Assembly (NCBI GenBank): GCA_035946655.1
Contig: DASYZD010000063.1
Location: 1 to 37,110 of the forward strand
Origin: Stellaceae bacterium
GTDB lineage: Bacteria > Pseudomonadota > Alphaproteobacteria > ATCC43930 > CGMCC-115725
Direction: 5' to 3'
DNA: 37,110 nucleotides
Of the stretch, positions 1 through 37,110 are shown piece by piece. Under the pieces are notes generated by a model. The model was not told the origin of the DNA. It did no database searches and saw only the letters and a program-made list of their open reading frames with translations. The number at the start of each line of letters is the position of its first letter. Positions within the stretch are counted from its first letter, which is position 1. A program made the translations under genes and the position numbers.

Positions 1-631
1 TCTCATGGCCACCCTGTTGTTGTCGCTGGGCGTGCCGATGCTGCTCGCCGGGGACGAGTTCGGGCGCAGCCAGGCGGGCAACAGCAACGCCTATTGTCAG
101 GACAACGAAACCTCCTGGCTCGACTGGCAGAAGATCCGGCCCGAGGACGAGGCACTGCGGGGTTTTGTACGCTATTTAATCCAGCTGCGCCGACGGCACC
201 GGGTGTTCTCGCGGCCGCGCTTTTTTCGCGGCGCGGTCGTCTCCGAGGCCGGGCTCAAGGACATCACCTGGGTGACCCAGGGCGGGGTCGAGGCGACCGA
301 TTACGATTGGGGCAATCATGTCGCCTTGTCGTTGGGCTATGTGCTGGGCGGCGCCGCCGGCGAGTTTTACACTCCGGGCGGGCAGCGCGACATCGACGAG
401 AGCTTTCTCGTCATGATGAACGCCTATTACGACGACCTGCCGTTCCATTTCCCGCATTTGCCGACCGGGCTCCTCTGGGAGGCGCTGGTCGATACCGCCG
501 AGCCCACCGGGCTCGCCGCCGGCGGGCGCTTGTGGCACCCCGGCGAAGCTTACCCGTTGCGGGCGCATTCCTTCGCGCTCTTCATCAACCGCGCGCCCGC
601 GTCCCCGCCGCCCGGCAGCGAGACGCGATGA
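1..631 (+). CDS. glgX: Glycogen debranching enzyme GlgX, C-terminal part (5' end outside window)
   Basis: The frame is open from the window edge. The translation [29 protein letters not shown]... is typical of the GH13 isoamylase/GlgX catalytic-to-C-terminal region. The TGA stop at 629-631 overlaps the next start as ATGA. Confidence 0.88.
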
Positions 632-2763
632 GCCGGCTCGACGCGCTGCGCCGTATCGCCGGCCTCGTCGGCATCGCGACCCGCCACGTCGATGCGCTGG
701 GTGTGGTGCATGAGCCCGATGAAGAAACGCTCGCCCGGCTGATTACCGCGTTTGGCCTGCCCGCCGATCCCAAGGTGGCCGAGGATGCACTCGCCGAGAC
801 AAGCCGGACCGCACCGTTCGGTCTCGCCCCGATCCTGATCGTCGAAGAGGAAAAGCCCGATCCGGTGCTGAGCCTGTGTCTGCCTACGGGGAGCGGCGGC
901 GTCGAATGGCACTGCCGGCTCGAAGACGGAACCGAGCGCGCCGGCCGGAGCGAGGGAGCCGAGCTGCGCCTGCCGGCCCAATTGCCGCTCGGGTATCACC
1001 GCCTCGCCGTCAGCGGAACCGGCACCGGCGCGACTGCGGAAATCGTCCTCGTCGTTGCGCCCCAATCCTGTCACCTCCCCGATGGCCTGCAGCCGGGCGC
1101 CCGCAGCTGGGGTCTCACCGCCCAGCTTTACGGCCTGCGCAGCGCGCGCGATTGGGGCATCGGCGACCTGGGCGACCTGGCGCGGCTCTGCCGGGAGGCT
1201 GGCAGGCTCGGCGCCGCGGCGGTCGGCATCAACCCGCTGCATGCGCTGTTCAGCGCGGAGCCCCGTCATTTCAGCCCGTATTCGCCATCGAGCCGGATGT
1301 GGCTCGATTATCTCTATATCGATGTGACGGCGGTCCCCGGTTTTGCCGAGAACGCCGCGGTGCAAAACCTGGCGCCCAGTGCTGTGGTTCTGGCGGCGCG
1401 TGGTGCCCCGCTCATCGATTACGCTGCAGTCGCCGCGCTCAAACGCCCGGTGCTCGAGGCGCTCTATCTTCGTTTCCGCGCGCGCGAAAGCGGCGGCGCG
1501 CTCGACGCCCGCTTCCACGCCTTCGAGCGCGCGGGCGGCGCGGCGCTCGCGGCGTTTGCTACGTTCGAGGCGCTGCACGAGCATTTCGCCATAACCGGTG
1601 GGCCGTTCTCGTGGCACGAATGGCCGGCGGCGCTGCGCGATCCCCGATCGCCCGCGGTCGCCGAGTTCGCCCGCGCCCATACCGAACGCGTAGCGTTTTT
1701 CCAGTTTCTGCAATGGCAGGCCGATGATCAGCTCGGCGCGGCCGCGGTCGCCGGGCGCGCCAGCGGGCTCGGGATCGGGCTCTATCGCGACCTCGCGGTC
1801 GGGGCCAACCCGAACGGGGCGGAAGCCTGGAGCGACGGCGAGCTCGTCGTCCCCGGCGCGGCGATCGGCGCTCCGCCTGATGTGCTGAACCGGGCCGGCC
1901 AGAATTGGGGCTTGGCGCCGGTCAACCCGCTGGTGCTGCGCCGGCGCGGCTTTGCCCCGCTGATCGCCGCGTTGCGCGCCAACATGCGGCACGCCGGGGT
2001 GCTCAGGATCGACCACGTGATGAGCCTGCAACGGCTCTATTGGATCCCGAGCGGTCTTCCGGCCACCCGCGGGGCCTATGTCAATTATCCGTTGGGCGAT
2101 CTGCTGCGCCTCGTCGCGCTCGAGAGCCGCCGTCAGGGCTGCGCGATCGTCGGCGAGGATCTCGGCACCGTGCCCGAGGGGCTTCGCGAGACGATGCAGC
2201 GAGCCAACATATTGTCGTACCGCGTTTTCGTATTTGAGAAGCGCGGCGATGGCCGCTTTGTGCCGCCCGCCGACTACCCGCCGCTCGCCGCCGCCTCGGC
2301 CGCGACGCACGACCTCGCCACTCTCAAAGGGTTTTGGCTTGGCCATGACATCGCCTGGCGGCGCCGGCTCGCGCTCTATCCCGACCTGTCGGCCGAGATG
2401 AACGAGATCGAGGAGCGCCGCCGCGACCGGCGCATGCTCCTCGAAGCGCTGGCTGGCGAAGGGTTGATCGCACCGGAGCGGTTCGGCGCGTTTCTCTCGG
2501 AAGAGGGCGCGCCGGCCTATCGACCCGAACTCGGCGAGGCGATCCTCGCCTATCTCGCGCGTTCGCGCGCGCGCCTCGCGCTGGTGCAGTTGGAGGACGT
2601 CGCCGGTGAAGTCGAGCAGGCCAATCTGCCAGGCACCACCGACGCGCATCCCAATTGGCGCCGACGCCTGCCCTTATCCATCGAGGAGCTGTGCGCCGGG
2701 CCCGAGATGACGCGGGTCGCCGCGCTCGTTACCGCCGCGCGCGGCGAGGCGGCGCCAGAATGA
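628..2763 (+). CDS. malQ: 4-alpha-glucanotransferase (amylomaltase, GH77), long alphaproteobacterial form
   Basis: An in-frame ATG at 628 ([16 protein letters not shown]...) overlaps the glgX stop. The upstream 94..627 part of the tracked ORF lies inside glgX and is Arg/Pro-rich junk. GH77-like blocks are present: [34 protein letters not shown]. Confidence 0.9.
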
Positions 2764-2780
2764 GGGGGTAACCACCTGCG

Positions 2781-3713
2781 ATGAACCCGACGACATCCGC
2801 CCGCTTTCACTATCGCCTCGGCGCCAACCAGCCGGCGGCGAGCCCGACCGCGCGCCGCCTCGCCGAGATGGCCGAAGCGATCTGGCACGAGACCGACGGC
2901 GCGTTGCGGCTCGAGGTCCATCCGGAAAGCCGGCTCGGTCCCGACCCCCGGATGTTCGCCGACTTACAAAAGGGCGCACTCGAATTCTATCTCTCGGGCG
3001 CGCTCCTGGGCGGGGTCGCGCCGACGAGCGCGCTGCCGCTCCTGCCGTTCGCCTTTAAGGACAGCACAAAAGTATTCGCCGCGCTCGACGGCGCGCTTGG
3101 CGAGATGATCAGCGCCGAGCTCGGCCACGCCGGGTTCCACGCCTTCCGCCGTGCCTGGCAGAACGGGTTTCACCACATCACCACCAGCACCCGGGCGATC
3201 CACGGCGCCGATGATTTCGCCGGGCTGAAAATCCGCACCCCCGGAGGCGCGTTCGCCGCGGATTTTTTTGAGACGCTCGGCGCCGAACCGGGCATGGTGC
3301 CGTTCAGCGGGATGTACGATGCGCTGAAGGCGAAAACCTTCGACGGCCAGAGCGATCCGCTCGCAATCGTGCACTCGCTCAGGCTTTTTGAGGTACAGAA
3401 ATATCTCAGCCTGACGGCGCATTGGTGGACCGGATTTACCCTCATCGCCAACGCCGGCTCCTGGGCCGCCCTGCCGGCCGAGATCCGGGGAGTAGTCGAT
3501 CGCAATGCCGAAAAATTCGCGCTGTTGCAGCGCGCCGACATCGAGGCGGTGAATGCCGCCGGCGCCGCGGCCTTGGCGCACCACGGCATGATCGTCAACC
3601 AGGCCGACACCGCCGGCATCCGCGCCCGGCTCGGCGATTTCTACGCGCGCTGGCGCGCCCGTTTCGATCCCGCCGCCTGGACGCTGCTGGAGGAGGCAGC
3701 GGGCGGTTTCTAG
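2781..3713 (+). CDS. DctP-family TRAP transporter solute-binding protein homologue, without signal peptide
   Basis: The 310-aa ORF has a DctP-like core: RFHYRLGANQP..., LQKGALEFYL, LPFAFKD, KIRTP. Only 7 residues precede the conserved first beta-strand. An in-frame TAA at 2769-2771 blocks any N-terminal extension. Confidence 0.75.
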   Translation: MNPTTSARFHYRLGANQPAASPTARRLAEMAEAIWHETDGALRLEVHPESRLGPDPRMFADLQKGALEFYLSGALLGGVAPTSALPLLPFAFKDSTKVFAALDGALGEMISAELGHAGFHAFRRAWQNGFHHITTSTRAIHGADDFAGLKIRTPGGAFAADFFETLGAEPGMVPFSGMYDALKAKTFDGQSDPLAIVHSLRLFEVQKYLSLTAHWWTGFTLIANAGSWAALPAEIRGVVDRNAEKFALLQRADIEAVNAAGAAALAHHGMIVNQADTAGIRARLGDFYARWRARFDPAAWTLLEEAAGGF

Positions 3714-3730
3714 CCGCCGCGCCGCTCGCT

Positions 3731-4534
3731 CTATTGCGCGGTAATCCCGCCGTCGATGACGAGGCTGGAGCCGGTCATGAAGGCGGCGTCATCGGAGGCG
3801 AGAAAGACGATCCCCTTGGCGATGTCGGTGACCGTGCCCATCCGCCCGATCGGCAGCCGCTCGATGACCTGGGCGCGCGCCGCGGCGACGTCGTTGGTGC
3901 CGAGATTGCGCGCGCGCGTCACCAGCACCTGGTCCCCCATATCGGTGTCGATCGTGCCGGGATGCATCGAATTAACCCGGATGCGGTAGTTCTTGCGGGC
4001 GAATTCGAGCGCCGCGGATTTGGTGAAGAGCGTGACCCCGCCCTTGGTCATCGAATAGAGCGGGTCCTGGGTCGAGCCGACAAGCCCGGCGACCGACGAC
4101 AGATTGACGATGGCGCTGCCGCACGGGCTCAGCGCCGCCGCATCGCGCAACGCCGGGAGCGCGAGCTTGGTGCCGAGAAAAACGCCGGTCAGGTTGACCG
4201 CGCTGAGGCGCTGCCATTCAGCAAGGCTCGCCCCCTCGATATCCTTGCCGAGAAAGAGCCCGGCATTGTTGACGAGGATATCGAGCTTGCCGAAGCGGCT
4301 GACGATTGCCGCAATGGCCGCGCTCCAAGCCTCCTCGCTGGTCACGTCGAGATGGAGGTAGAGCGCGTCGCCGCCGGCATTGGTGAGCGCGCGCACCGTC
4401 TCGCGCCCGCGCTCGTCGAGCACATCGCCGACCGCGATCTTGGCGCCGGCCTCGACCATCAGCCGTGCGGTCTCGCCGCCGATCCCGCGCGCCGCGCCGG
4501 ATACGAGCGCCACCTTGCCGTCAAGCCGGTTCAT
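3731..4534 (-). CDS. Short-chain dehydrogenase/reductase (3alpha/20beta-hydroxysteroid dehydrogenase-like)
   Basis: The start was trimmed to the ATG at 4534 (MNRLDGKVALVSGAARGIGG). SDR motifs are present: TGxxxGIG-type glycine loop, NNAG, and catalytic S...YSMTK. Confidence 0.9.
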   Translation of the reverse strand: MNRLDGKVALVSGAARGIGGETARLMVEAGAKIAVGDVLDERGRETVRALTNAGGDALYLHLDVTSEEAWSAAIAAIVSRFGKLDILVNNAGLFLGKDIEGASLAEWQRLSAVNLTGVFLGTKLALPALRDAAALSPCGSAIVNLSSVAGLVGSTQDPLYSMTKGGVTLFTKSAALEFARKNYRIRVNSMHPGTIDTDMGDQVLVTRARNLGTNDVAAARAQVIERLPIGRMGTVTDIAKGIVFLASDDAAFMTGSSLVIDGGITAQ

Positions 4535-4736
4535 GCCTTCTCTCCCCAAATCCCGAGCCGCCTTGGGCGAGACGCTATAGCAAAGCGCGCCGACCCCTCC
4601 AGCGGATTGCTGCCGGCCGTTGATCGCGTCGCATTTTTCCGGCATGACCGGGGAAGGGAGTGACCTGGGGCCCCTATTTGGCGCATTCTCACTCCGATGC
4701 TGCCGCGCCCCGGAAACCAACTCTGGCACTGAGATT

Positions 4737-5807
4737 GTGCCCCACACGACCTCTCAGGATGCTGGCGTCGACACCGATGAAGCCGAGAGCGGCCTCAACC
4801 GGCTGATCAAGCAGATCACCGGCACATGGCCGCCGCGCGGCGCCTTTGGCGGGGTACAGCTGCCGATTGGCTATTTCGCCAATGTCATCGACATCGGCGG
4901 CGTGGGATTGGCGATTTGCACCGATGGTGTCGGCTCCAAGGTCGTTATCGCCGAGCTGATGGACCGTTACGATACGATCGGGATCGATTGCATCGCGATG
5001 AATGTCAACGACTTGATCTGCGTGGGAGCCCAGCCGGTTTCCCTCGTTGATTACATCGCGGTCGAGCGGGCGAACGCGCATATGCTCGAAGCGATTGCGA
5101 TCGGGCTGGCCGATGGCGCCAAAGCGGCCGGCATCTCGATCTCCGGCGGCGAGATCGCGCAGCTCGAAGATATCGTCCACGGCTTTGACCTGGCCGGTAC
5201 GGCGGTCGGAACGGTACCCCTCGATAAAATTCTGACCGGGCGTCATCTGGAACCCGGCGATCGGATCATCGGCATCGAAAGCAGCGGCATTCACAGCAAT
5301 GGGCTCACCCTCGCGCGGAAGGCGTTCTTCAAGCGTACCGACCCGCTTGCCTTGGGTCATCCGGTTCCCGGGACCGATGCCACGCTCGGCGACGAGTTGC
5401 TCCGCCCGACCCTGATCTACGTTCGCGAGATCATGGAAATTCTGCGGCAGGTGCCAAGCGTCAAGGCTCTGACGCATATCACGAGTGACGGGCTCCTCAA
5501 TTTAAGTCGGGTTGACAACCCGCACCTCGGGTTTTTGATCGACGAGATGCCGCCGGCACCGGGAATATTTAACATGATTCAACAATACGGCGACGTCAGC
5601 ACCGCTGAAATGTTTGAAGTGTATAATATGGGGGTGGGGTTTTGCGTCTCGGTCAGCGAAACCGATGTCGCTGCGGTGCTCTCCATACTCGCTCAGCACC
5701 ATCGGAAAGCGTCGGTGATCGGCACGGTTATCGAGGACCCGACAAAAGGGGTTTATTTGCCCCGGCAAGGCCTTACCGGGCATAAAAAGCGCTTTCGCCA
5801 GGACTGA
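4737..5807 (+). CDS. PurM-like AIR synthase-related protein (start uncertain: GTG 4737, ATG 4644 or 4620)
   Basis: SQDAGVDTDEAE resembles the PurM N-terminus (KDAGVDIDAG). CTDGVGSKVVIA and IGIDCIAMNVNDLICVGAQP match PurM-superfamily motifs. Codons 4620..4736 have poor third-position GC, so the short start is preferred. Confidence 0.75.
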   Translation: MPHTTSQDAGVDTDEAESGLNRLIKQITGTWPPRGAFGGVQLPIGYFANVIDIGGVGLAICTDGVGSKVVIAELMDRYDTIGIDCIAMNVNDLICVGAQPVSLVDYIAVERANAHMLEAIAIGLADGAKAAGISISGGEIAQLEDIVHGFDLAGTAVGTVPLDKILTGRHLEPGDRIIGIESSGIHSNGLTLARKAFFKRTDPLALGHPVPGTDATLGDELLRPTLIYVREIMEILRQVPSVKALTHITSDGLLNLSRVDNPHLGFLIDEMPPAPGIFNMIQQYGDVSTAEMFEVYNMGVGFCVSVSETDVAAVLSILAQHHRKASVIGTVIEDPTKGVYLPRQGLTGHKKRFRQD

Positions 5808-5828
5808 AAGCAGCGACCGGAGGCCTCG

Positions 5829-6470
5829 CTATCTGGCCGCGGCTTGGGGCGCTCCGCGGACGAACGCCCAAAAGCTGTTGTCCATCGCAACCGATTGGCT
5901 CATCAGGTAGGGGAAGTGGCCGTAGACGAGCGACAGCTCCCGGTCGGCCTGCGCGGCGCTCGCCCCGGTGTCGGTGTAGCGATAGAGGGCGGCGACGAGG
6001 CCGGTGCGGTCCGCCCCCGATTTGCAATGGATCAAGAGCGGCTTTGGCGCCTTGCGCACGATGCCGAGAATCTCCGAGATCTGCTGATTGGTAACAAAAC
6101 GCTTGGCCGATAATGGGTAGTCGAAATGCACGAGGCCCAGCGCGCCCGAGGCCGTGATCTCGTCGTCGTACCACGCCTGCCCCTTATGCGCGCCGCGCAG
6201 GTTGAGCACCGATTTGATCCCGTATTCCCCGACGGCCGCCTTGATCTCGTTTCCGCTCAATTGCGCCGAACGGTAAAGGACCCCCGCGCGAACCGCGTGA
6301 AGATTGCCCTCGTATTGGAGAATCCCCCAGTACCCCCCGATCGAGGCAGCCACGAGCCCGACACAAACCCCGGCGACCTTGAGGCACCGCAACAGCCCCG
6401 CGACCGTCCTCGATCGAGGCCGTCGCCGGCCGGTTTCTGCATCGAGCCCGCTAAGCGGTTGCGTGGTCAT
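5829..6470 (-). CDS. Membrane-anchored dual-specificity / tyrosine phosphatase-like protein
   Basis: CX5R P-loop HCKSGADRTG. One N-terminal hydrophobic helix (VAGVCVGLVAASIGGYWGIL). 213 aa. Confidence 0.8.
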   Translation of the reverse strand: MTTQPLSGLDAETGRRRPRSRTVAGLLRCLKVAGVCVGLVAASIGGYWGILQYEGNLHAVRAGVLYRSAQLSGNEIKAAVGEYGIKSVLNLRGAHKGQAWYDDEITASGALGLVHFDYPLSAKRFVTNQQISEILGIVRKAPKPLLIHCKSGADRTGLVAALYRYTDTGASAAQADRELSLVYGHFPYLMSQSVAMDNSFWAFVRGAPQAAAR

Positions 6471-6631
6471 GCCGCAATCCCGTCTCGGTTCGCCGGTCCG
6501 TCGTGCGAAGGTTCCCGCCCAGGCAAGTTCGCGCGCGAGCGATAATCAGGTATAACCGCCGCCGAGCGGATTGCCAACGACGGCGCGATGCGCGCCCGGC
6601 CAGGGGGTCCGATTTCGGGGGAGGCAGGTAG

Positions 6632-7417
6632 ATGACTGTGAGGATTGCAGCGCTCTACCGCTACCCGGTCAAGGGAATGAGCGCCGAGCCTCTAGAGCGG
6701 GTGGCGCTCGCGCCCGGTGAATGCCTGCCGCAGGACCGCCGCTTCGCGATCGCGCTGGCTGCGACCCGCTTTGATCCAACACGCCCGGAATGGTTGCCGA
6801 AGACGAAATTTGTCATGCTGATGCGCGACGAAAAGCTGGCGCAGCTGAGTACCGGCTTCGACGCCTCAAGCGGCGCGCTGACCATCGAGCGTAAGGGCAG
6901 CGTCGCCCTGCGGGCGCGCCTCAGCGAGCCCGAGGGGTGCCGGGTCGTCAGCGAGTTTCTGGCGGAGTTTCTCGGGCCGGGCATCGAGGGTCCGCTGCGA
7001 ATCGTCGAGGCCCCCGGCCACGCCTTTGCCGATGCGCGCAGGAAACCCAACGCGACGAGCGACAAATACGTCTCGCTGATCAACCTTGCCAGCATCGCCG
7101 CATTGGAAGCGGTCGTCGGGGCGCCGGTCGATCCGTTGCGCTTCCGCGCCAATGCCTATCTCGAGGGGGAGCCGGCGTGGAGCGAACTCGGCTGGATCGG
7201 TTCCGAGATCATGTTGGACGGCGCGCGCCTCAGGGTGATTGCCGCGATCACGCGGTGCGCCGCCACCGCGGTCAACCCGGCGACGGCCGAGCGCGACCTC
7301 GATATCGTCGGCGCCCTGCAGCGCGGCTTCGGCCACAATTTGATGGGTATTTATGCCGAGGTGATCGCGGGCGGCGAGATCGCGATCGGCGACCAATTGG
7401 CGCTGCGCCAGCCCTAG
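6632..7417 (+). CDS. MOSC domain-containing protein (N-terminal beta-barrel plus MOSC)
   Basis: LYRYPVKGMS N-terminal motif. A conserved Cys context ITRCAATAVNP lies near the C-terminus. GGAGG-like RBS upstream. Confidence 0.85.
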   Translation: MTVRIAALYRYPVKGMSAEPLERVALAPGECLPQDRRFAIALAATRFDPTRPEWLPKTKFVMLMRDEKLAQLSTGFDASSGALTIERKGSVALRARLSEPEGCRVVSEFLAEFLGPGIEGPLRIVEAPGHAFADARRKPNATSDKYVSLINLASIAALEAVVGAPVDPLRFRANAYLEGEPAWSELGWIGSEIMLDGARLRVIAAITRCAATAVNPATAERDLDIVGALQRGFGHNLMGIYAEVIAGGEIAIGDQLALRQP

Positions 7418-7508
7418 CCTGCTGGCTCTTGGTCCCCTGCCCGGACCAACTCGCCCGAATGCCGAACGCGGCCAAGATGACCGCAGCCGGCAGGCGGATT
7501 CCACGCAC

Positions 7509-7548
7509 AAAAAGGCTACGCTCGGCGGCGCTTAGGCGCCGCCGAGCG
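7509..7548 (-). terminator. Rho-independent terminator downstream of the distal flp gene
   Basis: Perfect 13-bp stem CGCTCGGCGGCGC / GCGCCGCCGAGCG with a 4-nt loop. On the minus strand it is followed by TAGCCTTTTT. Confidence 0.7.
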
Positions 7549-7578
7549 TAGTGCGAGACCGACCGAAGCCGCCAATCG

Positions 7579-7740
7579 TTAGAGCTTGTTGGCGACGTTG
7601 GTGAAGGTGTTGATGAGCGCGGTTCCGACCAGCGACATGGCGCTGATCGCGGCAACCGCGATCAAGGCGGCGATCAAACCGTATTCGATCGCGGTCGCCC
7701 CGTCCTCGTTTTTCGCTAACTTGACCAAAGTGGCAAACAT
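7579..7740 (-). CDS. flp: Flp family type IVb pilin (53 aa; absent from ORF track because <60 aa)
   Basis: Hand translation gives MFATLVKLAKNEDGATAIEYGLIAALIAVAAISAMSLVGTALINTFTNVANKL followed by TAA. The Flp motif G/ATAIEYGLI is present. The tracked plus-strand ORF 7586..7792 is its antisense shadow. Confidence 0.9.
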   Translation of the reverse strand: MFATLVKLAKNEDGATAIEYGLIAALIAVAAISAMSLVGTALINTFTNVANKL

Positions 7741-7835
7741 TCAGGTTCTCCTCGAAGCGCTGCTTTTTGGCTCCCCCGCTCAGCGCCGCTGAAGCGCCGC
7801 CGAGCGGGGTGCGAAACCGACCAAATCGCCGATCG

Positions 7836-7997
7836 TCAAAGCTTGTTGGCGACGTTGGTGAAGGTGTTGATGAGCGCGGTTCCGACCAGCGACATGGCGC
7901 TGATCGCGGCAACCGCAATCAAGGCGGCGATCAAACCATATTCGATCGCGGTCGCCCCGTCTTCGCTCTTCCATAAGCTTTTCAGTGTGGCAAACAT
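7836..7997 (-). CDS. flp: Flp family type IVb pilin (53 aa), tandem paralogue
   Basis: This is the C-terminal 53 aa of tracked ORF 7836..8303: MFATLKSLWKSEDGATAIEYGLIAALIAVAAISAMSLVGTALINTFTNVANKL. An AGGAGG RBS (cctcct on the plus strand) lies just upstream of the ATG at 7997. Confidence 0.9.
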   Translation of the reverse strand: MFATLKSLWKSEDGATAIEYGLIAALIAVAAISAMSLVGTALINTFTNVANKL

Positions 7998-8218
7998 CCC
8001 AGTCCTCCTGTGGCCGCTGACCCCCCCACCATGCACGCCAAAGCTTGCCAAAGCCTTAAAGCCAGCGGGGCGAACGATGCCATAGAGCAAAAGATCGCAC
8101 AACACTTTAGCCAATTTTGGCAGGTAATCTCTTGCCGCAGCGGTTTTATTGAAGTCGCACGGTGATCGCAGTTCGCGAACGCGCGGGGCGCGCCAGCCGC
8201 ATGCCGGGATTCGGCCGC

Positions 8219-8248
8219 GAAATCCGCCGACCCTGTGGGTCGGCGGAT
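8219..8248 (-). terminator. Putative terminator hairpin downstream of the SelW-like gene
   Basis: Perfect 12-bp stem ATCCGCCGACCC / GGGTCGGCGGAT with loop TGT. Only a short TTTC tract follows on the minus strand. Confidence 0.5.
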
Positions 8249-8309
8249 AGCACGGAAGCGGCCCCATCGCCTTACTCTCTTGCGCTGGGCAGGGCTTTCC
8301 CATCCCGAA

Positions 8310-8543
8310 TCAGGGTGCCCCGGTTTGACCGGCGCCTAACGAATCGATTTCCTCGTCGGTGGGAAACCGCCCAGTTTGCTTCTTCGAGAACATGAGCCGG
8401 CCATCGACGGTGATCTCGAACGCGCCGCCCACCCCGGGTACCAACTCGACTTCGGCGCCATAACCCTCAATCAATCTCGCCCTCGCACGGAGGGCCCGCG
8501 GCTCATAGTTTCAAGGCTTGCACCACTCGATCCTGACCTTCAT
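8310..8543 (-). CDS. selW: SelW-like / Rdx-family selenoprotein (77 aa) with in-frame UGA (Sec) at codon 11
   Basis: Base-by-base hand translation gives MKVRIEWCKP-U-NYEPRALRARARLIEGYGAEVELVPGVGGAFEITVDGRLMFSKKQTGRFPTDEEIDSLGAGQTGAP. The C-x-x-U redox motif has its TGA at 8511..8513. The SelW-like block GxFE[IV]xVxGxLxxSKKxxGxFP is present. A strong RBS GGAGGGTGGAG sits directly upstream of the ATG at 8543. Third-position GC stays high across the TGA. Confidence 0.85.
8479..8495 (-). promoter_or_regulatory. Candidate bacterial SECIS hairpin
   Basis: The mRNA folds as GCCCUC-CGUGC-GAGGGC, a 6-bp GC stem with a 5-nt loop containing GU. It starts 15 nt after the UGA. Confidence 0.55.
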
Positions 8544-8789
8544 CTCCACCCTCCATCGCGGCTGGCTCTTCAGCAGCCACCAACGGCCAGCTTATCATGA
8601 CAATTCGCGGCGTGTCAGGCGTTCCATGCGCGCCCAGGGATCGCATCGGCCTCTCGCGGTAAATCATTTGGTAAAACGCGTCATATAGCGTTTAGCGGTG
8701 ATGGCGAGCGGCTTGACCTGCGATCGGATCGGGCGTAGCGGGGCCGGCAGACGGGAGTGAGCGGGTTCGGCGATTGGCGGAGCAGGGCG

Positions 8790-9572
8790 ATGATTTCGGG
8801 AAAAAAGGTGACCATCGTTCTTCCCGCCTACAATGCGGCCAAGACGCTAAAACGCACCTACGACGAGATTCCCCGCGACATCGTCGACGACATTCTGCTG
8901 GTTGACGATGCCAGCTACGACAGCACCGTGAAGATCGCCGCTGCCCTCGGGCTCGAGACGATCAGGCACGATCATAATCGCGGTTACGGCGGCAACCAGA
9001 AGACCTGTTACGCGACGGCCTTGGCGCGCGGCGCCGATATCGTAGTGATGCTGCACCCCGATTACCAGTATACGCCGAAGCTGGTGACCGCGATGGCCGC
9101 GATGATCGCATCGGACGAGTTCGACGCCGTCCTGGCTTCGCGCATTCTCGGCCGCGGGGCGCGCGCCGGCGGCATGCCGCCCTACAAGTACGTCGCCAAC
9201 CGTATTCTAACCCTAATACAAAATATCATGCTGGGTCAGAAACTGTCCGAATACCATACCGGATACCGGGCCTGGAGCCGTCGTGTTCTGGAAACCCTAC
9301 CCCTGCAGAATTGTTCGGAGGATTTCGTTTTCGATAATCAGATGCTGGCTCAAGCGGCGTTTTTCGGGTTCAGAATCGGCGAAATAAGCTGTCCGACGAG
9401 ATATTTGCCGGATTCGTCATCGATCGATTTCAAGCGCGGCGTCGTCTACGGGCTCGGTGTCCTGAAAACCTCGGTACAGTTCCGGTTGCAGCGCTGGGGC
9501 GTGGGCCGATCGGCGATCTTTGCCGATTCGGTGCGTAACCCCCGGCCGGTCTCGATCGAGCGCACGGCGTGA
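8790..9572 (+). CDS. Family 2 glycosyltransferase (dolichyl/polyprenyl-phosphate sugar synthase-like)
   Basis: VTIVLPAYNAAKTL, LLVDDASYDST, RGYGGNQ and DxD-like HPDYQ blocks. The ATG at 8790 with an upstream GGAG is preferred over the GTG at 8757. Confidence 0.85.
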   Translation: MISGKKVTIVLPAYNAAKTLKRTYDEIPRDIVDDILLVDDASYDSTVKIAAALGLETIRHDHNRGYGGNQKTCYATALARGADIVVMLHPDYQYTPKLVTAMAAMIASDEFDAVLASRILGRGARAGGMPPYKYVANRILTLIQNIMLGQKLSEYHTGYRAWSRRVLETLPLQNCSEDFVFDNQMLAQAAFFGFRIGEISCPTRYLPDSSSIDFKRGVVYGLGVLKTSVQFRLQRWGVGRSAIFADSVRNPRPVSIERTA

Positions 9573-9669
9573 GTTTGGCGCTCCGCCGCACCCCCTCCGT
9601 CCGCGGCCGGCTGCTGCTACAGCGAGAGTCCTTTGTGCAACCGACCGATCAGGACGGCGGTTGCGACAT

Positions 9670-10941
9670 ATGAAGGCCGCGATCCGGCTGCCGGCGCTGT
9701 TCGTCCAGGCCGGCGCGGCGACGAGCGGGAAGAGCGAACTCGGCGCGGCCCTGAGCTGGCGGCCCCATAGCGGCAAGTTTCGGCTGCTTGCCGGCATTTT
9801 TCTCGCTCTGTTCGCCGCTTATGAAATCGCCTACCTCGCGATTGCCGTCGGCGGCGGCTGGCCCCACGGGCCCGGCGATTCCTTCGCCCTATGGAGCTGG
9901 GGACGTTTCCTGGAGGACCATCCGGCGACCACGATTTATGACGCCGCGACCCTTCGTGCGGCACAGCTGGCGCTCGGGATGGATCCAGGGGCGTCCTACC
10001 CGTTCGCCTATCCGCCGAGTTATCTGCCGCTGCTGTCTCTACTCGGGCTATTGCCTGGACCGGTGGCGTTCGGCGCATTGATCGCGGCCAGCCTGCCATT
10101 TTATCTGTGGGCAACGGTCGGCCGAGAGTGGCGCTCGCCCGCGCTCGTCGCCGCGCTCGTGGCGCCGACCACGGCGATTGCCGTCGTGTCCGGGCAGAGC
10201 GGGTTGCTCACCGCCGCCCTGTTGGCGGGCGGCCTGCGCCTTGCCGCCGGCTCCCGGGTCGCCGCGGGGATTTTCTTCGGCCTGTTGACCTACAAGCCAC
10301 AGCTCGGGCTCCTGGTTCCGGTCGCGCTCCTTGCCGCCGGGCTGTGGCGCACGCTGGCCGCCGCGGTAGTGACCGCGATCCTTCTCGTCCTCCTGACGAG
10401 CCTATTGTTCGGTGGCGCGATCTGGCCGAGCTGGGTCGCCGCGCTTCCCGCATTCTCGCGTCAGTTTGCCGCCGAGAGCAGCCAGATCGTTCACTTCATG
10501 CCGACGATCCTCATCGCCCTGTTGCGGCTCGGCGCCCCCCCTGCGGCAGCGCAGTTGGCCCAAGGGGCGGCAACGTTCGGGGCAGTGGCGATCGTCTGGA
10601 CGCTCTTCCGCTCCGGCCCAACCCAGCTGGCCGGCGCCGGGCTCCTTGTTGCGGCCCTGCTCGCGACGCCCTACGCCTTTGTCTACGACATGCCGGGTGT
10701 CGCCACCGCGGTGATCTGGCTGGTCGCCGAGCGCCACCGCGCCGGTGATGCCTTGGGCACAGGCGAAGTGTTGGTCACGATTCTCGCGATGATGGCGCCG
10801 ATCACGCTGGTCACCGGGACTTCCAGGTTTCCGCTCGCTTCAATCGCGCTCGTCCTCCTCCTTGGTGCGATCGTGCGGCGCTCGCGCCACCTGTGTGCGC
10901 AAGCGGCGTCGGCTCTGCCTCCACCTGCATCCAGCGGGTGA
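9670..10941 (+). CDS. Polytopic membrane glycosyltransferase, GT87/DUF2029-like
   Basis: More than 10 predicted hydrophobic helices. The LLTYKPQLGLLVP motif is typical of DUF2029 mannosyltransferase-like proteins. The start was set at the ATG at 9670; the upstream part of the tracked ORF overlaps the GT2 gene. Confidence 0.7.
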   Translation: MKAAIRLPALFVQAGAATSGKSELGAALSWRPHSGKFRLLAGIFLALFAAYEIAYLAIAVGGGWPHGPGDSFALWSWGRFLEDHPATTIYDAATLRAAQLALGMDPGASYPFAYPPSYLPLLSLLGLLPGPVAFGALIAASLPFYLWATVGREWRSPALVAALVAPTTAIAVVSGQSGLLTAALLAGGLRLAAGSRVAAGIFFGLLTYKPQLGLLVPVALLAAGLWRTLAAAVVTAILLVLLTSLLFGGAIWPSWVAALPAFSRQFAAESSQIVHFMPTILIALLRLGAPPAAAQLAQGAATFGAVAIVWTLFRSGPTQLAGAGLLVAALLATPYAFVYDMPGVATAVIWLVAERHRAGDALGTGEVLVTILAMMAPITLVTGTSRFPLASIALVLLLGAIVRRSRHLCAQAASALPPPASSG

Positions 10942-11038
10942 CCGTGCCCATTCTGGGGTTGCCTTCGGCCCCGCCCAGCGCGAGGTTTGGCCGCCGCCCG
11001 CAAGCGTTATCGGGCGGGCGCAGGCGGAGAATACGGAT

Positions 11039-11566
11039 ATGGCCGACAGCACCGGCGTGGCGACCCAGTGGCAGGACCAGCTCTATGACCTCTTGCGCCG
11101 CAACAAAATCACCCAGTTCGCCTATGTGCCCGATGCCGGGCACCGCATCCTGATCGACCGCTCGCTCGCCGATCCCGGCGCGCGATCGGTGGCGCTGACG
11201 ACTGAAGAAGAAGGGGTGGCGCTGCTTGCCGGCGCCGACCTAGGCGGCGCGCGCGGTGTCCTCCTCATGCAGTCGAGCGGCACCGGCAACTGCATCAACA
11301 TGCTTTCCCTGATCAAGGGCGGACATTTTCCGCTGCTAACGCTTGTCAGCATGCGCGGCGATTTCGGCGAGGGGAACCCGTGGCAGTACCCGATGGGTCA
11401 GGCGGTCGAGCCGGTGCTGCGAGCGATGGGGGTGATCTGCGTGCGCATCGAGGAACCGCAAGAGGTGGTCCCGACGGTCGAGGCGGCATGCACGATGGTG
11501 TTTCAGGGCGGTAACGCGGTCGCCGTGCTGCTGACCCAGAAGCTCCTGGGAGCAAAAGCATTTTGA
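11039..11566 (+). CDS. ThDP-dependent decarboxylase, alpha (pyrimidine-binding) subunit; sulfopyruvate/phosphonopyruvate decarboxylase-like
   Basis: MADSTGVATQWQDQLYDLLRRNKITQFAYVPDAG... and TTEEEGVALLAGA, LMQSSGTGN are ComD-like. GGAG lies 12 nt upstream of the ATG at 11039. Confidence 0.75.
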   Translation: MADSTGVATQWQDQLYDLLRRNKITQFAYVPDAGHRILIDRSLADPGARSVALTTEEEGVALLAGADLGGARGVLLMQSSGTGNCINMLSLIKGGHFPLLTLVSMRGDFGEGNPWQYPMGQAVEPVLRAMGVICVRIEEPQEVVPTVEAACTMVFQGGNAVAVLLTQKLLGAKAF

Positions 11567-11577
11567 GGAGCGGTATA

Positions 11578-12204
11578 ATGGCGAACTGTCCGCAAAGGGT
11601 CGACATGGCGGCGGCGATCGCCGCCGGTTTCGTCCTCGACCGATGCGAGGCGGTGCCGGCACTGATTGGCCGGCACGAGGATTTTTTGTTTGTAACGGGG
11701 CTCGCCGGGACGGCGCGCGACATTGCCGCGCTGACCCATGACGGGGTGCACATCTACACGATGGCCGGGGCAATGGGCGGCGCCGCGATGATCGGGCTCG
11801 GCCTCGCCCTCGCGCGGCCCGACAAGCGGGTGCTGGTCGCCACGGGCGACGGCGAACTCCTGATGAATGTTGGGGCGCTGGCGACGATCGCGGTCCTAAA
11901 CCCGCCGAACCTCGCGATTGTCTGTGTCGATAACGGCCATTACGGCGAGACCGGCTATCAGAAGAGCCACACCAGCCTTGGCGTCGATCTCGAGAAAATC
12001 GCTTCCGGTTGCGGCATCAAGCGCACCCGCACGGTGGCGAATGAGGCCGATATCGCCGAGGGCGCGCGTCTGTTGCGCGAGGGTAACGGCACCGCCTTTG
12101 TCGTGCTCAGGGTCAAGCCTGACGATCCGCCGCCCTACAAGCGCAACCTCGATCCGGCCGCCTGCCGCATCCGCTTCCGCGGCGCACTGCTTGGCGCGGA
12201 GTGA
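11578..12204 (+). CDS. ThDP-dependent decarboxylase, beta (diphosphate-binding) subunit
   Basis: ThDP motif GDGELLMNVGALATIAVLNPPNLAIVCVDNGHYGETG. A GAGGAG RBS sits 8 nt upstream of the ATG at 11578. The gene follows the alpha subunit stop closely. Confidence 0.78.
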   Translation: MANCPQRVDMAAAIAAGFVLDRCEAVPALIGRHEDFLFVTGLAGTARDIAALTHDGVHIYTMAGAMGGAAMIGLGLALARPDKRVLVATGDGELLMNVGALATIAVLNPPNLAIVCVDNGHYGETGYQKSHTSLGVDLEKIASGCGIKRTRTVANEADIAEGARLLREGNGTAFVVLRVKPDDPPPYKRNLDPAACRIRFRGALLGAE

Positions 12205-12308
12205 GCGACCCAATGCCGGTTAGCAACAACTCGCACGCCGGCGTTTGACCGAACCCGGCGCGAAGGGGCGAGCGACCTCTGAGGTCCGCGGGGACGGCGA
12301 GCAACCCT

Positions 12309-12350
12309 GAAAACAACAAAATCCGGCGCGGGTCGGCCCGCGCCGGATTT
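12309..12350. terminator. Terminator hairpin between convergent genes (best fit for minus-strand flp)
   Basis: Perfect 13-bp stem AATCCGGCGCGGG / CCCGCGCCGGATT with loop TCGG. The minus strand continues TTTTGTTGTTTTC. Confidence 0.75.
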
Positions 12351-12374
12351 GGCTTCAGTAGTCGGTGCGGCCGA

Positions 12375-12563
12375 TTACAGATCGGTCGCGACGGTGGTGA
12401 AGATGCCGATCAGGCTGGTGCCGACCGCCTGCATTGCGACGATCGCGGCAACCGCGATCAGCGCAGCAATCAAGCCATATTCGATCGCGGTAGCTCCGGA
12501 TTCATCGCGCACCACGCGGGTGAGAACCGAATTCTGCGCGAAACGCGCGTGCAACAAGCCCAT
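12375..12563 (-). CDS. flp: Flp family type IVb pilin (62 aa)
   Basis: MGLLHARFAQNSVLTRVVRDESGATAIEYGLIAALIAVAAIVAMQAVGTSLIGIFTTVATDL. GAGGAG RBS upstream. Confidence 0.9.
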   Translation of the reverse strand: MGLLHARFAQNSVLTRVVRDESGATAIEYGLIAALIAVAAIVAMQAVGTSLIGIFTTVATDL

Positions 12564-12612
12564 GACAAGTCTCCTCGGTTGATTGGGTGCCTCCTAGAAA
12601 ACCCGATGGCGG

Positions 12613-12628
12613 TTAAGGTGCGATTAAC
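12613..12628. promoter_or_regulatory. CtrA-box-like site TTAA-N7-TTAAC upstream of flp
   Basis: TTAAGGTGCGATTAAC lies 50-65 nt upstream of the flp ATG at 12563, in a locally AT-richer stretch. Confidence 0.5.
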
Positions 12629-12987
12629 AGCGCCAGTTGTCGATCAAAATTGTTCGGTTAAAAGCCGAACAAATTCGGCCAATAGCGGCCCATATGGAAG
12701 CATACGCAATTGGGTTCAGCCGCCCTACCCCGAAGCGTTAGGTTGTTTACCAATCCGTCGAGAATACCCCGCAAATTCCTCCGCCGGGAGTGTTTCGCTG
12801 AGCATCTCCCGCCTGTTGGGACGGCAGCCGTATCGCGGAGAAAGAGCGATCCGGCACCTGCCGGCGCCCGCCGGTCATTGCTCGCCCGCCTGACATCGCC
12901 CGCCCGCCGGTGGCGGCCGGCGAATCGATCCGGCGCGGCGCTCGACGGGCGGTACCACCGAGCGCGGCGATGGTGGTGGCCGCCGAC

Positions 12988-14259
12988 ATGGCGCCGCTGC
13001 GTCGATCGGCTCTTGTTCACGAGAGCGCGGGCGCGATATCAACAGCGCTAATGCCAATCCTCTTCCTCATCGTTTTTATCGACCTGGTCGGGTTCGGGCT
13101 GGTCATCCCGCTATTGCCGTATTACGCGCAGCGGTTCGCCGCTTCGCCCCTGCAAATGACCCTCTTGTTCGCGATCTACTCGTTGATGTCGATGATGACG
13201 GCGCCGCTATGGGGACGGCTGAGCGACCGGGTCGGCCGGCGGCCGGTGCTGATGGCGAGCATGGCGGCAGCCGGGTTGGCCTATCTCGGGCTGGCTTTCG
13301 CCACCGGGCTGTGGATGGTGTTCGCCGCGCGCGCGTTCGCCGGCGCCTGTGCCGGCAATATCGCCGCCGCTCAGGCCTATATCGCCGATGTGACGGCACC
13401 CGAACAGCGCGCCAAGGGAATGGGCATGATCGGCGCGGCATTCGGCCTGGGCTTCATCATCGGACCGGTGGTGGGCGGCATCCTCGCCGGCGGCGACGTG
13501 GCGACGGCCGACCTCGAAACCCCGGGGCTCATCGCCGCGGTGCTGTCATTCTCCGCCTTCCTCGGGGTGATCGCGCTGTTGCCGGAGAGCCTCGCCGCCG
13601 GGGGCGTGCGCGCCTCGCGCGGCCGGATCACGGCGGCGCGCGGCGCGCTTGGCCAGCCGGTGCTGGCGCGGCTCCTCGTCGTGTTCTTTCTGGTCATTCT
13701 CGCCTTTTCCGGCATGGAGACCACCTTCGCCTGGTGGGCGATCGGACAATTCGGCTGGGGCCCGCGGCCGATCGGCTTTGTGTTCTTTTATGTCGGCCTT
13801 TTGTCGGCGCTGATGCAGGGCGTCTTGATCGGCAAGCTGACCGCGCGCTTCGGCGAGGAGCGGCTGTTGCTGGGCGGGCTGGGGGCAATCGCGCTCGGGC
13901 TGCTGGCGCTGCCGTTCGCGCATGACCTGACCCGTCTTGTCATCGCGCTGAGTGCGCTGGCGCTCGGGATGGGGGCGATGCAGCCATCGCTCAACAGCCT
14001 GATCTCGCGCCGCGCCGGAGTGGGGGAACAGGGCGAAGTCATGGGCGTCGCGCAATCGGTCGGCAGCCTGTCGCGGGTGCTGGGGCCGATCATCGCGGGA
14101 TCCTTGTTCGCCGCCTTCGGTCGCAACAGCCCATATTTGTGGGGGGCTGTGCTGGTCGGCGGCGCCCTCCTGGTCGGGTGGCGCCTGCCGCGCCACCAGG
14201 CGCCGGCGGCAACCACGATGGTGCCGCGCCCGCAACCTCCGTTGGGGCCAGCCGAATGA
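12988..14259 (+). CDS. MFS transporter (TetA/DHA1-like); start uncertain (12970, 12988 or 13051)
   Basis: About 12 hydrophobic segments. LFLIVFIDLVGFGLVIPLLPYY and GRLSDRVGRRPVL (MFS loop 2-3 motif). Confidence 0.85.
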   Translation: MAPLRRSALVHESAGAISTALMPILFLIVFIDLVGFGLVIPLLPYYAQRFAASPLQMTLLFAIYSLMSMMTAPLWGRLSDRVGRRPVLMASMAAAGLAYLGLAFATGLWMVFAARAFAGACAGNIAAAQAYIADVTAPEQRAKGMGMIGAAFGLGFIIGPVVGGILAGGDVATADLETPGLIAAVLSFSAFLGVIALLPESLAAGGVRASRGRITAARGALGQPVLARLLVVFFLVILAFSGMETTFAWWAIGQFGWGPRPIGFVFFYVGLLSALMQGVLIGKLTARFGEERLLLGGLGAIALGLLALPFAHDLTRLVIALSALALGMGAMQPSLNSLISRRAGVGEQGEVMGVAQSVGSLSRVLGPIIAGSLFAAFGRNSPYLWGAVLVGGALLVGWRLPRHQAPAATTMVPRPQPPLGPAE

Positions 14260-14269
14260 GCCCGCCCCA

Positions 14270-16135
14270 ATGAGCCCGCACGGCCCCCGCATGGTCGGGC
14301 GCTCGTCGATCGGCGGCCTGCCGGAGCCCGACGAGCGGCTCGGCGAGGGACTGCGCGCGCTGAAAGGCCTTGGCCCCTATTTGTGGCCGAAGAATGCGCT
14401 CGAACTGCGGGTTCGCATCGTCTTGGCGCTGGCCCTCTTGATCGGCGGCAAGCTCGTCAACATCACGATCCCGCTCTTCTATAGGGCCGCCGTCGATGCG
14501 CTTGCCCACCCGGCGGCGGCGCACAACGCCATGGTCGGCGTGCCGATCGCGGTGATCCTCGGCTACGGCGCCGCCCGGGTCACGTCGCAGAGCTTCAACG
14601 AACTGCGCAACGCGGTCTTCGCCAAGGTCGGCCAGCGCGCGGTGCGCCAGGTGGCGTTGTCGGCGTTTCGACACATCCATTCATTGTCCCTGCGCTTTCA
14701 TCTGGAGCGGCGCACCGGCGGGCTGGCCCGCGCCGTCGAACGCGGCACCGCGGGGATCGAGTTCCTCTTGTCGTTCATGCTGTTCAACATCGTGCCGACG
14801 GTGTTCGAGATCGTCGTCGTCTGCGCGATTTTGTGGCGCCTCTACAGCTGGGCCTTCGCCGCCGTCACGCTGGGGACAATCGTTACTTACATTACCTTCA
14901 CCTTTGTCCTGACCGACTGGCGCGTCCGCTTTCGCCGCGAGATGAACGCGCGCAACAGCGAAGCCAATACGAAGGCGGTCGACAGCCTCCTCAACTATGA
15001 GACCGTCAAATATTTCGCCAACGAGACCCACGAAGCGGAACGCTACGACCGTGCGCTCCATGCCTATGAGCGGGCCGCAGTCAGGAGCGAGACGACGCTG
15101 GCAATGCTCAACGTCGGTCAGGGCGTGATCATCGCCGTTGGCCTCATCGGCGTCATGATCCTGGCGGCACAGGGGGTCGCGGCGGGGCGGATGACGGTCG
15201 GCGATTTCGTGCTGGTCAACGCCTACCTCCTCCAGCTCTACCAGCCGCTCAACTTCCTCGGCATGGTCTACCGCAACATCAAGCAGTCCTTGACCGACCT
15301 AGAGCAGATGATGGCGCTCCTCAAGGTCGCCCCGGAGATCGAGGACCGGCCGGGCGCGCCCGCGCTTGCCGTCCGCCAAGGCGGGGTCGCCTTTCGCCAC
15401 GTCGATTTCCGCTACGACCCACGGCGGACGATCCTGGGCGATGTCGATTTCGTGGTGCCGCCCGGCGCCACGCTCGCCATCGTCGGGCCGAGCGGCGCCG
15501 GAAAATCGACGATCGCGCGGCTCCTCTTCCGCTTTTACGACGTCGACGACGGCGCGATCCTAATCGACGGCCAGGACATCCGGGATATCACCCAGGACAG
15601 CCTCAGGCGTGCGATCGGCGTGGTGCCGCAGGACACGGTCCTCTTCAACGACACGATCTTCTACAACATCGCCTATGGCCGGCCCGGCGCCAGCCGCGCC
15701 GAGATCGAGGCCGCGGCGCGGCGCGCCCACATCCACGATTTCATCGCGTCGCTCCCCGACGGCTATGAGACGATGGTCGGCGAGCGCGGCCTCAAATTGT
15801 CGGGCGGCGAGAAGCAGCGCGTTGCCATCGCCCGGGTGGTCCTGAAGGCGCCGAAGATCCTCATATTTGACGAAGCCACCTCGGCCCTCGATACCAAGAC
15901 CGAGCGTGAGATCCAGGCGAGCCTCGCGGAAGTTGCCGCCGACCACACGACGCTGGTCATCGCCCATCGCCTCTCGACCGTGGTCGACGCCGACCAGATC
16001 CTCGTCCTCGATGGCGGCCAGATCGTTGAGCGCGGCCATCATCGCGAGCTCTTGGGGAAGGGCGGCGTCTATGCCCAGATGTGGGCGCGCCAGCAGGAAG
16101 CCGCCGCCCGCGAAGCGGCGCTGGCGGCAAAATGA
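14270..16135 (+). CDS. Atm1/ABCB7/HMT1-type ABC exporter (fused permease-ATPase)
   Basis: 621 aa. N-terminal LWPYLWP-type segment with 6 TM helices. Walker A GPSGAGKST, signature LSGGEKQRVAIAR, Walker B ILIFDEATSALD. Confidence 0.88.
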   Translation: MSPHGPRMVGRSSIGGLPEPDERLGEGLRALKGLGPYLWPKNALELRVRIVLALALLIGGKLVNITIPLFYRAAVDALAHPAAAHNAMVGVPIAVILGYGAARVTSQSFNELRNAVFAKVGQRAVRQVALSAFRHIHSLSLRFHLERRTGGLARAVERGTAGIEFLLSFMLFNIVPTVFEIVVVCAILWRLYSWAFAAVTLGTIVTYITFTFVLTDWRVRFRREMNARNSEANTKAVDSLLNYETVKYFANETHEAERYDRALHAYERAAVRSETTLAMLNVGQGVIIAVGLIGVMILAAQGVAAGRMTVGDFVLVNAYLLQLYQPLNFLGMVYRNIKQSLTDLEQMMALLKVAPEIEDRPGAPALAVRQGGVAFRHVDFRYDPRRTILGDVDFVVPPGATLAIVGPSGAGKSTIARLLFRFYDVDDGAILIDGQDIRDITQDSLRRAIGVVPQDTVLFNDTIFYNIAYGRPGASRAEIEAAARRAHIHDFIASLPDGYETMVGERGLKLSGGEKQRVAIARVVLKAPKILIFDEATSALDTKTEREIQASLAEVAADHTTLVIAHRLSTVVDADQILVLDGGQIVERGHHRELLGKGGVYAQMWARQQEAAAREAALAAK

Positions 16136-16151
16136 CGAAGATCGGGATTGT

Positions 16152-16265
16152 GCGTCCTTCGAGACGCCCGCGGAGCGGGCTCCTCAGGATGACGTAAGTT
16201 ATCAATGTCACGCGCCACTCCTCGTCATCCTGAGGAGCGCCCGGAGGGCGCGGCTCGAAGGACGC
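16152..16265. repeat. Composite REP-like palindromic intergenic element (114 bp)
   Basis: The outer arms GCGTCCTTCGAG / CTCGAAGGACGC and inner arms GCTCCTCAGGATGACG / CGTCATCCTGAGGAGC are perfectly complementary. Each arm also holds its own small hairpin: GCCCGC-GGA-GCGGGC and GCGCCC-GGA-GGGCGC. Confidence 0.85.
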
Positions 16266-16273
16266 GGGATGCA

Positions 16274-17260
16274 ATGGATGCGGGTCTCGCCGCTGCCGTC
16301 CGATACGGCGACCGGCGCGCGCTCGCCCGCGCCGTCACCCTGGTCGAATCGACCCGAACCGCCGATCGCCGCGCCGCCGAACAACTGATCGAGGCGATCC
16401 TGCTGGCGACCGGCGGCGCCACCCGGATCGGCATTTCCGGACCGCCCGGCGCCGGCAAATCGACCTTCATCGAGCGCTTCGGCCTCGACGGCATCGCGCG
16501 CGGGCGGCGCATCGCCGTCCTCGCCGTCGACCCCGGATCGAAACGCGGCGGCGGCGCCATTCTCGGCGACAAGACGCGGATGGCGGAGCTCGCGCGAGCG
16601 CCCGACGCATTCATCCGCCCATCCTCGGCCGGCGCGGCGAGCGGCGGGGTGGCGCGGCGCACCCGCGAAGCGATCCTCGTATGCGAAGCCGCCGGGTTCG
16701 ATACCGTCATCGTCGAGACCGTCGGCGCCGGGCAATCGGAAACCGCGGTCGCCGACATGGTCGACATGTTCCTGTTGATCCTGCCGCCCGCCGCCGGCGA
16801 CGAGCTGCAAGGATTGAAGCGCGGAATCATCGAGCTGGCCGATCTGATTCTGGTCAACAAGGCGGATGGCTCCCTCCTCGATCACGCCACCCGCGCCGCC
16901 GCCGAATACAGTAACGCGCTCAACCTTATTCGCCCTCGCGTCGCCGAATGGCAGGCGACGGTGCGCGCCGTCTCCGCCTTGACCGGCAGCGGGGTCGACG
17001 CGGTGTGGGACGAGGTCGCCCGCTTCCGCGCCGCGCTCCAGGGAAGTGGCGCCTGGGACAAGCGCCGCGCCGAGCAGGCCCGCGCTGCGCTCTGGGCCGA
17101 GATCGGCGACGGCCTCCTCGAACGTTTCCGCACCGCGCCGCGGGTCGCCGCCCGTCTCGCCGAAACCGAGCGCGAAGTCACCGCCGGCGCCCGCACCCCG
17201 GCCAGCGCGGCGCGGGACCTGCTCGCGGCGTTTTTGCGTGATGATCAAGCCAAGGGATAG
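16274..17260 (+). CDS. meaB: Methylmalonyl-CoA mutase-associated G3E GTPase (MeaB/ArgK)
   Basis: ALARAVTLVES, P-loop GPPGAGKST, AVDPSS-like AVDPGS, and LVNKAD. The start was set at the ATG at 16274, just past the REP element. Confidence 0.88.
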   Translation: MDAGLAAAVRYGDRRALARAVTLVESTRTADRRAAEQLIEAILLATGGATRIGISGPPGAGKSTFIERFGLDGIARGRRIAVLAVDPGSKRGGGAILGDKTRMAELARAPDAFIRPSSAGAASGGVARRTREAILVCEAAGFDTVIVETVGAGQSETAVADMVDMFLLILPPAAGDELQGLKRGIIELADLILVNKADGSLLDHATRAAAEYSNALNLIRPRVAEWQATVRAVSALTGSGVDAVWDEVARFRAALQGSGAWDKRRAEQARAALWAEIGDGLLERFRTAPRVAARLAETEREVTAGARTPASAARDLLAAFLRDDQAKG

Positions 17261-17519
17261 GGTCCCGCCATCCGCGCCTTGGCGATGACGAGCGCGGTCA
17301 CGGCGTCGAGATGCGGGGTCGGGACGCTGGCGGCGCGGGCGAAGGCCTGGACGGCGGTCAGGAGGCCGCCGATCTCGGGCGGGCGGCCGCGCTCGAAATC
17401 CTGCAGCATCGAGGATTTGTGCGGCGAATACACTCGATCCTGGCGACTTGCGCCGCGGCGCCGAGCCGGGCCAGAACATGGCCGCCGACCGCCCCGGCGC
17501 CAAAGACCGCTATCTTCAT
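17245..17519 (-). pseudogene. panE: Remnant of 2-dehydropantoate 2-reductase (PanE/ApbA) with large internal deletion and frameshift
   Basis: The N-terminal Rossmann start MKIAVFGAGAVGGHVLARLG begins at 17519 in one frame. The C-terminal SMLQDFERGRPPEIGGLLTAVQAFARAASVPTPHLDAVTALVIAKA reads in another frame and ends at 17245. Only about 275 bp are present, against about 0.9-1 kb expected. Confidence 0.7.
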
Positions 17520-17547
17520 CGCTCTTATCCCGTATCGTCTCGTCCCG

Positions 17548-18018
17548 ATGCACAGTGTCTTGTCTGTCCGCCTTCGCCAAGTAGCGGGCGCTACAGCGCT
17601 GCTCGCGGCGCTGTGGTCGATGCCGGCCGCCGCGCTCGACCTTTTCGCGCGGCACACGGTCACGGTGCAGTTCGCCACCCCGGACGGGAAGCCGATCGCC
17701 GATGCCGAGGTCCGCGTCTTCGCTCCGGGCGAGCCGAACCGGCCGGCGCTGACGGGGCGCACCGACAGCGCCGGCAAGTTCGAGTTTTCCGCCAACGCGG
17801 ACGGGTTTTGGAGCGCCGAAGCGCATGGGGCGAACGAAATCGCGCGGGTCGTGGTCCGGGTCGGCAGCGGCCCGGAAGAGGAGAGCAAGCCCTTGTCGCC
17901 GCTCTGGGCGATCGGCGGGCTCTTCCTACTGCTGGTCCTCGCCTTCGCCTACCGGGCGGCGCGAGCCCGCATCCGGGCCCGGCCTAATCGCCCCGGTTCG
18001 CCGCCGCGAACGCCCTGA
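17548..18018 (+). CDS. Small exported protein with beta-sandwich (carboxypeptidase-regulatory/transthyretin-like) region and C-terminal membrane anchor
   Basis: Signal peptide MHSVLSVRLRQVAGATALLAALWSMPAAA. A beta-rich segment TVQFATPDGKPIADAEVRVFAPG...TDSAGKFEF. C-terminal helix LWAIGGLFLLLVLAFAY followed by a basic tail. Confidence 0.6.
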   Translation: MHSVLSVRLRQVAGATALLAALWSMPAAALDLFARHTVTVQFATPDGKPIADAEVRVFAPGEPNRPALTGRTDSAGKFEFSANADGFWSAEAHGANEIARVVVRVGSGPEEESKPLSPLWAIGGLFLLLVLAFAYRAARARIRARPNRPGSPPRTP

Positions 18019-19519
18019 GCTCGGCGAAGAGGGCGGGATCGGCGATGATTCGCGGCACCTTGTTCTGGCTGCCGAGGCGGCCGCGCCGCCGCATCCATTC
18101 AGCGAACCCGCCCTCAGGGAGCGCGGCGATCTGCGGCATCAAGAGACCAAATCCGCGAGCGCGGTGGTCGGCGTAATCGAGATTTCGCCCAATGAGATCC
18201 GCGTCGATCGCCGCGGCGAAACGCGTCCTCTCCGGGGCCGAAACCGCGCGCTCGAATTCGACGATGTAGAGGTGCCCGCCGGTCTCGCCCGATTTCTCCG
18301 GATAGAGCGCACCGACCGCGAAGTCGCGCACCCCGGAGCCGATCGCTTGGGCCGCACTCGTCACCGCCGCCTCGATCTCTTCCCCGGTCAGGTGCTCGCC
18401 AAACGCCGAGAGCGTATAGGCAAGCCGGCCGGTGACCAAAAGACGCGGCGGATCGCGACTGACAAAGCGGACAATGTCGCCGAGCAGATAAGCCCATAAT
18501 CCCGCGCAGGTGGTCAGCGCCGGCGCGTAGTCGACCCCGGTTTCAATCTCGGCGATCCGATGCCGCGTCGGCCTCGCCGCGGCGATCTCGGCGACCGGCA
18601 CGAACTCGTAGAAAATGCCGTTGTCGAGGATGACGCGCAGCCCCTCGCCGGGGGCGCGGTCGGCGGCGGCGATAAACCCCTCGCTCGCGGCATAGACTTC
18701 GCGGGTTTCGGCATGGCTGCCCTCCAGCCATTCGGCAAAGCGCGGGCGATAGGGCGCAAAATTCACCCCGCCATGGACGACGAGTTCGAGCGCCGGGAAG
18801 AAATCGGCGAGCCGCTCGCCGCGTGCGGGATGCCGACGCACCAGCTCGGCGAAAAACAACAGCATCCAGCTCGGGATGCCGGCGATGCTGCGGATGTCGG
18901 CAAATGGCGCGCGCTGGGCGAGCCGCGCCATCTTTTCGGTCCAATCGGAGAGGCGTGCGATCTCGGCCGGCGGATAGGTCAACGAGCGCGCCCAGGCGGG
19001 CAGGGTTGCCGCGGCGATGCCGCTCAGATCGCCGCTTCTGACCCCGCGCGCGCATGAGGTCAGATCGGTGCTGCCGCCGAGCAAGAGATTGCGGCCGGCG
19101 AAGAGGCGGCTGTGCGGGCGCTGGCGCAGATGGTGGATCATGAGGTCGAGCCCGGCTCGCCGGTTCGCTCGCAGGATCTCGGCGGTGACCGGAATGAATT
19201 TGGTGGCGCCGCTGCTGGTGCCCGAGGACATCGCGAAAAACCGCACTCGGCCCGGCCAGCTGCACTCGATCAGGTTGGGAAAACCCGGCCGCCAATAGGC
19301 CGACCAGAAATCCTCATAGCGCCGCAACGGCACCGCCGCGGCAAAATCATTCGCGTCGCGCAGGCGGGCGAACTCGTGGTCGCGCCCGAACCGCGTTTTC
19401 GCGGCGCGCGCGATCAGCCGCTTCAGAACCTGCTCTTGGAGCGCGGGGGCATTCTCACGGGCGAGCTGGCGCGAGCGAAACCGGGCGTAAAGGCGAAACA
19501 GCCCCGTCGTGTCGATCAT
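17984..19519 (-). CDS. GH3 family (auxin-responsive GH3-like) acyl-acid amido synthetase homologue
   Basis: 511 aa. FGRDHEF, PLRRYEDFW, and FAMSSGTSSGATKFIPVT, which is the ANL/GH3 adenylation P-loop. Confidence 0.85.
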   Translation of the reverse strand: MIDTTGLFRLYARFRSRQLARENAPALQEQVLKRLIARAAKTRFGRDHEFARLRDANDFAAAVPLRRYEDFWSAYWRPGFPNLIECSWPGRVRFFAMSSGTSSGATKFIPVTAEILRANRRAGLDLMIHHLRQRPHSRLFAGRNLLLGGSTDLTSCARGVRSGDLSGIAAATLPAWARSLTYPPAEIARLSDWTEKMARLAQRAPFADIRSIAGIPSWMLLFFAELVRRHPARGERLADFFPALELVVHGGVNFAPYRPRFAEWLEGSHAETREVYAASEGFIAAADRAPGEGLRVILDNGIFYEFVPVAEIAAARPTRHRIAEIETGVDYAPALTTCAGLWAYLLGDIVRFVSRDPPRLLVTGRLAYTLSAFGEHLTGEEIEAAVTSAAQAIGSGVRDFAVGALYPEKSGETGGHLYIVEFERAVSAPERTRFAAAIDADLIGRNLDYADHRARGFGLLMPQIAALPEGGFAEWMRRRGRLGSQNKVPRIIADPALFAELRAFAAANRGD

Positions 19520-19544
19520 CGCCGCGCCGGTGGAGGCCGGGCGC

Positions 19545-19802
19545 TCAGCTCAACGTTATCAGGGTCCCGATCAGATCGGCGGGCCAAACCAGACTCGTCG
19601 GCGCGCTGGTCAGCGCTTCGCCCAACGACGGGTCGATCCCGGCCGGCAGGTCGAACGCCATGTGGTGGCCGAAATGCGCGAGCACCCCGGCGATGTAGAG
19701 CCCTGCCGCCCAGCGAAAGCATTCGCGCGAGGACCGCCGCGGCGCCTCGGCAAAGCGAAACACCCGGCGGCCGACTTTTGGCAATCCCGGCGGACCGATC
19801 AT
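19545..19802 (-). CDS. Hypothetical small protein (85 aa, one hydrophobic helix), upstream of and co-oriented with GH3
   Basis: High third-position GC throughout. 25-bp gap to the GH3 start. No recognisable motif. Confidence 0.4.
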   Translation of the reverse strand: MIGPPGLPKVGRRVFRFAEAPRRSSRECFRWAAGLYIAGVLAHFGHHMAFDLPAGIDPSLGEALTSAPTSLVWPADLIGTLITLS

Positions 19803-19945
19803 GATCTCACCCAGGTATCAACGAGGTTCCATGGCTCCCCGCTCGCTGCGATGCGGCCGGGCACCCGATCATAGCGCCTCCGGCAGTTGCCGTCACTGTT
19901 CTGCGGCATGATGCCCCGACCCGGGGGCCCAGGCGACCGGTCGCC

Positions 19946-20785
19946 TCAGCTTGTGGCGAGCGCGGGGTGTTTCCAGCCGATCCATTCGCACACCGCGCGG
20001 CCCATGACGAGGTCGCGGTCATGCCCGGTGAGCCACGGCAATTCATCGGTGAACATCGTCACGCATTGCCGATAGCTGCACGGCATCCGGGTGATATCGG
20101 TGCCCCAGAAGCACCGCGCCGGGCCAAAGGCGTCGAAAATCTGCCGGATGTATTTGTGGATATTGCGATAAGGATAGGGCTCGCTCGAATAGCTCGGCGC
20201 ACCCGAAAGCTTGACCGCGACATTGGGATAGTTCGCGAGCGCCAGCATCTCCCCCAGATTCGCGAACGCCGCATCGTCCGTTCCGGCGCCGCCGCCACCG
20301 CCGCGCCCATGATGGTCGATGTGCAATTTCAAGCCGGGATGTCGCTCGGCGATCGTGCCGAGCGCCGCCATGTGCCCGCCCGCCAACAGCCCGATCGGCA
20401 ACCCCTCCTTCTCGCAGGCCGCCCAGAACCAATCGAGCGAGCCGTCGGTCCACCAAACCTGCTGGTGTGGCTGGTTGAAGGTGAAGCGGAAGCCGAGCAT
20501 CCCCGGCCGCTGCCGCCAGTTCTTGACGATCTCCTCGCGGTTTGGCGCCTCGAGGTCGAAATTGCCGAGGATGCAGAACTTGTCAGGGTGCGCTTTCACC
20601 GCTTCGACCGCCAGCGTGTTCATCGCTTCGCCCAAGGTCGAGGGCGGATGCAGGACCGCGGCGTCGACCCCGGCCGCGGCCATCTCTAGGAGCGCGTCCT
20701 CTTTCGAATAGGTCGGGGTCTGCCGGTGATGGGCCGACATCTTAGAGTCTTTCCAGATGTGGATCTGTGAATCGACGATCAGCAT
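19946..20785 (-). CDS. Amidohydrolase-2 family metal-dependent hydrolase
   Basis: MLIVDSQIHIW (HxH-type metal site) and an internal HIDHHG. GAGGAG RBS upstream of the ATG at 20785. The longer tracked ORF extension is Arg/Pro-rich. Confidence 0.85.
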   Translation of the reverse strand: MLIVDSQIHIWKDSKMSAHHRQTPTYSKEDALLEMAAAGVDAAVLHPPSTLGEAMNTLAVEAVKAHPDKFCILGNFDLEAPNREEIVKNWRQRPGMLGFRFTFNQPHQQVWWTDGSLDWFWAACEKEGLPIGLLAGGHMAALGTIAERHPGLKLHIDHHGRGGGGGAGTDDAAFANLGEMLALANYPNVAVKLSGAPSYSSEPYPYRNIHKYIRQIFDAFGPARCFWGTDITRMPCSYRQCVTMFTDELPWLTGHDRDLVMGRAVCEWIGWKHPALATS

Positions 20786-20828
20786 CGCGTTGCTCTCCTC
20801 AGCTGGGATGACATCCAGGTGTTTCGGG

Positions 20829-21050
20829 TCACGACCACCTGTTTCTGACGAAGATCGTCGGGACCCAGGGCGGCGGCCAGCCCTCGATCCGTTCGCGCCG
20901 GCGGCGTTCGGCGGCGCTCTCTCGCGCGCCCGTCGTGGCGGCGCCGGGTCGCTTATCCGGGTCGGCGGCGCTCGCCCCGCGCTCGCGGCGCAATTCTTCG
21001 ACACGGGCGCGGATCGTCTCGAAATCGTCGGCTGCTCGCGGGCGGTTCAA
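20829..21050 (-). CDS. Possible small protein (73 aa) using TTG start, upstream of amidohydrolase
   Basis: The TTG at 21050 is preceded by GGGAGG with a 5-nt spacer. Third-position GC is high. The sequence ADDFETIRARVEELRRERG...WPPPWVPTIF has no recognisable family. Confidence 0.3.
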   Translation of the reverse strand: MNRPRAADDFETIRARVEELRRERGASAADPDKRPGAATTGARESAAERRRRERIEGWPPPWVPTIFVRNRWS

Positions 21051-21214
21051 GAGGCCTCCCTCGCGCCGATCGGCCAATCCGGCGCGCTCCGGTTTAGTGA
21101 AGCCGAACCGGCTAAGGCCGTCAAACCCTTCAGGCGACGATTTCGTCGGCCGGGCGTTGCGGACACCGCCGCGATTGGGGTTGAATGGCGTGGCGCAACC
21201 CTGAGGATGCCCCG

Positions 21215-22606
21215 ATGGATGTCGCCTTCCTGACAATCGCCGAGCTCGGCCGGCTCTACCGTCGGCGCGAACTGTCGCCGGTCGAGGTGACGAGGGCCCT
21301 CCTCGCGCGCATCGCCGCCCATGATGGCAAGCTCAACAGCTTTCTGCGGGTGACCGAAGAAGTGGCCCTGGCCGAGGCGGCCGAGGCCGAACGCGCGCTG
21401 ATGGCCGGCGCGTCGCGTGGGCCGATGCACGGTATCCCCTATGCCCTCAAAGACATCATCGAGACCGCCGGGATCCCGACGACCGGCCATTCGAAGCTGC
21501 GCCAGGACTATGTGCCGAAAGCCGACGCCGAACTGGTCACCCGGCTCAAGGCCGGCGGCGGCATCATGCTCGGCAAGCTCGCGACCTGGGAGTTCGCCTT
21601 GGGCGGCCCGAGCTTCGATTTGCCGTGGCCGCCGGCGCGCAACCCGTGGAACCCCGACACCCTGCCGGGCGGGTCGTCGAGCGGCGCCGGGGCGGCGGTC
21701 GCGGCCGGGTTTGTGCCGGGCGCGGTCGGCACCGACACCGGCGGCTCGATCCGCGGCCCGGCGGCGGTCTGCGGGCTGGCCGGGCTGAAGCCGACCTACG
21801 GGCGGGTCAGCCGCCGCGGCGTCTTCCCCAACACCTTCTCGATGGATCATTGCGGCCCGCTCGCCCGCAGCGCCGAGGATATTGCGCTGTTCATGCAGGT
21901 GATCGCCGGCTTCGACGCGCAAGACCCGGGCAGCGAGGATGTCGCGGTGCCGGATTACCCGGCCGAGCTTAAGGGCGGGGTGCGCGGCCTGCGCCTCGGC
22001 CTCGTCGAGGATTGGCATCGCAGCGCCAACGCCCACCCCGACCTCGCGGCGGCGATCGAGGCGGCCGTCGCGGTGTTGCGCGAGGCGGGCGCAATCATCG
22101 AGCCGGTCCGCCTCTCGAGCCTGCGCGATTATACCGATTGCAAGACGACAATCTCGAGCGTCGAACTCTATGCGATCCACGAGCACGACCTCAAAACCCG
22201 GCCGCAGGATTTCGGCCGTATCCTGCGCAACCGGGTGCTCCCCGGCGCATTGATTGGCGGCGAAGATTACCTGGCGGCGTTGCGCTGGCGCACCGAATTG
22301 GCGCAGGAGCAGGCGCGCGCTCTCGATCGGGTCGACGCGTTCATCACCGCCGCCGCGCTCACTATCGCCGAACCGGCCGACCCCAACTTGCCCGACCGTC
22401 TGGTCAGCGCGCCCAGCATCACGATGCCGTTCAGCGTCGGCGGTCTGCCGGCGCTTGCCATTCCCTGCGGGTTCAGCAAGAAGGAAGGCCTGCCGCTGTC
22501 GCTGCAGATCGCCGCCGCGCCCTTCGCCGAGGGGCTGGTGCTGCGCGTCGCCGATGCCTACCAGGAGGCGACCGATTGGCACCGCCGCCACCCGAGCCTC
22601 GCCTGA
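21215..22606 (+). CDS. Amidase-signature family amidase (GatA-like)
   Basis: GIPYALKDII (catalytic Lys) and the GGSSSGAGAAVAAG amidase signature. GAGGA RBS 7 nt upstream of the ATG at 21215. Confidence 0.9.
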   Translation: MDVAFLTIAELGRLYRRRELSPVEVTRALLARIAAHDGKLNSFLRVTEEVALAEAAEAERALMAGASRGPMHGIPYALKDIIETAGIPTTGHSKLRQDYVPKADAELVTRLKAGGGIMLGKLATWEFALGGPSFDLPWPPARNPWNPDTLPGGSSSGAGAAVAAGFVPGAVGTDTGGSIRGPAAVCGLAGLKPTYGRVSRRGVFPNTFSMDHCGPLARSAEDIALFMQVIAGFDAQDPGSEDVAVPDYPAELKGGVRGLRLGLVEDWHRSANAHPDLAAAIEAAVAVLREAGAIIEPVRLSSLRDYTDCKTTISSVELYAIHEHDLKTRPQDFGRILRNRVLPGALIGGEDYLAALRWRTELAQEQARALDRVDAFITAAALTIAEPADPNLPDRLVSAPSITMPFSVGGLPALAIPCGFSKKEGLPLSLQIAAAPFAEGLVLRVADAYQEATDWHRRHPSLA

Positions 22607-22625
22607 CCGCCGCGGAGCCCGCATC

Positions 22626-22865
22626 ATGACGAGCGACAAGCGAACCGATCTCACCCACCTCCCGCCGTCCACCCCGGAGGAAATTCGCCAGATGGTGCGA
22701 AGAGCCGGGCTCGATCTATCCGATAAACTGATGCGCCAATTCATCGCCGCGTGGCCAAATTATGAGGCGATGATCCGCCGCATTCCGCGCGGTCGGCCTG
22801 ACGCCGACGAGCCGGCGCACAGCTTTCGGCCGGCCCGGCTGTCAAAGAGCGGCCAGTCTCGATGA
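22626..22865 (+). CDS. Small GatC-like / AtzG-like accessory protein (79 aa)
   Basis: MTSDKRTDLTHLPPSTPEEIRQMVRRAGLDLSDKLMRQFIAAWPNYEAMIRRIP...DADEPAHSF follows the GatC pattern: T-x-EE...A-x-L-x-L...EP. It starts 19 bp after the amidase stop, with a GGAG RBS. It is hidden inside a longer wrong-start tracked ORF. Confidence 0.6.
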   Translation: MTSDKRTDLTHLPPSTPEEIRQMVRRAGLDLSDKLMRQFIAAWPNYEAMIRRIPRGRPDADEPAHSFRPARLSKSGQSR

Positions 22866-23758
22866 ATGGCATAACCGGAAGAAGGGCGACGCGGAGCGAC
22901 GAACGATTCCGGTTCATCTTCGACTCGGTCGCGGACGGCATCTTCCTGTGCGACGCGGATACCGGCCGGCTGATGGACGTCAACGCGACCGCCTGCGCGA
23001 TGTTCGGTTTCTCGCGGGACGAACTGATCGGGCGCGCGCTCGAATCTTTGTCGACCGGCCTGTCGCCCCTCGTTCAGCGCGATCTGATGACATTGTTGCG
23101 GGAAGCGCGATCGCACGGGCCACAAATCTTCGAATGGCTCTGCAGGACGCGGGAGGAGCATCTGTTTTGGGGCGAGATTTCGCTGCGCTCGACCTCGCTC
23201 GGCGGCCGTCCGGTCGGGTTGGCGATCCTGCGCGACATCAGCGAGCGCAAACGCAAGGATGACGAAGTCGTCCAACTCGCTCATTTCGACGTCCTTACCG
23301 GTCTGCCGAACCGACGGAACTTCGACGTCACGCTTCGGCAGGATATCGCGCGATCCAAGCGCTACGGCGGAGCGCTCAGCGTGGCGATGTGCGACATCGA
23401 TCATTTCAAGATCGTCAACGACACCTTCGGGCACCAGGTCGGAGACGTGGTCCTCAAAAGCCTTGCCGAACTGATGCGCAACAGCCTGCGGCAGAGCGAC
23501 TACATCGCCCGCTGGGGTGGTGAGGAATTCACCCTGCTGCTCACGGAGACCGGCCCCGAGGTTTCGGAGGTTCTCCTCAACCGGTTGCGAACGAGCATCG
23601 CCGATCAGGTAATTCCGGAAATCGGACGGAGGGTGACGGTGAGCTTTGGGGTCACCACCTATGTAAAACCCGAAAGTCCCGACGATCTGATGTCGCGGGT
23701 CGATCAGGCGCTTTATCTGTCCAAAGAGACCGGCCGCAACAAGGTGACCAGAGCCTGA
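22862..23758 (+). CDS. PAS domain-containing diguanylate cyclase (GGDEF)
   Basis: PAS block FRFIFDSVADGIFLCDADTGRLMDVNATACAMFGFSRDELIG. GGEEF active site with an RxxD I-site (RQSD) 5 residues upstream. The ATG overlaps the upstream TGA as ATGA. Confidence 0.9.
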   Translation: MNGITGRRATRSDERFRFIFDSVADGIFLCDADTGRLMDVNATACAMFGFSRDELIGRALESLSTGLSPLVQRDLMTLLREARSHGPQIFEWLCRTREEHLFWGEISLRSTSLGGRPVGLAILRDISERKRKDDEVVQLAHFDVLTGLPNRRNFDVTLRQDIARSKRYGGALSVAMCDIDHFKIVNDTFGHQVGDVVLKSLAELMRNSLRQSDYIARWGGEEFTLLLTETGPEVSEVLLNRLRTSIADQVIPEIGRRVTVSFGVTTYVKPESPDDLMSRVDQALYLSKETGRNKVTRA

Positions 23759-23846
23759 AAGGCGGCCAACAACGGGGAGCCGCTTGGTCACAACGGCTGA
23801 ACGCCGTACGCTACCGCCCTAACGATTACCAGCCGGGAGACACGCG

Positions 23847-24998
23847 ATGAAGACGAGCCACGACCGCATTCTGACCACCCACACCGGCAGCCTGCCGCGC
23901 CCCGCGGGATTGCGCGAGGTGCTGGTAAAAAAGGACCAGGGCGAGCCCTACGACAAGGCCGAGCTCAGCCGCCTGACGCGCGACGCGGTCATCGCGATCG
24001 TGCGGCGCCAGGCCGAGGTCGGCGTCGACATCATCAATGACGGCGAGATGTCGAAGCCGGGCTATTCGACCTATGTCGCCGACCGCCTCTCGGGCTTTGC
24101 CGGGAACGAGCCGGCCAAGCCCCGCCTCGACACCGGGCCGTACCCGAATTTCATGGCGGCCTATACAAGGATGACCGGAGAGATGAGGGCGCGGCGCGCG
24201 GTGTGCGTCGGCCCGATCGCGGTCAAGGACAAGGAGCCCCTCGCCGAGGATCTGGCCAACCTCAAGGCGGCATTGGCGCAGGTGAAGGCCGTCGAGGGCT
24301 TCATGACCGCGGCCTCGCCCGGCCTCGTGCCGGTGTTCCAGAACAACCGCCACTACCCGACTTACGAAGCCTATGTTGAGGCGATCGCCGCGGCGATGCA
24401 GCCGGAATACGAGGCCATCGTTGGCGCCGGGTTCGTCCTCCAGCTCGATTGCCCCGACCTTGCGATGGCCCACCACACGAGTTTCCAGGAGTTAAGCGAG
24501 GCCGAGTTCCTGAAGCGTGCCCAGTTCCACGTCGAGACGCTGAACCACGCGACCCGCAATATCCCGGCTGAGATGATGCGCATCCACATCTGCTGGGGGA
24601 ATTACGAGGGGCCGCACGACCACGACATCGATTTCGCCAAGGTCGCGCCGATCCTCATAAAGGCGAAGCCGCAGGCGCTCGTCATCGAGGCCGCCAACCC
24701 GCGCCACGAGCACGAATGGGCGGTGTGGAAGGATGTCAAGCTGCCCGACGACAAGGTCCTCGCGGTCGGCGTCCTCGACACCTCGACCAACTATGTCGAG
24801 CACCCCGCGCTGGTCGCCGAGCGGCTCTGCCGCTTCGCCGAAATCGTCGGCAAGGAGCGGGTGATGGCGACCTCGGATTGCGGCTTCGGCACCTTCGCCG
24901 GCTACGGTAAGATCGACCCCGACATCGCCTTCAAGAAACTCGGCGCGATGGCCGAGGGCGCACAGATCGCCTCGAAGCGGCTGTGGGGTCGGGCGTAA
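23847..24998 (+). CDS. Cobalamin-independent methionine synthase (MetE C-terminal domain)-like methyltransferase
   Basis: 383 aa. ILTTHTGSLPRP at the N-terminus and SDCGFG near the C-terminus (Zn-binding Cys context), typical of the MetE-like family. Confidence 0.8.
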   Translation: MKTSHDRILTTHTGSLPRPAGLREVLVKKDQGEPYDKAELSRLTRDAVIAIVRRQAEVGVDIINDGEMSKPGYSTYVADRLSGFAGNEPAKPRLDTGPYPNFMAAYTRMTGEMRARRAVCVGPIAVKDKEPLAEDLANLKAALAQVKAVEGFMTAASPGLVPVFQNNRHYPTYEAYVEAIAAAMQPEYEAIVGAGFVLQLDCPDLAMAHHTSFQELSEAEFLKRAQFHVETLNHATRNIPAEMMRIHICWGNYEGPHDHDIDFAKVAPILIKAKPQALVIEAANPRHEHEWAVWKDVKLPDDKVLAVGVLDTSTNYVEHPALVAERLCRFAEIVGKERVMATSDCGFGTFAGYGKIDPDIAFKKLGAMAEGAQIASKRLWGRA

Positions 24999-25006
24999 GA
25001 CGTAAG

Positions 25007-25101
25007 ACCCTCTCCCGCACCGCGGGAGAGGGTGCCGGCACCGAGTTCGCTGATCGCCCCCTCGCCCCAACCCCCTCTCCCCCGGTGGAGGAGAGGGGGT
25101 T
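25007..25101. repeat. Pair of GC-rich REP-like hairpins
   Basis: ACCCTCTCCCGC-ACC-GCGGGAGAGGGT at 25007..25033. AACCCCCTCTCC-N9-GGAGAGGGGGTT at 25069..25101. Confidence 0.7.
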
Positions 25102-25282
25102 CTTCGGCACACCCTCGCGCCGTCGCTCATCGCCGGGGCTGACGAGGTCATCGAATGATGACGCGGGGCAGGCAAACGCTCGAGTCCTTCCCCCCGCCAC
25201 GGATAAATGCGTAATCTGCCGGTGATGAGTTCATTGCCAACCCCGGGCTTGACCCCTGCCCGCTCGTCCCACAGGAGGAAAC

Positions 25283-26941
25283 ATGGCTGAAATCAAGGGC
25301 GCCGACTTGCTGGCGAAAAGCCTGAAAGAGCAAGGCGTGCAATACATGTTCGGCGTCGTCGGGTTTCCCGTCGGCCCGATCGCCGAGGCGGCGCAAAAGG
25401 TCGGGCTCCCCTATATCGGCATGCGCAACGAGCAGGCGGCCTCCTATGCCGCAGGCGCGGTCGGCTTTCTGACCGGGCGCCCAGGCTCGTGCATCGTCGT
25501 CACCGGCCCCGGCGTCATCCACGGTCTCGCCGGTCTTGCCAACGCCCAGCAGAATTGCTGGCCGATGATCCTGATCGGCGGCGCCTCGGAGACCTATCGC
25601 AACGGCATGGGCGCCTTCCAGGAGGAGCGCCAGGTGCTGGCCGCGACCCCGGTTTCCAAATGGGCGCACGCGATCGAGCACGTCAACCGCATCCCGTTCT
25701 ATGTCGAGATGGCGGTAAGGCAGTCGATCTACGGCCGTCCCGGCGCGACCTATCTCGACTTCCCCGACGACATGATCACCGGCTCCTGCGACACCGACAC
25801 GGTGGATGCGGTGCGCAGATGCCCCGACCCGCCGCGCACGATGGCGATGCCGGGGGATATCGAGCATGCCCTCGACGTCCTGCAATCGGCGCAGCGCCCG
25901 CTCGCCCTGATCGGCCAGGGCATGGCCTCCTCGGGCGCCGAAGCCGAGGTCCGCGCCTTTATCGAGCGCACCCAGATCCCGTTCGTGCGCACGCCCAAGG
26001 GTAAGGGCGTGCTGCCCGACGATCACCCGCTGTCGGCGGGCGCGGCGCGCTCTCTGGCGCTGTCGCAGGCCGACGTTGTCTTCCTGATGGGCGCGCGCTT
26101 CAACTGGATCCTGCATTTCGGCCTGCCGCCGCGCTACAACAAGGATGTGCGGGTGGTCCAGCTCGACATCGAGGCGGAGTCGATGCATCAGAACAAGCCC
26201 GCCGAGGTGGCGCTGGTCGGCGACGGCAAGGCGATCGTCGCCCAGCTCAACCAGGCGCTTTCCGGCCGCCAGTGGTTCCACCCTGAAGGGTCGCCATGGC
26301 GCCAGGCAATCGCCAAGAAAGCGGCCGAGAACGCGGCGATGATCGCGCCGCAAATCGACGACGATTCCTCGCCCGGCGGCTACTATCGCCTGTTCCGCGA
26401 CGTCCGCGAATGGCTGCCGAAGAACGTGATGCTGTGCAGCGAGGGGGCGACGACGATGGATATCGGCGGCACTCAAATGCCGCTCGACAACCCGCGTTCC
26501 TACCTCAACGCCGGCAGCTACGGCACGATGGGCGTCGGCCTCGGGCTGGTCGTCGCCGCCTGCGTCGTCCACCCCGACCGCCCGGTCGTCCACATCTCCG
26601 GCGACTCGGCGATCGGCTTCTCCGGGATGGAGATGGAGACCTTGTGCCGCTACAACCTGCCGGCCAAGATCGTCGTCATGAACAATGGCGGCATCGGCCC
26701 CGGCATGCCGGAAATCCCGCCCAACCCGATGCTCAACATGCGACCGAACACGCTGATCTACGGCGCCCGCTACGACAAGATGATGCAGGCCTTCGGCGGC
26801 TACGGCGCCTATGTCGAGAATGTGAAGGACGTCCGCGGCGCCTTGGATGAACTGATGAACTTCCCCGGCCCGGGGCTGGTCAACATCAAGCTCAGCCAAG
26901 GCTCGCAGCGCAAACAGCAGGAGTTCCGCTGGCACTCGTAA
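25283..26941 (+). CDS. ThDP-dependent 2-hydroxyacyl-CoA lyase / oxalyl-CoA decarboxylase family enzyme
   Basis: 552 aa. YIGMRNEQAASYAAGAVGFLTGRPGSCIVVTGPGVIHGL, NCWPMILIGGAS, MGAFQE, YGRPGATYLDFP, and the ThDP motif GDSAIGFSGMEMETLCRYNLPAKIVVMNNGG. AGGAGG RBS. Confidence 0.88.
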   Translation: MAEIKGADLLAKSLKEQGVQYMFGVVGFPVGPIAEAAQKVGLPYIGMRNEQAASYAAGAVGFLTGRPGSCIVVTGPGVIHGLAGLANAQQNCWPMILIGGASETYRNGMGAFQEERQVLAATPVSKWAHAIEHVNRIPFYVEMAVRQSIYGRPGATYLDFPDDMITGSCDTDTVDAVRRCPDPPRTMAMPGDIEHALDVLQSAQRPLALIGQGMASSGAEAEVRAFIERTQIPFVRTPKGKGVLPDDHPLSAGAARSLALSQADVVFLMGARFNWILHFGLPPRYNKDVRVVQLDIEAESMHQNKPAEVALVGDGKAIVAQLNQALSGRQWFHPEGSPWRQAIAKKAAENAAMIAPQIDDDSSPGGYYRLFRDVREWLPKNVMLCSEGATTMDIGGTQMPLDNPRSYLNAGSYGTMGVGLGLVVAACVVHPDRPVVHISGDSAIGFSGMEMETLCRYNLPAKIVVMNNGGIGPGMPEIPPNPMLNMRPNTLIYGARYDKMMQAFGGYGAYVENVKDVRGALDELMNFPGPGLVNIKLSQGSQRKQQEFRWHS

Positions 26942-27005
26942 CCCGCAACATCGTCATGGCCGTCCCCGGGCGTGGCCCGGGGATCAGGCCCGGCCAGCCA
27001 CGAAT

Positions 27006-27038
27006 GGGGCCGCTCCGCAAAGGGGCGGCCCCTTTTTC
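27006..27038 (+). terminator. Rho-independent terminator after the HACL/Oxc gene
   Basis: GGGGCCGC ... GCGGCCCC stem followed by TTTTT. A second perfect 9-bp hairpin lies just before it at 26963..26983. Confidence 0.75.
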
Positions 27039-27040
27039 CA

Positions 27041-27226
27041 TTTCCCTGTCAGCAGGGAAAATCTTTCCGCCGCGACCGGCTTGTTTCCACGCAAGGCTTC
27101 GATATCGCACGCCTCCCGCCGCCAATCCCGGCACGGAGGCAGGGATTTTTGCGCCGCCGAGCAGGGAATTTCGCGCGTGACCACAGGGAATTTATTGCGC
27201 AGCGCAAGGAATTTCTCGCCGCCATC
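27041..27226. promoter_or_regulatory. Array of CAGGGAAWTT motifs (one palindromic site plus four phased 21-22 bp direct repeats)
   Basis: Palindrome TTTCCCTG-TCAG-CAGGGAAA at 27041..27060. CAGGGATTTT at 27140, CAGGGAATTT at 27162, CAGGGAATTT at 27184, CAAGGAATTT at 27205. Spacings are 22, 22 and 21 bp. The array lies 90-270 bp upstream of the MFS start. Confidence 0.6.
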
Positions 27227-27313
27227 GGAGCTGCGCATCTGAAGATAAATTCAATTATGATATTCACCCGAGCACGATCCACTCCCCGGGCTGCCCAGGA
27301 ACCGCCCCTCGGC

Positions 27314-28558
27314 ATGAACGCCTCCCGCACCCGTCCGTTGGCCTCGCTTTACCTCGCCGGGCCGTTCAGCATGGGTTACATCGATTACTACACCTTCCTG
27401 ATGCCGCTATACGCGCTCTCACTCGGGTTCGACGCCGCCGAAGTGGGGCTTCTGGTCGGCGCCCGCTCGATCATCGCGATGTTTCTGTCGATCCATATCG
27501 GCGTCTTGATGGACCGCTTCGGTACGCGCAAGGTCACGCTGTTCTTTGTCTGGAGCAGCATGGTTCTGGCACCGCTGTTTCCGCTGGTGCCGTGGTTCTG
27601 GGGCCTGTTGCTGCTGCAGGTGGTCAACGGGGCCGCCGTGTCGTTCGCCTGGTCTGGGGCGCAAACGCTGATCGCGCAAGTAGCCGAGGGCGAAGCTCGC
27701 TATCTCGGCCGGTTTACCTTCTTCGCCCGACTTGGTTCGACGACGGCGCCGATCCTCGGCGGCGCGGTCTGGGATTTCGGCGGCGCGTGGCCCTCCTACC
27801 TCCTCGGCGCCGCATGGGGCGGCGTCCTGACTCTCGCCCTATTGTGCGCCCCCGAGGCCGAGTTCTTCGCCGCGCCGCGCGACCGCAACATGGCGCGCGC
27901 CCGCTTCCGTGCTCGTGATGTCTGGCCGCGCCTGTCCGACTACGCGAACTCCCTGATGCTGCTCGCCATTCCGGCGATCGCCGTGTCCCTGGCAATCATA
28001 GCGATGCGCAACACGACCTACAGCATCCAGACCTCGGTCTACGTCGTCTACCTCAACCGCGTCGGACTGTTCGGGACGACAATCGGCGTCCTGTTCGCCG
28101 CCGCCGAGATCGCCAGCGGGTTCGGCGCGTTGTTCGCCGGGCGCGCGATGAGCTTGGGCAATGCCCAGCGCACGATGCTGACCGGCACGGCGCTGTCGAT
28201 CCTCCTGATTGCGCTGACGCCGGTGCTCGGGGGCATCCTGGCGCTATTGTTGCTGTTCCAGGTGGTCCGCGGGTGGCTCGAAGGGGTGATCCAGCCGCTG
28301 GTGCTATCGGTGCAGGCGCGCGCCGCCGGTCGTCATCAGCAGGGCGCGGTCGTCGGGCTGCGCCAAACCGGTCAGCGGTTTACGTCGATCGCGATACCGC
28401 CGTTGATGGGCGCGATCGCCGACCGCTGCGGCGTCGGCGCAAGCTTCTACATTCTCGGCGGCTTTATGCTGGTGCTTTGCGTGCCGTTGGCCGTCATTAT
28501 CCGCCAGGTCGGGCGCCGACGTCCGCTCGACGAGTCGCTCGCCGGCGCGACCGATTGA
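27314..28558 (+). CDS. MFS transporter (start 27314 or 27257)
   Basis: About 12 hydrophobic segments. MDRFGTRKV (loop 2-3 motif). Confidence 0.85.
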   Translation: MNASRTRPLASLYLAGPFSMGYIDYYTFLMPLYALSLGFDAAEVGLLVGARSIIAMFLSIHIGVLMDRFGTRKVTLFFVWSSMVLAPLFPLVPWFWGLLLLQVVNGAAVSFAWSGAQTLIAQVAEGEARYLGRFTFFARLGSTTAPILGGAVWDFGGAWPSYLLGAAWGGVLTLALLCAPEAEFFAAPRDRNMARARFRARDVWPRLSDYANSLMLLAIPAIAVSLAIIAMRNTTYSIQTSVYVVYLNRVGLFGTTIGVLFAAAEIASGFGALFAGRAMSLGNAQRTMLTGTALSILLIALTPVLGGILALLLLFQVVRGWLEGVIQPLVLSVQARAAGRHQQGAVVGLRQTGQRFTSIAIPPLMGAIADRCGVGASFYILGGFMLVLCVPLAVIIRQVGRRRPLDESLAGATD

Positions 28559-28585
28559 TCCCAGACGGCGCCATAACGGCCCGCG

Positions 28586-29383
28586 CTAGAATGGCCGGCG
28601 GTCGAGGGGAGCGTGCGGCTGCTCCAGCCCGTCCACGGGGATGTTGCGGCCGTTGATCCAATGGCCGCGCGGCGAGGCGGCGAAGACGATGACGTCGGCC
28701 ACCTCCTCGGCGGTGCCGAGGCGCCCCATCGGAAAGCCGTGGCGGACATAGTCGGCATAGTAGTCCGGGTTGGATAGCCGGTAGCGATCCCAGCCGTTGC
28801 CCCCGACCAGGATCGAGCCCGGCGAGACGGTATTGACGCGGATGCCGTACGGCACGAATTCGAGCGCCCAGCGCTCGGTCTCGAAAATGAGGGCCGCCTT
28901 CGCCGCGCCGTATTGCCCGGACATCGCGAGCTGCGGGGACCAGCCCGAGATCGACGCGATATTGACGATCGCCGCGCCGGGCCGGCCCTTCATGTGCGGC
29001 AATGTGAGGCGCATCATCCGCACGGTCTGAATGAGGTTGCGCTCCAGGGCGCCCTGCCAATCCTCGTCGGTGCTGTCGGCGATGCGCGCGCCGCCACCCC
29101 CGCCACCGACATTGTTGACGAGGATGTCGATGCCGCCCCAGGAAGCGGCCGTGGCGGCGACCAGTGCCGCGGCATCTTCGGGCTTAGCGACGTCGGCCGC
29201 GTGAGCGACGACTTCGGCGCCCGCGGCACGCAGCTCCCGTTCAGCCGCAGCGAGTTGCTCGGCCGCACGCGCCGAGAGCATCACCCGGCAGCCCTCCGCG
29301 GCAAACGCCTTGGCGGTGGCGAGGCCGATGCCGCGGCTCGAGCCGGTGACGAGCGCAATTTTGCCTGCAAGTTTGAGATCCAT
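28586..29383 (-). CDS. SDR family oxidoreductase
   Basis: TGSSRGIG, NNVG, and catalytic S...YGAAK. Confidence 0.9.
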   Translation of the reverse strand: MDLKLAGKIALVTGSSRGIGLATAKAFAAEGCRVMLSARAAEQLAAAERELRAAGAEVVAHAADVAKPEDAAALVAATAASWGGIDILVNNVGGGGGGARIADSTDEDWQGALERNLIQTVRMMRLTLPHMKGRPGAAIVNIASISGWSPQLAMSGQYGAAKAALIFETERWALEFVPYGIRVNTVSPGSILVGGNGWDRYRLSNPDYYADYVRHGFPMGRLGTAEEVADVIVFAASPRGHWINGRNIPVDGLEQPHAPLDRRPF

Positions 29384-29430
29384 CCACCGGCTCTCCCCGT
29401 TATGCCGTCAACCGGGCGTGACACTCGGAG

Positions 29431-30402
29431 CTACGGCCTTGTTTGAACCCGGTAGAGGCTCAGCGCCTGCATCACCGGCGCGTCGCTGAAGCTGAACAGG
29501 AAAGCCGGCCGGTCGCGCTCATTGACGTGCTCGCAGAAGGTCCAGGTCGGCACCGTGAACACGTCCTTGTCGTCCCAGTCGAGCCGCCGGTCCCCCACCA
29601 CCGAGTAGCCGGCGCCCTCGACGACGTGATAGTTCGTGCAGCACACCCGGCGACGGGCCTCAGTCTTCTCACCGGGGCGCAACAGCTGCATATGGCAGGC
29701 GATCGTCGGCATCACCGGTCCGCCGGTCCGCCGGTTCTTGTATTCGAGGATGATTTCCTGGCTAGTGCCGGCGGCAGCGAGCCGCTGTAGGGCCTCCCGC
29801 ATCTCCGCCATCGGATAGTGCCACTCCGAGGCGTTGACCGGCGCATTCAGCTCCTGCCGCGCCTGGTGGTACTCTTCGTAGAACCCCGCTTCGAGCATCC
29901 GCACCAGCGGGGTGTCCAGGCCATCCAGCCAAATCATCGGCGCATCGGTGTCGTTGGCGTGGTCGTGCCATGACCAGTTGGGGGTGAGGATGAGATCGCC
30001 GGGCGCCATCGGCACGCGTTCGCCATTGACGACCGTGTAGCCGCCCCGGCCCTCGATGATCAGGCGCAGCGCAGCGCCGGAATGGCGATGCGCGCGGGCG
30101 ATCTCGCCCGGCATCACGATCTGGATGTTGGCGACGAGGGTATTGCTGGCGATCCCCGAGAGGTTGGGGTTGCCGAGGCGCAGCACCCGGCGCTCGCCCT
30201 GCGCGGTGCCGACGAGTTCGGCCGCCCGCATCGCCTGCGGCCGCAAATCCTGCCAGTGCCACAGGTAAGGCACGGCTTTGCTCTGCGGCTCGACGGTGAT
30301 GCCGCCGCCGATCCACGCCGGGGTCACGTGCTGCGTGGCCAATTGCGCGTAGTACGCCTCCAACTCTTCCGGCGAAGACTGGATGTCGGAAACTGCAAGC
30401 AT
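29431..30402 (-). CDS. Bicupin dioxygenase, gentisate 1,2-dioxygenase-like
   Basis: Cupin metal motif GEIARAHRHSGAALRLIIEGRG, and a second cupin half near the C-terminus. 323 aa. Confidence 0.8.
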   Translation of the reverse strand: MLAVSDIQSSPEELEAYYAQLATQHVTPAWIGGGITVEPQSKAVPYLWHWQDLRPQAMRAAELVGTAQGERRVLRLGNPNLSGIASNTLVANIQIVMPGEIARAHRHSGAALRLIIEGRGGYTVVNGERVPMAPGDLILTPNWSWHDHANDTDAPMIWLDGLDTPLVRMLEAGFYEEYHQARQELNAPVNASEWHYPMAEMREALQRLAAAGTSQEIILEYKNRRTGGPVMPTIACHMQLLRPGEKTEARRRVCCTNYHVVEGAGYSVVGDRRLDWDDKDVFTVPTWTFCEHVNERDRPAFLFSFSDAPVMQALSLYRVQTRP

Positions 30403-30427
30403 GGGAGATCCTCCCGTTGAGGAGCGG

Positions 30428-31342
30428 CTAGGCCTCGGCCACCGCGGCGCGTACCGCCGCCAGCCGTTCGAGCGAGCCCAGCACCTTCGGCTGGTCGTTG
30501 GTCAGGTGGCGCACCGAGATTTCGGTGTAGCCGATTTCTGCGAAGCGTTGAAACTGTTCGGCGACCTCATCGACCGATCCGGCGATCAGCGCCTCTGCCG
30601 GCATCCCGCGATAGCCTCGGCCCAGCGCCTCCTGCAATACCGCCTGCGCGTCTGCCGAGGTCTCACCGACATAGATGTCGCGCCGCAGGACAATGGCGCC
30701 GGGGGGGTTGCCGCAATGGGCGCAGCGCTCGCGATAGAGATCGGCCTGCGCGCGCGCTTCCTCGCGGGTGAGGCCGGGGCTGGCGATCCAGCCGTCGGCG
30801 AGGCGCGCCGCGCGGTCGATCGCGGGTGGCGCGCTGGCCCCGATCCATACATCGACAGCCTCCGCCGGACGCAGCGCGAGGCTTGCGCCGGTAATCCGGA
30901 AGCGCCGCGCCGAACTCGCCGTTTCGCCGGCGAGGAGGCGCCGGATAATGTCGAGCGCCTCCTCGAAGGCCGAGGGCCGCGTCTTGAAGTTGGCGCCCAT
31001 TGCGGCGAAGCGGTCCTCGCCCCAGCCGAGCCCGCATTGCATGATGAAGGGGCCTTGCGCGATCGCCGCCAGCGTTCCGATCTGCTCGGCCACCAGCACC
31101 GGGTGCCATAGCGGGAGCAGGAACAGGCAGCCGGCCGGGGCATCGCCCCATTCCGCGAGAAGCCGCCCGAGCATCGGCGTGTTCTGGTAGTAGGGCGTGG
31201 GTGAGACGTGCTGGTCGCCGATAAACAAGGAATCGAGCCCGGCCCGGCGTGCGGCCGCTGCCCGCTCGATCATCCAGCGCGCTCCCTGACGCGGGTCCTT
31301 CACATCGCCATAATTGCTGGTGAGCGAGATTCCAACTCTCAT
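30428..31342 (-). CDS. Luciferase-like (LLM class) flavin-dependent oxidoreductase
   Basis: 304 aa with an LLM-like layout: N-terminal MRVGISL..., DSLFIGDQH, and C-terminal EVAEQFQRFAEIGYTEI. Confidence 0.8.
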   Translation of the reverse strand: MRVGISLTSNYGDVKDPRQGARWMIERAAAARRAGLDSLFIGDQHVSPTPYYQNTPMLGRLLAEWGDAPAGCLFLLPLWHPVLVAEQIGTLAAIAQGPFIMQCGLGWGEDRFAAMGANFKTRPSAFEEALDIIRRLLAGETASSARRFRITGASLALRPAEAVDVWIGASAPPAIDRAARLADGWIASPGLTREEARAQADLYRERCAHCGNPPGAIVLRRDIYVGETSADAQAVLQEALGRGYRGMPAEALIAGSVDEVAEQFQRFAEIGYTEISVRHLTNDQPKVLGSLERLAAVRAAVAEA

Positions 31343-31596
31343 CGCCGCGTCCCCTATCGTCGCGCCGGGTTCGATCAGACCCGAACTCGCCCCTCAAGCC
31401 AAGGACGGATTGTGGGGCTGGCGGCCAAGAAGCCTGCGCCTTCTCGGAGGTTATGGTAGTTCCTTCGGTGACCGCACCATGGGCGCCGCGCGAAGAGCAT
31501 CTTCGATGATCCTGACGCCGCCCGACCGTCTGACGAGATGACGACGCTGGCCCCCAAGCCGACGGTAAGGACGGACGACCAAGGGAATTCGGGACT

Positions 31597-32904
31597 TTAT
31601 CGGGCGCGGGGCGATGTCGCCGGAGACCCGATCAGGATCGTCCGCGCGGTTTCCCGTCCGCTGGCCAGCGCCGCCTCGACCGTGCCCATGTCCGGCCCGG
31701 CATAGAGCGCTTCGCCGGAAAAGAAGATGGCGCCGCCATCCGGTTTGCTCAGCACCGCCTGCGCCTCGCGCGTGCGCGGCGTTGCGTAGGAATAGGCGCC
31801 GCGCGCGAACGGATCCTTACCCCAGTTGATCGCCCGCGACGCGAGGAGTTTGCCCCTGATGGCGTCGACCGGCCGAGCGAAAATCTCGGCGAGCGATGCA
31901 AGGCCCATATCGATCAGGTCAACTTCGGTGAGCGAGGACACCCTGTCGGCCTTGGGTCCCGCGTACCAGCCGGTCAACACCGGATACCGGGAAGGATGCT
32001 GCGTCCACCAGGTTGGAACCGTGGCGTCGGAAACCAGGAACGACAGGTCGGTCAAATCTCGCCCGGCGTGATCGGCCCACCAGCGCTCGGTAAACCGCAG
32101 CAGTATCTTGACGACGTTGCCGAAGCCGATGTCGGCGGTTGCCGCGGCCTGCTTGCGCGCCACTGGCGGCAGCGCGATCTTGGACAATAGCGGCAGCGGC
32201 ACGGCAAGGATCGCGGCGTCGGCCTCTAGCCTGGCGCCGTTTTGACAGCGTACGGCAATCCGTCCGGCGCGCTCGTCGATGGCGATGGCGGCGGCGCGGA
32301 GATGCAGCGTCACGCCATGCAAGCGGCAATTGGATAGGAGGTGCTCGATCAGCGCGCCGTAGCCCCCCGCGACCCGGCCGTGCTCGCCATCCTCCCGAGA
32401 CGTCCACTCGTCGCGCAGCGCGAGCGTGCTGAACCGGTGCGGGTCGGCCGCGTCGTAGCCCTCGACGGTCCGCGTAACCGAGCGCCGCAACTCGTCGTAT
32501 TGCGGTTCGGCAAACTGCGTCTCGAGGAATTCGGCGACGGGGAGATCGGCCTTCACCGCCCGCAAGGCCCGGTAAAACCGGTCCATATGAGGAACCGCAT
32601 AGTCCGCCGGCGACAGCGCCCCCGCGCGGAGGCGCCAGCGGGTCCCGCCACGGGGCGATAGCGACACCCGCGCCTCGCGCATCAACGCGCGCGTCACCGG
32701 CGCGGCGCCATGAACAAACTCGGCGCCGCCCTCCGCCTTGTATCCGAACGCCTCTTCGGGCAGCGGGTAGATGCGGCCGCCGCAGCGGCTGCGCGCCTCG
32801 AGGATGGTCACGCGCTTGCCAGCGCGCGCGAGTTCGCGGGCCGCCATCAGGCCCGCCGCCCCGGCGCCGACCACCACGAAATGCGTCGGATGGTGAGGGG
32901 GCAT
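31597..32904 (-). CDS. FAD-dependent amine oxidase family protein
   Basis: Start at the ATG at 32904. Dinucleotide fold FVVVGAGAAGLMAARELARAGKRVTILEARSRCGGR. C-terminal FFSGEA FAD-contact motif. Confidence 0.85.
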   Translation of the reverse strand: MPPHHPTHFVVVGAGAAGLMAARELARAGKRVTILEARSRCGGRIYPLPEEAFGYKAEGGAEFVHGAAPVTRALMREARVSLSPRGGTRWRLRAGALSPADYAVPHMDRFYRALRAVKADLPVAEFLETQFAEPQYDELRRSVTRTVEGYDAADPHRFSTLALRDEWTSREDGEHGRVAGGYGALIEHLLSNCRLHGVTLHLRAAAIAIDERAGRIAVRCQNGARLEADAAILAVPLPLLSKIALPPVARKQAAATADIGFGNVVKILLRFTERWWADHAGRDLTDLSFLVSDATVPTWWTQHPSRYPVLTGWYAGPKADRVSSLTEVDLIDMGLASLAEIFARPVDAIRGKLLASRAINWGKDPFARGAYSYATPRTREAQAVLSKPDGGAIFFSGEALYAGPDMGTVEAALASGRETARTILIGSPATSPRAR

Positions 32905-32909
32905 CCGCG

Positions 32910-33539
32910 TCAGGGGATCTGCGTGCCCTCGGCGGCCACAGCCTTTTGCACGGCCGGACGCGCCAGCATGCGGGCGCGGTGTTGCATGACCCCGGGCAGT
33001 TTGCCGGTGTCGACCCCGTCCCCTTCGATCCAGGTGCCGATCGTGAAAAGGTAGGGGTCGCAGATCGTGTACTGCTCGCCCATGACCCACGGGCCCCGCA
33101 ACAGCTTATTTTCGATCAGTGCGAAGCATTCGGTCACGGTCGCCGGCACCTTTCGCTTCATGGCTTCAATGGCCCCGGCGTCATCCGCCCACCTTGCGCC
33201 CCGCCGGCCGTGCGCGTGCGCGACATGCACGGTCGAGCACAGATAGCTGTTGAACTCCTGGACCTGGGCGAGGGCGAACGGATCGGCGAGCGGGGCAAGC
33301 CCGGCCTCGGGAAACCGCTGCGCTACAAAGCACAGAAGCGCAGGAGTTTCGGTCAGCGTCCCCTTTTCGGTCACCAGCGCCGGGACTCGCCCTTTCGGGT
33401 TGACCGCCAGGTATTCGGGGCTGCGCTGGCGCTGCGAGCCGAAATCTACGAGAACCGCCTCGTATGGCGCACCGGCTTCCTCAAGCGCGATATGCGTCGC
33501 CAGCGCGCAGGTGCCGGGAGCGTAATAAAGCCTGAACAT
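32910..33539 (-). CDS. Glutathione S-transferase
   Basis: This is the C-terminal 209 aa of an artefactually long tracked ORF: MFRLYYAPGTCALATHIALEEAGAPYE..., NPKGRVPAL. Its stop lies 5 bp from the amine oxidase start. Confidence 0.88.
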   Translation of the reverse strand: MFRLYYAPGTCALATHIALEEAGAPYEAVLVDFGSQRQRSPEYLAVNPKGRVPALVTEKGTLTETPALLCFVAQRFPEAGLAPLADPFALAQVQEFNSYLCSTVHVAHAHGRRGARWADDAGAIEAMKRKVPATVTECFALIENKLLRGPWVMGEQYTICDPYLFTIGTWIEGDGVDTGKLPGVMQHRARMLARPAVQKAVAAEGTQIP

Positions 33540-33626
33540 GTCGTTCGTCCTCCATCGAGACCGGTCTGCATCGTTTGGTCCACAATACCAGGTAATATCG
33601 AACCGGCGGAACCGATGGAGAAGACG

Positions 33627-34994
33627 ATGACCGATGACCCCGCCTGGGCGCTCGCCCAGCATGTTTGCCGTACCGGCTACGCGGACTTGCCGGCAAGCGC
33701 CGTCGCCTCCGCCCGCCGCGACATTCTCGATACCTTTGGCTGCATGCTCGGCGGCAGCGGCTCTCCCGGGATCGACGAACTTTTTTCGGTGATCTCCCGC
33801 TGGGGAGGGATCGAGGAAAGCGGAGTCCTCTTTCGCGGGATCCGCCTGCCGGCGCCCCAGGCTGCCCTCCTCAACGCCAGCATGGGTCATGCGCTCGATT
33901 TCGATGACACGCTCGACACCGGCGGCTCGATCCACCCGGGCGTCTCCGTGCTCGGCGCGGTCCTCGCGGTATGCGACATGATCGGGGGCGCCAGCGGGCG
34001 GGATGTCCTGTTGGCGGTCGCCCTCGGGCTGGACGTCTCGTGCCGCATCGCGCTCGCCAGCACCCTCGACCGCGGCTGGCATCGCACCGCGGCGATCGGG
34101 GTCTTCGGCGCCGCGGCGGCTGCCGGCAAGCTGATTGGCCTCAAGCCGACGCAGATGCTCGCCGCCCTCGGCATCGCCTACAGCCACGCCGCCGGCAACC
34201 GCCAATGCATTCTCGATGGGGCGCTGACGAAGCGCATGCAGGCCGGCCAGGCGGCAAGCGCCGGCGTGTTTTCCGCGGTTTTGGCGCAGACCGGTTTCAC
34301 CGGGGCGCGGAACATCTTCAATGGCCGCTTCGGGTTTTTCGAACTGTACCAGCCAAACGGGTACGACGCCGCGGCGCTGCTGCGCGACCTCGGCACCGCG
34401 TACCGCGGCGAAGCGCTGAGTTATAAGCCCTATCCCTGCGGCCGACCGCTGCACGCGGCGATCGATGCCGCGCTGGCGGCACGAACGCGGCTCGACATCG
34501 AACGGGCCGACGACATCGCGACGGTGACGCTCGAGGCGGACCCTCCCGGCCACGCCGATCAGTTCGACAGCGGGCCGGCGAAGCGCCGCCCTACCCAGGT
34601 GGTCGAAGCACAATTCGCCCAGCCGTTCCTGGTCGCCACCGCCCTGGTGCATGGCAGGATCGGGATCGCGGAGGTCGACGGTCTGGGGGATGCGGCGGTG
34701 CTGGCCCTGTCCGACCGCATCGCCGGGGTTGCGCGGGAGGGCCGAACCAAAGGGTCGCTCGGCATTACGGTGCAACGGACCGACGGGCGTTTGGTTAGGG
34801 TCGAGGCCGAGGATCCGATCGGCTCGCCGGAAAAGCCGCTGACCCAGGCTCAGCTCGCCGCAAAGTTTCGCGACTGCGCGGGCAATGCGGTGCAACCGCC
34901 GGCGGACGCAAGTGTGGATCGCGTGCTGGCGGCAATCGCGCGATTGGAAATGCTGCCGGATGCGCGAGAGCTGACGACCCCATTCGCCGGGTAA
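33627..34994 (+). CDS. MmgE/PrpD family protein (2-methylcitrate dehydratase-like)
   Basis: YADLPASAVASARRDILDTFGCMLGG and HALDFDD motifs. GGAG RBS before the ATG at 33627; the ATG at 33615 is also possible. Confidence 0.85.
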   Translation: MTDDPAWALAQHVCRTGYADLPASAVASARRDILDTFGCMLGGSGSPGIDELFSVISRWGGIEESGVLFRGIRLPAPQAALLNASMGHALDFDDTLDTGGSIHPGVSVLGAVLAVCDMIGGASGRDVLLAVALGLDVSCRIALASTLDRGWHRTAAIGVFGAAAAAGKLIGLKPTQMLAALGIAYSHAAGNRQCILDGALTKRMQAGQAASAGVFSAVLAQTGFTGARNIFNGRFGFFELYQPNGYDAAALLRDLGTAYRGEALSYKPYPCGRPLHAAIDAALAARTRLDIERADDIATVTLEADPPGHADQFDSGPAKRRPTQVVEAQFAQPFLVATALVHGRIGIAEVDGLGDAAVLALSDRIAGVAREGRTKGSLGITVQRTDGRLVRVEAEDPIGSPEKPLTQAQLAAKFRDCAGNAVQPPADASVDRVLAAIARLEMLPDARELTTPFAG

Positions 34995-35284
34995 CGCAGC
35001 GCTTGCGGATTAACGGGTCAGATCGGCGGTAAGCGGCTGGCCGACCAACTGTCGTCAGCGCGCCGCCGGCAGCAGGGGATGGTGGTCGCCGCCGCCGGCC
35101 CGCAGGCGGTCCAGCCGCTGGGCCGCGCTCGGCGCGACTTGGCGTGAAGCTCCAAGTGCGCGCGATCACGAATAGCCAGGGAAGCCGCGCGGTCGGCGAA
35201 ATATTTGCTTAAGCGCGAGGACCGCTCTCTTGGTCGGCTCGGATAACCGCAGCGCCTCCCGCTCGATTTGAGCTGCAAAATCTG

Positions 35285-35323
35285 AACTCATCGATGATGA
35301 GTTGTCATAGCGTATCATCGATG
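35285..35323. promoter_or_regulatory. Palindromic operator-like sites in AT-rich island upstream of hyfB-like gene
   Basis: AACTCATC-GAT-GATGAGTT at 35285..35303. Two copies of the 8-bp palindrome CATCGATG at 35289 and 35316, 27 bp apart. Confidence 0.45.
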
Positions 35324-35492
35324 GATTACATATCAGATATCAAGATCAGATTGTAGATTTTTCTCTCGGACGCATTGACCATACGAACCGGGTAAGGTAC
35401 CGATGGGCTACGCAGGTGGGCCCGGATGCACCTCGGTTCGCCGTTCTTCGAAATTGTGTTGAGCCGGCCGGTACGGGCTTGCGCGGCTAGAA

Positions 35493-37110
35493 ATGCTCGA
35501 ATTTATCGTCGCGACCGGGCTGTTGGTCCTGGGTGGCTTTGCCGCTGTCATCCTCGGCGCACGGCCGCGCGTGGCTCAGCGCGCCGGCCAGATCGGAGCG
35601 ATCTCCGGGTCCGCTCTGGGGCTTCTCGTATCGATACGCGTGCTCGTGGCCGGACCGACCGAGGGGATGTCCGGTGTTTGGCCGATGCCGGGCGGTGGTC
35701 TACACCTCGAAATCGACGCGCTGTCGGCGTTTTTCCTGATCCCGGTCTTCGGGCTCTCGGCAGTGACCGGGATTTACGGCCGCAGCTATCTTGTGGGCGG
35801 CGATCCTGCGAGCGACGGCGGGAGGGGATCGGCGGCGACCTGGTTCCATCTCAATCTGTTGACCGCGGCGATGGCGCTGGTGATCACCGCGCGCGACGGC
35901 CTCCTCTTCCTCCTCGCCTGGGAGATCATGGCGCTTGCCCCGTTCTTCCTCGTCATTTTCGACGATCGGCAGGCGAGCGTGCGGCACGCCGCCTGGACCT
36001 ACCTCGCGGCAACTCATCTGGGGACCGCGTTTCTCCTGGTGCTGTTCGTGCTTCTCGGCGGGCTCGCCGGAACCTCGGATTTCTCAGGCTATGCGGCCGC
36101 CCTCGAAGCCCACCCGGCGCTGTCATCGGGGGTATTCCTGCTGGCGCTGATCGGCTTCGGCTCGAAGGCCGGGATCGTCCCCGCCCATGTCTGGCTGCCC
36201 GAAGCGCATCCGGTCGCGCCGAGCCACGCGTCCGCGCTCATGTCGGGAGCGATGATTAAGGTCGGGATCTATGGGCTCGTCCGCATCCTGACGATGCTCG
36301 GCACCCCGCCGGCGTGGTGGGGCTGGCTGCTGATCGCGGTCGGCGCGTCGAGCGGCGTTTTGGGGGTCCTCTTCGCCCTTGCGCAACACGATCTGAAGCG
36401 CCTTCTGGCGTATCACAGCGTCGAGAATATCGGGATCATCCTGATCGGCCTCGGTCTGGGCGTCCTCGGGCTGGCGCACGGGTCGGTCGCCATTGCCGTC
36501 ATCGGTTTTGCCGCCGGCCTCCTCCACGTCCTCAACCATTCGATCTTCAAGGGGCTGTTGTTTCTCGGCGCCGGTGCGGTGAGCCACGCCGCGCACAGCC
36601 TCGAACTCGAGGAACTCGGCGGCCTCCTGAAGCGGATGCCGTGGACCGGGACGACATTCCTCATCGGCTCGGCGGCGATCGTCGGGCTGCCGCCGCTCAA
36701 CGGTTTCGTCAGCGAATTCCTGGTTTTTTATGGCGGCTTCGCCGGGCTCCTCCAGCCGACGGTGAATATCGCGGTCGCCGGGTTGATCGCGCTCGTCGTC
36801 ATGGGGCTGATCAGCGGATTGGCCGCGGCCTGCTTTGCCAAAGCCTTCGGCATCGTGTTCCTCGGCAACGCGCGCAGCCATGAAGCTAGGGACGCGCACG
36901 AGGCGGCGTGGCCGATGTGCGTCGCGATGGCGATCCTCGCCCTCTTGTGCGTGGCGATCGGCCTCGCGGCGCCGGCGGTCGTCTCGTCGATGGCGAGCGT
37001 CGTCGCCGGGGCGAGCGGGCTTGGTCTCGGAGAGGTCCGCGCATCGCTTGCGACGGTTGCCGCCCCTCTGCGAAGCGTCGTCCTCGTCTTTGCCGTCCTC
37101 ATCCTCGCCG
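35493..37110 (+). CDS. hyfB: Hydrogenase-4 component B / formate hydrogenlyase subunit 3 (HyfB/HycC, NuoL-like antiporter subunit), 3' end outside window
   Basis: The frame is open from the ATG at 35493 to the window end, and is absent from the track because no stop is reached. Motifs: AHVWLPEAHPVAPSHASALMSGAMIKVGIYG, LAYHSVENIGIILIGLG, LLHVLNHSIFKGLLFLGAG, GLPPLNGFVSEF. Confidence 0.85.
   Translation, partial: MLEFIVATGLLVLGGFAAVILGARPRVAQRAGQIGAISGSALGLLVSIRVLVAGPTEGMSGVWPMPGGGLHLEIDALSAFFLIPVFGLSAVTGIYGRSYLVGGDPASDGGRGSAATWFHLNLLTAAMALVITARDGLLFLLAWEIMALAPFFLVIFDDRQASVRHAAWTYLAATHLGTAFLLVLFVLLGGLAGTSDFSGYAAALEAHPALSSGVFLLALIGFGSKAGIVPAHVWLPEAHPVAPSHASALMSGAMIKVGIYGLVRILTMLGTPPAWWGWLLIAVGASSGVLGVLFALAQHDLKRLLAYHSVENIGIILIGLGLGVLGLAHGSVAIAVIGFAAGLLHVLNHSIFKGLLFLGAGAVSHAAHSLELEELGGLLKRMPWTGTTFLIGSAAIVGLPPLNGFVSEFLVFYGGFAGLLQPTVNIAVAGLIALVVMGLISGLAAACFAKAFGIVFLGNARSHEARDAHEAAWPMCVAMAILALLCVAIGLAAPAVVSSMASVVAGASGLGLGEVRASLATVAAPLRSVVLVFAVLILA

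Follow-up and report, generated by a model that had tools for sequence, protein, structure and literature searches.

The minus strand between positions 8543 and 8310 of the window, the whole 37,110-nucleotide stretch of Stellaceae bacterium DNA that was analyzed here, carries what is very probably (about 90%) an intact and functional gene for a SelW-like selenoprotein of the Rdx family, in which the UGA at codon 11 is recoded by a SECIS element within the reading frame. The gene has 77 codons plus a stop. Translation from the ATG at 8543-8541 gives MKVRIEWCKP up to an in-frame TGA at 8513-8511, the predicted Sec11, and then continues for 66 codons, NYEPRALRARARLIEGYGAEVELVPGVGGAFEITVDGRLMFSKKQTGRFPTDEEIDSLGAGQTGAP, to a terminal TGA at 8312-8310. 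With selenocysteine at the first TGA, the predicted product is MKVRIEWCKPUNYEPRALRARARLIEGYGAEVELVPGVGGAFEITVDGRLMFSKKQTGRFPTDEEIDSLGAGQTGAP. The reading was first put forward in a first-pass annotation made from the letters of the window, and translation bears out its frame to the base. The identification given here draws on that translation, on Pfam and NCBIfam profiles, and on orthologues in 80 species.

The signals surrounding the frame can be read directly. A Shine-Dalgarno sequence, GGAGG, lies at 8554-8550 on the minus strand, 6 nt 5' of the ATG, which is the strong ribosome binding site claimed at the outset, and the SelW/Rdx hallmark motif AFEITVDGRLMFSKKQTGRFP is present in the post-TGA frame. 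The high third-position GC ascribed to the frame after the TGA is upheld only in part; the value is moderately high (0.73), but falls below the approximately 0.8-0.9 of neighboring genes. The mechanical ORF list contains here only the 54-aa C-terminal piece at 8310..8474 on the minus strand and an antisense ORF at 8376..8600 on the plus strand, in agreement with the earlier statement that standard ORF callers miss the gene. A GC-rich inverted repeat, CCGCCGACCC-ACA-GGGTCGGCGG followed by ATTTCG, was located from sequence and fold at 8246-8224 on the minus strand, 64 nt past the stop codon. It is a possible transcription terminator; it does not satisfy the T-run rule of the terminator scan. No sigma-70-like promoter for the gene was found in a simple scan. 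With its own ribosome binding site and the downstream hairpin, the gene looks monocistronic.

The gene encodes a full-length Rdx/SelW domain protein of the CxxU type. Profile searches and comparison to the PDB were run on the 77-aa product with Cys substituted for Sec. In this form the protein scores 66 bits against Pfam Rdx (PF10262), well above the cut-off of 22.6, and residues 2-66 match profile positions 1-68 of 74. Because the match spans residues 2-66, it places the 10 codons before the TGA within the domain. By itself, the 54-aa tail matches no more than profile positions 32-68, and the redox motif is missing from it. The product also exceeds the cut-offs of NCBIfam TIGR02174, "CXXU_selWTH" (55.4 bits versus 34.2), and of NF041051, "SelT/SelW/SelH family (seleno)protein" or "SelTWH_Campy" (88.6 bits versus 88). 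Its relatives in the PDB are 2LJK (MIEN1/C17orf37), 2FA8 (Atu0228), 2NPB (mouse SelW), and several bacterial proteins described as "SelW-related", and similarity to these solved structures implies that the product would adopt a thioredoxin-like fold. The redox motif C8-K-P-U11 follows the first beta-strand at the N-terminus. Its first residue, Cys8, is encoded by TGC at 8522-8520 on the minus strand and is Cys in 81 of 81 aligned sequences (TGC in 79 and TGT in 2), in all of which codon 11 is TGA. The TGA had been placed at the Sec or second Cys position of the CxxU/CxxC motif, and alignment to Cys-containing homologues and to solved Rdx structures (CxxC in 2LJK and 2FA8) puts it there as well.

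The in-frame TGA is conserved between species. Scanning a single genome from each GTDB species with the post-TGA peptide as the query yielded 80 loci at 52-89% identity from Stellaceae, Rhodospirillaceae, Elioraea, Desertibaculum, Defluviicoccus, and other alphaproteobacterial MAGs. The homologous codon is TGA in 80 of 80 loci, each from a different GTDB species, in a sample that is biased to conserved sequences because the patterns used to retrieve loci contain NYEPRALR or the hairpin sequence, the genome scan itself not being biased to the TGA. All 80 loci encode M-K-x-x-I-E-Y/W-C-x-x in frame before the TGA and N-Y-E-P-R-A-L-R-A after it. The closest relatives of the window copy, put at 86% identity (the overall range extends to 89%), have kept the hairpin, the frame, and the ribosome binding site. 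A metagenome scan with a 32-nt degenerate pattern, running from the TGA through the hairpin apex, matched at least 120 contigs. The matches listed with enough upstream sequence number 119 (112 distinct sequences). In every one the frame before the TGA is free of stops and encodes Cys at -3, and in 118 a start codon stands precisely 10 codons before the TGA, which is itself built into the search pattern. Orthologues do not end at the TGA; the frame reads through it in the 80 genome loci as in the 119 listed metagenome matches, as the initial proposal supposed.

Protein databases represent the clade poorly. Nearly all of the best 120 database proteins are C-terminal fragments of 44-55 aa that begin past the TGA. 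P0001 and P0005 appear full-length, with W at the site. For P0001 the underlying codon is TGA, and its W is an artefact of code-4 gene calling on short contigs. P0010 and P0066 are true Cys forms, with a CxxC motif and TGC aligned to the TGA. As to the loci of Cys forms, L086 is without the hairpin, and the one that L085 retains in this position has another loop, of 3 nt.

The candidate SECIS element proposed in the first-pass annotation, the stem-loop GCCCUC-CGUGC-GAGGGC, was found at 8495-8479 on the minus strand, with 15 nt between the UGA and the first base of its 6-bp stem and the CGUGC loop at 8489-8485. An ungapped alignment of 60 nt from the TGA on (A1; 81 sequences, 77 distinct), in which the hairpin spans +19 to +35, was used to examine loop conservation, pairing, and codon fixation. 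All 81 sequences have C25, G26, U27, and G28 in the loop. The apical helix (columns 19-24 with 30-35) shows pairing in 87.7% of cells, and the window copy has 6 of 6 upper-stem pairs and the consensus loop. Pair 21-33 is C-G in 58 sequences, U-A in 9, G-C in 2, and U-G in 2, with 6 G-G mismatches. A33 (AGG to AGA, synonymous) occurs only with U21 (GCC to GCU, also synonymous), in 9 of 9 cases, and C33 occurs with G21 in 2 of 2. Columns 22 and 32 are mismatched (C-A) in 11 of the 77 distinct sequences, and pair 19-35 forms in only about half. The strongest evidence for a SECIS element is provided by the codons. Codons 18-21 are nearly fixed, with Leu18 as CTC in 81 of 81, Arg19 as CGT in 81 of 81, Ala20 as GCG in 75 of 75, and Arg21 as AGG in 59 and AGA in 7, whereas conserved columns of Leu, Arg, Ala, Gly, Val, Pro, and Ser in the rest of the gene draw on 3-6 codons each. 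Outside the apex, CGT and AGG account for only a minority of Arg codons (CGT in 9 and AGG in 1 of 75 at column 60). The near-absence of synonymous variation at the apex indicates that selection acts on the RNA, not the protein; judged by its codons, the hairpin is under RNA-level selection. Covariance across orthologues, the check suggested for the hairpin at the outset, thus yields both a compensatory pair, 21-33, and apex codons with almost no silent change.

The hairpin owes its significance to this cross-species comparison only; its folding energy by itself does not surpass that of shuffled sequence (z = -0.10). RNAalifold by itself recovers only 4 pairs of the apex. A possible lower stem, formed by A1 columns 6-14 with 38-46 around the apical hairpin (8508-8468 on the minus strand), has 62% of cells paired versus 34-43% in slid controls, with 6 of 9 pairs in the window itself; its pair 9-43 is C-G in 22 sequences, U-A in 19, and U-G in 16, and is unpaired in 20. 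The assignment of this lower stem is tentative. The position of the hairpin and its small G-containing loop match the published description of bacterial SECIS elements (PMC1088965). Rfam gave no match at gathering thresholds in the window, and no SECIS family at E ≤ 10 in 8400-8600. It appears from these comparisons that the hairpin would work like a bacterial SECIS element but belongs to no curated Rfam family.

Recoding of UGA requires that the organism decode selenocysteine, and the Sec trait was defined by Peng et al. (2016) by SelD, SelA, and SelB (PMC5029168). In tblastn searches with E. coli queries, neither the 37-kb window nor the 20-kb regions flanking the 80 orthologues from genomes yielded selA, selB, or selD, and ARAGORN found no tRNA-Sec in the window or the 80 genome loci. 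The AIRS/AIRS_C ORF at 4620-5807 of the window was considered as selD and rejected, since it scores 332.6 bits against NCBIfam PurM and only 23 bits against selD. The machinery was found beside related genes. On a metagenome contig (L091), selD (44% identity to E. coli SelD, E = 2.6e-46) is head-to-head with a TGA orthologue, and the SelD of this contig, used as the query, retrieved P0126, the SelD of a Stellaceae MAG (contig JBOHMJ010001613.1), and also led to L207, a 1.8-Mb MAG contig. On L207 a TGA orthologue beginning MKIVIHYCGQ-TGA-GYEPRALRA (9902-9687), selD (10001-11071), tRNA-SeC with anticodon tca (11078-11173), selB (11183-13114), and selA (13111-14484) are consecutive.

The SelB of L207, as the query, retrieved two SelB proteins of Stellaceae MAGs, P0252 and P0270, the latter encoded on DATIXQ010000043.1 (L215). 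This Stellaceae MAG contig contains all four sel genes and a TGA orthologue inside 7 kb: selA at 4607-6004 (TIGR00474, 571 bits), selB at 6001-7938 (TIGR00475, 422 bits), tRNA-SeC(tca) at 10124-10219, selD at 10159-11277 (TIGR00476, 367 bits), and the orthologue, MKVVIQYCGA-TGA-GYEPKALRA onwards, at 11324-11542, with the hairpin apex CUCCGUGCG as in the window. L213 and L214 have the same arrangement as L215, and another Stellaceae MAG (L217) has selA-selB. The SelD proteins encoded on L208 and L211 do not count here as signs of Sec decoding: neither is linked to selA/selB, and the selD of L211 sits with XdhC, YqeC, and a molybdenum hydroxylase, indicative of the Se-cofactor trait. The source of a further orthologue (L064), Elioraea tepidiphila DSM 17972, is listed by Peng et al. 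(2016) as Sec-utilizing with 0 known selenoproteins (Table S2, PMC5029168), so at least that survey did not count the gene. No literature on selenocysteine in Stella humosa was found. The sel islands of the Stellaceae MAGs and the listing of E. tepidiphila indicate that the lineage has the complete machinery, in places linked to the gene. It is therefore well founded, by analogy with these relatives, to expect the full Sec trait in the window organism, as the first-pass annotation implied.

Other explanations of the in-frame TGA can be weighed against this evidence. An ordinary CxxC Rdx gene whose Cys codon (TGC or TGT) mutated to TGA would now be dead, and a single substitution does separate TGA from the TGC of the existing Cys-form homologues P0010 and P0066. 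However, the TGA is shared by the 80 species-level orthologues and all 119 listed metagenome matches, both flanks keep the frame, and the rest of the gene has the synonymous variation expected of selected coding sequence. Conservation across species effectively refutes a pseudogene, the chance of which is negligible. It is also extremely unlikely that the locus consists of two units, a 10-residue peptide that stops at the UGA and a separate Rdx fragment of 44-55 aa initiated at an internal TTG or ATG (8474). Approximately 115 fragment calls among the best 120 database matches, some of them named "Rdx family protein", depict such a fragment, as does the 54-aa entry of the mechanical ORF list, yet the Pfam match starts at residue 2 and the fragment is devoid of the redox motif. 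Moreover, the column of the supposed internal start is an ordinary Leu codon (CTG 36, CTC 16, TTG 14), not a conserved start, and the 10 upstream codons are kept in frame with an invariant Cys and an invariant Ile.

Alternatively, the UGA may be read through as something other than Sec, by a near-cognate Trp or Cys tRNA or under a reassigned code. JGI gene calls do give Trp at the TGA (P0001 and P0005), but this W is the code-4 artefact described above, and the DNA has TGA. TGA is the commonest stop in the window, where it ends 15 of 28 genes including the SelW-like gene itself. The codon falls where a known selenoprotein family has its catalytic Cys or Sec, an RNA-selected hairpin follows it, and relatives have selD, tRNA-Sec, selB, and selA adjoining the gene. 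Read-through without Sec is very unlikely. A slim chance is left to an intact but orphaned gene, that is, one in an organism that has recently lost its Sec machinery and no longer makes the full-length protein. The 37-kb window contains no sel machinery, and the Sec trait is often lost in bacteria (PMC1794560). Against such a loss, the window copy retains a perfect upper stem, the consensus loop, an intact frame, and a ribosome binding site, all of which are also kept in relatives at 86% identity, and SelA, SelB, SelD, and tRNA-Sec are encoded in Stellaceae MAGs.

As a selenoprotein gene in current use, the locus would be expressed as follows. The ribosome would start at the ATG behind GGAGG and meet the UGA at codon 11, where the hairpin in the coding sequence, perhaps seated on the longer lower stem, would bind SelB and so recruit SelB-GTP-Sec-tRNA(Sec). 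Selenocysteine would be inserted at UGA11 in the window organism in place of termination, and translation would end at the ordinary terminal UGA, which has no hairpin. The 77-residue product would carry Cys8-x-x-Sec11 at the start of a thioredoxin-like Rdx domain, and the pair would cycle between selenol/thiol and selenenylsulfide. The most likely function is thus that of a small thiol-dependent oxidoreductase, and the CXXU motif of bacterial SelW-like proteins has been taken to suggest a redox function (PMC1088965). The head-to-head arrangement with selD in one subclade is a lead on function, not evidence. Since the orthologue is head-to-head with selD in the sel islands (L091, L207, and L213-L215), the clade could have a role in selenium handling and delivery to SelD, or could be the main or only selenoprotein that sustains the Sec machinery in aerobic soil Alphaproteobacteria such as E. 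tepidiphila, with the CUC-CGUGC-GAG apex as a distinct, uncatalogued SECIS class matched to their SelB. These proposals are speculative and probably incorrect as they stand.

The genomic neighborhood contains genes for an SDR protein, PurM, a PTPase-like protein, and a MOSC protein, with two Flp pilins downstream; upstream are GT2 and GT87 glycosyltransferases and a two-subunit TPP decarboxylase. The arrangement is common to four of the loci (L001, L004, L002, and L006) at approximately 65-85% protein identity, which assigns the window to a Stellaceae-type alphaproteobacterium. Clustering of neighboring genes across 81 loci revealed no widely kept partner, the best being the TPP-decarboxylase subunit genes in 12 of 81. 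An identical copy of the MOSC protein is present on a Logan contig from SRR12347821. The only other TGA-interrupted ORFs in the window with high GC3 on both sides are antisense, low-complexity artefacts. No convincing second selenoprotein emerged when 1.33 Mb of loci were searched for further in-frame TGA codons followed by a hairpin with a CGUG[CU] loop, and tblastn against plasmids detected only distant Rdx genes (Thermomicrobium, Neorhizobium, and Sinorhizobium).

The gene belongs to a known family; it adds a member and mainly corrects annotation, and selenoprotein biology as known is unchanged by it. The error that it corrects recurs in public data, where the gene is either uncalled or entered in one of two false forms, a fragment of 44-55 aa named "Rdx family protein" or a protein with Trp. 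The window organism, a Stellaceae-type soil alphaproteobacterium, becomes a probable selenocysteine user. About 200 sequences show an RNA signal within a coding sequence freezing synonymous sites, and from this set a covariance model could be started for a kind of bacterial SECIS that Rfam lacks. What is added to the known family is a clade that is systematically mis-annotated, a carrier that was scored without a known selenoprotein in at least one survey, and a SECIS apex that is unusually invariant and not in Rfam.

SelW-like CXXU proteins have been recognized in bacteria since 2004-2005. They constitute an established selenoprotein family present in many genomes (PMC1088965, PMC1794560) and, with 48 genes, outnumbered every other selenoprotein family in the Sargasso Sea data (PMC1088965). 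The window gene resembles the bacterial SelW-like selenoproteins of the Kryukov, Zhang, and Gladyshev surveys in its small Rdx/SelW domain with an N-terminal Cys-x-x-Sec and in a predicted SECIS element in the ORF just past the UGA, with a small G-containing apical loop. It differs in that its clade is soil and freshwater alphaproteobacterial (Stellaceae-type) and in the nearly invariant CUC-CGUGC-GAG apex. The product exceeds the cut-offs of both TIGR02174 and NF041051, but it is barely at the equivalog cut-off of NF041051 and the L215 orthologue falls under it (76 bits), indicating that the clade is related to the Campylobacter-type model but lies outside its core.

More distant relatives share the domain. 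Mammalian SelW (2NPB, E = 1.6e-4) and MIEN1 (2LJK, E = 1.6e-10) have the Rdx domain in common with the window protein and CxxU or CxxC at the same position; MIEN1 has Cys, not Sec, at the motif position. Eukaryotic SelW has its SECIS element in the 3'-UTR and uses SBP2/eEFSec. Closer in lineage, Atu0228 of Agrobacterium (2FA8), P0010, and P0066 are Rdx proteins of Alphaproteobacteria whose alignment extends across the entire domain, but they are CxxC proteins, with TGC where the window gene has TGA. The apical loop of the E. coli fdhF SECIS places its G-U at +23/+24, whereas the G-U of the window loop is at +26/+27 from the U of the UGA, and the stem and loop sequences are otherwise different as well. 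The likeness to this paradigm of bacterial Sec insertion lies in the architecture, a hairpin within the ORF a few nt past the UGA whose small apical loop contains G-U, and in the expected action through binding of SelB (PMC5029168).

In one subclade of the SelW-like orthologues, recognized by the motif YCG[AQ]-U-GYEP..., the selenoprotein gene lies head-to-head with selD, separated by a gap of approximately 50-100 nt. This arrangement is found in a metagenome contig (L091:~630-680) and in contigs recovered with SelD and SelB queries (L207:9687-11071 and L213-L215:10159-11542). In L213 and L215 a tRNA-SeC call (10124-10219, +) overlaps the called 3' end of selD on the opposite strand. The selD of a related MAG (L211:9191-17191) is instead grouped with XdhC, a three-subunit molybdenum hydroxylase, and a YqeC-domain protein. 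This set is a selenium-cofactor trait, not Sec decoding; therefore, SelD alone is no sign of Sec use in this group.

Contig L207 probably harbors a second selenoprotein gene (8040-9665, +). Two ORFs in one frame are separated by a single TGA (8328-8330), within the sequence '...AAILGVGL*STCSPTVV...', and each ORF matches Pfam UGSC (PF24696). The pair adjoins the selW-selD-selC-selB-selA island; immediately upstream are genes for a DsbA-like protein and a pyridine-nucleotide oxidoreductase.

In the window, a tandem pair of Flp/Fap pilin genes (7836-8012 and 7579-7740, both on the minus strand; Pfam PF04964, 58-61 bits) is located immediately downstream of the selenoprotein gene, followed by a strong terminator-like hairpin (7551-7516, -). 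Flp pilins also adjoin the orthologue in loci L001, L004, L007, L011, and L020. Between the selenoprotein gene and the pilin genes is a GC-rich, perfect 10-bp inverted repeat, CCGCCGACCC-ACA-GGGTCGGCGG (8224-8246, -), which a terminator scan did not accept because ATTTCG, and no T-run, comes after the repeat. Upstream of the SelW-like gene and divergent from it, in the window and in 12-17 related loci, are two adjoining ORFs resembling the alpha and beta subunits of sulfopyruvate/phosphonopyruvate decarboxylase (10862-12204, +). The pair has a Pfam TPP_enzyme_C match and scores under the NCBIfam cut-offs (TIGR03845, 103.8 bits versus 148).

Two full-length orthologues from JGI gene calls, P0001 (L084:666-884) and P0005, have Trp in place of Sec. 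The codon underlying the Trp of P0001 is TGA; thus, gene calling on its short contig evidently used a genetic code in which TGA encodes Trp. Orthologues also occur on contigs L004, L005, L021, L036, and L044, whose record titles name either 'Rhizobium sp.' or 'Candidatus Sulfotelmatobacter sp.' These orthologues cluster with Stellaceae-type loci, as does the whole neighborhood of L004, which suggests that the contigs are mislabelled or mis-binned MAGs.

Homologues with Cys (TGC) are encoded at L085:841-1074 and L086:1605-1868. In L085, an 8-bp hairpin with a 3-nt CUA loop still forms at the SECIS position, possibly a relic of Sec-to-Cys conversion; no such hairpin is found at that position in L086.

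Finally, a published survey lists Elioraea tepidiphila DSM 17972 as Sec-utilizing with 0 known selenoproteins (Peng et al. 2016, Table S2; PMC5029168). The genome of this strain (NZ_KB899910.1) contains a SelW-like orthologue with a TGA (L064:9998-10000) and the conserved hairpin. Therefore, the zero count appears to reflect a gene missed by the survey.
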